DNA of 64,000 nt from an uncultured Chloroflexia bacterium (lineage in GTDB: Bacteria > Chloroflexota > Limnocylindria > Limnocylindrales > CSP1-4). Positions 1 to 64,000 of the stretch are shown here, one piece after another. Each line of letters opens with the position of its first letter. Within the stretch, counting starts at the first letter, position 1. The notes under the pieces are model-generated. The model saw nothing but the letters and a program-made list of their open reading frames with translations. It ran no database searches and was not told the DNA's origin. Position numbers and translations under genes: made by a program. The stretch covers positions 68,135 to 132,134 of the forward strand of contig CAWDUR010000033.1 of assembly GCA_963805585.1 (NCBI GenBank), given 5' to 3'.

Positions 1-154
1 TGCGGTCCGCCCGAAACGCGTCGAGGGCCCAGTACTGCAGGAAGACGTGGACGGGACGGCCGAGGGCGGCTGCCCCGGCGGTCATGACCGCGGCGGCGTT
101 GAGCTTGTCGTCGGTGCCGCTGAAGAGCACCAGAGCCAGGGGCTGGTCGTCCAT
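1..154 (-). CDS. DsrE/DsrF-like (COG2210-type) sulfur-relay / peroxiredoxin-like protein, N-terminal 51 codons only (gene runs off the left edge)
   Basis: Not in the ORF track because it is edge-truncated. The reverse strand from ATG 154-152 reads MDDQPLALVLFSGTDDKLNAAAVMTAGAAALGRPVHVFLQYWALDAFRADR, which fits the DsrE-like N-terminal pattern (FSGT.DK..A...A.GAAA.G..V..F..W). A purine-rich GAGGGAAA lies just upstream. It sits directly downstream of the ArsR gene on the same strand. Confidence 0.55.
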   Translation of the reverse strand, partial: MDDQPLALVLFSGTDDKLNAAAVMTAGAAALGRPVHVFLQYWALDAFRADR

Positions 155-170
155 GGGTCGTTTCCCTCGT

Positions 171-542
171 CTAGGTGGCTAGCTGGCCGTGGTCGGTCCG
201 GGCTCGGCCTCGGCCCTCGATGACGGCCGACAGTTCCGCGTATCGGGCCAGTCGGCGCCGCATGACCTGGGCCATCAGATCGCAGGCACCGATGACGCCC
301 GGGTCGGTGAGCCGGTAGACGGCGCCGCGGCCGTCCCGTTCTGCCTCCACGAGACCGGCCGCCCGCATCACGGCGAGGTGCTGTGAGGCGTTGGGCTGGC
401 TGATGCCAAGTTCGGCAGCCAGGCGGCCGACCTCATGCGGTTCTCGGGCGAGTAGATGCAGGATGGCGATGCGGGCCGGATGCGACAGCGTCCGGCAGAT
501 CTCCGCCTGCAGCTCGTGGATGGCGTCCATGGCTGGCATCAT
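171..542 (-). CDS. ArsR/SmtB-family HTH transcriptional regulator
   Basis: Intact 123-aa ORF. LSHPARIAILHLL...EVGRLAAELGISQPNASQHLAVMRAAGLV is the ArsR winged-helix signature. Confidence 0.9.
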   Translation of the reverse strand: MMPAMDAIHELQAEICRTLSHPARIAILHLLAREPHEVGRLAAELGISQPNASQHLAVMRAAGLVEAERDGRGAVYRLTDPGVIGACDLMAQVMRRRLARYAELSAVIEGRGRARTDHGQLAT

Positions 543-547
543 TCAAC

Positions 548-567
548 ATATGCGAACGTGCGCATGA
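548..567. promoter_or_regulatory. Candidate ArsR operator (short inverted repeat ATGCG-N6-CGCAT in an AT-richer patch abutting the arsR start codon)
   Basis: catATGCGaacgtgCGCATgag sits 6-25 nt upstream of the arsR ATG. It is one of the few AT-rich stretches nearby. The arms are only 5 bp, so support is weak. Confidence 0.3.
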
Positions 568-631
568 GTGCCAGGTGTCACGTCGAGACGGTGCCAGTCG
601 GCCTCCGGTGGCCAGCCTCGACCGACCGCCG

Positions 632-1414
632 TCAGGTCGTCGGGGAAGGACTGGGCTCCGAGGTCGGTGCGGGGGACGGCGCGGCGATCGCTGCAGTCGG
701 GTCGGCCGTCGGCGTGGAAGGCGTGTCGACCGCGGGCTCGATGCGCATCGAGTCGACCACGTGCGAGCGATGCCTCGAGGAGGCCGCCGAAGGGCACGCC
801 AGGGAAGGACTCGATGGCGATGACGATGACGTCTCCATCGACATCGACGGCCAGGAAGCGCGACTGCTGGTCGGCCACCTGGACGAACTCGCCACCCTCG
901 GCGATGGGCAGGGCCCAGATGAGCAGCCAGGGCAGGTCGCATTCCTCGTAGGCCGGCGTGGCGACATCCATCCAGAGGCCGCTGAAGCCGTCGACGTCCA
1001 GGGGGGACGGCGGTCCAGGGTTGAGATAGGGATTGCCGCCGATGACCTCCATGAGTCGCGGCACCGTGGTCTCCACGGACGTCAGCGAGCTCGGGTCGCA
1101 GGAGTCAAGGAAGACGTCACCGTCGAAACGGGTAACGCTGAGCACGGTGCCCGGCTCGTCGGTCCGCTCGAGGGTGAAGATGGGCCCATCGCCCGAGGGA
1201 CCCACGAGCCAGCCGTCATCGACCCGGAACTCGATGCGCGGGCCGACGACGCTGCTCGCGTAGCGGCCCGCCGGGAGTTCCGTCCCGGGCTCCGGCAAGG
1301 GCTCGGCGTTGGCGTCCTGGCCGTTCACGGCGAGCGGCGCCAGGAGGGACAGGGCGGCGGCCAGGACGCAGGCCCGAGGCGGAACGTGCGAGGCGCAGGC
1401 GCGGCGTCGGTCAT
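632..1414 (-). CDS. Secreted hypothetical protein (signal peptide, Pro/Thr/Ser-rich C-terminal tail); frame broken at least twice as assembled
   Basis: The core is track ORF 543..1328. The N-terminus continues upstream as MTDAAPAPRTFRLG (ATG 1414, another frame), then the signal-like ..VLAAALSLLAPLAVNGQDA. Near ~770 the plausible sequence moves into the frame of ORF 632..967 (..HVVDSMRIEPAVDTPSTPTADPTAAIAAPSPAPTSEPSPSPTT*). The track frame meanwhile degenerates into Arg/His-rich read-through. Confidence 0.5.
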
Positions 1415-1424
1415 GGCTGCGGGC

Positions 1425-2225
1425 TCAGCCAGCCGCCGCTGCGGCAGCGATGCGTTCCTTGAGGGCATCCCATTCCGGGAACGCCTGTCTGCACTTCGCC
1501 GTTGATGACCACTGACGGGGTACTGTTGATCCTCGAGCGCGGCACCCTCGGCGGCCTCCGCCTGCACGGCCTGCAGGTTAGCCGGGATCTTCCATCGCGG
1601 CCAGGAACGTCTCTCGGTCGAGGTCGAGCAGCTCGGCCATGTCGGCGAGACGATCGAGTGAGAAGGCGCCCTGGTTCTCACCCTCCTGGTTGTGGAAGAC
1701 GAGAGCGTGGTAGTCCCAGAACTTGCCGTCCATCTCCTCGGCCACGCGCATGGCGACGGCGGCATCCAGCGATTCCTGGCCGAGGAAGGGGAAGTCCCGG
1801 TAGGTCAGGAAGACCTGGCCATCGGTCACCGGCCCGGCGATGAGGAGCGGCTCGATGCGTTTTGTGTACAGGCCGCAGGCCGGGCACTGCGGGTCCTCGA
1901 AGACGTCGACCTTGACGGGCGCCGCGGGGTCACCCAGGCTGCGGCCCACGCGCAGCTCTGCCGCAGGCGCTGGCACCTCTGGCACGGAGACCGCGGGCAG
2001 CTTGTCGTCCTCGAACCCCCCGCTCACGACGACCAGTGCCGCGATGACCAGCAAGGCGACCGCGATGGCCGCAGCCGTGATGAGCCACATGGAGCGACCA
2101 GAGGACGGCGAGCTGCTGGCAGCTGGCGCACCCGACCGGCGTGACGTTCGCTCAGCGGCGCGGCGCTCCTTGCGGCTGGGGCCCTGGCCGGAGGTGGACG
2201 GATCAGCTGCGTTGGTCATCGTCAT
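1425..2225 (-). CDS. Membrane-anchored DsbA-family thiol:disulfide oxidoreductase; last ~50 codons broken by about three frame changes as assembled
   Basis: ORF 1578..2225 has a TM anchor (WLITAAAIAVALLVIAALVVV) and a thioredoxin fold with a CPAC active site (VFEDPQCPACGLY). Downstream pieces in other frames restore the family C-terminus: LQAVQAEAAEGAAL / GINSTPSVVINGEVQTG / EWDALKERIAAAAAAG* (stop at 1427-1425). Confidence 0.8.
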
Positions 2226-2353
2226 CTCACCATGCGGGGGGATTCGGTCATGGACGTGACAGGATAGGGCCGACGCCGCGAAGCCGCAGGTGGTGTGACG
2301 CGGGAGCCGTCGTCCAGTCCGGGTTCGTGTTCGAGCGCCGGTGCCGCCGTCCC

Positions 2354-2788
2354 TCAGCCGGACCGTGCTCGATCGGGTGCCATCGGACGACGGGCCACCA
2401 CGACATCGGCCCGGGCGTTGGCAGCGACGTGTGCGGTGACACTCTCCATCCAGGGCCGGCCCTCCTTCAGGGCTCGGCTGCTGCCCAGCACGATGGTGTC
2501 ATAGCCACGCTCGTTGGCAAGGCGCTCGATGGTTTCAGCCGGATCGCCCGCAGGCTCGATGAGACCGGCCTCGACACCATGGTCGCGCAGGATGCCGCGC
2601 GCCTCGACGAGCTCGCGGGCGTGCTCCACCGCGGGATCATCGACCTTGTCAGCGCGCTCTGCGGATCCCGTCGGCACGACGCTCACGACGTCCACTCGGG
2701 CCCCGAAGGCATGGGCCAACCGAGCCGCCATCTCCAGGGCCCGGTGACCGGCCTCGTGCCCGTCGTACGCCACCAGGATCTTCTTCAT
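2354..2788 (-). CDS. Universal stress protein (UspA family)
   Basis: Intact 144-aa ORF with MKKILVAYDGHEAGHRALEMAARLA...DTIVLGSS...SVTAHVAANARADVVVA, the typical USP alpha/beta ATP-binding-fold pattern. Confidence 0.85.
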   Translation of the reverse strand: MKKILVAYDGHEAGHRALEMAARLAHAFGARVDVVSVVPTGSAERADKVDDPAVEHARELVEARGILRDHGVEAGLIEPAGDPAETIERLANERGYDTIVLGSSRALKEGRPWMESVTAHVAANARADVVVARRPMAPDRARSG

Positions 2789-3322
2789 GCGACCCTCCGC
2801 GTATCACCCGAGCCTGACGCGCCGCATCGGGCGGCCCGCCAGCCATCGTCGTCGCCGGCACCGGCACGGCACAGATCCGAGGTGTCAGGAAGGCCGGGCC
2901 GAAGGTCCCGAAGCGAGAGGGTCGGCCTCCGCCACGGTGAGCGGCGCCAGCCGCGCGTCGGCCGCTGACCGGAGCCCGTGGTCGGGGCCAGGAAATCGAC
3001 GGCGGCGTCCCGGTGACACCGAGACGCCGCATTGGGCAGCCAAGAGAAGGTGGCGCTCGCCCGCTCCCCCCGACGGGTCACCCCGTCGCGGGCGAGCACC
3101 GGTCGATCGCGGACAACCGGTCAAGGAGCGGTCCACGAACGAACGCCCCGATCGTGGCCGGGCTCGGCCGGCCTGACGATGGCCGGATGGCCCCCATCGG
3201 CAGGCCGATCGGCCCGACACGGCGACGACTTCGCGGGGCGATCAGGTTCGGTCCGGGTGGCCACATCTCAGCATGCCGTTCGGCTCCCCCGGCGCATGCG
3301 CGGTCGTGAGAAACTTGTACTC

Positions 3323-3808
3323 GTGAGGTTGGAATTGACGCACCGCGGCGCCTACGCCATCCGCGCCGTGCTGACGCTAGCACGCGAGGACGGCGGCATC
3401 GTGGTGCCCGCGCGCACGATCGCCCAACGCATGGAGATCCCGGTGCGCTTCCTGCCCCAGGTGCTCGGTGACCTGAGCCGCGCCGGGATCGTCGAGGCCC
3501 GTCTGGGTCGTGCCGGGGGCTACCGGCTGGGCAAGGAGCCAACAGACATCAGCGTGCTCGACATCATCGAGGCCACGGAGGGGGACACCCGCCGCCAGAC
3601 CTGCGTGCTGACGGGACTGCGCTGCGGGGAGGCGAAGGTCGACTGCGACGTCCACGTCGTGTTCTCGGAGGCGCAGGTCGCCATCCTCACCCGGCTGGCG
3701 GAGACCACGGTCGCTGACGTCCTGGCCACGTCTGCCTTCGATGCGGTCGTCTCCGAGGTCGATGCGTCCGTGGGCGCCCTGCCGGCACCGCTGGTGGCGA
3801 CTGCCTGA
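3323..3808 (+). CDS. Rrf2-family transcriptional regulator with a three-Cys cluster (NsrR/IscR-like, possible Fe-S sensor)
   Basis: GTG 3323 is in frame with track ORF 3032..3808 and gives (M)RLELTHRGAYAIRAVLTLA...RFLPQVLGDLSRAGIVEARLGRAGGYRL (Rrf2 wHTH). The Cys cluster is TCVLTGLRCGEAKVDC (C-x6-C-x6-C). The 97 upstream codons of the track ORF look like Arg/Pro-rich read-through. Confidence 0.8.
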   Translation: MRLELTHRGAYAIRAVLTLAREDGGIVVPARTIAQRMEIPVRFLPQVLGDLSRAGIVEARLGRAGGYRLGKEPTDISVLDIIEATEGDTRRQTCVLTGLRCGEAKVDCDVHVVFSEAQVAILTRLAETTVADVLATSAFDAVVSEVDASVGALPAPLVATA

Positions 3809-3866
3809 ACGGGCTCCTGAGAGCATGCGCACGGGCGCGCTCGCCGAAGTCGGGGGGCCCGAGACC

Positions 3867-4580
3867 TCAGAAGCTGGACCCGGGCTTGTGCTTGGCCACG
3901 TAGGCAGCAGCCTGTGCGCGGCGCTGTAGGTTCAATTTGGAGAGGATCGAACTGACGTAGTTCTTGACGGTCTTGTCCGACAGGAAGACCTCGGCGGCGA
4001 TCTCCTTGTTGGTCTTGCCCTCGGCGACCAGCAGCAGGATCTTCTGCTCCTGGGCAGTGAGCTGCGCGAACTCGTCGGTGTAGGCGCTCGTGGCGATCCG
4101 TCGCACGCGCTCAAGGACCTTCTCGGTGACGGCCGGGTCGAGCAGTGACTCGCCGCGACCGACGGCTTCCAGGGCCGAGATGAGGTCGCGAGCCCGGACC
4201 TGCTTGAGCAGATATCCGCTGGCCCCGGCCACGATGGCTGAGAGGACCGCCTCCTCGTCGGGGTAGCTGGTCAGCATGACCACCCGGATGTGCGGGTGCT
4301 CGGAACGGATCTCGCGACAGGCCTCGATGCCAGAGCCATCAGGCAGGCGCACATCCATGATCACGAGATCCGGCACGAAGCGGTCCACGGCCAGCAGCGC
4401 CTCCTCGACCGTGCCGGCCTCAGCGACGACCTGGAAGGCCTCCCGTCGGTTGAGCAGGGCGGCCAAGCCCTGGCGCACGACCTCGTGGTCGTCGACGACC
4501 AGCAACCGCAGGGTCTTGCCTGAAGGCGCGCTGTCGCCGGAGTGTCGGGGAATGCCCCGGACCTCCATCGGGTCTGTCAT
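3867..4580 (-). CDS. NarL/FixJ (LuxR C-terminal) family response regulator, DevR/DosR-like
   Basis: Intact 237-aa ORF. Receiver domain: LRLLVVDDHEVV...DLVIMDVRLPDGSGIEA...MLTS. LuxR HTH: LTAQEQKILLLVAEGKTNKEIAAEVFLSDKTVKNYVSSILSKL. Overlaps the upstream kinase gene by 4 nt. Confidence 0.9.
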   Translation of the reverse strand: MTDPMEVRGIPRHSGDSAPSGKTLRLLVVDDHEVVRQGLAALLNRREAFQVVAEAGTVEEALLAVDRFVPDLVIMDVRLPDGSGIEACREIRSEHPHIRVVMLTSYPDEEAVLSAIVAGASGYLLKQVRARDLISALEAVGRGESLLDPAVTEKVLERVRRIATSAYTDEFAQLTAQEQKILLLVAEGKTNKEIAAEVFLSDKTVKNYVSSILSKLNLQRRAQAAAYVAKHKPGSSF

Positions 4581-5860
4581 GTGCTCGACTCCTTGGCTCG
4601 GCCGCGCTCGCCTCGCGGTGTCTCGAAGACCACGCGGGTGCCGTGCGGATCGCTCTCGATCGTAAGTGCGCCACCGAGCGACTCGGCGCGCGCGTGCATG
4701 TTGGTGAGGCCATGGTGGCCGAGCCGCTGGCTCTCTGCGGTGTCGAACCCGCGACCGTCGTCGATGATAGACAGGCGCAGCACATCCCGGCGGTCCTCGA
4801 CATTGACGCTCACCTTCGCGGCTCCCGAGTGACGAGCGACATTGCTCATGGCCTCTCGGGTGAGTTGGATGAGCTGGAGGGTCTCGTCCGGGTCGAGCTG
4901 CACCTCGGGGTCGCTCGTGAGTTCGACCTCGATGGTGGTGCTGCGCTCGAACTCGTCGGCCAGGGCCGTCAGACCGGCCAGCAGGTCGACGGCGCGCCGA
5001 GCCTCTGGATCGAGGCCCATGATGAAGTCGCGGATCTCCTGGATGGTGCCGTGGATGGACTCGATGGCGTGGTCGATCCGGTCGACCGCCTGGGAGGTGT
5101 CGAGGTGCATGAGCTCCTCGGTGTCCTCGAGGGCCAGGCTCACGGCGTAGAGTGACTGGATCGAGCCGTCGTGCAGGTCCTGGGCGATGCGCTCGCGCTC
5201 CTGGAGCACCGCCAGCTGGCGCAGCTCCTCGTGCATGCGGGCGTTATGGATGGCCAGCCCGGCGTGGCGGGCGAACGACTCCACGAGGTGTTCGTCTTCC
5301 TCGCTGAAGCCGCCGCCGCCAGACTTGTCCGTCAGGTAGAGGTTGCCGATGGCGCGACCCTCCACGCGGACGGGTACGCTCAGGAAGCTGTGCATGACCG
5401 GGTGGTGAAGCGGGAAGGCCGCGCTGCGGGGGTCCTCGGAGATATCCGGCACACGAAACGGGCGGTCCTCGCGGATCGCCACGCCCAGCAGTCCATGGCC
5501 GCGGGGCGGGTGGGCGATGGCACGCCGCACGTCGTCGCCCACGCCACTGGTGATGAACCGCTCCAGGGTGCCACGGTCGTCCGGGATGCCCAGCGCCGCG
5601 TATCGCGCTGCGACCAGTGGGCGCACGCTGTCCACGATGATCTGGAGCACCCGCTCCAGCGAGAGCTCCTGAGAGATGGCCACCGTCGCGGCATCGAGGG
5701 CTTCCAAGCGCCGCCGGGCCTCTTGGGCCGCCGCGGCCCAATCTTCCGCGGTCCGGATGGCCGCGGCGAGCTCTTCACGCGTGGGGCCGCTCTCCGCCCG
5801 GTCACCATCAACGGCGCCTGAGACGTGACTGGTTCCTGTCCTGGGAAAGCCCTGCTCCAT
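4577..5860 (-). CDS. GAF-domain sensor histidine kinase (HisKA_3 / NarX-DevS type)
   Basis: Intact 427-aa ORF. GAF region: LERVLQIIVDSVRPLVAARYAALGI...SFLSVPVRVEGRAIGNLYLTDK. H-box: ERERIAQDLHDGSIQSLYAV. HATPase_c: NVARHSGA...IIDDGRGF...GHHGLTNMHARAESLGG. Confidence 0.9.
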   Translation of the reverse strand: MEQGFPRTGTSHVSGAVDGDRAESGPTREELAAAIRTAEDWAAAAQEARRRLEALDAATVAISQELSLERVLQIIVDSVRPLVAARYAALGIPDDRGTLERFITSGVGDDVRRAIAHPPRGHGLLGVAIREDRPFRVPDISEDPRSAAFPLHHPVMHSFLSVPVRVEGRAIGNLYLTDKSGGGGFSEEDEHLVESFARHAGLAIHNARMHEELRQLAVLQERERIAQDLHDGSIQSLYAVSLALEDTEELMHLDTSQAVDRIDHAIESIHGTIQEIRDFIMGLDPEARRAVDLLAGLTALADEFERSTTIEVELTSDPEVQLDPDETLQLIQLTREAMSNVARHSGAAKVSVNVEDRRDVLRLSIIDDGRGFDTAESQRLGHHGLTNMHARAESLGGALTIESDPHGTRVVFETPRGERGRAKESST

Positions 5861-6119
5861 GTGGTCAATCTACCAGTCCTGAGATGACCAATGGCCCCCG
5901 CCGACCCTCCTGACGGCTCTGCGACCTTCCTTCGGGGCCGATACCCTTCCGCCATGCATGCCAAGAACATCCCCCCGATGACCGATGAGGCCATGCCCGA
6001 GAGCCCAGTCGCCGAGCGGCAGGTCGAAGCAGCCTCCTCGGAGGTGCTGGCGGCCGCACCGGCTCGAGCGCCGGCACGGTCCCAGCGCCGACCCCGGCAT
6101 CCTGGTGCCCACGTCGCTC

Positions 6120-7310
6120 ATGGTGCAGTCCAGGCGTGGCTTCCTGCGAGGTGCCCTCGCCGTGGCGGGCGGCACGGCCGCGGCCGCCGCTCTGGCTGCC
6201 TGTGCGCCGGCGGCCGGCAGCGCCTGGTCGTATGCACCCCTTCGCTCGCTGACAGCGGCCGCCACTGCAGCTCCTGACGGGGAGGCAGCCGCATCCCCCG
6301 CCGCGGCATCGTCCACCGAGCCGCTCACGCAGCCGGTCGCCAGCGAGCCCCTGCCGCCCGGCTGGACCGAGCACGACATGGCCGCGCGCGACAAGGTTCG
6401 GCGCTTCGTGGGCAACCTGGCCGTTCCGCTGGGCCTGGCGCCCTACATCGGCGAGCCGGAGCAGGATCCCGAGTTCACGATGGTGCAGCACGGCAACCAG
6501 CCGCTGGAGCCTACGATCGATGGCGACACCAAGGTCTTCGACCTGACCATCGACGCCATGAACTGGCAGATCGACGTCATGAAGGAGCCGGTCGCTGCGC
6601 TCGGCTACAACAAGTCGTGGCCTGGCCCCGCCCTGCGCGTGACCGAGGGGGACAAGGTCCGCGTCAACTTCACCAACAACCTCGACGAGACGACGGGCGT
6701 CCACTTCCACGGCATCGACTTCGCTGACTTCCGCATGGACGGCATCCCGTTCGTGACGCAGTTGCCCATCACGCCGGGCGAGACGTTCACCTACGAGTTC
6801 GTGGCCTCGCCGTCCGGTTCGCACATGTACCACTCGCACCACAACGCCACCGACCAGGTCGGTCGAGGCCTGCTGGGTGCCTTCATCGTCGATCCCGCCG
6901 ATCCCGCCGAGCGCTACGACCAGAAGTACGGCGTGACCCAGGAGTACATCTTCATCCACAACGACTCGCTGGGCGGCTTCACCATCAACGGCCACGGCTT
7001 CCCGGCCACCGCGCCGATCGTGGCCAAGAAGGGCGAGCGCGTCCTCATCCGCTACATGAACGAGGGCGTGATGATGCATCCGTGGCACACCCACGGGTTC
7101 CGACAGCACGTCGTGGCTCGGGACGGCGCGCCCCTCGGATCGGCGGCCTTCTACGCCGACACGCTCGGCGTCAACCCGGGCGAGCGCTTCGACATCATCG
7201 TCGAGGCTGATCGCGTGGGCGTCTGGGCGCTGCACTGCCACATCCTGCCGCACGTCGAAGGGCTCGACGGCATGTTCGGGATGGTCACCGCGCTCGTCGT
7301 CACCGAGTGA
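6120..7310 (+). CDS. Tat-exported multicopper oxidase (small, ~397 aa, laccase/CopA-like)
   Basis: ATG 6120, in frame with track ORF 5985..7310, gives the twin-arginine signal MVQSRRGFLRGALAVAGGTAAAAALAACAP. All four Cu-ligand motifs are present: HFHG, HSHH, HPWHTHG, HCHILPHVEGLDGM. Confidence 0.85.
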   Translation: MVQSRRGFLRGALAVAGGTAAAAALAACAPAAGSAWSYAPLRSLTAAATAAPDGEAAASPAAASSTEPLTQPVASEPLPPGWTEHDMAARDKVRRFVGNLAVPLGLAPYIGEPEQDPEFTMVQHGNQPLEPTIDGDTKVFDLTIDAMNWQIDVMKEPVAALGYNKSWPGPALRVTEGDKVRVNFTNNLDETTGVHFHGIDFADFRMDGIPFVTQLPITPGETFTYEFVASPSGSHMYHSHHNATDQVGRGLLGAFIVDPADPAERYDQKYGVTQEYIFIHNDSLGGFTINGHGFPATAPIVAKKGERVLIRYMNEGVMMHPWHTHGFRQHVVARDGAPLGSAAFYADTLGVNPGERFDIIVEADRVGVWALHCHILPHVEGLDGMFGMVTALVVTE

Positions 7311-7328
7311 CCGCAAGGTCCACCTAGG

Positions 7329-7829
7329 ATGGCCATGGGATTCTCGGCTTTCGACCCGGCCCTCGATGCAGCCGTGGTCGAGGTGCGGCCCTTCCAGACC
7401 ATCCTCCTGGCGACCGACCTGACGGTGTCCTCGAGAGAGGCCACCGCTCGCGCCATCGACCTGGCCAGACGCCTGGGCGCCCGGCTGCTCATCGTGAACG
7501 TGCTGGACAAGCGGCGCCTCGCCGGCGGCGGCTCTCATGAACGCGTGGACCAGGCGCGCGCCGAGCGCGAGACGCATCTCGTCAAGGTGGTGCGCGACGC
7601 GCGCGCCGCGGGGGTCACGGCAGAGTTCCTGGTCTGGGAGGGCGATCCCGGCAGCTCCATCAGCGCGGCCGCGGACGCGGAGCATGCTGACCTCGTCGTC
7701 GTCGGGACTCGTGGCCGCAGCGGCGCCGGGCGGATGCTCCTGGGTTCCGTGTCTGATCATGTCGTGCGCAATGCCGGGTGCCCGGTCCTCGTGGTACGGC
7801 CTCCGAGCCGTCATGGCAGCAGTACGTAG
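7329..7829 (+). CDS. Universal stress protein (UspA family)
   Basis: Intact 166-aa ORF 18 nt after the oxidase stop: ILLATDLTVSSREATARAIDLA...ADLVVVGTRGRSGAGRMLLGSVSDHVVRNAGCPVLVV. Confidence 0.85.
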   Translation: MAMGFSAFDPALDAAVVEVRPFQTILLATDLTVSSREATARAIDLARRLGARLLIVNVLDKRRLAGGGSHERVDQARAERETHLVKVVRDARAAGVTAEFLVWEGDPGSSISAAADAEHADLVVVGTRGRSGAGRMLLGSVSDHVVRNAGCPVLVVRPPSRHGSST

Positions 7830-8776
7830 AGGGCCCACGGCGAGGGGAGGGACCGCCGTACAGCGGGCGAGCCAGCGGCGATGGCTGCCATCCGTCGCGG
7901 TGGCGGCGAGCGTGGTCCTCGTCGCGCTGGGTTCGTCATGGGCCGCGGCGGCCACACCGGCGGCCGACACCGAACTGGATGTCGTCCTCGACTCGACGCA
8001 GCACTGGGTAGGGACGAACGACGTGCTTCTGAGCGTCTATGACAGCGAGGGGACGTCGCTTGCGGAGTCCGCGCACCCGCTGCTCCTGGAGTTGAGCGGG
8101 CCCTCCGGCCAGCGCCTGGCGGTGGAGCCTGCCATCGAGCAGTTCGCGACCTACGGGCGACGACTCTACCGGGCCCGCGTCCCTCTCGGCGAGGTGGGTC
8201 GCTGGGAGGTGCGCGCCAGCGCCGACGTGGCGGGCCGTTCCTTCACCGGCTCCACCATCCTGGATGTGTCGGCTGATGTGGGCACGCCGGCGCTCGGATC
8301 GAGCCGTGCCGGGAGGTGACACGCCGACCATGTTCGATGCCCACAGCCTCATGCACCACATCAGCTCGGACATCGAACCCCTTTCTGCCTTCTATACGTG
8401 GTCCCTCGATGACGCGCTGGCTCAGCACCAGCCGACCGTCTTCGTTCTGGACACCTATGCCGCCCGACCGAATGCCGCCTGCGGCGGCGCGCTCGGCCTG
8501 CTCCACGACGTGTTCATCGACTATCCGGGCTTGGTCGTCGTGCACGCGGAGCCATACCTGACCACGCCCGGTTCGGATGGCATGCTCCAGCTCGAACCAC
8601 CCGGCGGACCGCCCGTGCTGACCGACTACGCTACCGCCTGGGGCATCGCCGATCCGCCGTGGGTCTTCGTCATCGACCGCGACGGCCACCTCCAGGCAAA
8701 GTTCAACGGCGTCGTCGGAAGCGACGAGCTGCGCGCCGCCCTGGCCTCAGTCACCACGTGGCGGCCAGCGGCCTGA
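7813..8776 (+). CDS. Secreted two-domain protein (FixH/YtkA-like Ig-fold N-domain plus thioredoxin-fold C-domain lacking CxxC); one frame break near 8270-8320
   Basis: ATG 7813, in frame with ORF 7537..8319, gives MAAVRRGPTARGG..WLPSVAVAASVVLVALGSSWAAA (signal). It continues to ..DVSADVGTPALGS, then carries on in ORF 8264..8776 (..AVPGGDTPTMFDAHSL...PTVFVLDTYAA...VFVIDRDGHLQAKFNGVVGSDELRAAL). Confidence 0.5.
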
Positions 8777-8779
8777 CCT

Positions 8780-10060
8780 TCAGACTCCAGCGGCTCGCAC
8801 GTTGCCCAGCGCGGCCTCAGCCTCTGCCACGCGGGCCAGGATGGCGTCTCGCATCTGGTCCAGGCCGGCGTTGATGGCATTGCTGGCGGTGGCGATGGTG
8901 GTGAGACGGGTCTTCAGGGCGCGCAGGGCCTCCAGCTCGGGGCTGATGCGCGCGAGAGCCTCCCTGACCACGGCCGCCTCGACCTCGGTGGCGGCCTCGC
9001 GGACCGTGCTGACGGCCAGCAATCGGGCCAGTCGAAGGGCGGCCTCCAGCGTGGCTGGCTCTGGCGCCTGCGGATCGAGGGCACAGAAGACGCTGCCCTG
9101 GCGCACGTCGAATGGTGCGATGCCGGCGGGCGCATGGGTGGTGCTGAAGACGACGAGGGCCACGGCCGCGTCCCTGTTGCGCCGTGCCTCCTCCAGCTCC
9201 TCACGCATGGCCCGACCGGAGATGGAGCGATCCTTGCACTCGACGACGACCCGCAGGCAGGCGCCGTTGACGGTCCTTGGGTCCAGCGTGATGACGAAGT
9301 CCCCTTTGCGAGAGCGCAGCATGTCTCCGGCGGCGTCCGAGGTGCGTTCCAGCAGGTGGTCCGTGCCGCGCAGCGAGTGAGCCAGGAGGTCCTCGATGAG
9401 GTCTTCGAAGTCCGCGCCCTTGGCGGCCGACCGCGCCCGCTCGCTGGCACGAGCATTGGCGGCGGCCTCGATGGCCGCGAGCCGTTCGTTGAGCTGCTCG
9501 AATCCTTTCGACACCTCCGTGCGGAACTGGTGCAGTGGCGAGCCGAGTCGCGTGGGGTCGAGCAGCTGCGCCAGGCGGGACGCGTCACCGTCGAAGTAGC
9601 TGCCCAGTAGCAGGCGCATCCGGCCGATGGCGGAGTCCCGCCGCTCCCCGTCGAAGAGGTCGCGGGTGAAGGTGCGCAGCTCGCCCCGGTCGCCCAGGAA
9701 GGCCTCCAGCGTGCGCGGCAGGCGGCCCTCGACGTCCGCGAAGTTGGCGCGCAGGATCTCATCCACCTGGGCTGCGACCCGGTCGTTCATGGCCTCGGCC
9801 TGGCGCATCATGGCCTCGAACTCGCGGCGCACCAGGTCCACGTCCAGCGAGGCACCGGCGTCCTGCAGCGCGATCAGCCCGATGCGGATGGCCCGCGCCA
9901 GCAGCGCCGCATGGTCGGCCTCCGGGCGAGTGCGCATGAACGTCGCCAGGCCTGTATCGGCGATGGTGAGGTTCTCGACGAGGATGTGCTCCCCGGATAC
10001 CTGGACGCGCTCCCTGGCGCGCCCGGCGGCCGGCAACTGGAGGAGGGTGGCTGCTTCCAT
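8780..10060 (-). CDS. Coiled-coil protein with a C-terminal PD-(D/E)xK nuclease-like core (DUF2130/RmuC-like architecture)
   Basis: Intact 426-aa ORF with a long helical N-half. It then has KGADFEDLIEDLLAHSL...RKGDFVITLD...LRVVVECKDRS...NRDAAVALVVFS, the KG.xFE / D / ExK / hydrophobic-strand order of restriction-endonuclease-fold proteins. Confidence 0.5.
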   Translation of the reverse strand: MEAATLLQLPAAGRARERVQVSGEHILVENLTIADTGLATFMRTRPEADHAALLARAIRIGLIALQDAGASLDVDLVRREFEAMMRQAEAMNDRVAAQVDEILRANFADVEGRLPRTLEAFLGDRGELRTFTRDLFDGERRDSAIGRMRLLLGSYFDGDASRLAQLLDPTRLGSPLHQFRTEVSKGFEQLNERLAAIEAAANARASERARSAAKGADFEDLIEDLLAHSLRGTDHLLERTSDAAGDMLRSRKGDFVITLDPRTVNGACLRVVVECKDRSISGRAMREELEEARRNRDAAVALVVFSTTHAPAGIAPFDVRQGSVFCALDPQAPEPATLEAALRLARLLAVSTVREAATEVEAAVVREALARISPELEALRALKTRLTTIATASNAINAGLDQMRDAILARVAEAEAALGNVRAAGV

Positions 10061-10122
10061 GTCGGCATGCTCGGGTGCGGGCGTGCCAGCTTGGGTGGCA
10101 CGGACTCGGTAGGCTGGTCGAG

Positions 10123-10663
10123 ATGAGGGTCATCCTGGCCCCGGGCGCCTCCGGGCGGCCGGGCTCGATGGAGCCGCACGTGCAGGGCCTGGCCGAGCGC
10201 GGCATCAGCGCCACGGCCATCGTCCTGCCGCTGCGGAGGGCGGAGGCGGCTGTGGGAGCCTACCGCACAGGCCGTCGCGTCGGTCGTGCCACCGGATGAG
10301 CGCCCCATCATCGGTGGCCAGTCGTACGGCGGACGGGTCGCCAGCCTGCTCGCGGCCGCCGACGTTGGCGCATACGCCGGGCTGGTGTGCTTCAGCTACC
10401 CGCTCCACCGCCCGGGCGATCCTGATTGGCTGGCCCGCACCGCCCATTGGCCGTCGCTGCACCTGCCCGTGCTGCTCCTGTCCGGCGAGGCCGATCCCTT
10501 CGCTCGCGTCGATCTCCTGCGACGGGCATGCCAGGAGCGGCTGGCCAGCGCGGAGCTGGTCACGTACCCGGGTGTCGGCCACGCACTGCGACCGGTCCTG
10601 TCGGACGCGCTCGACCGCGTGGCGGCCTTCGCCAGGACCGTCGCGCGCACCGGCGACCGCTAG
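10123..10663 (+). CDS. Alpha/beta hydrolase (dienelactone-hydrolase / KANL3-Tex30-like); one frame break near 10240-10290
   Basis: [36 protein letters not shown] (ATG 10123, ORF 10075..10299) continues in ORF 10286..10663. That ORF carries the nucleophile elbow [14 protein letters not shown], plus [10 protein letters not shown] and YPGVGHAL. Confidence 0.7.
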
Positions 10664-11580
10664 TCCGTCCTCGGAGTGCGGGCCGCTCGGCGCAGCACAG
10701 GACCGGCCGGTGGCACGCGCAACGACGAGCCCACCGGCATGACGCGCACGATCGTCTGCGGAGACATGCGTCGCACCAGTTGGGCGAACTGGTGCGGCGG
10801 GTCGATGCGGGTCGACGGCCGCATCCATCGAAAGCCGAGCGGATGGAGCGTGCCCCAGTGGATGGGCACCGCGTAGCGAGGCTGGATGGCGGCCACGGCT
10901 CGCGCTGCACCAAAGGGGTCAAGATGCTCGCCAGGCTTGGCCGTCGGTCCCCAGCCCCAGACGGGCAGCAGCGCCAGGTCGAGGCCGACGCCCAGGTCGG
11001 CCATGCCCGGGAAGAAGGCGGTGTCGCCCGCGAAGTAGTAGTGCTGCGAGCCGTGGATGATGAAGCCGAGAGATCGCTCGGTGCCGCCCACGGGCGGGCC
11101 GAAGCCACGGTGCTCAGCATGCACGGCTTCCACGTGGACCCCTGCCACCTGGACGTCGTCACCGACGTCTACTTCCGTGACACGCAGGAAGCCGCGCCGG
11201 CGCAGACCCGTCCCCATGCCCCGTGGCACGACGAGGCTCGTCTCCGTCCCCAGCATGCGCAGCGAACCGTGATCGAGGTGATCCCAGTGCGAATGCGAGA
11301 TGAGCACCACGTCCGCGCCCGTCCAGTGTGCCTCTTCGACTGGTCCTCGCATGCGCACCAACGGTCCGACGCGGCTACGCAGGATGGGGTCGGTGAGGAT
11401 ACGCACCCCGTCCATGTCGATGACGATCGTGGCGTGCCCGAGGAACGTCACCTGCGGGTCGGCATCACGATCCATGCTGCCAGTATCGTCCAACGCGCGG
11501 GCCGCCATCGGAGCTACCATCGGGACGTGGTCGGCCAAGACGTGATCCGCAGCGCACCCAAGGTGTTGCTCCACGACCAT
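10660..11580 (-). CDS. MBL-fold metallo-hydrolase
   Basis: 306-aa ORF with [22 protein letters not shown] and the HxHxDH motif ([10 protein letters not shown]), later FAGDTAF. The true start is probably internal (ATGs at about 11475-11520), because the track start overlaps the divergent add gene. Confidence 0.8.
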
Positions 11581-12642
11581 CTCGACGGAGGGCTGCGCCC
11601 GCAGACGGTCATCGACCTGGCGCAGGACTCGGGCTACGTTGACCTGCCCACGGAGGACCCCGGGGAGCTGGGACGCTGGTTCCGATCAGGCGCGGACCGC
11701 AAGTCCCTCGAGCTGTACCTCGAGGGGTTCCGGCACACCGTGGCCGTCATGCAGACGCCGCGAGGCCATCGCCCGGGTGGCCTCTGAGTGTGCCCAGGAC
11801 CTGGCCGCCGACGGCATCGTCTACGCGGAGGTCCGCTACGCGCCCGGAGCTGTCCACCCAGGGGGGCCTCTCCCTGGACGCCGTCATGGAGGCGTGGCTG
11901 GCGGGCTTCGAGCAGGGTGCTGCGGCCGCCGCACGCAGCCGGACGCCCCATCGTCATCCGCGCCATCGTGACGGCCATGCGCCAGTTCGCCCGATCGGTC
12001 GAGATCGCCGAGCTGTCCGTTCGCTACCGCGACCATGGCGTGGTGGGTTTCGACATCGCCGGGCCGGAGGCAGGCTTCCCGCCCAGCCGCCATCTGGATG
12101 CCTTCCAGCTCATCCACCATGCCAACTTCCACGTCACCATCCACGCCGGTGAGGCCTTCGGCCTGCCCTCCATCTGGGAGGCGCTCCAGTGGTGCGGCGC
12201 GGAACGCCTGGGACATGGAGTGCGCATCGTGGACGACATCACGGTCGATCCGGACGGCGAGATCACGCATGGGCCGACTTGCCCAGTTCGTGCGCGACGT
12301 GCGCGTGCCGCTGGAGATGTGCCCCACGTCCAACGTGCACACCGGTGCCGTGCCATCCATCGAGGCGCATCCCATCGACCTCCTCCGGCGCCTCCGCTTC
12401 CGGGTCACCGTCAACACGGACAATCGCCTCATGAGCGGCGTCAGCCTGAGCGATGAGTTCGTCTCGCTGGTGGCACGACCTTCGGGCTGAGCCTGGACGA
12501 GATGCAATGGCTGTCCACGAACGCCATGAAGTCCTCCTTCCTGGCCTTCGACGAGCGCCTGCGACTCATCAACGGCGTCATCAAGCCGGGGTACGAGCGA
12601 CTCAAGGCCGAGCAGTTGGCGCGCTCCCCGACACTCGTCTAG
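11542..12642 (+). CDS. add: Adenosine deaminase; reading frame broken at least five times as assembled
   Basis: Pieces in successive frames: [27 protein letters not shown] (GTG 11542) / [28 protein letters not shown] / [21 protein letters not shown] / [12 protein letters not shown]...[14 protein letters not shown]...[11 protein letters not shown]...RLGHGVRI / [25 protein letters not shown]...[19 protein letters not shown] / [25 protein letters not shown] (stop 12640-12642). Confidence 0.85.
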
Positions 12643-12655
12643 CTGACTCCGCCGC

Positions 12656-12805
12656 TCAGGCGGCCAGGTCCGATCGTGTCTCCGAGTCGTCCGCGAGACG
12701 CACCGTCGTGCCACAGGATGGGCACTCCAGTTCCTCGATGGACCCGAAGGCGGCCAGCGACAGCTCAGCGTCCTCGTCGCACCAGGGGCAAGCGACCGTC
12801 ATCAT
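12656..12805 (-). CDS. Small zinc-ribbon protein (49 aa, CxxC...CxxC)
   Basis: An internal ATG-ATG at 12805 is preceded by GGAGG. It gives MMTVACPWCDEDAELSLAAFGSIEELECPSCGTTVRLADDSETRSDLAA. The upstream part of track ORF 12656..12949 is Arg-rich and not protein-like. Confidence 0.55.
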   Translation of the reverse strand: MMTVACPWCDEDAELSLAAFGSIEELECPSCGTTVRLADDSETRSDLAA

Positions 12806-12872
12806 CCCGGAGCACCTCCTGCGCATCCTTCCGGCTCCTTCTGCCGGCCGGCTCGCGCAGAGACTCTCGGTC

Positions 12873-12899
12873 GGTCGTGCCAGCTTGCCTGGCACGACC
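12873..12899. other. Perfect 11-bp inverted repeat with a 5-nt spacer (GGTCGTGCCAG cttgc CTGGCACGACC) in a divergent intergenic region
   Basis: Read directly from the sequence. No U-tract on either side. It lies about 70 nt upstream of the zinc-ribbon gene and about 260 nt upstream of the S41 peptidase gene. Confidence 0.4.
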
Positions 12900-13155
12900 C
12901 CACGATCGGACATGCAAGAGCCCGGCTGGACCGCCGCTGCGGATCCCAAGTGACTGGCGGACCAGCCTCTCCGGTTCCGTTTCGAGGGCCCCTCCGGGCT
13001 GATGAGTACGCTAGGGTGGCGGGTCCGTCAGGGCAAGGGCCTTATCCACCAGTTTCGGCCGCTGGATGCGACCTTGTCCACGATCGATCCACACCCGGCA
13101 GGCCACGCCCCACGCAGGCCGCGCCCTTCGTGGGCAGACTGGGGCGCTCTGGTCG

Positions 13156-14464
13156 ATGATGGCGGGCGACATGTCACTCCCGGTCATCGTCCTCGCAACC
13201 GCGCCGCCCGGCACTGCCGCGCGTCGCCCGGCCAGACTCGGGCTGCTGGGGGCGATCGCCGGCGCAGCGTTCCTGGTGGCGGTCGTCCTGGGTGCCCTGG
13301 CGCCGGCGGCACTGGCGCAGTCCGCAGAGCCGGAAGCATCGCCGTCCCTCGACCCTGTGCTCATGGCCGAGGCCCTCCGGCATCCTGGGCGATCACTACG
13401 TCGACGAGGATGCCCTGACCACGCCGGACCTCACGGCTGGGGCCATCCGCGGCATGCTCGAGGCGCTCGGGGACGAGGGGCACACGGAGTACCTCACGGC
13501 AGAGGAATACGCGGCAGAACGGGACGCCTTGGACGGACGCGTCCTGGGCATCGGTGTGGTCCTCGACCAGCGTTCCCGGGCACCGCTCATCATCTCGGTC
13601 ATCGACGGCTCGCCGGCCGATCGTGCCGGCCTCCGGGCGGGCGACGTCATCAGCAGTGTCGATGACGTGGAGGCGTCACGCCTGCCGCTCGACGACCTCG
13701 TCAGCCTGGTCCGCGGGGCGGCCGGTAGCCGCGTTCACCTTGGTGTGGAACGGCCGGGTGAGCCGGAGCGGCTCGAGTTCGACATCGTCCGCGAGGACGT
13801 CGACGTCGAGCCGGCGAGCTGGGCCCGGGTGCCCGGCAGCGATGTCGCGGTCGTGCGCATCGTGCAGTTCTCGCAGGCAGCCGGAGAGCGCGTCCGGGCG
13901 GCCATCGAGGCCGCGCTGGCCGACGGCGCCGGCGGTATCGTGCTCGACCTGCGTGGCAACCCCGGGGGACTGGTGCAGGAGGCCCTGGAGGTGGCGTCCG
14001 CCTTCCTGGACGGCGGCGTGGGCTACCAGGAAGCGGGCCGAGATGCGACCGCACGCGACGTGCTCATCCCGACGGGCCGCGTCATCGCTGCGGACATCCC
14101 GGTGAACGTGTTGGTCGACTACGCGACGGCCAGCAGCGCTGAGATCCTGGCGGCGGCCCTGCGGGACAACGGACGTGCTGCCATCGTGGGTGAGCCGACC
14201 TACGGCACCGGCACGGTGCTGAACACGTTCGCTCTTTCCGACGGCTCGGCCCTCAAGGTTGGCGTACGTTCCTGGCTGACCCCACGCGGAGCGACCGTCT
14301 TCCGCGTCGGTGTCCAACCTGACCACGATGTCGAGGCGGCACCCGGCGTGGCTTTGCTGCGGCCTGCCGACCTGGTGGGTATGACGACCGAGGCCTTCAC
14401 CGCCAGCGGCGACCTCGCCCTGCGTCGGGCCGTCGGTCTGCTGGAGCCCCTGGCCGCCGGCTAG
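13156..14464 (+). CDS. S41-family C-terminal processing peptidase (Ctp/Prc-like) with a PDZ domain; one frame break near 13385
   Basis: MMAGDMSLPVIVLA...LGLLGAIAGAAFLVAVVLGALAP (ATG 13156, ORF 13066..13665) continues in ORF 13292..14464. That ORF has the PDZ (LGIGVVLD...VIDGSPADRAGLRAGDVI) and the catalytic block (IVLDLRGNPGGLV...VLVDYATASSAEILAAALRD). Confidence 0.85.
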
Positions 14465-14559
14465 GTCGCCCGACCTCCGGGACCTTGGTCCTGTTGTCCG
14501 CGCGCACCGCGCCGGGCAGGCTTGGCTGGACCTGTCCAGCCAAGAGCGATGGAGGATCC

Positions 14560-15393
14560 GTGCCCGACCGCGCCCGCGTGCCCGTGCGGCGAATGCTGCC
14601 TGTCGCCGTCGCCTCGACGCTCCTCCTGGGGCTGCTGGCAGCAGGCCTGCTCAGTGCCGTCGGCGCCGCCCCGGCCGTAGCCGGCGATGCGTCACGGCGG
14701 GACCAGGTGCGCTTCATGTGGGCCATGGCGGGCCAGGAGTCGGGCTGGGACTACTTCGCCCGCAACGCCTCGTCGGGGGCCTTCGGGAAGTACCAGATCA
14801 TGCCCTTCAACTGGCCGGTCTGGGCTGCGCAGTACCTGGGCGATGCTCGCGCCGACCAGACGCCCTGGAACCAGGAGATGGTCGCCCACGGCAAGCTTCG
14901 CGACCTCTACGGCTGGCTCGGCTCCTGGAAGCGCGTGGCCTACTGGTGGCTGACCGGACGGACGGATCGGAACGAGCGGCGCTGGTCGGCCTACGCCCGG
15001 GGCTACGTCGAGAACATCATGCGTCTGCGCGCTCAGGCGCCCGCCGATGCGGGCGACCTGCCCGTGCGCACGAGCTCGCGCGCTGACCGAGGTGACTGGC
15101 GACGGGCGGCGCAGGACGTGAGGCTACGGTCCCGGCCGGCGGGATCGCCCTGGCGCCGGGGAGGGCGGGTCCGGGAGGGCGCGGTCGTCTGGGTGCATCG
15201 TGCGGCCGTGAGGGGCGGGCGCGTGCGCTGGATCGGCGTGACGACGCACGACGGTCGGTTCGGTTGGCTGCCACAAGCACGCTCACTGCCGTCGGCGCGG
15301 CCCCCGGGAGGGCGGGCCTGGCACGACATCCGCGATCGAGGAGGTCCTGAGGCGGCGGTGGACCGTCGTCAAGTGCGCCCGCGCCCACGTTGA
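14560..15393 (+). CDS. Secreted lytic-transglycosylase-like protein with a C-terminal SH3b-like domain
   Basis: GTG 14560 is preceded by GGAGG. Signal: MLPVAVASTLLLGLLAAGLLSAVGAAPAVA. SLT-like: AMAGQESGWDYFARNASSGAFGKYQIMPFNW. C-terminal: DVRLRSRPAG...VWVH...RWIGVTTHDGRFGWLPQARSL. Confidence 0.65.
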   Translation: MPDRARVPVRRMLPVAVASTLLLGLLAAGLLSAVGAAPAVAGDASRRDQVRFMWAMAGQESGWDYFARNASSGAFGKYQIMPFNWPVWAAQYLGDARADQTPWNQEMVAHGKLRDLYGWLGSWKRVAYWWLTGRTDRNERRWSAYARGYVENIMRLRAQAPADAGDLPVRTSSRADRGDWRRAAQDVRLRSRPAGSPWRRGGRVREGAVVWVHRAAVRGGRVRWIGVTTHDGRFGWLPQARSLPSARPPGGRAWHDIRDRGGPEAAVDRRQVRPRPR

Positions 15394-15416
15394 GCGGCCC
15401 GAAGGGGCCGCCCTCG

Positions 15417-16634
15417 CTACCCGACCTCGACGATGCGGTAGTGGATCTCGGCGGCGGGCGTGGTGACCGTGACCTCCTCTCCGGCGCGGCGGCCGAGAAG
15501 CGCGCGTCCGACCGGCGACGCCGCGCTGATCCGACCGCTTGCGGGGTCTGCCTCCGCCGAGCCGACGATGGTGAGTTCGCCGCTGGAACCGTCCACCTCG
15601 TAGCGCACACGTGACCCGAGGGCCACGGAGGTGCGCGTCTCGGAGCGGATGACGACCGCTGTCCTGAGGCGCCGCTCAAGCTCCTGGATGCGGCCCTCGA
15701 GGAACGACTGCTCGTTCCGCGCGGCTTCGTAATCGGCGTTCTCTCGGAGGTCGCCCAGTTCACGCGCGTGCTTGATGCGATCCACCACCTGCGGCCGTTC
15801 GATCTCGCGGAGTCGCTCGAGTTCGGTCTGCAGGGCCGCAAGCCCATCCGCGGTGAGATGCGTCGGTTGGTCGCGGTTCGGTCCGCCGGCGCCTCCGACC
15901 GTCGACGTGGTGGCTGTCCGCCTCGCCGCGCGCGGCGGCGTGGATGGGGTCGAGGGTGCTCGCCGGCGGATGGTGGCGGAGGCGTCCGAGCGTCGAACGT
16001 TCGACGGCCTGTCAGGAGTGGCCTCAAGGCTGAGCAGCGATCCGCTCAGGCCGGTCACAGCAGCAGAGTCGGTTGCCGAGCCCAGGTTCGCCCAGGGCAG
16101 CGCCACCGGCTCGTCCGTGTGGCGAAGCGGAAGGCCCGTGGGAAGATGCTCGGCGAAGGCGCCCAGGAGGGCGTCCTCGTACTCTTCGTGCGCATCGGTC
16201 ACCGCCCACCAGATGCGCAGCCGCGGCAGGTCCCGCAGCGTCTTGAGCCAGTGTCCGCCCGGGTGGGGACGGCGATGCCCCAGCTCGGTGCCGTAGAGGG
16301 CCGCCACGCGGCCGGCGAGGCTCTTGCCGGTGCGACCCACGTAGAGCAGGCTTTGTCCTGCGATCCAGAACGACGCCAGACGGTTCGCCAGCAGGTTGGG
16401 AGTGGGCCGTTCGCCGTCGAGGCGCAGGTCCGGTACGCGCTCCAGCCAGCGCCGGACCGCGGCGAGATCGATGGGCGCTTGGGCCAGAGGAGCGTCGGTC
16501 TCGACCACGAAGACGCCCGGTGACTGGCTTGGCGGCGAGCTGCCCCAACGCGCCGGGCCATCGACGTCGAGCCCCAGGGAGCGCATCAGGCCTACGGTGG
16601 TCGTCGGGTCGGACATGCCGCAAGGGTGACACAT
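15417..16634 (-). CDS. greA: Full-length transcription elongation/cleavage factor GreA fused to a ~230-aa N-terminal domain (GIY-YIG-like, tentative)
   Basis: Intact 405-aa ORF. The C-terminal ~160 aa are canonical GreA: LTADGLAALQTELERLREIERPQVVDRIKHARELGDLRENADYEAARNEQSFLEGRIQELERRL...GSRVRYEV...TIVGSAEADPASGRISAASPVGRALLGRRAGEEVTV. The N-domain contains PGVFVV...LLYVGRTGKSLAGRVAALYG...HWLK...EEYEDALLGAF. There is no in-frame start codon near the GreA domain boundary. An alternative start lies at 16616 (MSDPTTT). Confidence 0.75.
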   Translation of the reverse strand: MCHPCGMSDPTTTVGLMRSLGLDVDGPARWGSSPPSQSPGVFVVETDAPLAQAPIDLAAVRRWLERVPDLRLDGERPTPNLLANRLASFWIAGQSLLYVGRTGKSLAGRVAALYGTELGHRRPHPGGHWLKTLRDLPRLRIWWAVTDAHEEYEDALLGAFAEHLPTGLPLRHTDEPVALPWANLGSATDSAAVTGLSGSLLSLEATPDRPSNVRRSDASATIRRRAPSTPSTPPRAARRTATTSTVGGAGGPNRDQPTHLTADGLAALQTELERLREIERPQVVDRIKHARELGDLRENADYEAARNEQSFLEGRIQELERRLRTAVVIRSETRTSVALGSRVRYEVDGSSGELTIVGSAEADPASGRISAASPVGRALLGRRAGEEVTVTTPAAEIHYRIVEVG

Positions 16635-16779
16635 GGAGCGCCATGGGCGCCTGTGAGGTCATCCGAGAGGTTCGCGCCCGGGTGGCGCTCGTCCGCCGCT
16701 GCGTCGTCGGACGGCCGCTGGGTCGTCGGACGGTAGACTGGGCAGTCACCGACCTTGCCATCCGAGGAACGCGCCGAAC

Positions 16780-19338
16780 ATGCTGCGAACGACCGGCGGC
16801 CAGGGGCGAGACGTCCTGCACCGCGCCGAGGCGGTCGAGCGGGCGTCTCGGGTCCATGGCATCCACTATTCGCTCGCCTTCGACCTGTCCGAGGACCGCT
16901 CCTCGTACACCGGCCGGGCGCGGATCGACTTCGAGCTTCGTCCCGGCGCCGCCCCGCTCTTCCTGGACTTCCGGGGCACACCGGTGCGCCTCAGCGTCAA
17001 CGGCAAACCGCAGGAGCCCGATCACCGGGACCATCGACTCTGGCTTCCGGATGAGCTGCTGGCGACCTCCAACCGCGTCGAAGTCGAGTATGAGAACGAC
17101 TTCGACCTGAGCGGCGACGGTTTCCACCGCTTCGTCGATCCGGAGGATGGGGCGACCTACCTCTACACCAACTTCGAGCCCTTCGCGGCACACCGGTCCT
17201 TCCCGTGCTTCGACCAGCCGGATCTCAAGGCCCGCTTCGGACTCGTCGTCGTGGCGCCCGGGACCTGGACGGTGGTCTCTGCAGAGGAAGCCGCGGACTC
17301 CTCGGCCCTCCCCGACGGTCGGCGGCGTCATGTCTTCCCCGCCACACCGCCCTTCTCGACGTACCTGTTCCCGCTGCTGGCCGGCCCGTACGAGCGTATC
17401 GACGATCGACACGGCGAGCTCCGTCTCGGCGTCCTGGGTCGCCGCTCCATGCGCCGCGAGCTGGAAACCTCAGCGCCGGAGATCCTGGAGATCACCGCGC
17501 AGGGCATGGCCTACTACGCCGAGCTCTTCGGCCGGCCGTACCCCTTCGCCAAGTACGACCAGGTCTTCGTGCCGGAGTTCAACGCGGGTGCCATGGAGAA
17601 CGTGGCAGCCGTCACCTTCGCCGACCAGTTCCTCTTTCGCGACCCTCCCACGTATGCCCAGCGCCTGACCCGAGGCGAGGTCATCCTCCACGAACTCGCC
17701 CACATGTGGTTCGGCGATCTGGTGACCATGCGCTGGTGGGATGACCTCTGGCTCAACGAGACGTTCGCCACGTACCTCTCCTATCGCTGCCTGGCCACGG
17801 CGACACGGTTCAGGGACGCTTGGCAGGTCTTCAACGGCGCGATGCGCCCAGCTGCCCATCGCCAGGACCAGCTCATCACGACGCACCCCGTGGCCACGGA
17901 CGTGGAGCAGACCGACCAGGCGGTGGGCAACTTCGACGCCATCACCTACGAGAAGGGTGCCGCCATCATCAAACAGCTCGTGGCCGCCCTGGGTGAGGAG
18001 GCCTTCCGCACAGGACTGCGAACGTATTTCGATCGACACGCCTGGGGCAATGCGAGCCTTGCGGACTTCCTCGCCGCCCTCGGCCAAGCCGCCGACGAGC
18101 CTCTTGAGGAATGGGCAAGACTGTGGCTGCAGACCCCTTCGTTGAACACCATCGGCGTGCGCTGGTCACAGGCCGATGGGTGCATCCTCGACCTGGTGGT
18201 CGAGCAGGACGCGCCAGCGGAGCATCCCGTCCTGCGTCCCCACACCACGACCCTGGCCCTGGTCGACCAGCCGGCGCCGGGCGAGCCGTTGGAGGTCCAT
18301 GGCCTGCCTGTCCGCATCATCGGCGAGCGGCTGTCCGTCGCGGAGGCCACTGGGCGACCCGCGCCTCTCTTCGTCTACCCGGACCTGGGCGATCACGACT
18401 ACGCGCTCGTCCGGCTGGATCCGCGATCGCTGGCATTCGCGCTGGAGCGCCTGTCGGACCTCCCCGATCCGCTCCTGAGGCAGCAGGTCTGGTCCGCGCT
18501 CCACGAGATGGTCCGCGCCGGCTCGTTGCGCCCTGACGTCTACCTGGCGACGGTCCGTCGCTTCGCACCCGGGGAAGCCGACCAGGCGCTGCTGGCCACC
18601 ATCCTCGAGCGCGCCGCCCTTGTGCTGAGGCGCTACCTGGCTGAGGAACGCGCACTCCACGAATCTCGACAGCTCGTGGCCGCGGCGGTGCAGGGAGCGC
18701 ACTCGACATCGCCCCAGCTCCAGCTCATCTGGGCTCGGGCCGCCATCGCCTTGGCCGCCGATGCGGCCGATGTCGACCTGCTTCTCGGCCTGGCCGAGGA
18801 CGGCTGGTCCGCCGAAGGCTTCAGGGTCGACCAGGAGATGCGCTGGTCGCTGGCCGTCAAGGCAGAAGCGCACGGCCTCGAAGGCGCCGCGGAGCGGTCA
18901 GCACGCGAGCTGCGGAAGGATCCCTCCGATCGCGGTCAGCGAGCCTTCATCCGTGCCCAGACCAGCCGTCCCGATGCCGACGTCAAGTCGGCCGCATGGC
19001 AGCGCATCAACGGCCAGGGTTACGGCTCCGACTATCTGACGCGGGCAGCCATCCGCGGTTTCCAATGGGTCCACCAGCGCACGCTCCTGGCCCCCTTCCG
19101 TGAACCGTTCTACGCGCAGCTGGGCTCGATCTTCGCCACCCGAGATCATGCCTTCGCAGGGTCCTACGCTCGAGGCCTGGTGCCGGATCGCTGGGCCGAA
19201 CCAGCGGAGCTTGAGCGCCTGCGGGCCTTCCGGGCGGGCCTCTCCGAGCACGAGGTCCTGCTGCGTCGCCACATCGACGAGATCTCGGACGATCTGGCCC
19301 GGGACATCCGGGTGCGCTCGTTCGCGGCGGCCTCCTAG
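16780..19338 (+). CDS. pepN: Aminopeptidase N (M1 family)
   Basis: Intact 852-aa ORF with GAMEN (FNAGAMENV) and the zinc motif HELAHMWFGDLVTMRWWDDLWLNETFA (HExxH-x18-E). Confidence 0.95.
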   Translation: MLRTTGGQGRDVLHRAEAVERASRVHGIHYSLAFDLSEDRSSYTGRARIDFELRPGAAPLFLDFRGTPVRLSVNGKPQEPDHRDHRLWLPDELLATSNRVEVEYENDFDLSGDGFHRFVDPEDGATYLYTNFEPFAAHRSFPCFDQPDLKARFGLVVVAPGTWTVVSAEEAADSSALPDGRRRHVFPATPPFSTYLFPLLAGPYERIDDRHGELRLGVLGRRSMRRELETSAPEILEITAQGMAYYAELFGRPYPFAKYDQVFVPEFNAGAMENVAAVTFADQFLFRDPPTYAQRLTRGEVILHELAHMWFGDLVTMRWWDDLWLNETFATYLSYRCLATATRFRDAWQVFNGAMRPAAHRQDQLITTHPVATDVEQTDQAVGNFDAITYEKGAAIIKQLVAALGEEAFRTGLRTYFDRHAWGNASLADFLAALGQAADEPLEEWARLWLQTPSLNTIGVRWSQADGCILDLVVEQDAPAEHPVLRPHTTTLALVDQPAPGEPLEVHGLPVRIIGERLSVAEATGRPAPLFVYPDLGDHDYALVRLDPRSLAFALERLSDLPDPLLRQQVWSALHEMVRAGSLRPDVYLATVRRFAPGEADQALLATILERAALVLRRYLAEERALHESRQLVAAAVQGAHSTSPQLQLIWARAAIALAADAADVDLLLGLAEDGWSAEGFRVDQEMRWSLAVKAEAHGLEGAAERSARELRKDPSDRGQRAFIRAQTSRPDADVKSAAWQRINGQGYGSDYLTRAAIRGFQWVHQRTLLAPFREPFYAQLGSIFATRDHAFAGSYARGLVPDRWAEPAELERLRAFRAGLSEHEVLLRRHIDEISDDLARDIRVRSFAAAS

Positions 19339-20585
19339 CGGTTTCGGCTGGCCCCGTGCACCCGCCCGCGGGTTCCGGCTGAGGCTGGTGCGCCACGGCC
19401 TCGTCCGCCTCGGCTGGCTGAACGCATGGCCCGGGAGCTGGGATCCACCTCGAAGCCTCGGACCTGGCGGACCGGCAGGTCCCGCTTCAGCAGCCGGTTG
19501 ATGGACTTCAGCTGATCCTCCTCTTCGAAGGAGACGAGCGAGATGGCCAGGCCCTCCATGCCTGCCCGGCCCGTGCGGCCGATGCGGTGCACGTAGTCCT
19601 CCGGGTCGCCTGGGATCTCGAAGTTCACGACCACCGGCAACGCCTCGATGTCCAGCCCACGTGCGGCAACGTCCGTGGCCACCAGGACGCGCACCTCACC
19701 CGACTTGAATTGCTCCAGCGCCCGCTCCCGCTCCGGCTGACTGCGGTCGCCATGGATGGCGGTGGCGGCCACGCCGTCGCGGTCGAGCTGGGCCGCGAGC
19801 CGGCGTGTCATCTGCTTGGTGCGCGTGAAGACGAGGACCTGGTGCAGGTCCCTCGAGCGCACCAGGTAGGCCAGCAGTTCGCGCTTCCGGTCAGCCTCCA
19901 CCAGATAGGCGATCTGGTCGACCAACTCGGCCGCCGAGATGGTCGGAGCCACGTCCACCGATGCCGGGTCGGTGAGGAAGGTGCTCGCCAGCGAACGGAT
20001 CTCGGCACTCAGGGTGGCCGAGAAGAGGAGGCCCTGCCGCTGTGCCGGGAGGAGCGCCAGGATGCGCCGGATGTCGTCGATGAAGCCCATGTCCAGCATG
20101 CGGTCGGCCTCGTCGAGGACGAGGACCTCGACCTGCCCGAGGTTCAGGGTGCGGCTGCCGGCATGATCGAGCAGCCGCCCCGGCGTGGCCACGACGATCT
20201 CCACGCCGGACAGCAGGTCGCGCTCCTGGGGGCCCATGGGCACACCGCCATAGACGATGGTCGAGCGCAGGCCGACGTGGCGGCCATAGGTCCTGAAGGA
20301 TTCGTGGACCTGGATGGCCAGCTCTCGCGTGGGCGCCACGACCAGCACGCGGATGGGATGGCGCGCCGGAGAGAACGACGTGTTGGCGTGGACCTTCATG
20401 CGTTCCAGGATGGGCAGGGCGAAGGCGGCGGTCTTGCCCGTGCCCGTCTGCGCGCGGGCCATGAGATCCCGGCCCGACAGGACGATGGGGATGGCCTGGC
20501 GTTGGATCGGCGTGGGCTCCGTGTAGCCCTCGTCGGCCACGGCACGGAGGAGCTCCGGGCTGAGGCCCATTCCTTCGAATGACAT
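19335..20585 (-). CDS. DEAD-box ATP-dependent RNA helicase (RhlE-like)
   Basis: Q-motif/motif I: YTEPTPIQRQAIP...AQTGTGKTAAF. Also DEAD (VLDEADRMLDMGF), SAT, and HRIGRTGRAG. The likely start is MSFEGMGL at 20585, with GAGGA upstream; the track start at 20612 is also possible. Confidence 0.9.
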   Translation of the reverse strand: MSFEGMGLSPELLRAVADEGYTEPTPIQRQAIPIVLSGRDLMARAQTGTGKTAAFALPILERMKVHANTSFSPARHPIRVLVVAPTRELAIQVHESFRTYGRHVGLRSTIVYGGVPMGPQERDLLSGVEIVVATPGRLLDHAGSRTLNLGQVEVLVLDEADRMLDMGFIDDIRRILALLPAQRQGLLFSATLSAEIRSLASTFLTDPASVDVAPTISAAELVDQIAYLVEADRKRELLAYLVRSRDLHQVLVFTRTKQMTRRLAAQLDRDGVAATAIHGDRSQPERERALEQFKSGEVRVLVATDVAARGLDIEALPVVVNFEIPGDPEDYVHRIGRTGRAGMEGLAISLVSFEEEDQLKSINRLLKRDLPVRQVRGFEVDPSSRAMRSASRGGRGRGAPASAGTRGRVHGASRNR

Positions 20586-20795
20586 GCACATCCTCTGGGT
20601 CGTCTGTGTCACCCACCCCGCAGGGCCAGGTCCAGGGTTGACACGTTCGGTTGGCGCTGTGGGCGCAAGGCACCGACCCAGAGGTGCCGATCCAGCGGTC
20701 GAGAGAGCGCGTCGCTGCGTTGGACAGCCAGTGTAGTCGCTGGCGTTCAGGCCGGGGTCGTCCGGTGTGCGGAGTGGGGCCGGTCCGGTGAGCGG

Positions 20796-21020
20796 TCAGT
20801 GCAGGCGGCGACCGGACGCCTCGAGCGCCGGCTCCCGGAGGGTCCGCTGGAGGCCGCAGATCGGGCAGACCGCGCGCTGGCCGGACGGGTCCGGCACCAG
20901 GAAGGTGGTGCAGCCGTTGGTGCTGCAGAAGAGGCGGTGCGGAGCGGCCCGGCGCAGGCGGCGTTGCGCCTGGGCCCGTCGACTCAGCGAGGCCGGGGTA
21001 TTGGGGGTACGGGAGAGCAT
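20796..21020 (-). CDS. Small basic zinc-ribbon protein (74 aa)
   Basis: ATG 21020 is preceded by GAAAGGAAAAG. Sequence: MLSRTPNTPASLSRRAQAQRRLRRAAPHRLFCSTNGCTTFLVPDPSGQRAVCPICGLQRTL.. (C-x4-C ... CxxC). The rest of track ORF 20796..21506 is read-through. Confidence 0.5.
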   Translation of the reverse strand: MLSRTPNTPASLSRRAQAQRRLRRAAPHRLFCSTNGCTTFLVPDPSGQRAVCPICGLQRTLREPALEASGRRLH

Positions 21021-21246
21021 CTTTTCCTTTCGGCCCGGGGGCGCGAAGATCGCGCTCTCGACCTGGCCAGTGGCTGTTGGGTGCCGCTCGTCGCATCCCG
21101 CGGGTGTGAGCGGTCGGTCGGGGGTCGAGGGCTGCGGGAGCACCATGATGTTCGTGCTCGACCGCGCGTCGACCGGGGATGTTCCACGCAGCATAGCGCA
21201 TGCCGCGCAGTCGTGCCCCGGCTGATGGTCAGGGTACTCTTGGGAC

Positions 21247-21811
21247 ATGAACGTGACGCCACCCCAGGCACTGCCCTTCAGCGGCGATCCACGTGCTGAC
21301 GAGCTGCTGGCCCGGGAGCCGATCGCGCTGCTGATCGGCTTCGTCCTGGACCAGCAGGTGACCGTGCAGAAGGCCTTCGGCGGGCCGTATGAGCTGCAGC
21401 GTCGCATCGGCAGCATCGCGGCCGCGGACCTCGCCGTCATGGACCCAGGAGAGCTGGAGGCAGCTTTCCGTGCCGCCCCGGCGCTGCATCGCTTCCCTGC
21501 GGACATGGCCCGCCGGACGCGAGGATCTGTGTGCCGCCATCGTGGAGACCTACGAAGGCGATGCCTCGCGCATCTGGACGGAGGCTGCTGACGGTCCCGA
21601 CCTCGAGGCTCGACTCCTGGCGCTGCCGGGCATCGGCCCCATGAAGGCCAAGGCGCTGCTGGTGGTCCTGGCCAGGCGCTTCGGCCTGCGGTTGCCGGGA
21701 CTCGAGGCGCTGCTGCCTGACCACCCCACCCTCGGGGACGTCGATTCGCCAGAAGCCCTGGCGGCTTACCAGGCCCAGAAGCGCGCGGCCCGCCAGACCC
21801 GGCCGGTGTGA
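21247..21811 (+). CDS. HhH-GPD-type base-excision DNA repair family protein; one frame break near 21500-21525
   Basis: MNVTPPQALPFSGDPRADELLAREPIALLIGFVLDQQVTVQKAFGGPYEL..ALHRFP (ORF 21247..21591) continues in ORF 21389..21811: DLCAAIVETYEGDASRIWTEA...LLALPGIGPMKAKALLVVLARRFG. Confidence 0.7.
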
Positions 21812-22154
21812 CCTGCGCACGGGGTCTTCACAGGCGGCAGCGCCGGGTGTAGATTGGCCGTGGAGGTAAGGCTGATCGCATGGTCGATCCCCGCAGCCGG
21901 CGTGGCCGGACCAGTCGGAGCCCCAAGACCCTGGTTGGGTCTGCGGTGCTGCCGCGAACCGCGGATGGATCGCGCGGGATGAGCAACCTCTGCAGCGTGC
22001 CCCGAGCGGGCAACATCTCTTCCGACACCCGAGCCGGCTGATCCGCGCGGTCGGGGACGGGCACCGTGTGCCGCGTATCCGCCGCGCTGCCAGATCGCTG
22101 CCCGACCCACGCAGGATGGCGTGGGTCGATCGATTCGGCGGGGCCATGCCGCCG

Positions 22155-23081
22155 TCAGGCGGCAGCCGCCCGGCGCAGGGCCGCATGCAGGGCACGGACC
22201 GCCTCACCGGGTCGACCGGAGCCGATGGCCTCGCCATCCAGCCGCACGATGGGCATGACCTCCCGGATGGACGACGACGTGAAGGCCTCCTCAGCCGAGG
22301 CCAGGTCCAGGAGGGGATACCAACCTTCCGCGGTAGCAAGGCCGCACTCCGAAGCCAGGCGCAGGACGTAGGCCCGCGTCACGCCTGCCAGGATGCCCAG
22401 GTCCAAGGCCGGTGTGAAGAGGGTGTCACCTCGGCGCCACCAGACGTTGGTCGTGGGTCCTTCGAGCACCGATCCATCAGCTGCCACGAAGATGGCGTCC
22501 CCAGCGCCACGGCGCACGGCTTCCTCGTGGGCCGCCATGTTGACCGCATAGGAGGTGGACTTCACGCCCGTCAGCAGCCACGGCGCATCCTGCCGAGCGC
22601 GTGGATCCGTGCCCAGCCGGAGCGAGACGACCCCGATGCCTTGCGCGCGCAGTGTCTCCAGGTCGATGGGCAGCGCCCCGACGATCGCCAGGGCCACCGG
22701 GAGCCCTCCCTCGCGACCGCCGGTGAGCGTCAGGCGCAGCGTGCAGTCGGCCACACCGGCGGCCGTGATGGCCTCACTGGCCAGGCTCGACAGGGCCTCG
22801 AGGTCCGGCACGGCCAGGTGCATGCGGGCGGCCGACGCGGCCAGGCGCGCCAGGTGCTCGGGCATGGCGAAGGGCCGTCCGGCGTAGACCCGCAGGGTCT
22901 CGAAGGCTGCCAGGCCTCGCAGCAGGCCGCGGTCGTCAGCGTGGATGACGGGTCTGTCGGGGTCGATCACACCCTGTCCCAGGACCGCCACGGCGAGCGG
23001 GCGGGCCGGGTCGTTCAGTCGTCCGGAGGTGCCCAGTGCGCCGCCTTGATGGCCTCCAGCAGGGGGCGTGCCTTGGTCCAT
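22155..23081 (-). CDS. pabC: Class IV aminotransferase-fold enzyme, most likely aminodeoxychorismate lyase
   Basis: Intact ORF: DRGLLRGLAAFETLRVYAGRPF...HLARLAASA...TLTGG...GVKSTSYAVNMAAHEEAVRRGAGDAIF...TNVWW...TPALDLGILAGVTR. It overlaps the end of pabB, so the true start is probably internal (about 23000-23030). Confidence 0.75.
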   Translation of the reverse strand: MDQGTPPAGGHQGGALGTSGRLNDPARPLAVAVLGQGVIDPDRPVIHADDRGLLRGLAAFETLRVYAGRPFAMPEHLARLAASAARMHLAVPDLEALSSLASEAITAAGVADCTLRLTLTGGREGGLPVALAIVGALPIDLETLRAQGIGVVSLRLGTDPRARQDAPWLLTGVKSTSYAVNMAAHEEAVRRGAGDAIFVAADGSVLEGPTTNVWWRRGDTLFTPALDLGILAGVTRAYVLRLASECGLATAEGWYPLLDLASAEEAFTSSSIREVMPIVRLDGEAIGSGRPGEAVRALHAALRRAAAA

Positions 23082-24131
23082 GATTCCTCCACTTCGCTCG
23101 ATGGGTCGGAGTCCCAGACCACGCCGCCGCCGACCCAGAGATGGATGCGCTCGGCGCGGATGGCGAAGGTCCGGATGGTCAGGGCAAGCTCGAAGTCACC
23201 GTTGGGCCAGACGGTGCCCAGGGCGCCCATGGCCGCTCCGCGGCCGACGGGCTCGAGGGCGTTGATGTGGTCGAGAGCGGCGATCTTGGGCGCGCCTGTC
23301 ACGGAACCACCCGGGAACAGAGCCTGCATCGCTGCGGCCCATGACACGTCCGGGCGCACGCGGCCCTCGACTCGCGAGACGAGATGCTCCACGCCGGCCA
23401 TGCGACGGACGGACATCAGCTCGGGCCAGCGCACGGATCCCGGCTCGCAGATGGCACCCAGGTCATTGCGCTCGAGGTCCACGATCATGACGTGCTCGGC
23501 GGCATCCTTGGCTGAGGCACGCAGCTCGGCCGCATCGCCGCGCGGGCGCGTGCCCTTGATGGGCATCGTCCAGACGCTGTCGCCGCGGCGCGCCAGGAAG
23601 AGCTCCGGTGAGGCTGAGACGATGGACCAGTCCGAGCCGTGGAATGGCCGTCCATGCAACGGGCGAAGGGCAACCATGGCGCGCGCCAGGCCTTCGGCCA
23701 CGGCCGCCGGCTGGCCGTCGACAGGCGCCGAGAGGTGCTGCACCAGGTTGACCTGGTAGACGTCGCCGGCGGCGATGGCCTGCCGTGCCCTCCGAACGGC
23801 CTCGGCGTATCCGTCGGCTGGCCAGGTCGTCTCCCAGGGGCCCACCTGCCAGGTCCCAGCGGCGGCCGGAGGCAGTGGTTCATGCGCGGCCTCGAAGATC
23901 CGGCAGGCGGCCAGCGGCAGGGCGACCGGCTCCGGCCGGGCGGGACGATGGCTGCGGCGCAGGGTCTCAGAGAGGGCATAGCCGAGATAGACCTGGGCAC
24001 GTCGACCAGCCGCGCCTCCAGCTGCGGCAGCTGAAGAAGCCGGCGCCTCGGAGATGCGCCTCGATCGCCTGAAGTGCCCCCGGGGCCTCGTGGACCTCCA
24101 GGAGCGGGCTGGTCGCGGCGTCGCTCACCAC
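23015..24131 (-). CDS. pabB: Aminodeoxychorismate synthase component I (short chorismate-binding enzyme); N-terminal part broken by about two frame changes
   Basis: ORF 23015..23845 carries DVYQVNLVQ...SPELFL...PIKGTRPRG...KDAAEHVMIVDLERNDLG...FPGGSVTGAPKIAA...EPVGRGAAMGALG..IRT. The N-terminus continues upstream in other frames: VVSDAATSPLLEVHEAPGALQAIEAHLRGAGFF (GTG 24131) / QLEARLVDV / VYLGYALSETLRR. Confidence 0.8.
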
Positions 24132-24409
24132 GGGTCGGGATTGGGCTCGCCGCGCGGCGGGTGGAAGCGCACGATGACACGCCCCGCCTGCGACGCTGGC
24201 CGGTCCGTGAGAAGGTCGAAGGCGCCCGGAAAGCGCTGTTGAAGCGCCACCCGCAGGGCTGGCAGCGTCCGCTCCAGGAGCGCGATATCGGCCACCCCTC
24301 TCGCCAGGTCCTCGACTTGCGCAGCCGGGCGGAACCGCGCGCGCACGACGATGGCCTCGAAACCGTCGGCCTGCCAGGCGATGCGGATGGAGCCGTCGTG
24401 CTCGAGCAT
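24125..24409 (-). CDS. Hypothetical 94-aa protein translationally coupled to pabB
   Basis: ATG 24409 gives MLEHDGSIRIAWQADGFEAIVVRARFRPAAQVEDLARGVADIALLERTLPALRVALQQRFPGAFDLL... Its stop (24127-24125) overlaps the pabB GTG-GTG start (GTGGTGA). Confidence 0.45.
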   Translation of the reverse strand: MLEHDGSIRIAWQADGFEAIVVRARFRPAAQVEDLARGVADIALLERTLPALRVALQQRFPGAFDLLTDRPASQAGRVIVRFHPPRGEPNPDPW

Positions 24410-24500
24410 GGTCTTCCATGGTATGCGGCACCGGCATTCCCCGGGGGCCATGGCCCCGAAACAGCCCCGACGGGACCGGCGGGGCGGTCATACTGCGCGC

Positions 24501-24904
24501 ATGTTCGACGAACGACCCGACATCCAGGCTCGACTCGACGAGGAGCTCGTCGTCTGGATGACCACCGTCAGCCCAGCTGGTCGGCCCCAGTCCTCGCCGG
24601 TCTGGTTCCTCGTGCAGGGCGAGTCGGTCGTGGTCTACTCCCTGGCGCAGACGCCCCGGACGCGAAACATCGCGGTCAACCCCCACGTCTGCCTGAATCT
24701 CAACAGCACCCGAGAGGGCGGCGAGGTCGTCGTCATCGAGGGCCTCGCACGATCATCGCGGACGGCCCCCCGGCCGACCAGGATCCCGACTACGTGGCCA
24801 AGTACGAGTCGGCCATGGCGGGCCTGGGCATGACGGCTGCTTCATTCGCGACGGACTACCCGGTGCGCATCCACGTCCAGCCCACGCGCCTGCGGGCGTC
24901 CTGA
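24501..24904 (+). CDS. Pyridoxamine 5'-phosphate oxidase-family (PPOX-class, probably F420/FMN-dependent) protein; one frame break near 24750
   Basis: MFDERPDIQARLDEELVVWMTTVSPAGRPQSSPVWFLVQGESVVVYSLAQTPRTRNIAVNPHVCLNLNS..GGEVVVIEG (ATG 24501) continues in ORF 24074..24904: IIADGPPADQDPDYVAKYESAMAGLGMTAASFATDYPVRIHVQPTRL. Confidence 0.7.
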
Positions 24905-24969
24905 CCGGAGAGCGCCTAAGGGTCCCCTCCGACGCACGATGCCGGGCCCCGGACCGGGACCGGCGTGCC

Positions 24970-25822
24970 TCAGTGGATCTGGCCGCCGCCCGAGCCACGG
25001 TCGCGCAGGAACCGCTCGATCTCGCCGATGAGTTCGTCGCCCGAGGGCAGGCGGGCTTCGTCGACCATGCCTTCGAGGCGGGCGATGTAGGAACGCGTCG
25101 ACTCGTCCGCGGCGGCTGCCGTGTCCAAGCGTGCGTCGATGCCCCGCGCCTCCAGCTCCAGCACGGCCGTGGTCAGGCTCTCGCCGACGTGACGTTCGAC
25201 GGCCCGGATGAGCGCCACGGCCGCGGCGGGATACTCGCCGCTGACGTAGTGGGGCACCTGGGCGAAGTAGCCGACCGTCGGGATGCCCGCCTCCGCGACG
25301 GCCAGGTCGACGACCGAGACCGCGGCCGCCGGCACCTTCATGGCAGCCTGCCGGCCCGGGCTCGATGCCTCCCTTCAACAGCCCCTCGCGCGACTCGATG
25401 CCCAGCACTGGGACCGGGCGCGTGTGAGGGACAGCGGCGGGGATGGCACCCAGCGTCAGCCACTCGGTGACGCCCAGGTCCTCGGCCAGCATGACCATCT
25501 CGGCGGCCAGCTCGCGCCAGCGGTAGTCGGGCTCCGGCCCGCTCAGGACGAGCACGTCGCGCCGCGCGAAGCGTCGCTGGACGACGGCCAGCGCCGGCCA
25601 GTCGAGTTCGACGGGCCGGCCGTCCACGATATGCAGGGTCGGTCGCCGGGAGCGGTAGTCGTAGAGACCGTCGACGTCCAGGCGCGCGATGGTCGTGGCT
25701 CCTTCAGCCAGCAGGGCGGCGGCGCTCGTGGCGGCCGACCCGGCGTCGACCCAGGCGTCCAGGGCCATGACCATCAGTGGGTCGTCGAGCTCGGGATGGT
25801 CGAGCAGATGGTAGAGCGTCAC
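24970..25822 (-). CDS. PAC2-family protein (proteasome assembly chaperone 2-like, actinobacterial type); one frame break near 25345
   Basis: (V)TLYHLLDHPELDDPLMVMALDAWVDAGSAATSAAALL...YDYRSRRPTLHIVDGRP...LSGPEPDYRWRELAAEM...PHTRP (GTG 25822) continues in ORF 24970..25341: VPAAAVSVVDLAVAEAGIPTVGYFAQVPHYV...IGEIERFLRD. Confidence 0.75.
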
Positions 25823-25907
25823 GCTTACAGGATATGGGCAAGGCCGGTCGGCCGCTGCCGTTTCTCCGCTGGCCTCGGCGAGTCGTTTGTGCAGCCGGCC
25901 CGGCTCT

Positions 25908-26809
25908 TCAGCGTGGCCGGGTTCGCTGCTGGACCCGGGCCAGGGCGGCATCCCAGCCGGCATCGAAGGCTCGGCCGGGCTCGTCGAGGTCGACGACCAC
26001 CGGGGCATGGTCGGATGGCGTCGGTGGGCCCTTGCGGGCCTCCCGGTCGATCTCCGCCCAGACGACTCGGTCGGCCACCGGCTGGCTGCCGTAGAGCAGG
26101 TCGATGCGCATGCCTTCGTTGCGGTGGAACATGCCGGCACGGTAGTCGTACCAGCTGAAGCGGTCCGTGGCCGGCTGCCGAAGGCGGTAGAGGTCACTGC
26201 AGACCCCACTCCCGCAGGCGCGCCAGAGCCGCTCGCTCGGGGGCGGAGACGTGAGTGCTGCCGTGGGCGCGCGCCGCGTCCCAGACGTCGTCGTCGCTGG
26301 GGGTGACATTGAGGTCCCCGCCCAACACGATGGCCTCGCCGGGGTCCGCTGTACTCCGCAGCCAGTCGGCCAGGTGCTCGAACCAGCGCAGCTTGCCCTC
26401 GTACCAGACCGAGTCGAGCTGCCGGCCGTTGGGCGCGTAGAGGCTGACGACGCGGATGCCGCCGGCCACCGCGCTGACCATGCGCGCTTCGACGAAGGGG
26501 TCGAAGGCCTCGCGCCTCGACCTCCAGGCTCGCGGCCCGTCGACTGTCGCGGACCGGTCCAACCCCGAAGTTGACGACCACGGGGCCCTCGAGGCCGACC
26601 CGGCTGGCGATGGCGACACCGTTCCAGCGACCCTCGCCGTGATGTAGCAGCTCGTAGCCGGCCATCCTGAAAGCCATCGCTGGCACATCGTCGTCGGCCA
26701 GCTTGGTCTCCTGCAGGAGCAGGACGTCCGGTGCTGCGCGCTCGAGCCAGGCTTGCACGGCATCCAGTCGCGCCATCAGCGAGTTGACGTTCCAGGTGGC
26801 GATGCGCAC
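25908..26809 (-). CDS. xthA: Exodeoxyribonuclease III (AP endonuclease); about three frame changes as assembled
   Basis: (M)RIATWNVNSLMARLDAVQAWLERAAPDVLLLQETKLADD...GRWNGVAIASR (GTG 26809) / FDPFVEARMVSAVAGGIRVVSLYAPNG...VLGGDLNVTPSDDDVWD (ORF 26194..26763) / FSWYDYRAGMFHRNEGMRIDLLYGS...PSDHAPVVVDL (ORF 25908..26309). Confidence 0.85.
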
Positions 26810-26860
26810 GACGATCGAGGGTAGCCCGTCAGGCGGGAGCCAGTCAGGGTCTGCCGTCGC

Positions 26861-29800
26861 TCAGCTGCAGCCGCTCGTGGCGCCGCAGTTCAGGCACTTG
26901 TAGCAGCTGCCGCTGCGCACCATGATGCTGCCGCAGTCCATGCAGGACGGTGAGTCGGCGCTCACCGAGAAGGCTACGCGCTGGCCGACTCCCAGGGAGG
27001 CGATGACGCTCCCGCTGCCGTTGCCGCCCACCGCGATGGGCGCCGCCGTGGCCTCTGATGCGGCCGCGATCGATCGTGCCGCCGTGCGCGTGGATCGAGG
27101 TCGCCGGCCGGTCACCGCCCGCTCCCCCTGAGGAGGGCGAGGAAGCGGGCGGGAGAGCGGCCATCGGAGTGGTCCTCGACGCCAGGCGGGAGGACTGCCA
27201 GTTCCGGCATCAGAGCGGCGTCATCCGGTGCTTCCGCCACGACGACCCCTCCCAGGATGCCAAGGGCGTCGCGGTCCTCCTTGGAGAGGAAGCGGCTGCC
27301 CATCCAGCGGAAGATGTAGTCCACCGTCGACTTGGCGATGGGCACCTCGGGATTGCCGGTGAAGCCGGATGGCTCGAAACGGACATGCGTGAACTTGCTG
27401 ACCAGGTCGCGCAGCGGCACGCCGTACTGCAGGGCGATGGAGGTCATGGTGGCCAGCGTGTCCATGAGGCCGCTGACCGTGGAGCCCTCCTTGGCCATCT
27501 TGAGGAAGATCTCGCCAGGCGTGCCGTCCGGGTAGAGGCCCACGGTGACGTAGCCTTCGTGTCCGGCCACCTGGAACTTGTGGGTCACGGCACGGCGCTC
27601 GTCCGGCAGGCGGCGCCGGTATGGCTTGGGTTCCCCGGTGAGCCCCAGGCCCGGCGCCTCGCCTGCCGTGGGGACGGTCACCTCGGCGTCGGCTGCCTTC
27701 TTCTTGCCGGTCGAGAGGGGCTGGCTGCGCTTGGAGCCATCGCGGTAGATGGCGATGGCCTTGAGGCCCAGTCTCCAGCCCTGCAGGTAGACGTCCTCGA
27801 TATCTTCAGCCGTGGCGTGCTCCGGCATGTTGACGGTCTTGCTGATGGCGCCCGAGAGGAAGGGCTGCGTGGCGGCCATCATGCGCAGGTGCCCCATGTG
27901 GTGGATGGAGCGCTCACCATTGACGGGCTTGAAGGCGCAGTCGAAGACCGCCAGATGCTCCGGCCGCAGGGCAGGGGCACCCTCGATGGTCTCGTGCTCA
28001 TCGATGTGGGCCACGATGGCTTCCACGTCATCCGGGCCGTAGCCCAGCCGACGCAGGGCCGCGGGCACGGTGCCGTTGACGATCTTGAGGAAGCCCTCGC
28101 CGACCAGCTTCTTGTACTTGATGAGGGCGATGTCCGGCTCGATGCCGGTCGTGTCGCAGTCCATCATGAAGGCGATGGTGCCCGTGGGCGCCAGGACGGT
28201 GACCTGGGCGTTGCGGTAGCCGTGTTGCTCGCCCAGTTGCAGCGCCTCGTCCCAGGCCAGCTGCGCGGCCTCCACCAGCGGTCGAGGGGTGACGCGCTCG
28301 TCGATGGCGTAGGCAGCCTCCCGGTGCTTGCGGATGACGCGCAGGAAGGGCCCCTCGTTGATGGCGTAGTCGTTGAAGGGACCACCGTGGTCGCGGGCGA
28401 TGATGGCTGACTGCCGGTAGGCCTCACCGGTCATGATGGCCGTGATGGCACCGGCAAAGGCGCGCCCTTCGTCGGAGTCGTAGGCCAGGCCGCGGCTCAT
28501 GAGCAGCGCCCCGAGGTTCGCGTAGCCCAGCCCGAGCGGCCGGAAGCGGTGCGAGTTCTCCTCGATCTGAGGCGTCGGGTAGGAAGCGTTGTCGACCAGG
28601 ATCTCCTGGGCCGTGATGGTCAGGCGGGCGGCGAAGCGGAAGGCCAGCGGCATCGAATTCGCCGTCGGCATCGACGAACTTCATGAGGTTCAAGCGAGGC
28701 CAGGTTGCAGGAGGTGTCGTTGAGGAACGAGAACTCCGAGCAGGGATTGGTGGCGTACTGACGATCGCTGTTGGCGACCGGGTTCCAGTCGTTGATGGTG
28801 GTGTCGTACTGGATGCCGGGGTCACCGCAGAGTCCAGGCCGCCTCAGCCATGCGCCGGTAGATGAGGCGCGCGGGCCAGGTGCCCGCCGGGTCGCCGGTC
28901 GTGACCTCATGCGTGGTCCACTCAGCGTCCCGCTCGACCGCACGCATGAAGTCGTCCGAGACACGCACGCTGTGGTTGGCGTTCTGGAAGAAGACCGAGC
29001 CGTAGGCTTCACCCGTGAAGGACGCGTCGTAGCCGGCCTCGATGAGGGCCCACGCCTTGCGCTCCTCGCTGGCCTTCGAATCGACGAAGTCGAGGATGTC
29101 CGGGTGGCCCGCGTCGAGGATGACCATCTTTGCGGCGCGGCGCGTCTTGCCGCCAGACTTGACGACGCCGGCGAAGGCGTCGAAGCCCTTCATGAAGCTG
29201 ACCGGTCCACTGGCGACGCCGCCGCCGGACATCTTCTCTCGCGAACCGCGGATGGTCGAGAGGTTGACACCGGCGCCGGAGCCGTACTTGAAGAGCATGG
29301 CCTCCGTCTTGGCCAGGTCCATGATCGAGGACATCGAGTCCTGCACCGAGTTGATGAAGCAGGCCGAGCACTGCGGTCGCGGCTCGACGCCGACGTTGAA
29401 CCAGACCGGGCTGTTGAAGGCCATCTTCTGGTGCAGGAGCATGTGCGTCAGCTCTGCCCGGAAGGAGGCCAGGTCTTCGTCGCTGGCGAAGGTGTGTTGC
29501 GTGGCCGCCCAGGCGGCGATGGTGTCGACGACGCGGTCGATGAGTTGCTTGACGCTGTGCTCGCGCTGCGGCGATCCGATGTGCCCACGGAAGTACTTGC
29601 TGACCACGACGTTGGTGGCCAGCTGGCTCCAGAAGGTGGGCACCTCCACGTCAGCCTGCTCGAAGACAGCCTTTCCGGATTCGTTGGCGATGCTGGCGTG
29701 GCGGATCTCCCACGTCACCTCGTCGTAGGGGTGCACGCCGGGCGTCGTCCAGCGACGCTCGAAGGTGATGCCGCGCGAGGTCGCGCCGGTGAAGCGGTAC

Positions 29801-29916
29801 TGCTCGTCCATGGCCAGCTTGGCGCTGCGCCGGCCACGCGCCTCGGTCGACCCAGAGCGCGTCGTCGCTGCGTGTTCCGCTGTGATCCTCCGGGCCCTGG
29901 CGACAGCTTCGCTCAT
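26861..29916 (-). CDS. nrdJ: Adenosylcobalamin-dependent (class II) ribonucleotide reductase; reading frame broken at least four times as assembled
   Basis: ATG 29916 with GGAGAGGAG RBS. Pieces: ORF 28822..30039 (..PVWFNVGVEPRPQCSACFINSVQDSM..GSGAGVNLSTIRGS..); ORF 28620..29012 (CGDPGIQYDTTINDWNPVANSDRQYATNPCSEFSFLNDTSCNLASL); ORF 28424..28825 (NLMKFVDADGEFD); ORF 27112..28671 (..VLAPTGTIAFMMDCDTTGIEPD..ISKTVNMP..IAIYRDGSK..); ORF 26861..27115 (C-terminal zinc finger CMDCGSIMVRSGSCYKCLNCGATSGCS*). Confidence 0.9.
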
Positions 29917-30112
29917 GACCGTGCTCCTCTCCGCGTCCTGCGCAACGGCGACGACACCGGCACGCTGCCTCGTTCCCTGGTTCGATGGGTCCCCAAGCGC
30001 GGCGGTGGTGCAGGCCGACCATCGGAGGCCGTGACCCAAGGTTGGGTGCCGGCTGAGGCGGGCCTCCGACTTCGTGCTGGAGGGGCTCCCCCTAGGCGGG
30101 GAGCGTCACGAC

Positions 30113-30141
30113 ATCCTAGGCTGGGCTCGACGCGATGTCAA
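30113..30141 (-). promoter_or_regulatory. Predicted sigma-70/SigA-type promoter of nrdJ (TTGACA-17 nt-TAGGAT)
   Basis: The reverse strand reads cTTGACAtcgcgtcgagcccagccTAGGATgtcg. It lies about 195 nt upstream of the nrdJ ATG and 9 nt downstream of the proximal NrdR-like box. Confidence 0.45.
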
Positions 30142-30149
30142 GACGCGTA

Positions 30150-30165
30150 CCACTACATGTTGGGG
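30150..30165. promoter_or_regulatory. NrdR-box-like 16-bp palindrome (proximal)
   Basis: CCACTACATGTTGGGG, an AT-rich core (ACATGT) flanked by CAC/GTG-like arms. It is the reverse complement, with one mismatch, of the second box 33 bp away, upstream of a ribonucleotide reductase gene. Confidence 0.6.
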
Positions 30166-30182
30166 TCGGAGTTCCCCGAGTA

Positions 30183-30198
30183 CCACAACATGTAGTGC
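30183..30198. promoter_or_regulatory. NrdR-box-like 16-bp palindrome (distal)
   Basis: CCACAACATGTAGTGC. Centre-to-centre spacing to the proximal box is about 33 bp (three helical turns), the tandem arrangement known for NrdR operators. Confidence 0.6.
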
Positions 30199-30271
30199 CT
30201 GGGGCCGGGATCGTACGGACGCTGTGGAGGACCTGTGGAAGACGTCCGTGGAAGGCCTGCGGACGACCGCC

Positions 30272-31283
30272 CTAGGCCTCGCGGAAGGGCGGCGCAGAGC
30301 TGCCGCGCACCTCGAGGGCGACGGGCAGCTCCACCTGGCGGGGTGTGCTCCGTCCGTCGCCCAGCTGATCGAGGAGCAGGTCGACGGAGGTGGCGGCGAT
30401 GGCTGAGGTCGACTGTACGATCGTGGTCAGGGGAGGGGTCACATCCGCTCCGAAGGCGATGCCGTCGAATCCGACGACGGACAGGTCGCGGGGGATCTTC
30501 CAGTCCGGCCGCGTGGGCCGCACTGAGTGCCCCCAGGGCCATGAGGTCGTTCTCCGCGAAGACCGCGCTGGGACGCGGCCGTAGGGCCAGCAGCGCCTCC
30601 ATGGCCGAGCGGCCCCCGGCAGCGCGGAAGTCGCCGCGCTCGACATGGGCAGCGTCGATAGCGATGCCCGCCTCGGCGAGGGCGCTTCGGAAGCCATCCA
30701 GTCGCCTGGCCGAGGTGCCCAGGCCGCCGGGCCCGGCGATGACACCGACGCTGCGGTGGCCCAGCTCGACGAGGTGCTGGCCGGCCAATCGGCCGCCGTG
30801 CTGGTTGGCGACCATGACCTGGGAGACGGGCAAGTCGTCGAGCTCGCGATCCACCACGATGGTCGGTGGGCCCGTGTCCACCAGGTGGCGCAGCTGTTCG
30901 GAAGGCTGGCTGGCCGCGACCAGCAGCAGGCCGTCCACCTTCTTGGAGAGGAGCACGTCGAGGTAGCGCACCTCCTTGCGCTCGTCGCCGTCCGAGTTGC
31001 AGATGATGGCGCTGTAGCCGGCCTCGAACAGGGCGTCCTCAAGCCAGCGACCGAGATCCCCGAAGAAGGGGTTTGCGATGTCCGGCAGGATGACACCGAC
31101 CGTGTGGGTCCGGCCCCGGCGCATGCTGCGGGCCAGGGCGTTGGGCCGATAGCCCATCTCGCCGATGGCCGCCTCCACCCGGGCCGCCGTGATGGCATCC
31201 ACCTTGCGGGTGCGATTGATGACGTGCGATACGGTGGTCGCGGAGACACCGGCACGCCGGGCCACATCCCGGATGGTCGTCAC
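30272..31283 (-). CDS. LacI-family transcriptional repressor (RbsR-like); one frame break near 30520
   Basis: MTTIRDVARRAGVSATTVSHVINRTRKVDAITAARVEAAIGEMGYRPNALARSM (HTH) ..VGVILPDIANPFF... to ..ALGALSAAHAAGL. It then continues in ORF 30272..31267: KIPRDLSVVGFDGIAFGADVTPPLTTIVQSTSAIAATSVDLLLDQL..*. The track ORF tail down to 30153 is frame-shifted read-through. Confidence 0.85.
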
Positions 31284-31314
31284 GGCTGCAGCCTGGTGGC
31301 CACTGTCGCCGCCG

Positions 31315-31369
31315 TTGACATGCTCACGGCAAGCAGGATACCCTCACGCAAACGGTTGCGCAATCGGTT
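31315..31369 (+). promoter_or_regulatory. rbsK promoter region with a 20-bp LacI-type operator (copy 1: AAACGGTTGCGCAATCGGTT at 31350..31369)
   Basis: TTGACA at 31315-31320. The operator has a palindromic TTGCGCAA core, lies about 60 nt upstream of rbsK, and sits in the lacI-rbsK divergent intergenic region. An identical 20-mer recurs at 32926. Confidence 0.6.
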
Positions 31370-31429
31370 CCCGGACGAGCCCGGTGCCTCGAGGATATGC
31401 CATGGTCGTGGACATGACGTGCGGATGGG

Positions 31430-32332
31430 ATGGTGATCGTCGCCGGGTCGATCAACGTGGACCTTATCGTCGGCGTCTCGCGGCTGCCCACGGCCGGAGA
31501 GACCGTGCTGGGTGATCGCTTCGTCCAGCAGAACGGGGGCAAGAGCGCCAACCAGGCCGTGGCCGCCAGCCGGGTGGGCGCCACCGTCGTCATGCTCGGC
31601 GCAGTCGGCGAGGACGACTTAGGGCGCAGCGCCTTGGACGGGCTGGCCTCAGAAGGGGTTGACGTCTCTGCCTGCCGGCGACTCGCGGACGAGCACACCG
31701 GGCTGGCGCTGATCGTCGTCGACGCCGTCGGCGAGAACCAGATCGCCGTCGCCCAGGGAGCCAACATGCGTCTCGACGCCGGGATGATCCAGGGACAGAC
31801 GGCAGAGCTGCGCCCGCCCTCCGGAGCCGTCTGTCTCCTGGGCTTCGAGGTCCCGGATGACGCCGTCCTTGCCGCCGCGCGCTGGGCTGTCGGGCAGGGG
31901 CTCCGCCTCATCGTCAATCCGGCGCCCGCTCGGCCCCTGCTATCCGACCTCCTCGCGCTGGCACCCATCCTCACCCCCAACGAGAGCGAGGCGGAGTCGC
32001 TGACGGGGTTGGCCGACCCGGAGGCTGCGGCCGGGATGCTCTCCTCGTGGACGGGAGCACCCGTGATCGTCTCGTTGGGCGCCGAGGGCGCCGTGCTCAG
32101 CGCCGGCGGGCAAGTCGCGCGTTTGCCGGCCACGCCGGTGACGCCGGTCGACACGACGGGCGCCGGCGATGCGCTCAATGGCATCCTTGCCGCGCAGCTG
32201 GCCAGGGGCGCGCCGATCGAGGAGGCCCTGCGCTGGGCCATGGTCGGCGCGGCACTGAAGACGACGAAGGCCGGCGCCCAGGCCGGGCTGCCCACTCGAG
32301 CGGAGATCGCCGCACACCTCTCGGGCTGCTGA
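31430..32332 (+). CDS. rbsK: Ribokinase (PfkB family)
   Basis: Intact 300-aa ORF: MVIVAGSINVDLIV..LPTAGETV...GGKSANQAVAASRVG...LTPNESEAESLTG...DTTGAGDALNGILAAQLA. Confidence 0.9.
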   Translation: MVIVAGSINVDLIVGVSRLPTAGETVLGDRFVQQNGGKSANQAVAASRVGATVVMLGAVGEDDLGRSALDGLASEGVDVSACRRLADEHTGLALIVVDAVGENQIAVAQGANMRLDAGMIQGQTAELRPPSGAVCLLGFEVPDDAVLAAARWAVGQGLRLIVNPAPARPLLSDLLALAPILTPNESEAESLTGLADPEAAAGMLSSWTGAPVIVSLGAEGAVLSAGGQVARLPATPVTPVDTTGAGDALNGILAAQLARGAPIEEALRWAMVGAALKTTKAGAQAGLPTRAEIAAHLSGC

Positions 32333-32354
32333 GTCGAGCCATGCAGGGAAGGCC

Positions 32355-32858
32355 ATGAGCGAAGTACAGCCTGGAGATCCAGCCGACATCCTCATCAAGC
32401 TCTATGCGTTGCCGCCCCTCGACCTCTCGGGTATGGAGGATGCCGGCGTGACGATCCGCCGGCCCATCGCGCCAGAGCGGCACGTGGTCGTCGCGTGGGT
32501 CGCCCGTGAGTTCGAGCCGGGCTGGGCATCCGAGGTCGAGGTCGCCTTCGCCAACCACCCGCCCTCCTGCCACGTGGCTGTGGAGGGTCAGGACATCCTC
32601 GGCTTTGCCTGCTATGACGCCACGGCACGCGGCCTCTTCGGTCCCACGGGCGTGACGGAGGTGTCGCGCGGGCGCGGCATCGGCAAGGCCCTGCTCATGG
32701 TCAGCCTTCATGCCATGCGCGAGCAGGGGTATGCCTATGCCGTCATCGGCGCGGCAGGGCCCATCGACTTCTACCGCGGCCTGGTCGGCGGCCTGGTCAT
32801 CCCGGACTCGTGGCCCGGACTGTACCGCGGCCTGCTGCGTACGCCCCCTGCCGAGTGA
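32355..32858 (+). CDS. GNAT-family N-acetyltransferase
   Basis: Intact 167-aa ORF with the acetyl-CoA binding segment GVTEVSRGRGIGKALLMVSLHAMREQGYAYAVI. Confidence 0.7.
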   Translation: MSEVQPGDPADILIKLYALPPLDLSGMEDAGVTIRRPIAPERHVVVAWVAREFEPGWASEVEVAFANHPPSCHVAVEGQDILGFACYDATARGLFGPTGVTEVSRGRGIGKALLMVSLHAMREQGYAYAVIGAAGPIDFYRGLVGGLVIPDSWPGLYRGLLRTPPAE

Positions 32859-32888
32859 CGCGCGCCTCGCTCGATGCCGGCTATCCAG

Positions 32889-32945
32889 TTGACGCCGCCG
32901 GGACGGCTCTGTAGACTCCAACCGGAAACGGTTGCGCAATCGGTT
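32889..32945 (+). promoter_or_regulatory. Promoter (TTGACG-17 nt-TAGACT) plus a 20-bp LacI-type operator (copy 2: AAACGGTTGCGCAATCGGTT at 32926..32945) of the ribose-type ABC operon
   Basis: -35 at 32889-32894 and -10 at 32912-32917. The operator starts 9 nt after the -10 and is a 20/20 identical copy of the rbsK-proximal site. Confidence 0.6.
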
Positions 32946-33022
32946 GCGTGCCGCCCGGAGGAAGCGTCAGCACCTCCGAACCATCAAGAGGGCCCCGCGG
33001 GGCCGCAAGGAGGAGCGAGCAC

Positions 33023-34088
33023 ATGGTTGGACGCAGAGGAGTGAACCGCTGGTGGGCGGTCGGGATGAGCACCCTGATGGCGCTCTCGCTGGCGGCCGTC
33101 ACGGGCGGCGCGACGATGGCCCAGGACGAGTCTGCGGCGCCGGCGGCGTCGGCGGCCGCCGCGGATTGCGCGCCGGTCGAGCCAGCCGGGCCGCTCCCGG
33201 ACCTGACCGCGCAGCTCGGCCACAAGCCCAAGGTCGGCCTGGTCATGAAGAGCCTGGCCAACGAGTTCTTCCAGCAGATGCAGGCCGGCGCGGAGGCCTA
33301 CGCCGCCGAGAACGCCGACGTCTTCGATTTCGAGGCCGTGGGCATGAAGGACGAGCGCGACTTCGCGGCGCAGGTCTGCGGCCGTCGAGAACTACATCAC
33401 GCAGCAGTTCGACGTCATCGTCATCGCGCCGGCCGACTCCAAGGCCATGGTCGAGCCCATCGCCCGGGCGCTCGAGGCCGGCATCAAGGTCATCAACATC
33501 GACGTCGCGCTGGACCAGCAGGCCATGGCGGACGCCGGCGTCGACCTGGCCTTCTTCGGCCCGGACAACCGCGCCGGCGCCAAGCTGGCCGGCGACTCCC
33601 TCGGCCAGGCCCTCGGCGAGGGCGGCAAGGTCGTCATCCTCGAGGGCAACCCCGAGGCCGACAACGCCGTGCAGCGCAAGATCGGCTTCGATGACTCCGT
33701 CGCCGAGTACAAGCTCGACCTCCTCGAGTCCACGACGGCCCACTGGGAGACGGCCGAGGCCGAGGAGATCACCTCCAACTTCCTCACCAAGTACCCCGAC
33801 CTGCAGGGCATCATGGCCGCCAACGACTCGATGGCCCTGGGCGCCATCGCGGCCCTCGACGCCGCCGGCAAGACCGGCCAGATCCAGGTCGTCGGCTTCG
33901 ACAACATCCCCGGCGTGCGCCAGTACATCAAGGACGGCGTGATGCTCTCGACCGTCGAGCAGTACGGCGCCGACATGGCCAAGTTCGGCATCGACTTCGG
34001 CCTGCGCGAGCTGGCCGGCGAGAAGTTCTGCGGCTGGGTCCAGACCCCCGTGTCCCTCGTCACCGCGGAGAACGTCGTCGTCGAGTAG
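33023..34088 (+). CDS. Sugar ABC transporter periplasmic-binding protein (RbsB-like, PBP type I); one frame break near 33385
   Basis: AAGGAGGAG RBS, ATG 33023. MVGRRGVNRWWAVGMSTLMALSLAAVTGGATMAQDESAAP..KVGLVMKSLANEFFQQMQAGAE.. continues in ORF 33447..34088: ..NYITQQFDVIVIAPADSKAMVEPIARALEAGIKVINID...GIMAANDSMALGAIAAL...VVGFDNIP. Confidence 0.85.
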
Positions 34089-34105
34089 CCCTCGACGTCG
34101 GACCA

Positions 34106-34143
34106 GGATCAGCCGTCGGGTCACCAGGCCCGGCGGCTGATCC
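34106..34143 (+). other. Intercistronic GC-rich stem-loop after the binding-protein gene
   Basis: GGATCAGCCG...CGGCTGATCC, a 10-bp perfect stem extendable with one mismatch. It lies between the SBP stop (34088) and the ATPase start (34170), with no clear U-tract. Confidence 0.45.
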
Positions 34144-34169
34144 ATACTCGGAAGTCCCGAGGAGGAACG

Positions 34170-35798
34170 ATGGAGCGGCACGCAGGCCGGACCCGAACGC
34201 CCGGACCTGCCGCCGGCGTCGGCCGGCGCGGCCGTGGGCTCGCGCCGCCGCTGCTCGAGATCCGCGACCTGACCAAGGAGTTCCCGGGCGTCCGGGCCCT
34301 CGACTGCGGTCAGCATGACCATCCTGGCGGGCGAGGTCCACGCCCTCGTGGGCGAGAACGGCGCCGGCAAGTCGACGCTCGTCAAGGTCCTCTCCGGCGT
34401 CGAGCAGCCCGACGGTGGCGCAGATGCTCCTGAACGGCCAGCCCTACCTGGCCCGCACGCCCGCAGGACGCCCTCGCGGCCGGCATCCGCGTCGTCTACC
34501 AGGAGCTCAACCTGCTGACCTACCTGACCATCGAGGAGAACCTCTCCTTCGAGCACCTGCCGGCGCAGCGCGGGGCCTGGTGGACCGCCGCGAGCTGCGG
34601 CGCCGGGCGGAGGAGCTGCTCGCGGAGGTCGGCCTCGACGTGCCCGCCGGACACCCCCGTGGAGGAGCTGGGCATCGCCCAGATGCAGATGGTGGAGATC
34701 GCCCGGGCGCTCCTCACCGACGCGCGGCTCCTCATCCTCGACGAGCCGACCGCGACGCTGACGCCGCGCGAGGTGGACCGCCTCTTCGAGATCATCCGCC
34801 AGCTCACGGCCCGGGGCATCGGCGTCCTCTTCATCTCCCACCACCTCGACGAGATGAAGGAGATCGGCGACCGCGTCACGGTCCTGCGCAACGGCCAGTG
34901 GGCGGCCACGCGCGACGTGGCCGACATCACGGTCGCCGAGGTCATCGAGCTGATGGTCGGCCGCGCCTGGCCGAGGGCTTCCCCTTCCGCGAGCGGCGTC
35001 GACGCCCGGCGAGGAGCTCCTCGACCGTGGAGGGGCTCGACCTACCGCGGCAACGTCGGAGCCCGTCTCGCTGCGCGTCCACGCGGGCGAGATCGTGGGC
35101 ATCGCGGGCCTCGTGGGCTCCGGGCGCACGGAGGCCATGCGCGCCATCTTCGGCGCCGACCGGGCGACCGGCGGCACGCTCCGCGTCCGCGGCGAGCCGG
35201 TCAGCATCCGCGAGCCCCGGGACGCCGTGCGCGCCGGCATCTGCCTGCTCACCGAGGACCGCAAGTCGCAGGGCCTCATCCTGGACATGACCTGCGCCCA
35301 GAACACGACGATCACCCGGCTCGACGCGGTCGTGCGAGCGCGGCCTGCTCCAGGCGGGCCAGGGAGGCCGCCGAGACGGAGGCGCTCATCGACGCCCTCT
35401 CCATCAAGGCCCAGTCGCCCGACCAGGTGGTGCGCTTCCTGTCGGGCGGCAACCAGCAGAAGGTCGTCGTGGCCAAGTGGCTCTTCGCCGACTCGCAGGT
35501 CCTCATCTTCGACGAGCCCACGCGCGGCATCGACGTCGGCGCCAAGTTCGAGATCTACAACCTCATCTGGGATCTCGCCGAGCGCGGCAAGGGCATCATC
35601 GTCGTCTCCTCCGACCTGCCCGAGCTGCTGGGCATCTGCCACCGCATCGTGGTCTTCTCCAAGGGCGCCATCGTGGGCGAGCTGCCCCGCGAGGCGTTCA
35701 GCGAGAAGGCCGTCCTGGAGCTCGCCTACCGCAACTACCTGGCCCCGGCGACCGCCGCCGCGCGGGCCCGCCACGACACCACGGGGATGCCGTCATGA
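34170..35798 (+). CDS. Sugar ABC transporter ATP-binding protein, duplicated ABC domains (RbsA-like); heavily frame-broken (about eight changes)
   Basis: GAGGAGGAA RBS, ATG 34170. Fragments across frames: [18 protein letters not shown] / [26 protein letters not shown] (Walker A) / [23 protein letters not shown] / [31 protein letters not shown] (signature/Walker B) / [25 protein letters not shown] / [37 protein letters not shown]. The stop overlaps the permease ATG (ATGA). Confidence 0.85.
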
Positions 35799-36856
35799 GC
35801 GCACCGACCAGCCAGTCCCGCCAGCAGCCCGCTCGCGTCGGGGAGCTGCCGCTGGCCAGCCGCGCCGTCGTCTTCGGGCTGCGCGAGGCCGGTGTCGGGG
35901 TGGCGCTGCGTGCTGCTCATCGTCGTCTTCAGCATCGTGGCGCCCTACTTCGCGACCACCGACAACTTCTCGGTCATCCTGGGCCAGATCTCCATCAACA
36001 CGATCCTCGCGGTGGGCATGACGTTCGTCATCCTCATCGGCGGCATCGACCTGTCGGTCGGCTCGGTCCTGGCCCTGACCACGGTCGTCGGTGCCGGCGA
36101 TCCTGGCGCCCACCGTGATGACCGGCTTCGGCGGCTTCGGGCTCGACCCGCATGGTCTCCATCCCGCTGACCATCGTGGCCTGCCTGGCCGTCGGCGCCG
36201 GCTGCGGCTTCATCAACGGCTTCGTGACGGAGCGCTGGCGGGTGCCCTCGTTCATCGTGACGCTGGGCATGATGAGCATGGCCCGGGGCGCCTCCCAGGT
36301 CCTCTCCAACAACTCGACCATCACCGGCCTGCCGAAGGTCTTCAAGGACGCCGGCAACGTGCGCTTCTTCGACCTCGTGCCGGCCTACTTCGTCATCGCC
36401 ATCGCCGTGGTCCTCATCTCCTGGTTCGTGCTGCGCTACACGGTCTTCGGGCGCTTCATCTACGCCATCGGCAACAACGAGGAGGCGGTCCGGCTGTCGG
36501 GCCACAACCCCAGGCCCGTGAAGGTCACGGCCTTCGTCATCTGCGGCCTGCTGGCGGGCCTCGCCGGCTTCGTCTTCCTGCTGCGCCTCAAGGCCGGCAG
36601 CCCCATCGCCGGCGTGGGCTACGAGCTCGACGCCATCGCCGCCGTCATCATCGGCGGCACCAGCTTCTCCGGCGGCAAGGGCTCGGTCATCGGCACGTTC
36701 TTCGGCGCCTGCCTCCTCCAGGTCCTGAGCACGGGCCTCATCCTGCTCGGGGTCGAAGACAACATGCGCGTCATCATCACCGGCATGGTCGTCATCGTGG
36801 CCGTCGTCTTCGACACGTACCGCTCGCGCATCATCGCGGCGCTGCGCACGCGATAG
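35795..36856 (+). CDS. Sugar ABC transporter permease (RbsC-like); about three frame changes
   Basis: [34 protein letters not shown] / LLIVVFSIVAPYFATTDNFSVILGQISINTILAVGMTFVILIGGIDLSVGSVLAL / ORF 36152..36856 (..FIVTLGMMSMARGAS...IYAIGNNEEAVRLSG...IIGGTSFSGGKGSVIGTFFGA..). Confidence 0.85.
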
Positions 36857-36900
36857 GCCGCGGCGGGCAGCGGCAGAGCGCCTGTCCGGCCGAACGGCCC

Positions 36901-38199
36901 TCAGGCCACGAGGTTGCCGCTGGCCCGCGCGCTGCGCAGGCCCTGCACGACGGCCAGAGCCAGGAGCAGGGCCGTCGCACCGAGGCTGATGCCCGCCAGC
37001 AGCAGGCCCGGCACGATGAGCGCCGACAGGCCCAGCGGGATGCCCAGGGCCAGGGCAGCGATGCCCACGTCGGCGACCACCAGGCGCGTGCCGCCGAGGC
37101 GGCCGAGCTGGCGGCGCTGCCGGGCGTGGGCGCCGGGGTCGCCCGGACCGATGGCCGGCACGAGGTGGGTCGCCGAGGCCAGGACGGCCAGCCCGACCCA
37201 GCCGGGCACCATGGGGCCGAGGAACGCCGTGGCGCTCGCGGCGGCCGGGTCGGCCCCGCTGCCGAGGAGTCGGACCGGGCGGCCAGGAGCGCGCCGACCT
37301 CGAACCAGGCGATGGCGGAGACGAGGCCGCCCATGGCGAAGCGGTGCCAGCCCTCGTCGCCCGTCCAGCGTCGACTTGGTGCGCCACGTCTGTCCTGGCG
37401 TAGACGGCCAGCGCGAGCGGCGCCGGCCAGGACGCAGATGGCGCCGGCCCGCACGAGCAAGTCGGAGCGGACGGCGAATCCGAGGGCCACCAGGGCGGTG
37501 CCGCCGGCGAGGCCCAGCGACGGTGAGCGTAGGCGCTGCGGACGCGCAGGATGCGAGCGCCGATGACGGTCGGGAAGAAGTGCAGCAGCGTCGTGGCGAT
37601 GACGAGCGAGACGAAGCCGACGAGGTTGAGCCAGGCGTGCGCGGGCCGCAGGTTGCCCCAGGCCTGCAGCACCGGCGTGACCCCGGCCAGGAACAGCGTC
37701 GCGAGGAGCGCTCCGCTGGCCACCAGGAGCAGGGAGGCGACGTAGCCCAGGGTCACCACGCCGCCCGTGCGAGCCAGCGGTCGGCGCATCGGGACGATCG
37801 TGGCGTAGGCGGTCAGGGCCAGGCCGCCCATGAAGGCGAGGCCGCCAGCCGCGGCGACCGGAGGCTGCGCGGCCCGCGTAGCCTGCGGCGACGAGCAGGG
37901 CGCCCAGCGCCACGGCCGACACCGATGCCCAGCGCACGCGTGCGTCGACCGGCTGGGTGGTGGCGATGGCGGCGCTGAAGAAGGGCATCATGCCGGCGAT
38001 GGCAGTGGTGGCGCCACCGGCCAGGGCCAGGTGCAGCGGCAGCCAGGTGCCCACCCGCAGCGACGCCGGCAGGAAGGCGGCCACGACGGCCGCGACGAGG
38101 AAGGCCAGCGGCCAGCGCGATGGCCACCATGGCCACCAGGCGGTCCGCACGACGGTCGACGGCCGTGCGACGGACGCCGCCGCGGTCGAGCTGGATCAC
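36901..38199 (-). CDS. Uncharacterised polytopic (~12 TM) membrane protein with conserved His in TM helices; at least five frame changes
   Basis: Traced through ORFs 37813..38199, 36831..38150, 35945..37831 and 36901..37212: (V)IQLDRGG.. / WPLAFLVAAVVAAFLP..WLPLHLALAGGATTAIAGMMPFF / LRPAHAWLNLVGFVSLVIATTLLHFFPTVIGARI / GWHRFAMGGLVSAIAWFEVGALL / MVPGWVGLAVLASATHLVPAIGPGDP..GISLGATALLLALAVV. It starts 28 nt after the ccsA stop on the same strand. I did not recognise a family. Confidence 0.5.
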
Positions 38200-38227
38200 G
38201 CTGTCCGCCCAGTGCCGCCGGCGCGCC

Positions 38228-39157
38228 CTACAGGCCCGAGTAGGCGTGCAGGCCGCTGAAGAAGAGGTTGCCGAAGTAGGTGAAGAGCACGGCCACGAAG
38301 CCCAGCACGAGGATGAGCGCCGCCGGCCGACCGGCCCAGCCTCGCTGGCTGCGGGCGTGCAGGTAGACCGCGTAGATGAGCCAGGTGACGAGCGCCGAGG
38401 TCTCCTTGGGGTCCCAGCCCCAGTAGCGACCCCAGGCGATGGAGGCCCAGTAGGAGCCCAGCACGATCATGGTGGCGAAGATCGGGAAGCCGATGATGAC
38501 GGAGCGATAGGCCACCGCATCGAGCAGCACGTGGCCCGGCAGCCAGGCGAAGCGATCCTCCTCGCCCTGGACGAGGTAGCCGACAGCCGCCGCGAACGAG
38601 ATCGGCCAGCACGCCGTAGGCGATCATGGCCATGGCCACGTGGACGGTCAGCAGCGGGGCGTTGTCGCAGGGCCGGGACGAGCGGCTCGATGGCGGCCGG
38701 CAGCGTGGCCGCGTAGCCGACCAGGAAGAGCGCCACGCCGAGCGGCAGGAAGGCCAGCGACCGGATGGGGTAGCGGTGCTCGAGCAGCAGGTAGCCGGCC
38801 AGGATGCCCACCGCGAAGGCGATGGAGAACTCGTACATGTTGCCCCACGGACCGCGGCCCACGATGACGCCGCGAGCTGCGAGGCTGCCGGCCAGCAGCA
38901 GGAAGCTGGCCCAGGTGAGGCCGTGGCCGATGGCCGCCAGCGTGGCGGCACCCGGAGCTGTCCAGGCCGCCGTGCCGGCCCGGTCGCGGCCGCCGGCCGG
39001 CGCCGGCTGCCGAGAGCGGCCGACTGGGCTCGGTGGCGAACCCTGCCACAGCGCGTCGCCCGGTCGCCAGGAGCGTCGTCAGGGCGATGGCGGCCACGAA
39101 GGCGAAGAGCAGCAGCAGCGCGCCGCTGACGAAGAGGTACTGGGAGAGGCTGGCCAC
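38228..39157 (-). CDS. ccsA: Cytochrome c biogenesis protein CcsA/ResC (haem-handling W-rich motif); at least three frame changes
   Basis: ORF 38228..38530 has the signature WASIAWGRYWGWDPKETSALVTWLIY. Upstream pieces: (V)ASLSQYLFVSGALLLLFAFVAAIALT (GTG 39157) / GPWGNMYEFSIAFAVGILAGYLLLE / APLLTVHVAMAMIAYGV. Confidence 0.85.
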
Positions 39158-39179
39158 GCCGTTCGGCGCCCGGCGCGGC

Positions 39180-39673
39180 TCAGGCTGCCGCGGCGCCGCC
39201 CTCGGGCGGGCCACCGGCTGACGCCACCAGCGAGCGGGCTCGAGCCGGCCCCGAGGGTGAAGCGCGTGCCGCAGGCGGCGCAGGTCTGGATGTCCGCCGC
39301 CCGGACGGTGCCGTCCACCGGGCAGGCCACGACCAGGGGCGCCTGGTCGATGGCACAGCGGCGTGCCCGAGGCGGGTAGACGAGGGCGTGTTCCTCGCAG
39401 TAGGGCACGTTGGCGGGGAAGACGCGGCGTGCCGTCGTCGGCGCGCGGGACGGGCGAGGCTTGTGCCGGGCTGCGCTGGACGCGGCCGCGCCGGCGCCGC
39501 AGGAGGTGCCATGCCCAGCCCAGAGCCAGCAGCGAGACGATGGGGCCGATGACGAAGAGGACGAGGGCCATCGGCAGCAGCTCGATCAGGCCACCCCAGT
39601 TGGGCACGAGCACGGTGCTCAGCCAGTCGAGGAAGGCGCTCCAGGGGTCCGGGGGCACGGCATCCGTGGGCAT
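39180..39673 (-). CDS. Membrane-anchored zinc-ribbon protein (hypothetical); one or two frame changes
   Basis: MPTDAVPPDPWSAFLDWLSTVLVPNWGGLIELLPMALVLFVIGPIVSLLALGWAWHLLRRRRG (TM anchor, ORF 38648..39673) continues in ORF 39079..39408: VPYCEEHALVYPPRARRCAIDQAPLVVACPVDGTVRAADIQTCAACGTRF. The stop is 22 nt before the ccsA start. Confidence 0.45.
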
Positions 39674-39682
39674 GGCGGCAGT

Positions 39683-40272
39683 CTAGCGTCGTCGTGGCAC
39701 CTTGGCGCCGCGACGGGGGTTGCCCCGCTTGCGAGTGGCACCGCGACCGCTGTCGCCAGGCTGGCCGCTCGTCGTCCTGTTGCGGTGCCGGCCTCGGGCG
39801 GGCGCGGCGGCCCGCCCTGCCCGATGCTGCGGCCGACGGCGCCGCCACTCCCAGCGGCCCACGGAGCCGGGGTCGTCCAGCTGGCTGACCAGCCAGTCCG
39901 GCGACCGGGTCAGGCCCCCGGCCCGATGGGCGCGCGTCCAAGAGGTCGCGGTCTCGCGTCACGACGACACTGCGTGCCCGGGCGTCGAAGGGCTGGCGCG
40001 AGAGCAGGTCGATGATGAGGTCGTCGGCGCTCCGGGACCCCGGCGTGGTGGAACTCGATCCCGGTCGCGACCCGACGGCGGCTCGTCTCACCCTGGGCTG
40101 GGTGCCCGTCGAGCGCCACCACGATCCACAGGCCGGGCGGCCGCCAGCGCGAGAGGCGGGGCAGCAGCCAGGCGACGCCGCCATCGTCCCGTCCGCCGCG
40201 GACGGCATGCAGCAGGTTGTCGCCGTCCACGAGGAGCAGCTCGAGTCCGTCGGGGTGCCGGGCGCTGCCCAT
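39683..40272 (-). CDS. NYN/PIN-like domain protein (YacP-like predicted RNA-binding nuclease) with an Arg-rich tail; about two frame changes
   Basis: MGSARHPDGLELLLVDGDNLLHAVRGG...LWIVVALDG.. (ORF 39910..40272) / SADDLIIDLLSRQ...ARSVVVTRDRDLLD / RAHRAGGLTRSPDWLVSQL...RKRGNPRRGAKVPRRR* (stop 39685-39683). Confidence 0.55.
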
Positions 40273-40307
40273 CAGCCGGGGAGGCTCCGGGTGGCTACCA
40301 TCGCGGC

Positions 40308-41115
40308 ATGCTCCTTCTCGTCGACCTGGATGGTGTCGTCTATCGCGGCCCCGAGCCGGTGCCCGGCATGCCGGAGCTGCTCAGCAGGCGTGAAGCCGCC
40401 GGCGACATCATCGTCTATGTCACCAACAACTCGCGCTGGCACCGCTCGGAGTACCGCGAGCGGCTGCTGGGCATGGGGGCGCCGGCCAGCCCGGAGCGCA
40501 TCCTGACCTCGGCCCGCGGCACCGCCCTGGCGCTGGCGCACCTGCCCAGCCCGCCCCGCCGGACGCTCGTCTTCGGCGGGCCGGGCCTGGCCCGCGAGCT
40601 CGGAGATGCCGGCCTGGCGACGGTCCCCTGCACGCTGGAGGGCCTGGCGCAGGGTCCGGACGCCGTGGCCGTGGGCGTCGACTTCGACCTCACGCACGAG
40701 CGCCTCTCGGTGGCCGCCGATGCCGTGCGCCAGGGTGCCTACTTCGCGGTCACGAATCGCGACCCCATCTTCCCGGTGCCGGGGCGCCTCATGGCCGGCG
40801 CCGGGCGCCATCGTGGCGGCCCTCGTCGAGGCGTCCGGCCGGCAGCCCGACCTCGTCATCGGCAAGCCGGAACCGGGCCTCCTGCGCGAGGCGGCGACCG
40901 TCGCTGGCGTGCCCGTGGAGGAGGCCATCGTCATCGGCGACGGGCTGCGCACGGACATCCTGGCCGCGCACCGCGTGGGCGCGCGCAGCATCCTCGTGCT
41001 CACCGGCGTGAGCACCGCGGAGATGGCCGCTGCGCTGCCGCCGCACGAGCGGCCCACGTTCGTCGTCGCGGATCCGACGGAGCTGGAGCCGCTGCTCGCC
41101 CGACTGGCGGCCTGA
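40308..41115 (+). CDS. HAD-IIA family hydrolase (sugar-phosphatase-like); one frame break near 40800
   Basis: MLLLVDLDGVVYRGPEPVPGMPELL...IIVYVTNNS..(motifs I/II) ..AYFAVTNRDPIFP continues in ORF 40606..41115: GAIVAALVEASGRQPDLVIGKPEPGLL...AIVIGDGLRTDILAAHRVGARSILVLTG. Confidence 0.8.
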
Positions 41116-41140
41116 TGACGCGCCTGGCCGATCGTCAGGC

Positions 41141-42205
41141 TCAGGCGGCAGGGGCTCGCTGGCCAGCCAGGCCTCGAAGTCGGCCCGCAGCCTCGCCCGC
41201 AAGGCCTCGTCGTGGTGCAGGAAGGCGGCCGCGATAGGCCTGCCTCATGGTCGTCACGATCTCGGCCGGTGTCAGGCCCAGGCGTCGCACGGCCCGCTGC
41301 AGCTCGCGCACGAGCGTCAGGTCGCTGACGGTGCGGTCGTCGGTGCTGATGGTGACGGGGACGCCGGCCCGCAGCAGGCGGGGGAGGGGCGCCTCGGCGT
41401 CGTCGCTGCCGATGCCGGCCTGGAGGTTGCTCGTCGGACAGAGGTCGAGCGTCACGTCGCGCGCCCGCAGCTCGGCCATGAGCGCCGGCGTCGTCGGCCG
41501 CCGGCGCGCCGTGGGCGATGCGCCACGGGTCGATCGCGAGCGCCGCACGCACCTGGGCCGCGCCGCCCCACTCGCCGGCGTGGCAGGTGATGCCCAGGCC
41601 GCCCTGGCGGGCGAGGTCGAAGGCGGCGGCGAAGTCGCGCGGGTCGGGTGCCAGGTGCTCGAGGCCGGCCAGGTCGAAGCCGGTGAGTCCGCTGGGCAGC
41701 GCCTCCACGGCCGCCCGCGCCACCTCCACGGCCGTCTCCGGCGCGTGGGTCCGAAGGGCCACCGCGATGAGCCGGACATCGATGCCGTTCGCACCGGCCG
41801 CCCTGGCGGCTCCGCGAGCCACGGCCGCGATGCCCTCGCGAAAGCGCAAGGCCCTCGCGGGTGTGGAGCGACGGCGCCCAGCGGATCTCGGCGTAGCGGG
41901 TGCCGTCGCCTGCGACGTCCTCGACGAGCTCGGCGGCGCAGCGCTCCAGGGCCTCGGCGTCCTGCAGGAGCGCCACGGGCAGGTCGAAGGCCCGCAGCAG
42001 CTCGGCCTGGTCCAGGCAGCGCGCAGGGGCCACGAGGCGCGCCCGCATGGCGGCCACGTCGGTCGGCAGGCCGGCCATGCCGGCCACCGCGGCGTTGCGC
42101 CAGGTCCACGGCCGTCTCCGGGCGCAGGGAGCCGTCGAGGTGCAGATGCAGCTCTGCCTTGGGCATGGCCCGCAGCCAGCGTTCCAGGGCGTCCGGCGGC
42201 GTCAT
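41141..42205 (-). CDS. Second adenosine/adenine deaminase-family (amidohydrolase) paralogue; at least four frame changes, C-terminus uncertain
   Basis: MTPPDALERWLRAMPKAELHLHLDGSLRPETAVDLA (ATG 42205) / LLRAFDLPVALLQDAEALERCAAELVEDVAGDGTRYAEIRWAP / GIDVRLIAVALR..GFDLAGLE...GLGITCHAGEWGG / LMAELRARDVTLDLCPTSNLQ...VPVTISTDDRTVSDLTLVRE. Confidence 0.75.
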   Translation of the reverse strand: MTPPDALERWLRAMPKAELHLHLDGSLRPETAVDLAQRRGGRHGRPADRRGRHAGAPRGPCALPGPGRAAAGLRPARGAPAGRRGPGALRRRARRGRRRRRHPLRRDPLGAVAPHPRGPCAFARASRPWLAEPPGRPVRTASMSGSSRWPFGPTRRRRPWRWRGRPWRRCPADSPASTWPASSTWHPTRATSPPPSTSPARAAWASPATPASGAARPRCVRRSRSTRGASPTARRRPTTPALMAELRARDVTLDLCPTSNLQAGIGSDDAEAPLPRLLRAGVPVTISTDDRTVSDLTLVRELQRAVRRLGLTPAEIVTTMRQAYRGRLPAPRRGLAGEAAGRLRGLAGQRAPAA

Positions 42206-42348
42206 GCCCGCACATGCTAGAGGCCTCGCGCGCCCGCCACGCGGCCACCGCCACGCAGGGGCGTCAGATAGACTCGGAGCGACCAAGCCAGCCTCAGCCG
42301 ACCGACCCCGACCGGGGTCCCCAGCCACGAAACGAGAGCGATCGCAGC

Positions 42349-43897
42349 ATGCGCCTGAACGTCGAGACCAGCTACCCGTGGGACATCGAGGCCGACGTCC
42401 TGGCCGTCCCGGTCCCTTCCGACATCGAGCTGCCGGAGTACCTCGCCGAGCTCGACCGGCGCCTGGGCGGTGCGCTCGAGTCGATGCGCACCCTGGGTGC
42501 CATCAAGGGCACGCTCTGGGAGGCTCGTCTCATCCCGGCCGTGGACATGGGCGTGCGCTTCGTCCTGGCCGTCGGCGTCGGTGACGGCCGTCGCATCGAC
42601 CGCCTCGGCGCCCGCCGGCTTGGCGCGGTCATCGTGCGCAGCCTGACCGGCTGCGACGTGCGGCGCCTGGCCGTGCACATCCCCGACCAGCTGGTGGATC
42701 GCGGCGGCGCCCTGCAGGCGGCGGTCGTGGAGCTCGTGACGCGCGGTCTCGTCGAGGGTGCCGCTGAGCCGTCCACGATCTACGGGGACCCGGATGATCG
42801 CCTGCCGCCGGCGCTCGACGAGTGCACCTTCACGGTCGGATCGGGCGACACTGAGACGCTCTATCGGCGTGCCCAGCGCGGCCAGATCATCGGAGACGGC
42901 AGCAACCGCACGCGGCGCCTGGCGCAGCGCGCGGCCAACGACGTCAGCCCGGAGGTCCTTGCCGACGAGGCCAGCGACGTGGCCCGCCAGTTCGGCATGC
43001 GGCTCAAGGTCATCGGCCCGGAGGAGGCCGCCAGCATGGGCATGGGCATGTTCATGGCCGTGGGCCGCGGGTCATCCAACCAGCCTCGCTTCATCGCTCT
43101 GCGCTCGGAGCCATCCGAGGAGCGCGACGCGCGCGGCCGCCTGCTGGCGCTGGTGGGCAAGGGCGTGACCTTCGACACGGGTGGCATCAGCCTCAAGCCG
43201 CCCGCCAACATGGGCGAGATGAAGACCGACAAGACCGGCGCCGCCACGGTCATCCACGCCATCGCCACCGCAGCCCAGCTGGCGCCGGGCATCCCCATGT
43301 GGGCGGTCGCGCCGGCCGTCGAGAACATGCCCGGGCCCCATTCCACGCGTCCCGGGGACGTGGTCCGAGCCCTGAACGGCAAGTCGGTGGAGGTCGCCAA
43401 CACGGATGCGGAGGGTCGTCTCATCCTGGGCGACGCCATGACCTGGGCCGAACGGCAGGGCGCCACGCATATCGTGGACGTGGCCACGCTCACGGGGTGC
43501 CATGACCCGGGCCCTGGGCCGTCACTTCACCGGTGGTTTCGGCGACCGCGATGACTGGTGGGCGGACGTGGCTGCGGCAGCGGCCCGCCAGGGTGAGCCG
43601 CTGTGGCGGATGCCGCTCGACGAAGACCTGCGCAAGGACTTCGATTCACCCTTCGCCGACATGGCCAACGTGGGCCCGCCGGAAGGCGGCGCCATCACCG
43701 CGGCGCTCTTCCTCAAGGAGTTCGTGACGGTGCCCTGGGTCCACCTGGACATCGCCGGCACGGCCTACCGCGAAAAGGCCGACCCGTGGGCTGCCCGTGG
43801 TGCCACCGGGGTCATGCACGCGACGCTCGTGGACCTCTGCCTCGACGGGGCGGACGGACCCATGTCGCTGTACGGGGAATCCGACCCGGAGCGCTGA
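42349..43897 (+). CDS. pepA: Leucyl aminopeptidase (M17 family); one frame break near 43500
   Basis: ATG 42349, in frame with ORF 41518..43554. LVGKGVTFDTGGISLKP...MKTDKTGAATV...VANTDAEGRLILGDAMTWA..HIVDVATLTG continues in ORF 43502..43897: ..PFADMANVGPPEGGAITAALFLKEFV..WVHLDIAG. Confidence 0.9.
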
Positions 43898-44559
43898 TCA
43901 GCCCTGCACGAGCGCGGCCACGATGGCCGCCCCGATGAGCGCTGGCCCGAAGGGGATGGCGGTCTTGAGCGTGATGCGCCGGCTCACGACCAGCACGACG
44001 ACGACGATGGCGAAGACCGTCATGGCCACCAGGAACCCGGTCAGCAGGAGTGACAGCCCGGACATCAGGCCGATGCTCACCGAGAGCTTCAGGTCGCCGC
44101 GACCCAGCGCACCGTGGAAGAGCCGGTCGCTCAGCGCCAGGAACGCCGGTGCGGCGATCGCTGCGACCACGGCGCTGATGGCGCCGGCGTCCTTGTCCGC
44201 CAGCAGGGGGTTCAGGGGGTGGCCCAGCAGCGGCGTGACCAGCGTGACCGCGGCCGTGTAGCCGATGAGCGGCAGGGTGATGAGGTTGGGCAGCAGGCGC
44301 TGGTCCAGGTCCGTGGCCAGAAGCACCATGAGGGCCGCCGCGTAGATGCCCAGGACCAGGAAGTCCAACGGGTCGCTCCAACGCGCCGCGAGAGCCCCGA
44401 ACGTGGCAGCGGCGGCCAGGACCACGACGACGCTGCGCCAGTCGACCGCGCGCACGCGGCCATCCTCGTGGGCAGGCCAGCGGCTGCCAGGCGGTCGGCA
44501 GCCAGGCCGAAGAGCGCACCCAGGACGGCGGCCGCGACTGCCTCAGGAAGTAGGCTCAC
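43898..44559 (-). CDS. Prepilin (type IV) signal peptidase, A24 family, peptidase domain only; one frame break near 44455
   Basis: ORF 43898..44455 has LATDLDQRLLPNLITLPL...GALGRGDLKLSVSIGLMSG. The N-terminus (V)SLLPEAVAAAVLGALFGLAADRL starts at GTG 44559 in another frame. Confidence 0.75.
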
Positions 44560-44859
44560 GCGGCGCGCGCACGGTCGCGCGAGGCATGCGGTGGCAGGTC
44601 TGCATGGCGCAAGCCTGTCCGCGCCGGTGTCCCGACGCACCGGCTCGAACGTACTATCCCGGGGTCCCGCGTGCGTCCGCTGGGTTTGCGGACGCCGCAC
44701 AGGGGGAGTAGCATGGCCGGCGACCGAAGCCGTGAATGTCGGTCGGCCCCCGTGCCCGGGGCGCTGCGTTCAGGCAGCAACATGGGAGTTGATAGTCGAT
44801 CGTGCCTAGCGTGTCCGCACGCGCGCACGGGACTGGTGTGTCCCGGTCCCTGCTCGCCG

Positions 44860-46171
44860 ATGCTCATGTTCGCCCTGCTGTTGGTGCTGCCGGTGACGGC
44901 CCCGCCACCGGTCGCCGCTGCCAGCCTCAAGGACCAGATCGCCGCGGCCAAGGATCGCCAGGCGGAGCTGACGGCCTCCATCGCCAGGTCGCAACGACTG
45001 GTCGAGGACCTCAAGCGCGAGGAGGCTGCCACGCGGGACGCGCTGGCCGCCACGAAGGAGGAGCTGACCGACATCCGCGCCGACCAGGACGCGGTGAGGG
45101 AGCGCATCGAGCAGGTCACCGAGCGGCTCGAGCGCATCGAGGAGCGCCACGCGGAGCTCGTCGACGAGCAGCGCCAGACGGACTTCACCTTGGGCCTGCT
45201 CGAGCAGGAGCTTGCCAACGGCGAGGACGACCTGAAAGCCCGGCGCCAGTCCCTGGGTCGGCGACTCGCAGAGGCTCATCGCGCGGAGAACACGACCCTG
45301 CTCGAGCAGGTCTTCACGGCCGAGTCGTTCTCAGACGTCCTGACGGACACCTCGGCCTATCTCGCCTACGGTGACCAGGACGCCCAGCTGGCCCGGCAGA
45401 TCACGCAGGACCAGCAGGCCCTGGACAACCTGCGCCTGCTGACGACGTCGACGCGCCTGGTAACGGACCAGCTGCGCCGCGCCACCCTGGAGACGCAGGC
45501 GCAGGTCGAGGAGCTGCGCGAGAACCTGCGCGAGGCCAAGGCGCGCCTGGCCCGCCTGGAGAAGCAGACGGAGAAGGCCCGGGAGCGCCAGGCTGCCCAG
45601 ATCCTGGCCCTGGCAGCCACCAAGAAGGAGGCGCAGCAGCGTGTCCGCGAGCAGATCGCGGCCCGGGCCCAGCTGCGCAGCCGCATCAACAACCTGGTCG
45701 CCTCGGCGCAGCGACGGGCCAGCGCCCAGTTCGGCGGCGTCGCTCCCGGCGGTGGCAACGGCATCTTCGACTGGCCCACGACCGGCTATATCAGCCAGGA
45801 CTACGGCTGCACCGGCTACTGGGTCAACCCACCCCGCGGCGACTGCCCGCACTTCCACGACGGCATCGACATCGCCAACGGCTCAGGCACGCCCATCCGT
45901 GCCGCTGGCTCGGGCGTGGTGGCCTTCATCGGCTACAACCCCTGGGAGTCGGTGCCGGCCTTCATGGTGGTCATCGCGCATGGCGGTGGCACGTCCTCCC
46001 TGTACGCCCACATGCTGCCGCAGTACCCGGTCAGCCAGGGCCAGGTCGTGCAGCAAGGGCCAGGTCATCGGCTACATGGGCAGCACCGGCGGCGCCTTCG
46101 GCACGCACCTTCACTGGGAGGTCTGGCAGGGCGGCGACTGGCTGCCCGTCGACCCGCGCGCCTTCCTGTAG
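44860..46171 (+). CDS. Secreted coiled-coil M23-family metallopeptidase (EnvC/PcsB-like architecture); one frame break near 46060
   Basis: MLMFALLLVLPVTAPPPVAAASL signal, then ~280 aa of coiled coil. The M23 core follows: WPTTGYISQDYG...HFHDGIDIANGSGTPIRAAGSGVV..SSLYAHM, continuing in ORF 45641..46171 with GQVIGYMGSTGGAFGTHLHWEV. Confidence 0.85.
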
Positions 46172-46207
46172 CCGGGCCCGCGCAGCGGCGCCGGAGGCCT
46201 GCGAGGC

Positions 46208-47485
46208 TCAGCGATCCTTCAGCACCCAGACCTGGCCGCCGTAGCCGGCGACCCAGAGCTTGTCGCTGGGGATGTCGTAGGTGACGCCGATGGGATGGAA
46301 GCCGAGGTAGCGATCCTGCAGCGTGGCGAGGTCGTCAGTGGCCAGCTTCACGATGCGTGCCGGGGTAGTAGTCCACGACGTAGAGGGCGCGACCGTCGTC
46401 CGAGATGACCGTCGTGCGCGGCTCCACGAGGGGCTCGCTGGCGGCCACCACGCGCTCCGCGGCGAAGGTCGAACTTGAAGATGCGCCCGTCCTCGCGGCT
46501 GCGGCTTGTCCTTGCCCTCCGACGTGATGTAGAGGTAGCGTCCTCCCGGGCTCATGACCAGGTGGCGCGGCCGCTCACCGACGCCCCGGATGTCGTCCAC
46601 GACCCGACGGCTGCGCATGTCGATGACGAGGACCCGGTCCTCACCCACCAGCGCTACGTAGGCCCGCCGACCGTTGGGACTGAAGGCGATGCCACGCGGC
46701 GCCACGCCGGCCGGGATGCGGTCGACCTCGCGACCCTCGCGCAGGTCAACGACGCTGATGTCCCAGGAGCACCAGTTGCCGACGAGCATGGTGCGGCCGT
46801 TGGGCGCGATGGCCAGGATACTTGGGCACCTCGCCGACCTGGATGGCAGCCGTCTTGCGCAGCGAGCGGGTCCCCATCTCGTAGACGAAGCTGCGGTCGA
46901 TGCGGTCGTCCGCGCGACAGAGGTCGAAGCCGGGGTGCTTGAAGCCCGGACCGTACATGCTGTAGTTGGAGACATAGATCTTGCGGCCATCGGGCGAGAC
47001 GGCGGCCTCGGCGGGAGCGCCCTGCACCGGTTCGGCGTACTCCCGGTAGCCGTGCCTGGAGAGGTCGATCGAGTCGGGGACGTCCCGGACGCGCTTGTAG
47101 TGACGGTCGAAGACCGTGATGGAGTGGCCGTACATCATGTTCATGGCGAAGACCCGACCATGCTGATCGGACACGATCGACTTGGGGGCCATGCCGCCGC
47201 TGATGGTGTGCACGAGGCGCAGGCGCCGCTCGTCTGCGGGCCGGTCGCTGCCGCGCTGGCGGTCTGGCTCGCGCGCGGGTCCGTCGGCCCTGACGTCCCG
47301 TCTGCGGCGCGGGCCTCGAGCGCCACCTGTACGGCGTCATGAAGCACCGCCAGTTGGTGGCTCAGCGAGTCCGCCACGCTGCCGAGGCCACCCGTGCTGC
47401 CCGCGGCGGGTGCCCAGAGCGCGGCAGCCAGGAACACCGACGCCAGGCCCAACCTGGAACCGAGCGACAAGCTCGAGTGGGACAC
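46208..47485 (-). CDS. Secreted YVTN/YncE-like beta-propeller repeat protein; at least four frame changes
   Basis: Signal: MSHSSLSLGSRLGLASVFLAAALWAPAAG (ORF 47141..47485). Repeats: APKSIVSDQHGRVFAMN, AAVSPDGRKIYVSN, PRGIAFSPNGRRAYVA, PRHLVMSPGGRYLYIT, HPIGVTYDIPSDKLWVAG, spread over ORFs 46746..47213 and 46208..46990. Confidence 0.7.
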
Positions 47486-47566
47486 GACGCTGAAGTGACC
47501 TCCGGTGGCGACTGCCAGGATGGCAGGCTAGCAAAGAGGCTGCGGTCTCGCCGTGCGGCTGGCCCG

Positions 47567-48642
47567 TCAGCGCCTCAGCGAACGTGGATCGATGGTGCGG
47601 AAATCACGGCTCACTTCCCAGTGCACGTGCGGGCCGCTGGTGTGCCCGGTCAGGCCGACGAGGCCGATGCGCTGTCCACGACGGACGTGCTGCCCGGCAC
47701 GGACCAGGGCGACCGGCTTGAGGTGCGCGTAGATGGTCTCCAGGTCGTTCGCGTGGCCGATGATGACGACGTAGGCACGGCGCCCGTTGTCCCAGGGGTT
47801 CCAACCCACGTAGGCCACGTATCCATCGGCCGAGGCCCGCACGCGGGCGCCCGCGGCGGTGGCGATGTCGACGCCGTCGTGGAAGCGGGCACAGCCGGCC
47901 CGGCCGCGGCGGCTGCGCCGGGCGTCGTGACAGCCATAGCCCTGCGAGACGCGCCCCTCGGCCGGACGCAGGAGGCTGCGTGAAGCGGATGCTTCGTGCT
48001 GCGCGCGGCAGCGCGCTCCTTGGCGAGCGTGAGCATGAGGCCGATCTGGCTGCCGAGGACGGCTTCGGCATGCTCACGGGCCTGCCTGCGGGCCTCGACG
48101 CGACGCGGCCCCAGCGCCGATGGACCCGGGCCTGCCTGGTACGACGGAGTCGGTCGATCCGGCGCTCCAGCCGGTCGGCCTTGGCCTGTGGACGCCTGCT
48201 GCGCTCGTGCAGCGCGTGGACATGGTGGCGCAGGCAGGCCGGTCCGCGCGCTGCCGACCGGTCGGGCTGGGGTGCACGCGCAACTCGCGGTCACGGTGCG
48301 CTCGGGCGGTGGCGAGGCGCTCGTGGATGCGCGCCGAGGCGCTCGCGAGCGGCGTCGCGCCGAGCGATGCTGCGCTCGAGCCGGTGGGTGGTCCGCTGCG
48401 AGGTGCCGGCCCTGCTGCTCGCGGCGCCGCTCCAGGCGGACGATCTGCCGGTCCGCGCGGCGCATGGAGCGCTCTGCGCGGAGCTGTCGCGCGCGGATGG
48501 CGGCCACGCCGGTCGCGCCTTCCGCTGCCACTCGCGGCGGGACGACGCCGTCCACGGAGAGGAGCAGCAGGAACGCCAGCAGGGTGACCAGCGCTCGCGC
48601 GGCAGGCGCCGAGGAGACGTGCTCGGACGCGGCTCGGAACAT
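47567..48642 (-). CDS. Second secreted coiled-coil M23-family metallopeptidase; about four frame changes
   Basis: ATG 48642: [30 protein letters not shown] (signal). The helical region is broken across frames. The core is ..[34 protein letters not shown]...[22 protein letters not shown] (ORF 47567..47842). Confidence 0.8.
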
Positions 48643-48767
48643 GCGACCGATGCTCGGGACGGCCGGTGTGTCCCGGCACCACCCGGGCGTAGGACCCCCG
48701 TGGGACCATCGATGTGTCGTGACGAACGACGACACGAAGCCGGTGGGCGGCGGTGTAGCATCGGCAC

Positions 48768-50054
48768 GTGAGTCGCACGTTGGCGGTCGTTCTCGCCGGC
48801 GGCGAGGGAGAGCGCCTCTCGCTCCTGTCCGGCGTCCGCGCCAAGCCGGCCGTCCCCTTCGGCGGCAAGTACCGCATCATCGACTTCACGCTCTCGAACT
48901 GCGTCAACTCCGGCCTCACCAACGTCATCGTCCTGACGCAGTACGCGCCGCTCTCGCTCAACGATCACATCGGCGCGGGCCGTCCGTGGGACCTCGACCG
49001 CAACGTGGGCGGCATCCGCATCCTGCAGCCGTTCGTCGCGCGCGGCCGCGCCCGCGGAGTGGTATCGCGGCACGGCGGACGCCGTGGCCGCCGAACGTGC
49101 GACGCCATCCAGCAGTCGGGCGCGGACATCGTGGTCATCCTGGCCGGGGACCACATCTACAAGATGGACTACGGGCCCTTCGTCCAGCAGCACCGCCGCC
49201 GGCGCGCCGACGTGACGATCGCGGTCAAGCCGGTGCCCCTCGGCGAGGCGCACCGCTTCGGCGTCCTCGGCCTGGACGACAACGACGCGGTCACCGACTG
49301 GCAGGAGAAGCCGCGGCAGCCCCGCAGCGACCTGGCCAGCCTGGGCATCTACGTGTTCTCGCGCAAGGCCCTGCGACACCTGGCTGGGCGGAGGGCCGCG
49401 ACGACTTCGGCAGCGACGTCATCCCGGCCATGCTGGAGGCCGGCGCGCGCGTCTACGGCTACCGCTTCGACGGCTACTGGCAGGACGTGGGCACCGTGGA
49501 CAGCTATTGGGAAGCCCAGATGGAGCTGCTGGACGACCACGCCGCCGCTCGACCTGTTCGACCGTGACTGGGTCATCCACACGCGGTCGGAGGAACGCCC
49601 GCCGGCGCGCATCGGGTCCACGGCCAACGTCCACCGCAGCCTCATCAGCCACGGCTGCGTCATCGCCGGCACCGTCGAGCACTCGGTGCTGTCGCCCGGC
49701 GTGCGGGTCGACCCGGGCGCCATCGTGCGCGACAGCGTCATCATGTTCGACTGCGTCATCCGCGCCGGGGCGGTGGTCGACCGCGCCATCCTGGACAAGG
49801 AGGTGAGCGTCGGCCCCAACGCCGTGGTCGGCATGGGCACTGACTTCGACACGCCCAACGTGGCCGAGCCGGAGCGCCTCACGACCGGCATCACGGTGGT
49901 CGGCAAGCGGGCCATCATCCCGGCCTCCGCGCGCATCGGGCGCAACGTGCGCATCGCCGGTTCCGTGCGCCCGTCGGACTTCCGCTCCAAGCGGGTCCCC
50001 AGCGGCGGTAGCATCGAGCGGCGCACGCGGAAGCCCAGGTCGCGCAAGGCCTGA
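48768..50054 (+). CDS. glgC: Glucose-1-phosphate adenylyltransferase; internal out-of-frame stretches (about four frame changes that create no stop)
   Basis: [49 protein letters not shown]... Segments such as [17 protein letters not shown] and [15 protein letters not shown] are off-frame. The correct residues appear in ORF 47996..49567 ([46 protein letters not shown]). Confidence 0.9.
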
Positions 50055-50068
50055 CGGCGACGCATCCC

Positions 50069-50618
50069 GTGTCGCCCATCGATGCCACCACCGTCGAGGG
50101 CTGGCTGGCTGAGCTGGACCTCGTGCCCCTCGAACGTGCGGAGCGCGATGGCGTCACGCAGCTGGGACTTCGTGCTGGATGGCCGTCGCCGCGCGAGCGT
50201 CCGTCTCACGCTCATCCTGGACCCGGCCCGCGCCGTGCTCCTGTGGGTGCACTTCGCGCCGCCACTGAACGACTCGTTCCGCGTCTCGTATCGCCAGTTC
50301 CTGCGCTGGAACGACGAGCTGCCCTTCGTCAAGTTCGCCCTCTCCGACGACGACCGGCCGGTGCTCACGTCGGAGCTGCTCGTCGAGGGTCTCGGCCGGG
50401 ACCGACTGGGACTGGCCGTCTGCCGCCTGCTGGCCGTCTGCGACCTGACGCTTGACCGCTCGGTGGTGTGGCTGTTCCCGGGCGCACGCAGCGCACCGCC
50501 CATGCCACATCCCTCCCGACAGCGGGCGCTCTTCGAGCGCTATGCGGCAGAGCTGGCCGAGCTCGTCGGCCCTGGCGAAGGGGAGGGCGCTATGGTGCTG
50601 TCCGATGATCGTCTCTGA
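50069..50618 (+). CDS. YbjN-like (type III chaperone-fold, putative sensory-transduction regulator) protein; one frame break near 50160
   Basis: MSPIDATTVEGWLAELDLVPLERAERDGVT (ORF 50069..50455) continues in ORF 50082..50618: SWDFVLDGRRRASVRLTLILDPARAVLLWVHFAP...FLRWNDELPFVKFALSDDDRPVLTSEL. Confidence 0.5.
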
Positions 50619-50701
50619 GGGCCCCGGCTCGGGAGCCGGCCAGCCTGGGGGTCGGCCTCGAGGTCCTGGCCGGCCGAGCCCTTGCTACACTCCCCATCCT
50701 G

Positions 50702-51738
50702 ATGGAGAGCGTGAATCGGGAGCGGCGGCGGCCCTCACACCAAGTCCTGAGCGGGGATACCGCGGACGTCTACTTCCGCCGTGCCGAGGAGATCCTGGCA
50801 GGCGAGGGCCTTGACCCGTTCGTGGTCATGGAGGTCTTCTCACGCCAGGAGGGCATCCTCTGTGGCATCGATGAGGCCAAGGTGCTGCTTGGCACACGCC
50901 CTGGCGGACAGCCCCGATGAAGTCGTCGTCGAGTCGCTCTCGGATGGTGAGACCTTCTCCCCCAAGGAGATCGTCATGCGCATCCGGGCGCGCTACCGGG
51001 CCTTCGGGCTCTACGAGACGGCCATCCTGGGCATGCTCGCCCAGTCGACCGGATGGGCCAACGCCGCTCGTGAGTGCGTCGAGGCTGCCGCGCCGCAGCC
51101 GGTCATCAGCTTCGGGGCTCGCCACGTCCATCCGCACGTGACCGACGCGCTGGACTACGCGGCCATCGTGGGTGGCTGCGTGGGTGCCTCGACCCCGGCC
51201 GGGGCGCGCCTGGCTGGGCTCTCGCCCATGGGGACCATGCCGCACTCGCTGGTGCTGGTCATCGGGGATACCGTGCGCGCGGCTGAGGCGTTCGATCGTC
51301 ACGTGGCGCCGGACGTCCCGCGCATCGTGCTCGTGGACACCTTCAAGGACGAGGCCGAAGAATCGCTGCGCGTGGCGCGAGCCCTCGGCGAGCGGCTCTA
51401 CGGCGTGCGCCTGGACACGCCGGCTGAGCGCGGCCGGGTGACCGCCGACCTCGTCAGCGAGGTGCGGGCACGCCTGGACCTGGAGGGTTTCAGCCACGTC
51501 AAGATCATCGTCTCGGGCGGGCTCACGCCTGACCGCATCTGGTACTTCAAGGACGCCGCTGCGCCCGGTCGACTTCTTCGCCGTGGGCAGCTACATCAGC
51601 GGCGCCACGCCCATCGACTTCACCGGTGACCTCAAGGAGATCGACGGCCGGGCCATCGCCAAGCGCGGCCGGATCCCCGGCCTGACCGAGAGCCCTCGTC
51701 TCGAGAGCATCGACCTGCACGACTGGCTCTCGAGCTAG
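50702..51738 (+). CDS. Nicotinate phosphoribosyltransferase (short archaeal/actinobacterial type); two frame changes
   Basis: ..VLSGDTADVYFRRAEEILAGEGLDPFVVMEVFSRQEGILCGIDEA (ORF 50702..50920) / ..FGLYETAILGMLAQSTGWANAA...ISFGARHVHP...GTMPHSLVLV...VLVDTF.DEAEESL..YGVRLDTP (ORF 50781..51629) / VDFFAVGSYISGATPIDFTGDLKEIDG..* (stop 51736-51738). Confidence 0.8.
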
Positions 51739-51813
51739 TCGCCGGGCCTCCAGCCGAGTCGCCGGCCAAGGGCGGGTGTCCGGCTCACGCTCACGACCGC
51801 GCCGATCGACACC

Positions 51814-52389
51814 TCAGCCGATCTCGCCTGCCTCAGCCAGGCGCCCCAGACGCAGGAGCCCGATGATGGTCTTGGCGTCCTCGATCTGCCCGGCGCCGGC
51901 CATGGCCACCGCTTCGCGCCAGGGCAGACGGTGGACCTCCAGGTGCTCATCCTCGTCGGGTCCCTGGTAGTCCTGAAGGGGCGCCAGGTCCGTGGCCAGG
52001 TAGAGGTGCATGAGCTCATCCGCGAAGCCGGGCGCGCTCCAGAAGCGACCCAGACGGCGCCACCGTCCGGCCAGGTAGCCGGTCTCTTCGGCGAGCTCGC
52101 GGGGTGCCGCCCGGTCCGGATCCTCCACCGACCCGTCGGGCATGCGGTCCAACGTGCCGGCAGGCAGCTCCATGAGCACACGACCGATGGGGTTGCGGAA
52201 CTGGCGCACCAGGAGGATGTCGTCCCCGTGGAGGGGAACCACGCAGACGGCACCGGGATGCTCGACCACCTCACGGGGGTGACGCCGGCCGGCGGCGTCC
52301 TCGATGGTGTCGACGCGGAAGGTGATGAAGCGGCCCCGGTGCAGCACGCGCTGCTCGACCGTGGTCTCGATGAGGTGTTCGTCGCTCAT
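51814..52389 (-). CDS. NUDIX hydrolase (ADP-ribose pyrophosphatase-like)
   Basis: ATG 52389: MSDEHLIETTVEQRVLHRGRFITFRVDTI. Nudix box: LPAGTLDRMPDGSVEDPDRAAPRELAEETGY. Confidence 0.85.
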   Translation of the reverse strand: MSDEHLIETTVEQRVLHRGRFITFRVDTIEDAAGRRHPREVVEHPGAVCVVPLHGDDILLVRQFRNPIGRVLMELPAGTLDRMPDGSVEDPDRAAPRELAEETGYLAGRWRRLGRFWSAPGFADELMHLYLATDLAPLQDYQGPDEDEHLEVHRLPWREAVAMAGAGQIEDAKTIIGLLRLGRLAEAGEIG

Positions 52390-52578
52390 GGTCGCAGCAT
52401 AGGGGGCTCCCTGGGGTGGTGCGTCGCCGCACATCCCGTCCTAGTACGTCTTCCCCATGGAGGGTCTGGCCGATCGTGGCCAGTATCGGGGGCGTCAGGG
52501 TCCTTCCCCCTCGACCGAGCCCGAGCACTCGAGACCAGGCACCGCGGGCTCCGCCCGACCTCACAGGGAGAATCAGTG

Positions 52579-52662
52579 ATGAGCCAATTCAAGGGATTGG
52601 CGCTCCGCCTCGCGGTGGTCGCCTCGTTCGTGCTCGTGCTGGCGGCCCCCCTCCGCTGGTAG
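52579..52662 (+). CDS. Candidate 27-aa hydrophobic micro-protein
   Basis: AGGGAGAA RBS 7 nt before ATG 52579 (a GTG sits 3 nt earlier). MSQFKGLALRLAVVASFVLVLAAPLRW* is a single TM-like helix with GC3-biased codons. It is below the track length cut-off as a stand-alone ORF and appears as the tail of ORF 51931..52662. Confidence 0.35.
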   Translation: MSQFKGLALRLAVVASFVLVLAAPLRW

Positions 52663-52684
52663 CACGCGTCGACGGACGCTGACA

Positions 52685-52722
52685 GGGCCAGCGACACCGA
52701 CTCTCGCGACGGTCGCTGGCCC
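52685..52722 (+). other. Perfect 11-bp stem-loop (GGGCCAGCGAC N16 GTCGCTGGCCC) downstream of the micro-ORF
   Basis: Read directly from the sequence, in the 147-nt spacer between the micro-ORF stop and the DUF5317 start. Confidence 0.45.
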
Positions 52723-52757
52723 GCTCCTCGCAGTGTCGCGAGACCGGATGACGTGAC

Positions 52758-52786
52758 GCCGGCGCCCTCGTGCGCCGGCGCTTTCC
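52758..52786 (+). terminator. Weak intrinsic-terminator-like or attenuator hairpin (GCCGGCGC cctcgt GCGCCGGC followed by GCTTTCC)
   Basis: 8-bp GC stem, 6-nt loop and a short T-containing tail. It lies about 25 nt upstream of the proposed DUF5317 start. Confidence 0.35.
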
Positions 52787-52809
52787 GCTCGGAGGCACCG
52801 TACCGGACC

Positions 52810-53394
52810 GTGCTGCTGCTGTATTCCATCGTCGCGGGGTTGCTCATCGGCCGCCTCCTCGGTGGGCGCGCCGGACACCTCGAGGACGTGCGCTTCACCT
52901 GGTGGCCGCTGGCGCTGGCAGGCCTGGCCGTCCAGCTCGTGCTCTTCGCAGGGCCGGTGGCCGAGCGAGTCGGTGCGGAGGGGCCCCCGATCTACGTGGC
53001 GTCCACGCTCGTGGTCTTGGCCGCGCTCTTGCGTAACCTGGCGCTGCCGGGGCTGGCCATCGTGGCTCTTGGTGCGGTCCTCAACCTCGTGCCCGTCGTG
53101 GCCAACGGCGGCGCCATGCCTTCCTCGCCGGACGCCTGGCTGGCGCTCAACGGCGTCGCGGAGCTGCCGGTCCGCCACTTCTCGAACTCCGTGCTGATCG
53201 GTCCAGGCACGCCCTTCGCCATCCTGGGCGACATCTTCGTCTGGCCGCGGCCGCTGCCGCTGGCCAACGTCTTCTCCATCGGGGATGCCGTCATCGCCAT
53301 CGGAGCCGTCGTCTTCCTGGTGGCCGGCATGCGGCCGACCTGGCGACCATGGGCCGCTGCGCGCCGCCTGGCCACGCTGCCTCGGGGCCAGTGA
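52810..53394 (+). CDS. DUF5317-family integral membrane protein
   Basis: GTG 52810, in frame with ORF 52753..53394, with GGAGG 14 nt upstream. (V)LLLYSIVAGLLIGRLLGGRAGHL..WWPLALAGLAVQLVLF...VVANGGAMP...GDIFVWPRPLPLANVFSIGDAVIAIG fits the DUF5317 pattern. Its stop overlaps the next gene's start (GTGA). Confidence 0.65.
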   Translation: MLLLYSIVAGLLIGRLLGGRAGHLEDVRFTWWPLALAGLAVQLVLFAGPVAERVGAEGPPIYVASTLVVLAALLRNLALPGLAIVALGAVLNLVPVVANGGAMPSSPDAWLALNGVAELPVRHFSNSVLIGPGTPFAILGDIFVWPRPLPLANVFSIGDAVIAIGAVVFLVAGMRPTWRPWAAARRLATLPRGQ

Positions 53395-55392
53395 CGACGG
53401 AGGCGACGCCAGGGTCCGGCCACGCACCCCAGGCGCAGGCCGCCCTGGCTCGGCTGGCACAGGCCGTGGACGCCGACCGCGCAGCCCGCCTCTACGTCGA
53501 TCGCGGAGACGGTGTCCTGGAGCTGGTCGCTGACATCGGCCCGACGGGCGCTTCCATCCTCCCTCACGGAGAGGCCCCTCCCGCCCGCGGCGCGGGTCCT
53601 CGCGAGGCTGAGCGCGGACGGCTGAGACGCTGGCTGTCGCCCGTCCAGCCGAGTGCGTCCGGCTCGGTCACACGCCTGCACCTGCCGGATGACCGGGGGG
53701 GCCTGCTCGTGCTCGAACGACAGCGCGCCGAACCGTTCAGCGAGGACGACCTGGCTATCGCGAGGGTCCAGGCCCGGCGACTGGTGGGCACCGTGGCCAC
53801 CCGTCTGGGCCCGCGGCCCATCACCTGGTCGTCGCACCTCGAGGCGGTCCAGTCGGTCGCGGCGCAACTCACCCGCCTGACCAGCGTCGAGGAGGTCACC
53901 TCGGCCCTCTGTGCCCACACCCAGCGCGTCGTGTCCTTCGATAACGCGCGTGTCTACGTGCTCCGCGACGATGGTCGGATGCTCGACCCGGTGGCCTGGC
54001 AGTCACAGGTCAGCGAGTACCAGGGCGAGACCGTGGAAGGCCTGCGGGTCACCGTGGGCCAGGGCATCACGGGCTGGGTGGCGCTCACCGGCCAGCCACT
54101 CAACGTCCCCGACGCTGACTCCGACCCGCGGGCCATCGAAGTGCCCGGCTCGCTGGACCTGCTCGAGGAATCGATGCTCCTGGCGCCTCTCCGCTCCGAG
54201 GGCCGCATCATCGGCGTCGTCGTGCTCTCCCGACTGGGCCTGGCGCGCTTCTCCGATGACGAGCTGCGCCTGCTCTGCGTGCTCGCGGACCTGGCGGCTG
54301 TGGCCATCGAGAACGCCCGGCTCCTGGCCGAGCGTGACCGCCATGTGGCCGAGCTGGAGGCGCTGCTGGACATCAGCCAGGCCGGAGGCGAGGCCAAGGA
54401 CGAGGCTGATCTGGCAGGCGTCCTGTCAGAGCGGCTGTGTCGCGCGGCGGGCATGGACACCTGCCTCATCTGGCGCTGGGACCAGCAGAGCGGCGACCTC
54501 GTGGCCATCGGTGCCGCTGGCCGCTCCCTCGAGGAGACGCCGCGCGACCTCGCCGTCGATCGACTGGCACGTCACGTGCTCATCACCGACGAGCCCCTGC
54601 GATTGGACGGACGATCCGGGCGGCTTCGATCCAGCCGGCCAGGCCCGACTGACGGAGTTGGGTGGTGGTTCGGCGCTCCTCGTGCCTCTCTCCACGGGCG
54701 GACGCGTGGTCGGCTTGGCGGAGCTGGCTGCCCGCGCGGACGGCCGCTACTTCCACGCTGGCGAGATCGCCTGGCTGCGCACGATGGCCAATCAGGCGGC
54801 CGGCGCGCTGGAGAATGCCAGCCTCGTGCGCCAACTCCGCGACGCCGCTGAAACGGATACGGTAACGGGTGTCTACAGCCACCGTCATCTGCAGGACCGC
54901 ATCCGTCAGGAGACGGCGCGGGCGGCCCGCTCAGGCTCCCCGTTGAGCGTCCTCATGGTGGATCTTGACGACTTCAAACGGGTCAATGATGCCTACGGCC
55001 ACCAGGCCGGCGACCGCGTGCTGCGGGCCATCGCCGGCGCACTGCGTGCTGCCGTGCGGACGAGCGACGTGGTGGCCCGCTACGGCGGTGACGAATTCGT
55101 CGTGCTGATGCCCGATACGGATGGAGCGGAGGCGGCTCGTGTCGCGCAGCGAGCCGGCGAGGCCGTGGCAGCGAAGGCCCATCCCATGACCGATGGCACG
55201 GAGGTCCACGTCACCTGCAGCGCGGGGCTGGCGCTCTACCCCCGTGACGGCAACAGCGCCCGGCGGCTGCTGCGCAGTGCGGATGCAGCCATGTATACGC
55301 ACAAGCGAGCGCGATCCTCGGCAGGCCGCGCGGCCGTGACCATCCACGGCTCGCCCATGGACCGGAAGGCTCCCGGCGCGTCGGTCCGCTAG
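53391..55392 (+). CDS. Multi-GAF diguanylate cyclase (GAF-GAF-GAF-GGDEF with an RxxD I-site); one frame break near 54600
   Basis: GTG 53391. GAF blocks include ..SFDNARVYVLRDDGRMLDPVAW...GITGWVALTGQPLNVPDA...MLLAPLRSEGRIIGVVVLS. It continues in ORF 53911..55392 with VTGVYSHRHLQDRI...LSVLMVDLDDFKRVNDAYGHQAGDRVL...RTSDVVARYGGDEFVVLM. Confidence 0.85.
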
Positions 55393-55422
55393 GCCGCCTG
55401 GCAGCGGGTCGACCTCGCGGCA

Positions 55423-55447
55423 ACTTTGTCAACACACTTGACAAAGT
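55423..55447. promoter_or_regulatory. Perfect 10-bp inverted repeat ACTTTGTCAA-cacac-TTGACAAAGT (candidate ROK/NagC-type operator overlapping a TTGACA -35-like hexamer)
   Basis: An AT-rich palindrome in GC-rich DNA, 46 nt upstream of the ROK regulator ATG (55493) and 31 nt after the cyclase stop. Confidence 0.55.
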
Positions 55448-55492
55448 GCGCTACGCTTGGGGCGTCCAGTCGAATGCTAGTCAGCGAGGCCC

Positions 55493-56689
55493 ATGCCCGC
55501 CGCCACGCTCGAGAAGGCGACCCACCAGGCCACGAGGCGCTCCAACGAGCGTCTCGTGCTGCGTACCGTCTTCGAGCAGGGACCCCTCAGTCGGGCGGAC
55601 GTCGCCCGCGCCACGGGGCTGACCCGGACGACCGTCTCGGATGTCGTCGAAGGCCTCATCGGCGACGGCCTGGCCAGGGAGATGGGCGTGGGGCCGTCGA
55701 CCGGGGGCAAGGCGCCCATCCTGCTGGAGGTGCCCGCTGACGCACGCCACCTGGTCGGCGTGGACGTGGACCGGGACCGCCTCAGCGGGGCCATCGTGAA
55801 CCTGCGCGGAGAGGTGCGGGGCCGAGCCTCCCGGGACCTGGCCGGCCGCGATGGCCCGGAGGCGCTCGACGACCTGGCGTCGCTCGTCACGGAGCTGACG
55901 CGCGCAGCCCTCGTGCCGCTGGCCGGGATCGGCGTCGGCACGCCGGGGCTCGTCGATACGGCCACGGGTGTGGTGCGCTGGGCGGTGGGTCTGGAGTGGT
56001 GCGATGTGGCGGTCGGACCGCGGCTCGCCGAGCTCACCGGCCTGCCGGTCATCGTGGTCAACGACTCCCAGGCCGCGGCCATGGGTGAATGGGCCTTCGG
56101 TCGCCACGATGCGTCGACCGCCATGATCGTGCTCAAGGTGGGCGAGGGCATCGGTGCGGGCATCGTCATCGGTGGCCGTCTGTATCCGGGCGACGATGCC
56201 GGCGCCGGAGAGATCGGACACACCCGTGTCGGGGAGGGCGAGGCGCTCTGCCGCTGTGGCGGGCGGGGCTGCCTGGAGACCGTGGCCAGCCTGCGTGCCG
56301 TCCTGGAGCGGGCCCAAGCCCTGGTCGAGCAGCATCCGGATCACGGCTCGCCCAGGGTCCCTTGACGCGTGATGCGCTGCTGGTCGCATTCCGCGACGGG
56401 GACACGCTGGCCCGTCAGGTCGTGCTGGAGTCGGCCCGACCGCTGGGTCGTGTCCTGGGGGCCATGATCGGCACGCTGGGTGCGCGCGAGGTCGTGCTCG
56501 TGGGTCCCATGACGGCCTTCGGCCAGCCCTGGCTCGACGAGGTCCGGGCAGAGACGCAGCGCTCCGCGCTGGCTATGCTCGTGGAAAAGCTCGAGCATCC
56601 ACCTGGGCACGACCGGCCCAGACGTCGTGGAACTGGGAGCCGCGGCCATGCTCATGACCACCGAGCTCGGACTGGCGTTCGCTCGATGA
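55493..56689 (+). CDS. ROK-family transcriptional regulator (NagC/XylR-like); two frame changes
   Basis: N-terminal wHTH: NERLVLRTVFEQGPLSRADVARATGLTRTTVSDVVEGLIGDGL. ROK core: GIGVGTPGLVD..VVNDSQAAAMGE...GAGIVIGGRLYPG..AGEIGH. Zinc motif: CRCGGRGCLE. It continues in ORF 56089..56763 (DALLVAFRDGDTLARQVVLESARPLG...VVLVGP) and a third frame (..LGAAAMLMTTELGLAFAR*, stop 56687-56689). Confidence 0.85.
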
Positions 56690-56845
56690 CCACCATCCGT
56701 CGCGAGGACCACCGCGCCTCCCCTGTGGAGGACGCAGCAGGGAGGAGGGCAGCCACGGCCTGATCGTCACGGCCGACGCGCTCGCGTCCGCGCCGTCCAA
56801 GCATCGTCTCCACCCGGTGACGGGTGGGACCAAGGAGGAGGTGTC

Positions 56846-58244
56846 ATGCACACCAAGAGATGGACCATCGCCGGCACCGTGCTGGCGACCCTGGCCCTCA
56901 CGGCCAGCAGCATCGGCGTCGTGGCCCAGGACGAGAGCGCTGCGCCAGCGGAGCCCGTGGCTTCGACCGGATACGCTGAGCTCGACCAGGCCATGGGCGC
57001 CGACCAGCCGCTGGCCGGGAGCCAAGGTCACCATGCAGACGCAGTGGATCGGCGGCGAGGGTGACAACTTCGATGCCGCGCTGCAGCCCTTCGTCGACGC
57101 CACCGGCATCCAGGTCTCGGTCGCCCAGGTGCCTTCGGGCCAGCACGAGACGCTCGTGAACGTCTCCCTCAACGGCGGCGCTGCTGCCGACATCATCCAG
57201 CTGGCGCAGCCGGCCGCCATCCTCGAGTACGGCGCGCAGGGCCTCATCCAGGACATCGCCCCGATGCTCGATACGGACAAGCTCCTGGCCGAGCATCCGG
57301 CGACGCTGCCGCTCTACACGGCTGACGGCAAGATCTACGGCGATGCCCTACAAGGTCGACGTCAAGTCGGTCGTGTGGTATCCGATCAAGGCCTTCGAGG
57401 CGGCCGGCTATGCGGTCCCCACGACGTGGGACGAGCTGATCGCCCTCTCCGACCAGATCGTCGCGGACGGCAGCAGCCCCTGGTGCGTGGGCATGGAGGC
57501 CGGCCCGGCGACGGGCTGGATCGCGACCGACTGATCGAGGACATCATGCTGCGCACGACGAGCGTGGAGAACTACAACAAGTGGGCCGCGCTCGAGCTCC
57601 CCTTCAACTCACCCGAGGTGAAGAAGGCCTTCGACCTGGCGGGCCAGATCTACTTCACGCCTGACTATGTCCTGGGCGGCAGCACGGCCATCCTGGCCAC
57701 GGCCCAGACCGACGCGATGGACCCCATGTTCACCGACGACCTGGCGGCCCCCGACTGCTGGATGCAGAAGCAGGCCACCTGGTACGGCCCTGACTTCTTC
57801 CCCGACATGAAGGCGACCGGCTCCTCCCAGTTCGTCGTGGGTGAGGACGTCGGGCCTGTTCTACTTCCCGCCCATCGATCCCGAGTACGGGCAACCCGGC
57901 GCTGGGCTCTGGTGACGCGTTCATGGTCAGCCAGGACCGGCCCGAGGTCCGTGCCCTCCTGCAGTACCTGGCCACGCCGGAAGGCATCAAGGCCTGGATC
58001 GACGCTGGCAGCGCGATCTCGGCCAACCAGGCCACCCCGACCGACTGGTACGCGGGCAACTACAAGCTCGAGGTCGCCTCTGGCATCGTGGCCAACGCGA
58101 CGTCCTTCGGCGTTCGATGCGTCCGACCTGATGCCGGCCTCGGTGCCGGCCTTCTGGTCTGGCGTGGTCGACTGGATCTCGGCCAACGGTGAGAACACCG
58201 ACGCGGTGCTCCAGGGCATCGACACTGCCCTCGCCGGCGGCTGA
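56846..58244 (+). CDS. Carbohydrate ABC transporter substrate-binding protein (family 1, NgcE/MalE-like); at least six frame changes
   Basis: AAGGAGGAGG RBS, ATG 56846. MHTKRWTIAGTVLATLALTASSIGVVAQDESAAP.. / KVTMQTQWIGGEGDNFDAALQPFVDATGIQV.. / PYKVDVKSVVWYPIKAFEAAGYAVPTTWDELIALSDQIVADGSSPWCVGMEAG / ..ATWYGPDFFP.. / GDAFMVSQDRPEVRALLQYLATPEG / FDASDLMPASVPAFWSGVVDWI..*. Confidence 0.85.
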
Positions 58245-58266
58245 TAGGTTCGCTTCGTACGCACCT

Positions 58267-58298
58267 GGTGGCGCGCCGCTCGCGAGCGGCGCGCCACC
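58267..58298 (+). other. 32-nt perfect palindrome / strong GC stem-loop between the binding-protein and permease genes
   Basis: GGTGGCGCGCCGCTC-GC-GAGCGGCGCGCCACC. It lies 23 nt after the SBP stop and 49 nt before the permease start, with no U-tract. Confidence 0.55.
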
Positions 58299-58346
58299 GA
58301 GCTCACCGAGCAAGTAGGCTAGGGGTCCGATCTCGGGAGGAAGCAC

Positions 58347-59526
58347 GTGACGTACGGGACAGCCGATGTCGAGGAGCCGACCGGCTGGCGCGGCTTCCTG
58401 GTGCCCATCGGTGTGGTCCTCGGGCTCGCGGGCCTGATCATCGGCATCTGGTTCCTCTTCGACAGCCAGGCCTCGGCCAACGTCGCCGCCATCTTCTACG
58501 ACCTGCTGGGCAATCCCGACGGAGGCCGCCGCCCTGCGCGCTGGCAGCGGCAACTCGCAACGTCGCCAAGCTCGATCCTGGCGGCCGTCGCGCTGGTCGT
58601 CGGCGTCGGGGGCATCTGGCTCTTCTACGCCGGCCTCAATGCCATCGTCATGCGCCTGAAGCGCCCGGTGGCGCGGGCGCCTGCTGCCCTGGGTCTTCGT
58701 CGGGCCGGCGCTCGCTGCTGCTCACCGTCTACCTGGTGTGGCCGGTCGTCTCGACGATCGTCAAGTCGTTCACCGTCGGTGCGGGTCTCGCCAACTGGGA
58801 GTGGGCCCTGACCAATCCGGCCAACCACCAGATGTACATCAACAACATCCTCTGGCTGGTCGTCGGGAGTGGCCGGCTCGGTCGGCCTGGGCCTGCTCAT
58901 CGCCGGCCTGGTCGACCGCGTCAAGTACGAGTCGCTGGCCAAGACGTTCATCTTCCTGCCGCTCGCCATCTCGCTGGTGGGCGCCTCGGTCATCTGGCGC
59001 TTCGTCTACACGTGGCGAGCCCCGGGCCAACCGCAGTACGGGCTCCTGAACGCCATCATGGACGGCGCTCGGACGCGAGCCCGTGCCGTGGTCGCAGACG
59101 CCCGACTACCACATCAGCACGTTCGCGCTCATCGTCATCCTCATCTGGCTCCAGACCGGCTTCGCCATGGTCGTGCTCTCGGCCGCCATCAAGGGCGTGC
59201 CCACCGAGATCACCGAGGCCGCCAGCCTCGATGGCGCCAATGAGCGGCAGAAGTTCTTCCGGGTCATCGTGCCCATGATCCGCGGCTCCTCGATCATGGT
59301 CACCATCACGACCGCCATCGTCGTGCTCAAGGTCTTCGACATCGTCTACGTCATGACCGGCGGACGGTTCAACACGGACGTCGTCGCCAACCAGATGTAC
59401 CTGCAGGCCTTCCAGTACTTCGATACCGGGCGCGCGTCGGTCCTGGCGGTCATCCTCTTCCTGGCGGTCCTGCCCTTGGCGCTCATCAACGTCCGGAACA
59501 TCCGCAAGCAGGGGTTGGCGGCATGA
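58347..59526 (+). CDS. Carbohydrate ABC transporter permease (MalF/UgpA-like); about five frame changes
   Basis: GGGAGGAAG RBS, GTG 58347. Fragments: ..LLTVYLVWPVVSTIVKSF.. / VGLGLLIAGLVDRVKYESLAKTFIFLPLAISLVGASVIWRFVY / ORF 59083..59526 (ALIVILIWLQTGFAMVVLSAAIKGVPTEITEAASLDGANERQKFFRVIVPMI, the EAA-loop signature). Confidence 0.85.
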
Positions 59527-59556
59527 GCTGCTTCGTCCAGGGCCAACGTCGGCGGC

Positions 59557-60417
59557 ATGAAGCCGCAGCGAAGCGTCTTCGTGCGCCGGCTGCCCCTCCG
59601 CATCGCGGTCATCGCCATCGCCTTCATCTGGTCGCTGCCGACGCTGGGGGTCTTCGTCAGCTCGTTCCGGGATGCCCGCGACATCGTCGCGACCGGCTGG
59701 TGGACGGCACTCCTCCAGCCCTTCCAGGCCAACTGGACGCTGGCCAACTACGAGGCGGTCCTGTCCGGCCTGAACATGGCCAACGCATTCATCAACAGCC
59801 TCATCGTGTCCATCCCGGCCACCATCATCCCGATCACCATCGCCGCCTTCGCCGCCTACGCCTTCGCCTGGATGCGCTTCCCGCTTCCGGGGCACCCTGT
59901 TCCTGGTCGTCGTGGCGCTGCTCGTCGTGCCGCTCCAGATGGCCCTCATCCCGGTCCAGGAGATGCTACCAGACCCTGGGCATCAACCAGACGCTTCCTG
60001 GGCGTCTGGCTGGCGCACACGGCCTTTGGCCTGCCGCTGGCCATCTTCCTGCTCTACAACTTCATCAGCCAGCTGCCCGGCGACCTCTTCGAGACGGCCA
60101 GCATCGACGGCGCTACGCCACTTCCAGATGTTCACCAAGGTCGTCCTGCCGCTCTCGGTGCCGGCCCTGGCGGCGTTCGCCATCTTCCAGTTCCTGTGGG
60201 TCTGGAACGACCTGCTGGTGGCGCTCGTCTTCCTGGCGCCACCGAGGAGCGCTCGGTCATGACGCTCGAGCTGAGCCGGCTGGTGGGTGGCCGGGGCCAG
60301 CAGTGGCACCTCCTGACGGCTGGCGCCTTCGTCACCATGATCCTGCCGGTCCTCGTGTTCCTGGCCCTGCAACGCTACTTCGTGCGCGGCATCCTCTCCG
60401 GCTCCGTCAAGGGCTGA
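59557..60417 (+). CDS. Carbohydrate ABC transporter permease (MalG/UgpE-like); about four frame changes that create no stop
   Basis: MKPQRSVFVRRLPLRIAVIAIAFIWSLPTLGVFVSSF...NSLIVSIPATIIPITIAAFAAYAFAWMRF, then off-frame stretches. The correct residues appear in ORF 59912..60262 (..HFQMFTKVVLPLSVPALAAFAIFQFLWVWNDLLVALVFL). The EAA region is ETASIDGAT. Confidence 0.85.
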   Translation: MKPQRSVFVRRLPLRIAVIAIAFIWSLPTLGVFVSSFRDARDIVATGWWTALLQPFQANWTLANYEAVLSGLNMANAFINSLIVSIPATIIPITIAAFAAYAFAWMRFPLPGHPVPGRRGAARRAAPDGPHPGPGDATRPWASTRRFLGVWLAHTAFGLPLAIFLLYNFISQLPGDLFETASIDGATPLPDVHQGRPAALGAGPGGVRHLPVPVGLERPAGGARLPGATEERSVMTLELSRLVGGRGQQWHLLTAGAFVTMILPVLVFLALQRYFVRGILSGSVKG

Positions 60418-60419
60418 GC

Positions 60420-62038
60420 GTGGGGGAGGAGCGCCGCCCTGAGGACGACGTCCTCGGCCAGTTGCTGCCGGCCTTCGAGGGGACCGATCCGCCCACGTGG
60501 CTGATGCGGCGGGTGGCTGCCGATCAGGCACACGGCGTGACCGTCTTCCTGCGCGCCAACGCGCGCGACGCAGACAGCCTGGCCAGCCTGGCCTGGCAGC
60601 TCCACGGTGCCGCCCCGGGCGACCTGCCTCTGCTCATCGGCGCGGACCAGGAAGGCGGCCAGCTGGTCGGGCTGGGCCACGAGACCACGCGCTTCCCGGG
60701 CGCCATGGCCCTTGGTGCTGCCGATGACGAGACCCTGACCGAGGCGGTCGGTCGCGCGACCGCTGACGAGCTGCGGGCACTGGGCATCACCGTCTGCTAT
60801 GCACCGGTCTGCGATCTGGCCCTCCTGCCGGGTAACGTGAGCTTGGGCACGCGTGCCTTCGGCTCTGATCCGGGAGACGTGGCGCGTCATGCGGCGGCGC
60901 TGACGCGCGGCCTGCAGGCGGGCGGGGTGGTGGCCACGGCCAAGCACTTCCCCGGCTTCGGGGCCGTGGACGTCGATCCGCACCACCGCCTGGGCGTGGT
61001 GGACGCATCGGCTGAGGTCCTGGAGGTGCGCGAGCTGGCGCCCTTTCCGCGCGGCCCTCGGAGCCGGTGCGCGGATGGTCATGTCCGGCCACGTGGCGCT
61101 GCCGGCCATCACCGGCGACCGTGCGCTGCCCGCCACCGTGTCACGCCAGGTCATGGACGGACTGCTGCGCCGTAGGCTGGGCTTCCAGGGGGTCTCCATC
61201 ACGGATGCCATGGACATGAAGGCCGTGGGCCAGGGTAGCGCCGGCATCGTTGACAGCCTGATGGCCCTGCGGGCGGGCGTGGACTTGCTGCTCTTGACGC
61301 CCGATCGCGCCGCGCAGCGACGCCTGGAGACCGGCTTTGCGCCAGGCAGCCCTGCGGGGCCTGCTGCCGGTGGCCGGCATCCGCTCCTCGCTGTCCAGGT
61401 TGTGACGTCTGCGTCGCTGGCTCGCGACCTTCGAACCCCGCGACCGGGGCGTCGTGCGAAGCGACGCGCACCGCGAACTGGCACGCCGCGCCGCGGCTGC
61501 GGCCATCACGCTCGTTCGAGACGAACGTGGGGTGTTGCCGCTGCGACCAGCCCCCGGGGATCGGGTCGTGGTCATCACGCCACAGCCACGCGACCTCACG
61601 CCGGCCGATTCATCTGCTGACGAGCCGCTCGCTCTGGCCGACGCGTTGCGCCGCCACCACGGCGACGTCATCCACATTCGCGTCGACGCCGAGCCGGATG
61701 ACCGACAGATCGCCGGCGCGCGCGAGGAGGCAGCCAGCGCCCGGTACGCGGTCGTGGCCACGCTGGCGGCAGACGTGCAGCCATCCCAGGCGCGCCTCGT
61801 CGCGGCCGTCCTTTCGACGGGCGTCCCGACCGTCACGTTGGCCATGCGCACGCCCTACGACCTGGCCGCCTATCCGGGCGCTCAGACGCACCTCTGCAGT
61901 TACGCCATCGTGCCCGCCAGTGTCGGCGCCGTGGCCGATGCACTCTTCGGCAGGCAGCCCATCCGCGGTCGTCTCCCGGTGGCCATCCCGGGACTCTATC
62001 CTCGGGGCCACGGCATGGAGGTGGACCTATGGGCCTGA
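60420..62038 (+). CDS. Glycoside hydrolase family 3 (beta-N-acetylhexosaminidase NagZ-like) with a C-terminal domain; about four frame changes
   Basis: GTG 60420. ..LLIGADQEGGQLVGL...ALGITVCYAPVCDL...GVVATAKHFPGFGAVDVDPH.. / MVMSGHVALPAITGDRALPATVSRQVMDGLLRRRLGFQGVSITDAMDM / ORF 61454..62038 (..AAAITLVRDERGVLPL...VVITP...). Confidence 0.85.
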
Positions 62039-63064
62039 TCGGACGAGATCCGCGAGCAGCCGGAGGTGGTGGCGCGCCTCCTTGGCGAGGCGGCACCGGA
62101 GGTGGAGTCGTTCTGCGAGGTGGTGCGTAAGGCCGATCCAAGCCACGTCGTGATCGCCGCGAGAGGTACTTCCGATCACGCGGCCGTCTATGCGCAGTAC
62201 GCCCTGGGCGTGTTGGCGGGCATGAACGTGGGGCTGGCCACGCCCAGCGTCCACTCTCTGTACGGGGCCGCCCCGGACTACGGCCGTGCCCTCGTGGTGG
62301 GCATCAGCCAGTCGGGTGCGTCACCTGATGTAGTTGGCGTCATCCGCGCGGCGCGGGCGCAGGGTGCCCTGACGCTGGCCATCACCAACACGCCTGGCTC
62401 TGACATGGCCACGGCGGCCGCCCACCATCTCGACCTGCGGGCCGGCCCAGAGAGGGCCGTGGCAGCCACCAAGACCTACACCGCCACCCTCACCGTGCTG
62501 GCCATGCTCACGGCCGGCCTGGCCGGGTCGGGGGCAGGGGATGATCTTCGCCGCCTGCCAGACGCTGTGGCGACCATGCTGGCCCAGGAGGACGAGGCTC
62601 GGCGCATCGCCGCGGACCAGGTCGGCCTGGACCGTTGCGTGGTCCTCGGCCGCGGGTATCACTACGCGACGGCTCGCGAGTGGTCACTGAAGCTCAAGGA
62701 GCTGGCCTACGTGCTGGCTGACCCCTATTCCTCGGCCGACTTCATCCACGGTCCGCTGGCCCTCATCGAGGCGGGTTTCCCGATCCTGGCGGTGGCCCCT
62801 CGGGGCGCCACCAGCGGGGACCTGGAGGCGGTCATGGAGCGGCTGGGTGAGGAGCTACAGGCCCGTCTGCTCATCCTTTCTGATGACCCGGCCCTGCGTG
62901 CCACCGGCCACTGGGCCCTGGCCCTGCCGGAAGACCTGCCCGAGTGGCTGATGCCCATCGCCTCGATCGTCCCCGGCCAGCTGCACGCGGTGCACCTGAC
63001 GATGGCCAAGGGTCGCGACCCCGAGCAGCCGCGCTCCATCCGCAAGGTCACCCTGACGCACTGA
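62029..63064 (+). CDS. SIS-domain sugar-phosphate isomerase/deaminase (GlmS-C/AgaS/NagB-II-like); frame break within the first ~6 codons
   Basis: ATG 62029 overlaps the GH3 stop (ATGGGCCTGA). After MGLIG the frame shifts to EIREQPEVVARLLGE... (ORF 62066..63064): VIAARGTSDHAA..VVGISQSGASPDVV...LAITNTPGS...AVAATKTYTA (tandem SIS motifs). Confidence 0.8.
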
Positions 63065-63202
63065 CGCACTGACGCGCTCCGGAGTCTGCCGGCCGGGACC
63101 GGACGGCCGATCTGCGTCCAGGAGGCGTCGCGACGGGCTTCGCTCCTTGGGCATCCGGCGTTACCTCGGGCTGCCCGCGGCGCGACCACAATGAACAGAC
63201 CA

Positions 63203-63231
63203 TTGACAGAGTCTATACATAGCGCTATGCT
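63203..63231 (+). promoter_or_regulatory. Near-consensus sigma-70/SigA-type promoter of the heliorhodopsin gene (TTGACA-17 nt-TATGCT)
   Basis: caTTGACAgagtctatacatagcgcTATGCTtcgg lies in a conspicuously AT-rich islet. It is 52 nt upstream of ATG 63284, which has an AGGGAGGAA RBS. Confidence 0.55.
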
Positions 63232-63283
63232 TCGGCGTAGACGTTAGACACGGGCTGTCGCCCCGTGGACCAGGGAGGAATCC

Positions 63284-64000
63284 ATGACTGCCATCGCCGT
63301 ACCCACCGCCGCTGATGTCGCGGTATCACCCCTCGCGCCGGATCGCGCCCAGGGCTTGTTCCGTTGGAATGCCGTCCTCGCCGCGCTGCACGGCATCCAG
63401 GGACTGCTCATCCTGGCGTTGTCGTTCGCCAAGGACCCCATGGTCACTTCGCCGGTGGTGACTAGCTACCTCACCTTCGACACTGCGACCGAGACCCTCG
63501 TGCCGGCACAGCGCGTCCTCTTCGAGCTCCCCATCGGCCCGGCCGTGGCGCTCTTCCTCTTCATGAGCGCGATCGCGCACTTCCTTCTGGCCTGGCCGAT
63601 GCGCGACTGGTATGAGCGGCGCCTGGCATCAGGCATCCAGCCCATGCGCTGGCTGGAGTACTCGCTGAGCTCAAGCGTCATGATCGTCATCATCGCCGCG
63701 CTGGCAGGCATCCAGGAGATCGGCACTCTGGTGGCCATCTTCGGCGTCAACGCGGCTATGAACCTTTTCGGCTGGTCCATGGAGTCGGCCAATCAGGGCC
63801 GGGCCAAGACCCAGTGGAACCACTACATCTTCGGCGTCGTGGCCGGCATCGTACCGTGGGTCGTCATCACCATCGCCCTCTGGTCCGCCGCGACGGAGCC
63901 CGGCGCCGCTGCCATCCCCGGGTTCGTGTGGGCCATCTTCGTGTCGCTCTTCATCTCCTTCAACATCTTCGCCATCACCATGATCCTGCAGTACCGCAAG
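63284..64000 (+). CDS. Heliorhodopsin (7-TM retinal protein, inverted topology), first 239 codons; gene continues beyond the right edge
   Basis: Missing from the ORF track because there is no stop before the window end. Family blocks: FRWNAVLAALHGIQGLLILAL; PIGPAVALFLFMSAIAHFLL; MRWLEYSLSSSVMIVIIAALAGIQEIGTLVAIFGVNAAMNLFGW; FGVVAGIVPWVV; IPGFVWAIFVSLFISFNIFAITMILQYRK. These match the prototype heliorhodopsin as I recall it (RWVEYSLSSSVMIVLIA..AIFGVNASMILFGW..GIVPW..PGFVYG..LQYKGK). Confidence 0.85.
   Translation, partial: MTAIAVPTAADVAVSPLAPDRAQGLFRWNAVLAALHGIQGLLILALSFAKDPMVTSPVVTSYLTFDTATETLVPAQRVLFELPIGPAVALFLFMSAIAHFLLAWPMRDWYERRLASGIQPMRWLEYSLSSSVMIVIIAALAGIQEIGTLVAIFGVNAAMNLFGWSMESANQGRAKTQWNHYIFGVVAGIVPWVVITIALWSAATEPGAAAIPGFVWAIFVSLFISFNIFAITMILQYRK

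Follow-up and report, generated by a model that had tools for sequence, protein, structure and literature searches.

The window, by which we mean the whole 64,000-nucleotide stretch of DNA analyzed here, contains on its minus strand an uninterrupted open reading frame (ORF; 15417..16634, stop codon included) that encodes a 405-aa protein in three parts: an N-terminal domain (N-domain; aa 1–204, 16023..16634), a linker (aa 205–255, 15870..16022) and a GreA module (aa 256–405). All features described below lie on the same strand. The original prediction was of a single 405-aa ORF with a complete GreA at its C-terminus, and this was borne out by the ORF itself and by the Pfam, NCBIfam and 1GRJ alignments. 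The N-terminal extension had been estimated at ≈230 aa. This extension is real, but it divides into a structured N-domain of ≈200 aa and a linker of ≈50 aa. The motifs that had been quoted from the protein are all present: PGVFVVE at aa 39–45, LLYVGRTGKSLAGRVAALYG at aa 96–115, GGHWLK at aa 126–131 and EEYEDALLGAF at aa 150–160.

GreA is among the best-studied bacterial transcription factors. The canonical protein is about 160 aa long and almost always free-standing. Its globular domain binds RNA polymerase (RNAP) at the β′ rim of the secondary channel, while the coiled-coil finger brings acidic residues to the active site and thereby stimulates cleavage of backtracked RNA. The GreA module of the window protein has the same finger, D-x-x-E tip and globular domain and is complete and canonical; unlike the stand-alone factor, the window protein carries a further ≈255 N-terminal residues, comprising the folded domain and the disordered linker. 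The N-terminal coiled-coil finger (aa 256–328, 15651..15869) matched PF03449 (GreA_GreB_N) over aa 260–328 (E = 2.1e-26; 92.4 bits vs. a cutoff of 24.5 bits), and the C-terminal globular, FKBP-like RNAP-binding domain (aa 335–405, 15420..15632) matched PF01272 (GreA_GreB C-terminal domain) over aa 335–404 (E = 1.7e-21; 76.4 bits vs. a cutoff of 26.9 bits). The NCBIfam GreA equivalog NF001263 scored 163 bits (cutoff 145 bits) and TIGR01462 149.8 bits (cutoff 139); GreB, Rnk and the other curated models were under their cutoffs. E. coli GreA (1GRJ) could be aligned from end to end (E = 1e-23), placing D295 and E298 of the acidic tip D295-L-R-E298 (15741..15752) on the catalytic residues D41 and E44. 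This tip, ELGDLRENADYEAAR, is invariant in the aligned orthologues. Judged by sequence, the C-terminal 150 aa of the window protein are thus a complete GreA.

The linker is basic and of a disordered type, rich in Pro, Ser, Thr, Ala and Gly as well as in Arg, with a net charge of +7. Its length varies among 72 orthologues (median 64 aa, range 35–99), in which 67% of the residues are Pro, Ser, Thr, Ala or Gly and the net charge is positive in 68 of the 72.

Integrity and Conservation of the Fusion Gene

The linker is open in all three frames, and some database relatives have been called as separate genes (P0001, P0003), as might be expected if a frameshift or misassembly in this high-GC region had merged two adjacent genes. 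However, an identical in-frame, stop-free fusion of both modules was found in 71 of 80 independent, species-representative genomes of Limnocylindria (Chloroflexota), many of them short-read assemblies; the original prediction had named such a search as a check on the fusion. The exceptions were five long-read metagenome-assembled genomes (MAGs), one scaffold gap (a run of N at locus L014) and three paralogues, and in the long-read MAGs with a split gene the neighboring genes were broken too. The absence of an in-frame ATG or GTG near the start of GreA, which had been pointed out originally, extends over codons 193–283 and includes TTG, so that an intact GreA would have no start codon of its own. 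Furthermore, the GC content at third codon positions (GC3) in the frame of the ORF stays between 0.73 and 0.90 throughout the N-domain, linker and GreA (0.80 in the linker), and at the protein level the linker is colinear with orthologues that were assembled independently, among them locus L005 from short reads. In-frame conservation, GC3, linker colinearity and the lack of an internal start effectively refute an assembly or frameshift artifact, to which we assign a negligible probability. Programmed frameshifting, which was raised by the many out-of-frame database relatives, was likewise rejected, since the frame is lost solely in long-read MAGs and at the scaffold gap, where neighboring genes are also broken.

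The 405-aa fusion is a single genuine protein that has passed by vertical descent through the class Candidatus Limnocylindria. The gene has a stable chromosomal position, with a DEAD-box helicase upstream on the same strand at 62–64 of the 80 loci. Translation may start at M1 or M7, and the N-terminal “MCHP” is kept in orthologues. A consensus scan around the fusion gene gave no match to a promoter or terminator, and no second, stand-alone greA was found within the 64-kb window.

Probable Relationship of the N-Domain to GIY-YIG Nucleases

No match to the N-domain was found in Pfam, NCBIfam or PDB sequence searches at E ≤ 10. The window protein had no match to PF01541 or PF20815 at this threshold, and no recurrent family emerged when 41 members of the N-domain family were scanned singly against Pfam. 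A profile search of the PDB returned the GreA part only, plus a weak, recurrent match to PA2021 (1ywy).

The AlphaFold2 (AF2) model of the N-domain (pLDDT = 91.6, pTM = 0.88) has a predicted core order of β-β-α-α-β-α, a topology compatible with the three-stranded sheet and flanking helices of GIY-YIG domains. The equivalent of the “GIY” strand is β1 (PGVFVVE, aa 39–45, 16500..16520), in which F42 occupies the position of the general-base Tyr according to hhalign. This is followed, within the GIY/YIG β-hairpin, by an insertion of ≈45 aa (aa 49–93, 16356..16490) that is predicted to form two helices (aa 57–66 and 79–87). The β2 “YIG” strand and the Arg helix (LLYVGRT..SLAGRVAALYG, aa 94–115, 16290..16355) contain Y98, G100, R109 and L113. 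Further along are β3 (RIWWAV; predicted strand aa 140–145) and the acidic helix EEYEDALLGAF (predicted helix aa 149–163), which together span aa 140–163 (16146..16217) and include E153, a putative metal-binding Glu, and then the PWAN motif (aa 180–183, 16086..16097), in which N183 is the putative GIY-YIG Asn. The canonical spacing between GIY and YIG is short, ≈10–11 aa. The original prediction had remarked on an unusually long spacing in this protein, and indeed 55 residues, including the two predicted helices, separate position 42 from Y98.

We compared the profile of the intact N-domain with a verified GIY-YIG reference set using hhalign, which gave a probability of 41% (P = 2.8e-4). With the ≈45-aa insertion excised, the probability was 89–94% (P = 2e-7 to 2e-6), and PGVFVVE aligned to the GVY of UvrC. 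The match spans ≈45 columns only, with the β2 strand and the Arg helix as its core; when extended over the half containing the Glu and Asn, the alignment was of low confidence. In an unbiased sliding-excision scan, a peak appeared only when aa ≈46–95 were removed, and the controls failed. The corresponding sequence in distant family members is GVY...ILYIGKAGTSIKKRVGQYY, and these members had weak matches to Pfam GIY_YIG_2 (13–18 bits vs. a cutoff of 22.4 bits), with no family member reaching the Pfam GIY-YIG gathering score. In hhalign, the family profile had no match to a lone Eco29kI-like sequence from L085, one-sequence profiles being insensitive.

The residues Y98, G100, R109, E153 and N183 are kept in every architecture class of the family, as is P180. 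For R109, this holds in 106 of the 110 sequences of the GreA class and throughout the other classes. E153 and N183 follow in the canonical order, ≈30 aa apart, in the region where hhalign is of low confidence; from motif order only, N183 would correspond to the canonical GIY-YIG Asn. Taken with the predicted topology and the genomic context (see below), the profile–profile comparison and the order of the motifs indicate that the N-domain is a GIY-YIG domain that has diverged and whose β-hairpin has an insertion of ≈45 aa. The GIY-YIG likeness first proposed, tentatively, from a few motifs is supported by hhalign, the excision scan, the weak GIY_YIG_2 matches and the conserved Tyr, Gly, Arg, Glu and Asn.

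The suggestion that the domain may be nucleolytic fared less evenly. The GIY Tyr serves as general base, with a Tyr or His at Arg+4 as its shuttle partner (PMC3045582). Position 42 is Phe in 84 and Tyr in 21 of the 110 GreA-fused sequences, and Tyr in 11 of 11 C-type relatives, while position 113 (Arg+4) is Leu, Ile or Met in 99 of the 110 GreA-class sequences, and Tyr in nine and Phe in two of the C-type relatives. The five conserved residues Y98, G100, R109, E153 and N183 thus speak for a nuclease, but F42, the aliphatic residue at position 113 and the lack of a significant structural match speak against it. A Foldseek search with the N-domain model, which had been recommended as a check, ranked a GIY-YIG enzyme, R.Eco29kI (3MX4), first among PDB structures, but this match was not significant (E = 0.57, TM = 0.30), nor was any other in the PDB. 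R.Eco29kI has elaborations around its GIY-YIG core. Against BFVD there was no significant match either; the best (E = 0.023) was to an uncharacterized phage protein.

In its overall layout, the window protein resembles UvrC and the homing endonucleases I-TevI and I-BmoI, in which an N-terminal GIY-YIG-type domain is joined through a flexible linker to a C-terminal targeting domain. The YIG Tyr and Gly, the helix Arg, the Glu and the Asn occur in matching order (hhalign P ≈ 2e-7, insertion excised). It differs from these proteins in the ≈45-aa two-helix insertion, the Phe in place of Tyr, the aliphatic Arg+4 residue, the sub-threshold Pfam scores and the ≈30-aa spacing between Glu and Asn. In addition, its targeting domain is an RNAP-binding factor, whereas theirs bind DNA.

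Relatives of the N-Domain in Defense Islands

The fusion defines a large family that is missing from both Pfam and NCBIfam; at 50% identity, its N-domains fall into 1,075 clusters. The relatives whose public names were looked up are called only “hypothetical protein”. Members without GreA either stand alone or have other C-terminal partner domains of unknown fold. For a model of a B-type paralogue, Foldseek gave only a non-significant winged-helix enrichment for the C-domain, and a profile search with the C-type C-domain against the PDB was uninformative. These non-GreA relatives keep the full catalytic set. They are found in defense islands with DISARM, BREX, Mokosh and restriction–modification systems; one is embedded in a DISARM operon, and one C-type relative adjoins RE_Eco29kI, Vsr and Mrr. 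A bulk scan of 129 neighbors returned BREX, Mokosh, pAgo-SIR2, GmrSD, Mrr, ResIII, HNH and others. No relatives were found on viral contigs.

The GreA-fused branch retains the putative contacts to phosphate and metal (Y98, G100, R109, E153 and N183) and has acquired new invariant motifs, WW and EEYED. We infer that its N-domain was recruited from a family of intact-looking nucleases that reside in defense islands, which would make the fusion a clear case of a defense-island nuclease domain domesticated onto a core transcription factor. The original prediction knew of no described GreA architecture of this kind, and a literature search for GreA together with GIY-YIG, both names as whole words, found no prior description of such a fusion. 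As far as this search shows, the class-wide joining of GreA to a GIY-YIG-type domain in Limnocylindria, which are uncultured soil and freshwater bacteria, is an unreported arrangement.

Possible Roles at the RNAP Secondary Channel

In the reading that we favor, the globular domain of GreA would dock at the secondary channel, with the finger bringing D295 and E298 into the active site. The GreA N-terminus is outside the channel, so that a disordered, net-positive linker of 35–99 aa would keep the N-domain leashed near the channel mouth. At elongation complexes that have stalled or backtracked, the N-domain and this basic linker may bind nearby nucleic acid, either DNA or the extruded 3′ RNA. 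Such binding would serve to anchor GreA, to target it or to sense what state the complex is in. Canonical GIY-YIG hydrolysis would be lost or strongly altered, as suggested by the replacement of the general-base Tyr and its shuttle partner by F42 and L113. We consider the chances about even that the N-domain is such a module, tethered to RNAP and binding nucleic acid, with its catalysis altered or lost. If inactive, it would neatly exemplify how a pseudo-nuclease can be reused as an anchor on nucleic acid. It might still catalyze by a modified mechanism, since Tyr42 occurs in 21 of the 110 fused sequences and the strict conservation of E153, EEYED and N183 is what would be expected of a working active site. 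The fusion is a natural experiment in what can usefully be tethered at the secondary channel, and it bears on the connections of backtracked or arrested complexes with replication conflicts, the repair of DNA and the handling of R-loops.

That the N-domain is an active nuclease on RNAP, of GIY-YIG type or modified, nicking DNA in the manner of UvrC or cutting the extruded 3′ RNA or R-loop strands, appears rather unlikely to us. The conserved Tyr, Gly, Arg, Glu and Asn of the GreA class, the invariant EEYED, the orthologues with Tyr42 and the resemblance of the relatives to bona fide nucleases of defense systems are all in its favor, as is the arrangement of an N-terminal GIY-YIG domain, flexible linker and targeting domain, which is the layout of GIY-YIG homing endonucleases (PMC3664794). 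However, 76% of the fused orthologues have Phe for the general-base Tyr, and in ≈90% the shuttle partner is aliphatic; the free exchange of Tyr and Phe among orthologues implies that the hydroxyl is not under selection, and a DNase constitutively tethered to RNAP would be hazardous. An active N-domain would represent a new kind of transcription-coupled incision. A more specific version, in which a GIY-YIG nuclease from defense islands was turned into an active accessory of housekeeping GreA that cuts DNA (either the template or the non-template strand), a strand of an R-loop or a long extruded 3′ RNA at irreversibly arrested or deeply backtracked RNAP, is to our minds unlikely. It would provide a previously unknown route, built into the factor and requiring neither Mfd nor UvrABC, by which the rescue of stalled transcription is coupled to incision of DNA or RNA. 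It is also conceivable, if decidedly improbable, that the N-domain is not a GIY-YIG homologue at all, but a new α/β fold making protein contacts with RNAP, the DEAD-box helicase or the ribosome, and that the likeness of the motifs is due to convergence or chance. Foldseek found no significant match, the Limnocylindria sequences match nothing in Pfam or NCBIfam, and hhalign covers ≈45 columns and exceeds 90% only upon removal of the insertion; moreover, the many invariant Trp and acidic residues could make a protein-binding surface, and the linkage to the DEAD-box helicase is conserved. Against this, the sliding-excision scan and its negative controls were specific, distant members independently gave weak GIY_YIG_2 matches at the identical motif, and the residues conserved in all classes are the canonical Tyr-Gly-Arg-Glu-Asn in the correct order. 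The nuclease-rich defense islands of the relatives also fit a nuclease family.

Conflict systems that combine a C-terminal Gre domain (GreA/B-C) with tetratricopeptide repeats (TPR) and PIN, and with other effectors, have been predicted by Kaur, Burroughs, Iyer and Aravind (2021; PMC8195603). Like the window protein, these join a Gre domain that binds the secondary channel covalently to nuclease-type domains, which are proposed to act on nucleic acid at RNAP. As such fusions are predicted to act on hijacked RNAP, and the N-domain family is otherwise associated with defense, the window protein might primarily be an immune surveillance factor that senses or attacks RNAP on invader DNA, rather than a housekeeping Gre factor. 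We regard this as very unlikely. The conflict systems have only the C-terminal Gre domain, TPR and PIN with a variable N-terminal effector, and a patchy distribution, whereas the window protein has a full GreA with its finger at equivalog score, no TPR or PIN in Pfam and no PADLOC match. Defense genes are usually patchy, but nearly the whole class has this gene, in conserved synteny, and there are no defense neighbors in the window.

Precedents from other lineages for a GreA at the C-terminus of a much longer protein with an uncharacterized N-terminal region exist in NF004969, “transcript cleavage factor/unknown domain fusion protein” (718 aa), and NF011309 (906 aa). The window protein scored 45.8 bits against the former (vs. 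697 bits) and 90.2 bits against the latter (vs. 714 bits), in both cases through the GreA part only. The N-terminal regions of these two families are unrelated to that of the window protein, which is far shorter.

The GreA fusion in the window and in related genomes

The 405-aa product of a single ORF (window 15417..16634, minus strand) ends in a complete GreA that makes up its C-terminal 150 residues. Residues 260–328 matched Pfam GreA_GreB_N (E = 2e-26) and residues 335–404 the Pfam GreA_GreB C-terminal domain (E = 2e-21). The protein scored 163 bits against the NCBIfam GreA equivalog NF001263 (cutoff 145 bits) and 149.8 bits against TIGR01462 (cutoff 139), and below the cutoffs of the GreB, Rnk and long-fusion NCBIfam models. 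E. coli GreA (1GRJ) could be aligned to it end to end (E = 1e-23), which puts D295 and E298 opposite D41 and E44, the catalytic residues of the finger tip. These results bear out the full-length GreA of the original prediction, and the sequence motifs quoted there were all found in place. The protein displayed every GreA feature that could be tested, and only part of those of a GIY-YIG protein. Codons 193–283 contain no in-frame ATG or GTG, as predicted for the start of the GreA module, and no TTG; thus, translation of an intact GreA cannot start separately. No second GreA was found within the 64-kb window. At the other end, orthologues retain the N-terminal M-C-H-P (window 16616..16634), including those whose first codon translates as Leu, possibly an alternative start codon; several database gene calls start at the second methionine, M7.

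We considered the possibility that two genes had been merged artefactually. In the window, GC3 was 0.73–0.90 throughout in the ORF frame, and the linker (residues 205–255) keeps residue-level colinearity with independently assembled orthologues, the short-read locus L005 among them. Because of this steady GC3 and colinearity, and of the in-frame conservation in related genomes described next, the artefact was rejected, and we assign it a negligible probability.

A search of a 5.8-billion-protein collection with the N-terminal 204 residues gave 189 relatives, of which some carry a GreA-fused annotation and many look unfused. In the two closest "unfused" proteins, P0001 and P0003, the tails are out-of-frame GreA, and neighbouring genes on their contigs are split too. 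The fusion recurs in related genomes: when one genome per GTDB species was scanned, 339 loci emerged, and the best 80, which were kept, all came from Limnocylindria-type Chloroflexota MAGs. The N-domain and GreA shared a frame, stop-free in between, in 71 of these 80. Five were out of frame in "MFD" MAGs, which are Nanopore assemblies, one (L014) was out of frame with a run of N inside the linker, and three held a GreA-less paralogue. Frameshifts are frequent in the long-read MAG contigs of this high-GC lineage (loci L001, L002, L004, L017, L028, L031 and L068); in L001, for instance, adenosine deaminase falls into two pieces and the M1 peptidase is truncated. Database gene calls thus systematically under-report the fusion, as a "hypothetical protein" plus a short GreA.

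We regard the fusion of GreA to this N-domain as a genuine architecture, conserved and so far undescribed. The proteins carry the public names "GreA" or "hypothetical", and no paper naming GreA together with GIY-YIG was found in the literature searched. Precedents exist in the long GreA fusions NF004969 and NF011309 (NCBIfam) and in predicted conflict systems that combine GreA/B-C domains with PIN or other effectors (PMC8195603), but the fusion protein falls outside the membership of both.

Among 72 orthologues the linker is 35–99 aa long (median 64), consists to 67% of P/S/T/A/G and is net positive in 68. Directly after the N-domain, many orthologues (e.g., loci L018, L020 and L021) and B-type paralogues, which lack GreA, share P-x-T-R-V-V-x-V-P-D-G-D-A-E-G-A-x-G-E-P-P, which may serve as a short linear interaction motif or form an additional N-domain strand. 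The window clade has PSNVRRSD instead (window 15990..16015).

Fold and active site of the N-domain

The N-domain had no match in Pfam, NCBIfam or PDB sequences even at E ≤ 10. AlphaFold2, given a 62-sequence alignment, produced a confident model (pLDDT 91.6, pTM 0.88) with the predicted element order β(25–30), β(40–50), α(57–66), α(79–87), β(94–102), α(106–115), α(128–132), β(140–145), α(149–163). Foldseek searches of PDB and BFVD with this model gave nothing significant; the best-ranked PDB match was the GIY-YIG enzyme R.Eco29kI (E = 0.57, TM = 0.30).

Distant family members carry GVY...ILYIGKAGTSIKKRVGQYY, near the GVY...VIYVGKAKDLKKRLSSYF of UvrC, and three of them gave weak, below-cutoff Pfam GIY_YIG_2 matches precisely at that motif (E = 0.003–0.09). 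A GIY-YIG reference set comprised six sequences (UvrC of E. coli, T. maritima and B. subtilis, I-TevI, YhbQ and Slx1), each confirmed by PF01541 (41–69 bits against a 22.6-bit cutoff). With hhalign, the intact family profile matched this set over the YIG strand and Arg helix at 41% probability (P = 2.8e-4). After excision of residues ~49–93 the probability rose to 89–94% (P = 2e-7 to 2e-6), and the match extended over the GIY strand, YIG strand and Arg helix. When a 44-aa excision was slid along the profile without bias, the signal peaked at residues 46–95 alone and was lost whenever the YIG/Arg segment was excised. Controls were much weaker (GreA against GIY-YIG, P = 0.32; reversed family, P = 0.004). 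In a low-confidence extension of the alignment, IWWAVT corresponds to β3 and the EEYED helix to the Glu helix. Positions kept in all architecture classes (Y98, G100, R109, T116, G119, P123, G127, E153, P180 and N183) contain the canonical GIY-YIG residues Tyr, Gly, Arg, Glu and Asn in their usual order. The excision match, scan, controls and residue order strengthen the predicted assignment, and the N-domain is quite probably a divergent member of the GIY-YIG superfamily whose β-hairpin carries a two-helix insertion. Residues 30–78 (window ~16400..16545, β1 and the insertion start) gave a weak, recurrent profile match (E = 0.17–0.5) to PDB 1ywy_A, the 74-aa hypothetical protein PA2021 of Pseudomonas aeruginosa, which may hint at the source of the inserted segment.

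In Hpy188I–DNA structures, the GIY Tyr is the general base, and a Tyr or His at helix Arg+4 is its proton-shuttle partner; contacts with the scissile phosphate and metal come from the Arg, the Glu and the YIG Tyr and Gly (PMC3045582). The window protein has Y98, G100, R109 and E153 at the contacting positions, and F42 and L113 at the general-base and shuttle-partner positions. Of 110 GreA-fused sequences, 84 have F and 21 have Y at position 42, and 99 have L, I or M at position 113; C-type relatives, which have another C-domain, carry Tyr (or Phe) at both. W142, W143 and the E150-E151-Y152-E153-D154 motif were gained and are invariant in the GreA-fused branch. Judged from sequence, the N-domain of this branch is strongly constrained, yet the canonical general-base pair is gone.

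The N-domain family beyond GreA

When 1.84 billion representative proteins were searched exhaustively with the profile, 1,075 clusters were found at E ≤ 1e-3, 373 of them below 1e-30; the N-domain family is large and not yet in Pfam or NCBIfam. Its architectures are the GreA fusion (about 400 aa), the B-type with a winged-helix-like C-domain (about 295 aa, also in Limnocylindria), the C-type with a different C-domain of ~90 aa (about 310–335 aa) and the stand-alone N-domain (about 200 aa). No relatives were found in the viral contigs searched. The C-type C-domain (P0227, L085 1787..2785; loci L089–L168) has the consensus TAxDxxAGRIRIP...LFP...RWDPRxGPxRERSGVL and no Pfam or PDB-sequence match. 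Limnocylindria paralogues (loci L049–L051, e.g., L051 3182..5032, plus strand; proteins P0090 and P0106) combine an F42/EEYED-type N-domain and a similar linker with a ~80-aa C-domain, predicted to be helix-helix-helix-β-hairpin, whose Foldseek neighbours were mostly winged-helix, none significant (E ≥ 0.29).

The non-GreA branch, C-type members included, is housed in defence islands. P0198 lies inside a class 1 DISARM operon (DrmD-DrmMI-P0198-DrmA-DrmB), and is possibly a DISARM accessory nuclease that has gone unrecognised; this stand-alone 198-aa member (L083 5001..5597), between DrmMI and DrmA, is not represented in PADLOC. P0227 adjoins RE_Eco29kI, Vsr, a C5-methylase and an Mrr-helicase; a DUF3427-HNH protein follows P0178, and RecC/RecB-like genes follow P0247. 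A bulk scan of 129 neighbouring ORFs at 39 metagenome loci gave matches to Pfam families including ResIII, Schlafen-type helicases, GmrSD, SIR2_2, Mrr_cat, Eco57I/MmeI methylases, HNH_2 and BrxL, and to PADLOC models including PglW, PglX, MkoA/C, pAgo with SIR2, HerA and GajB, together covering BREX, Mokosh, pAgo-SIR2, GmrSD, Mrr, HerA, GajB and R-M components.

Possible roles and gene neighbourhood

GreA is known to dock its C-domain on the β' rim helices and to insert its finger into the secondary channel. Its N-terminus remains outside, and a tether there therefore leaves GreA the steric room to work normally. On such a tether, the basic linker and the GIY-YIG-like domain would act within roughly 100–200 Å of the channel mouth, and would have DNA upstream or downstream, or the RNA that a deeply backtracked complex extrudes, within reach. 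Given that the general-base pair is replaced and that orthologues switch freely between Y and F at position 42, we favour, with about an even chance, a nucleic-acid-binding, anchoring or sensing role in which hydrolysis would be lost or altered. The same two observations count against an active tethered nuclease, which ranks second and is rather unlikely. We consider a protein-interaction domain unrelated to GIY-YIG improbable, and an immune role for the fusion protein itself more improbable still.

The chromosomal position of the fusion gene is stable across Limnocylindria. A same-strand DEAD-box RNA helicase (window 19335..20612, minus strand) lies upstream in 62–64 of the best 80 of the 339 loci. 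It is directly adjacent (~90–380 nt) in eight; in other loci, one opposite-strand gene intervenes, either an M1 peptidase, as in the window (an M1 aminopeptidase, 16780..19338, plus strand), or a β-lactamase-like gene. The conserved neighbour suggests an ancestral helicase–GreA pair. Downstream, a convergent gene for a 302-aa protein (window 14485..15393, plus strand) scores just below the cutoff for SLT transglycosylase (20.7 bits, cutoff 21.3) and is itself preceded by an S41/PDZ tail-specific protease (window 13292..14464), a pairing kept only in the closest relatives.

Follow-up and report, generated by a model that had tools for sequence, protein, structure and literature searches.

The window analysed here is a stretch of 64,000 nucleotides from a soil bacterium in the Chloroflexota class Ca. 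Limnocylindria, and its right edge cuts through a heliorhodopsin (HeR) gene (Table 1). An initial annotation had described this frame as open on the + strand from the ATG at 63284 to base 64000, 239 codons without a stop, and as absent from the list of open reading frames. Both statements hold, and the frame is missing from the list because the lister drops ORFs that run off the end. The part of HeR inside the window runs from helix 1 through helix 6 into the first part of the loop that leads to helix 7. Upstream of HeR lies a cluster for GlcNAc/chitobiose uptake and catabolism, which consists, as had been proposed, of genes for a NagC-like ROK regulator, a weakly NgcE-like binding protein, two permeases, a GH3 beta-N-acetylhexosaminidase and a NagB-II-like SIS protein. 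The frame breaks reported in the genes neighbouring HeR are real and are probably assembly indels. The lineage deduced earlier is also correct, the host class being compatible with the argument that HeRs belong to monoderms. In relatives, HeR is followed by a convergent aldo-keto reductase (AKR) gene, and the order SIS–HeR–AKR, with AKR facing HeR, is kept in about 21 related species. The adjacency of SIS and HeR is found in one clade only, within which HeR is at least 77% identical; sister clades have HeR in unrelated contexts.

Table 1. Features at the right edge of the window (positions are those of the 64,000-nucleotide stretch).
Feature	Position	Strand	Remarks
Non-coding spacer, SIS (NagB-II-like) stop to operator	63065..63187	.	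about 80 bp longer than in relatives; poorly conserved
CarH/LitR-type operator (predicted)	63188..63220	+	three tandem 11-bp direct repeats nnnnTnnACAn
DR1 acaaTgaACAg	63188–63198	+	upstream of -35
DR2 accaTtgACAg	63199–63209	+	contains -35
-35 hexamer TTGACA	63203..63208	+	inside DR2
DR3 agtcTatACAt	63210–63220	+	in promoter spacer
-10 hexamer TATGCT	63226..63231	+	TAnnnT in relatives
Shine–Dalgarno GGGAGGA	63273..63279	+	GGAGG-like sequence kept in aligned relatives
Heliorhodopsin (HeR) CDS	63284..64000	+	codons 1–239 of 275; cut by window edge
His36 codon (= H23 of 48C12)	63389..63391	+	alignment to 6su3; invariant in 34-sequence alignment
His99 codon (= H80 of 48C12)	63578–63580	+	alignment to 6su3; invariant in 34-sequence alignment
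Glu125 codon, Schiff-base counterion (= E107 of 48C12)	63656..63658	+	residue-by-residue alignment to 6su3; invariant, 34 relatives

The HeR frame is not open by chance, since its translation matches the Pfam profile PF18761 with E = 2.1e-72 (243.8 bits against a cut-off of 26.7; profile positions 1–208 of 242). The NCBIfam HeR equivalog NF038020 is also matched above its cut-off (244 bits against 100; positions 3–210 of 244), and both matches are shortened by the window edge only. All of the peptides on which the family assignment had been based (RWLEYSLSSS, ALHGIQ, IAHFLL, AIFGVNAAMNLFGW, GIVPW and PGFVW...LQYRK) occur in the translation. The nearest solved structures are TaHeR (6is6; 1.3e-44) and 48C12 (6su3, 6uh3; 6.2e-38), which belong to the same Pfam and NCBIfam family. 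The Glu and the two His named earlier as the counterion and the family-typical histidines align with their counterparts in 48C12 (E125, H36 and H99). The Schiff-base Lys, expected in helix 7, was found in the database protein P0001, which has 275 residues, includes helix 7 and is 100% identical across all 239 residues of the window; its K261, within SLFAKT, is in register with K241 of 48C12 and invariant in 34 relatives. By extrapolation from P0001, the Lys261 codon would lie beyond the window at 64064–64066 and the stop at 64109–64111. The counterion Glu, the two conserved His and the Lys are common to the window HeR/P0001, 48C12 and TaHeR.

The predicted structure of P0001 (AlphaFold; pLDDT 80, pTM 0.76) has seven long helices and a TM1–TM2 beta-hairpin (strands 55–66 and 71–83). 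In a PDB search with this model, the ten best matches were all HeRs (TM 0.73–0.85), and type-1 rhodopsins reached about 0.53–0.62 in the same comparison. Against the 48C12 and TaHeR structures the TM score is 0.77–0.85, with the beta-hairpin present. When Lys and Arg are counted by the helix limits of the model, 13 fall in the N-terminus and the TM2–3, TM4–5 and TM6–7 loops and 2 in the remaining loops, which by the positive-inside rule of thumb is the distribution expected if the N-terminus lies in the cytoplasm. Judged by its sequence, 63284–64000 encodes residues 1–239 of a canonical 275-residue HeR, a predicted retinal-binding seven-helix photoreceptor of inverted topology. Unlike 48C12 and TaHeR, to which it is only 41–46% identical in structural alignment, the window HeR has 26 N-terminal residues outside the profile and comes from Ca. 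Limnocylindria. The gene itself is an ordinary member of a known family, and HeRs of Chloroflexota have already been described (PMC8612252), also by Chazan et al. as cited in PMC11109279.

HeR is a single-gene transcription unit. It is separated from SIS by a gap of 125–219 bp with its own conserved -35, -10 and operator, which bears out the independent unit that had been proposed. The promoter, TTGACA-17-TATGCT, is the sole sigma-70-like site between 62000 and 64000, where shuffled sequences give 0.3, and about 18 of 21 related species have TTGACA at this position. A transcript would start near 63238, which gives a 5′ leader of about 46 nt, and the strong ribosome binding site reported for the gene is indeed present 4 nt before the ATG. 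The AT-rich islet in which the promoter was said to lie is real but mild, with a GC content of 0.635–0.64 at about 63100–63400 compared with about 0.70–0.72 upstream. A perfect 12-bp palindrome over the -10 (CATAGCGCTATG, 63218–63229) was considered as an operator and rejected: with two mismatches allowed it is at chance expectation, and none of the 84 related loci contains its 10-bp core. A hairpin in the 5′ leader (63250–63268) was likewise set aside, as it folds no better than shuffles (z = 0.29) and is kept in the closest relatives only. Across the whole window, no match to an Rfam family attains the gathering score.

CarH/LitR is a repressor that senses light by means of vitamin B12, as adenosylcobalamin (AdoCbl). 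Its operator, as published, is built of tandem 11-bp direct repeats, nnnnTnnACAn (PMC9304148). Three such repeats in a row enclose the -35 of HeR (Table 1; the TnnACA motifs span 63192–63219), and the embedding of the promoter in an operator of this type had been missed by the initial annotation. The exact three-repeat pattern has a single occurrence in the 64 kb analysed, and none of 100 shuffles contains it. In about 1.48 Mb from 84 related loci there are 23 matches scoring at least 11/12, all of them directly upstream of HeR and none elsewhere. Among the loci syntenic with the window, 20 of 22 reach 10/12 or more, where the background has its mode at 6; among the carH-linked loci, 21 of 22 score at least 9/12. 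Conservation peaks at T..ACA.AC..TTGACA.A...T..AC, which includes DR3 in the normally free promoter spacer, and in 20 species DR1 and DR3 show the same degree of conservation as the -35, with the neighbouring bases free. The arrangement is like that of the class I CarH/LitR operators of T. thermophilus (PcarH), B. megaterium and Myxococcales (Pcrt), which have three 11-bp repeats with the -35 TTGACA inside one of them. Class I CarH/LitR is known to control carotenoid genes, photolyase-type genes and its own gene, carH; in the present case it would act on the HeR gene, at a site predicted from sequence. The wiring of operator to HeR is clade-specific, since no such repeats were found in about 35 more distant HeR loci of Limnocylindria.

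The repeats are accompanied by a regulator gene in relatives of the window's clade. CarH was searched for in the related loci by tblastn, with T. thermophilus CarH as the query (its sequence verified against PDB 5c8d); a six-frame regular expression for the B12-binding motif was too noisy in high-GC DNA, and tblastn was used instead. Full-length CarH homologues are encoded 1–3 kb from HeR in about 27 loci (32–42% identity to T. thermophilus CarH, E down to 5e-37). They consist of a MerR domain and two B12-binding domains, and their best NCBIfam family is CarH, which they match at 171 bits, below the equivalog cut-off of 400 bits. Every one of 12 homologues retains W131, E141, H142 and H177, so that these proteins resemble class I CarH/LitR in Wx9EH and His177. 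In 22 loci carH belongs to a conserved cassette in which genes for an SRPBCC protein, an FAD amine oxidase, a DUF1365 protein and a CMAS methyltransferase follow one another in one direction, HeR and a short-chain dehydrogenase/reductase (SDR) gene are read in the other, and carH converges on the SDR gene. In the three loci that have a divergent carH upstream, a repeat pair with an embedded TTGACA lies at the promoter of an operon that ends in HeR. Unlike known class I CarH/LitR systems, the window's clade does not have the regulator gene linked to its target: carH turned up neither in the 64 kb of the window nor up to 10 kb from HeR in the loci of this clade. The control of the window HeR by CarH is therefore something that we infer. 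The window does encode a class II, B12-dependent ribonucleotide reductase (27115–30105), which is indirect evidence that AdoCbl is used in the host cell.

Taken from the promoter and its conservation, the reading that we favour, and hold to be likely, is that CarH represses the HeR gene in darkness and that light lifts this repression, with HeR a member of a light-stress regulon. As long as there is no light, CarH with bound AdoCbl would occupy the -35 and the spacer as an oligomer and block RNA polymerase. UV-to-green light would photolyse the Co–C bond, CarH would leave the DNA and HeR would be transcribed. The window HeR is probably made only in the light, because its promoter sits in a binding site typical of CarH, and its synthesis under illumination would place it within the CarH-controlled light-stress regulon. 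In sister lineages HeR would be physically part of this regulon, beside SDR and an operon resembling ufaD/ufaO/ufaM, that is, of the furan-fatty-acid type. We give slightly better than even chances to a wider proposal, that much of Limnocylindria has a two-tier photoreceptor circuit in which the B12-based CarH gates the synthesis of the retinal-based HeR, and in which HeR belongs to a light-/singlet-oxygen-stress regulon with SDR, ufaD/ufaO/ufaM-like furan-fatty-acid genes and sometimes photolyase. A finding in the actinobacterium A. photophilum speaks against light induction: there, the level of HeR mRNA goes up in darkness and not under light (PMC8591293).

The same repeats could be the site of another regulator, such as a response regulator of the OmpR/PhoB type or a different MerR protein, in which case HeR would follow a signal other than light. 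OmpR/PhoB-type response regulators bind direct repeats resembling TTnACA, phased at about 11 bp, over or near the -35. Two-component genes are over-represented near HeRs (PMC8612252), the window encodes a GAF-histidine kinase and a GAF-GGDEF protein, and carH is not visible near the window HeR. Nevertheless, the site agrees in every respect with the CarH consensus (T and ACA, three copies of 11 bp, the -35 inside one), and the motif occurs at HeR promoters in just those clades that have carH as a neighbour. In those clades the motif is inverted over the -10, which suits a repressor and not an activator, and the HeR promoter needs no activator because its -35 is already perfect. Control by such a different regulator is thus improbable compared with control by CarH.

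Still less probable is that HeR belongs to the sugar cluster, being transcribed by read-through from the ROK/ABC/GH3/SIS operon and modulating the GlcNAc ABC importer in response to light, as OcHeR does with OmrDE. HeR is on the same strand as the cluster, no terminator-like site was found in the spacer between SIS and HeR (63065..63187), their order is conserved along with AKR, and a HeR that modulates an ABC transporter has been published (PMC11109279). These points are outweighed by the conserved promoter and operator that HeR has for itself within the gap, and by the restriction of the adjacency to a single clade of closely similar HeRs. Moreover, OmrDE is a heterodimeric drug exporter, whereas the system beside HeR is a binding-protein-dependent importer, as judged by its solute-binding protein and two BPD_transp_1 permeases. 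The window thus has no HeR–ABC exporter pair of the OcHeR–OmrDE type; the ABC system beside HeR imports sugar and forms a transcription unit apart from it.

We consider it very unlikely that the promoter is constitutive and that the flanking TnnACA copies are due to chance or are conserved only as flanks of the -35. TTGACA alone does explain DR2, and promoter-like sites arise by chance at 0.3 per 2 kb; against this stand the conservation of DR1 and DR3 amid free bases, the shuffles, and the confinement of high-scoring matches to HeR promoters. There is next to no chance that the window HeR uses light to transport ions, as the viral V2HeR3 does, instead of being a sensor or regulator: a viral HeR transports protons (as cited in PMC11109279 and PMC12873467), but no ion pumping was observed in the bacterial HeRs examined to date, AbHeR among them (PMC9529153), and the window sequence is that of a typical bacterial HeR, with the identity to 48C12 and TaHeR given above.

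Hypotheses on HeR function come mainly from genomic context. To our knowledge, partner-specific roles of HeRs have been shown for only three partners: glutamine synthetase, photolyase and an ABC exporter. From AbHeR–glutamine synthetase, TfHeR–photolyase and OcHeR–OmrDE we adopt the working model that HeR modulates, in response to light, a protein whose gene lies near its own. Under CarH control, the window HeR would most likely sense light with a slow photocycle and modulate a partner protein, and not pump ions. None of the partners of AbHeR, TfHeR and OcHeR is adjacent to HeR in the window; glutamine synthetase is near HeR in one related locus only (L071), where it is convergent. Photolyase genes were not seen among the 20 largest ORFs of bases 1–53000, a partial survey, and, as regards the supply of retinal, carotenoid and blh genes were seen neither among these ORFs nor in the cluster at 53–63 kb.

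The cassette of the sister clades offers another comparison. Its FAD amine oxidase, DUF1365 protein and CMAS methyltransferase are like UfaD, UfaO and UfaM, respectively, and together with SDR they give it a resemblance, in Pfam family and gene order only, to the pmlR1 region of Pseudomonas, RSP1091–1087 of R. sphaeroides and ufaD–ufaO–ufaM of R. palustris, which are LitR-linked or sigmaE–ChrR-type clusters. In Pseudomonas, for instance, the light-inducible clusters linked to LitR encode SDR, an FAD oxidoreductase, ufaM and photolyase (PMC9758184), and one of the related HeR loci (L088) has a photolyase as well. Rhodopsin genes are absent from the pmlR1, RSP1091–1087 and ufaD–ufaO–ufaM clusters, and the window itself has none of the ufa-like cassette genes. 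The locus and its relatives provide a regulatory clue to HeR and not one more neighbour, with HeR built, in sister lineages, into a repressor-controlled cassette with genes of the singlet-oxygen/furan-fatty-acid type. If confirmed, HeR would be a light-induced component of the stress response in these soil bacteria, and its function would lie in the management of photo-oxidative stress, for example in the light-tuned control of a carbonyl or lipid oxidoreductase. There would then be a defined set of promoter, operator and regulator with which HeR function can be tested. Light induction is directly testable, as it involves a DNA site of 33 bp, a known type of regulator and simple expression assays in the dark and in the light.

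No paper linking HeR to CarH/LitR was found in the literature searched. A "MerR family regulator" and "SDR" have been listed as frequent HeR neighbours and read as candidate HeR partners (PMC11109279); the supplementary tables of that study contain no text on MerR or B12. In the loci compared here, NAD(P)H-dependent carbonyl oxidoreductases (SDR, AKR and NmrA-like proteins) are recurrent neighbours of HeR.

The interest of the heliorhodopsin (HeR) gene at the right edge of the window comes from operator and cassette evidence in its relatives rather than from the gene itself, which is ordinary: it adds an uncharacterised member to a family already known, and the literature describes HeRs from Chloroflexota. 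The reading frame has no stop over 239 codons to the last base, and the ORF track lacks it because, as the initial annotation had explained, ORFs running off the end are omitted. The peptides quoted there are all found in the translation, and the family assignment was borne out by profile search (Pfam Heliorhodopsin, E = 2.1e-72, profile positions 1–208 of 242); the NCBIfam equivalog model 'heliorhodopsin HeR' scores 244 bits (cut-off 100). The closest solved proteins are TaHeR (1.3e-44) and then 48C12 (6.2e-38). Alignment to solved HeRs pairs the proposed counterion E125 with E107 and the two family histidines, H36 and H99, with H23 and H80. P0001, a 275-residue database protein from one 159,125-bp contig (NCBI/ENA), is 100% identical across all 239 residues and continues with ...IGRWKDYLVGEKTYMFMSLFAKTILAWQVFAGTLAP; its K261 corresponds in position to K241 of 48C12, so that the TM7 Schiff-base lysine lies past base 64000, as anticipated, with its codon and the stop placed by extrapolation (see table). 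The structure model of P0001 (pLDDT 80) has seven long helices and a TM1–TM2 beta-hairpin. Its ten top PDB matches are all heliorhodopsins (TM 0.73–0.85), followed by type-1 rhodopsins (~0.53–0.62), and the predicted cytoplasmic side carries 13 Lys and Arg residues versus 2 opposite, the expectation for inverted topology. The identity of the gene is virtually certain, and the initial annotation is upheld in both its observation and its reading.

The gene has a conserved promoter of its own, TTGACA and TATGCT separated by 17 nt, which had been recognised earlier together with the RBS (GGGAGGA, 4 nt between its end and the ATG). This is the sole sigma-70-like site in 62000–64000, and GC content falls from ~0.71 to 0.64 across the upstream intergenic region. 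The operator of CarH, an adenosylcobalamin (AdoCbl)-dependent photoreceptor-repressor, consists of tandem 11-bp direct repeats, 5'-nnnnTnnACAn-3' (PMC9304148). Alignment of the region upstream of HeR in 21 syntenic relatives reveals a single conserved block, T..ACA.AC..TTGACA.A...T..AC(A), with its surroundings free to vary. The block comprises three TnnACA copies at 11-bp phase, the -35 being the middle copy and the third lying within the promoter spacer; judged by its sequence, it is a perfect, conserved candidate CarH-type operator over the -35 and spacer. The exact three-repeat pattern matches once on both strands of the 64-kb window and never in 100 shuffles of it. The 84 related loci (1.48 Mb) hold 23 matches of at least 11/12, every one immediately upstream of an HeR gene. 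Scores of at least 10/12 are reached by 20 of the 22 syntenic loci, and random 200-bp windows have a typical best score of 6. Two further candidates were rejected: a 12-bp perfect palindrome that covers the -10, and a hairpin of high GC content in the 5' leader. Both are conserved at most in the closest relatives and are no better than chance or shuffled controls. The intergenic region between the SIS gene and HeR is 219 bp long versus 125–134 bp in relatives; the extra ~80 bp is unmatched there and includes a tandem ACTGACGC x2 directly after the SIS stop.

Linkage to carH is found in sister clades. With T. thermophilus CarH (sequence checked against PDB 5c8d) as tblastn query, full-length homologues were found 1–3 kb from HeR in ~27 related loci. 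They have MerR_1, B12-binding_2 and B12-binding domains, and W131, E141, H142 and H177 are kept in 12 of 12 examined; among NCBIfam families 'repressor CarH' scores highest, with 171 bits, under the 400-bit cut-off, and JGI labels some cluster members 'light-induced transcriptional regulator'. A fixed seven-gene order, CMAS <- DUF1365 <- FAD amine oxidase <- SRPBCC | HeR -> SDR <- CarH, occurs in 22 loci. Their TnnACA repeats fall within the short intergenic stretch between the divergent genes, where they cover the HeR -10 and read on the opposite strand (at least 9/12 in 21 of 22). In three loci with carH upstream and divergent, an NmrA-like gene, its stop overlapping the ATG of HeR, has a repeat pair with embedded TTGACA at its promoter. 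The cassette also occurs without HeR on two other Limnocylindria contigs (L087 and L088), again with repeats between SDR and SRPBCC; that of L088 ends with an additional DNA photolyase. HeR is thus an optional part of the cassette; in the window's clade it is located outside, with the operator retained.

These observations suggest that CarH–AdoCbl would occupy the operator in the dark and be released in the light, HeR then being made. Such control of HeR by CarH is probable. The combined statement, in which HeR would also be a slow photoreceptor whose partner may be one of the oxidoreductases, is considered likely to the same degree; the oxidoreductase as partner is only a lead. The organism uses AdoCbl, the chromophore CarH needs, since it encodes a class II (vitamin B12-dependent) ribonucleotide reductase, divided into two ORFs. 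The main weakness is that tblastn revealed no carH in the 64-kb window, and none at 10 kb or less from HeR in the loci of its clade. This would favour the repeats being the site of another regulator, e.g., an OmpR/PhoB-type response regulator, which the carH linkage of sister clades leaves unlikely. Both the repeats and a nearby carH are missing from about 35 more distant HeR loci.

The upstream genes, named from NCBIfam, had been read as a GlcNAc-type cluster, a reading that holds, and their families and order recur in ~21 relatives with HeR at least 77% identical: GAF-GGDEF, NagC-like ROK regulator, sugar-binding protein, two permeases, GH3 beta-N-acetylhexosaminidase, NagB-II-like SIS protein, HeR and a convergent YghZ-type aldo-keto reductase (AKR). 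This order would suit read-through from the sugar importer operon, with HeR functioning with the importer. In more distant relatives HeR lies in quite different contexts, so the adjacency reflects descent within one clade rather than a conserved partnership; read-through is improbable. A plainly constitutive promoter is very improbable given the conserved repeats, and ion transport by HeR is scarcely credible. HeR relatives occur in 174 species-representative genomes, and the best 80 of these 174, many from Danish soil MAGs, are nearly all Chloroflexota or Ca. Limnocylindria MAGs, in agreement with the proposed lineage. Compared with intact orthologues (L081, L082), GAF-GGDEF, ROK, solute-binding, permease-1 and GH3 genes carry ~10 frame shifts, both in GH3 being single extra T's in T-runs; these breaks, and the split in the ribonucleotide reductase gene, look like long-read assembly indel errors rather than pseudogenisation.

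Coordinates of features in the window and in related loci (L handles)
Feature	Locus	Position	Strand
HeR gene, from ATG	window	63284 to last base	+
Promoter -35	window	63203-63208	+
Promoter -10	window	63226-63231	+
Lys codon (extrapolated)	beyond window	64064-64066	
Stop (extrapolated)	beyond window	64109-64111	
Palindrome (rejected)	window	63218-63229	
Leader hairpin (rejected)	window	63250-63268	
SIS-HeR intergenic	window	63065-63190 region	
Frame-shifted genes	window	53349-62035	+
Extra T's in GH3	window	61044, 61338	
Class II ribonucleotide reductase	window	27115-30105	-
Signalling genes	window	4580-5869	-
	window	53349-55392	+
	L083	4217-7576	
	L084	8531-9775	
Seven-gene cassette	L021-L068 (22 loci)		
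	L086	6001-12825	
Cassette without HeR	L087	7001-12759	
	L088	7001-14107	
MGS-like gene, HeR, AKR	L059	8990-11744	
NmrA-like/SRPBCC fusion, HeR	L071	8556-12215	
B12-binding/hydrolase gene	L085	2092-3486	

Our literature search found no paper connecting HeR to CarH/LitR or assigning any rhodopsin to a CarH regulon. Among frequent HeR neighbours, one study lists 'MerR family regulator' and 'SDR' and treats them as possible HeR partners (PMC11109279). The HeR–CarH regulatory link is a lead worth testing, short of an established result. By Pfam family and gene order only, the FAD amine oxidase, DUF1365 and CMAS of the cassette resemble ufaD-ufaO-ufaM of the furan fatty acid pathway, which in R. 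sphaeroides is part of the singlet-oxygen response (PMC7380195). Light-inducible clusters linked to LitR in Pseudomonas similarly contain SDR, FAD oxidoreductase, ufaM and photolyase genes (PMC9758184). An oxidative-stress role for HeRs was proposed earlier by Bulzu et al. on the basis of neighbouring genes for glutaredoxin, glyoxalase and catalase (PMC8612252). Here, recurrent neighbours are NAD(P)H-dependent carbonyl oxidoreductases (SDR, NmrA-like, AKR and YghZ-type AKR, the last convergent with HeR in the window's clade), and in L059 a methylglyoxal-synthase (MGS)-like gene precedes HeR and an AKR follows, with a 35-bp gap.

Several loci show further arrangements. In L071, the stop of an NmrA-like/SRPBCC fusion overlaps the HeR ATG and a convergent glutamine synthetase, an already published HeR partner, lies downstream. 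GAF-histidine kinase, GAF-GAF-GGDEF and adenylate/guanylate cyclase genes occur within 10 kb of HeR in several Limnocylindria loci. In L085, one gene of unusual architecture joins B12-binding and alpha/beta-hydrolase domains; it is flanked by a frame-broken HeR on one side and an NmrA-like gene on the other, near carH.
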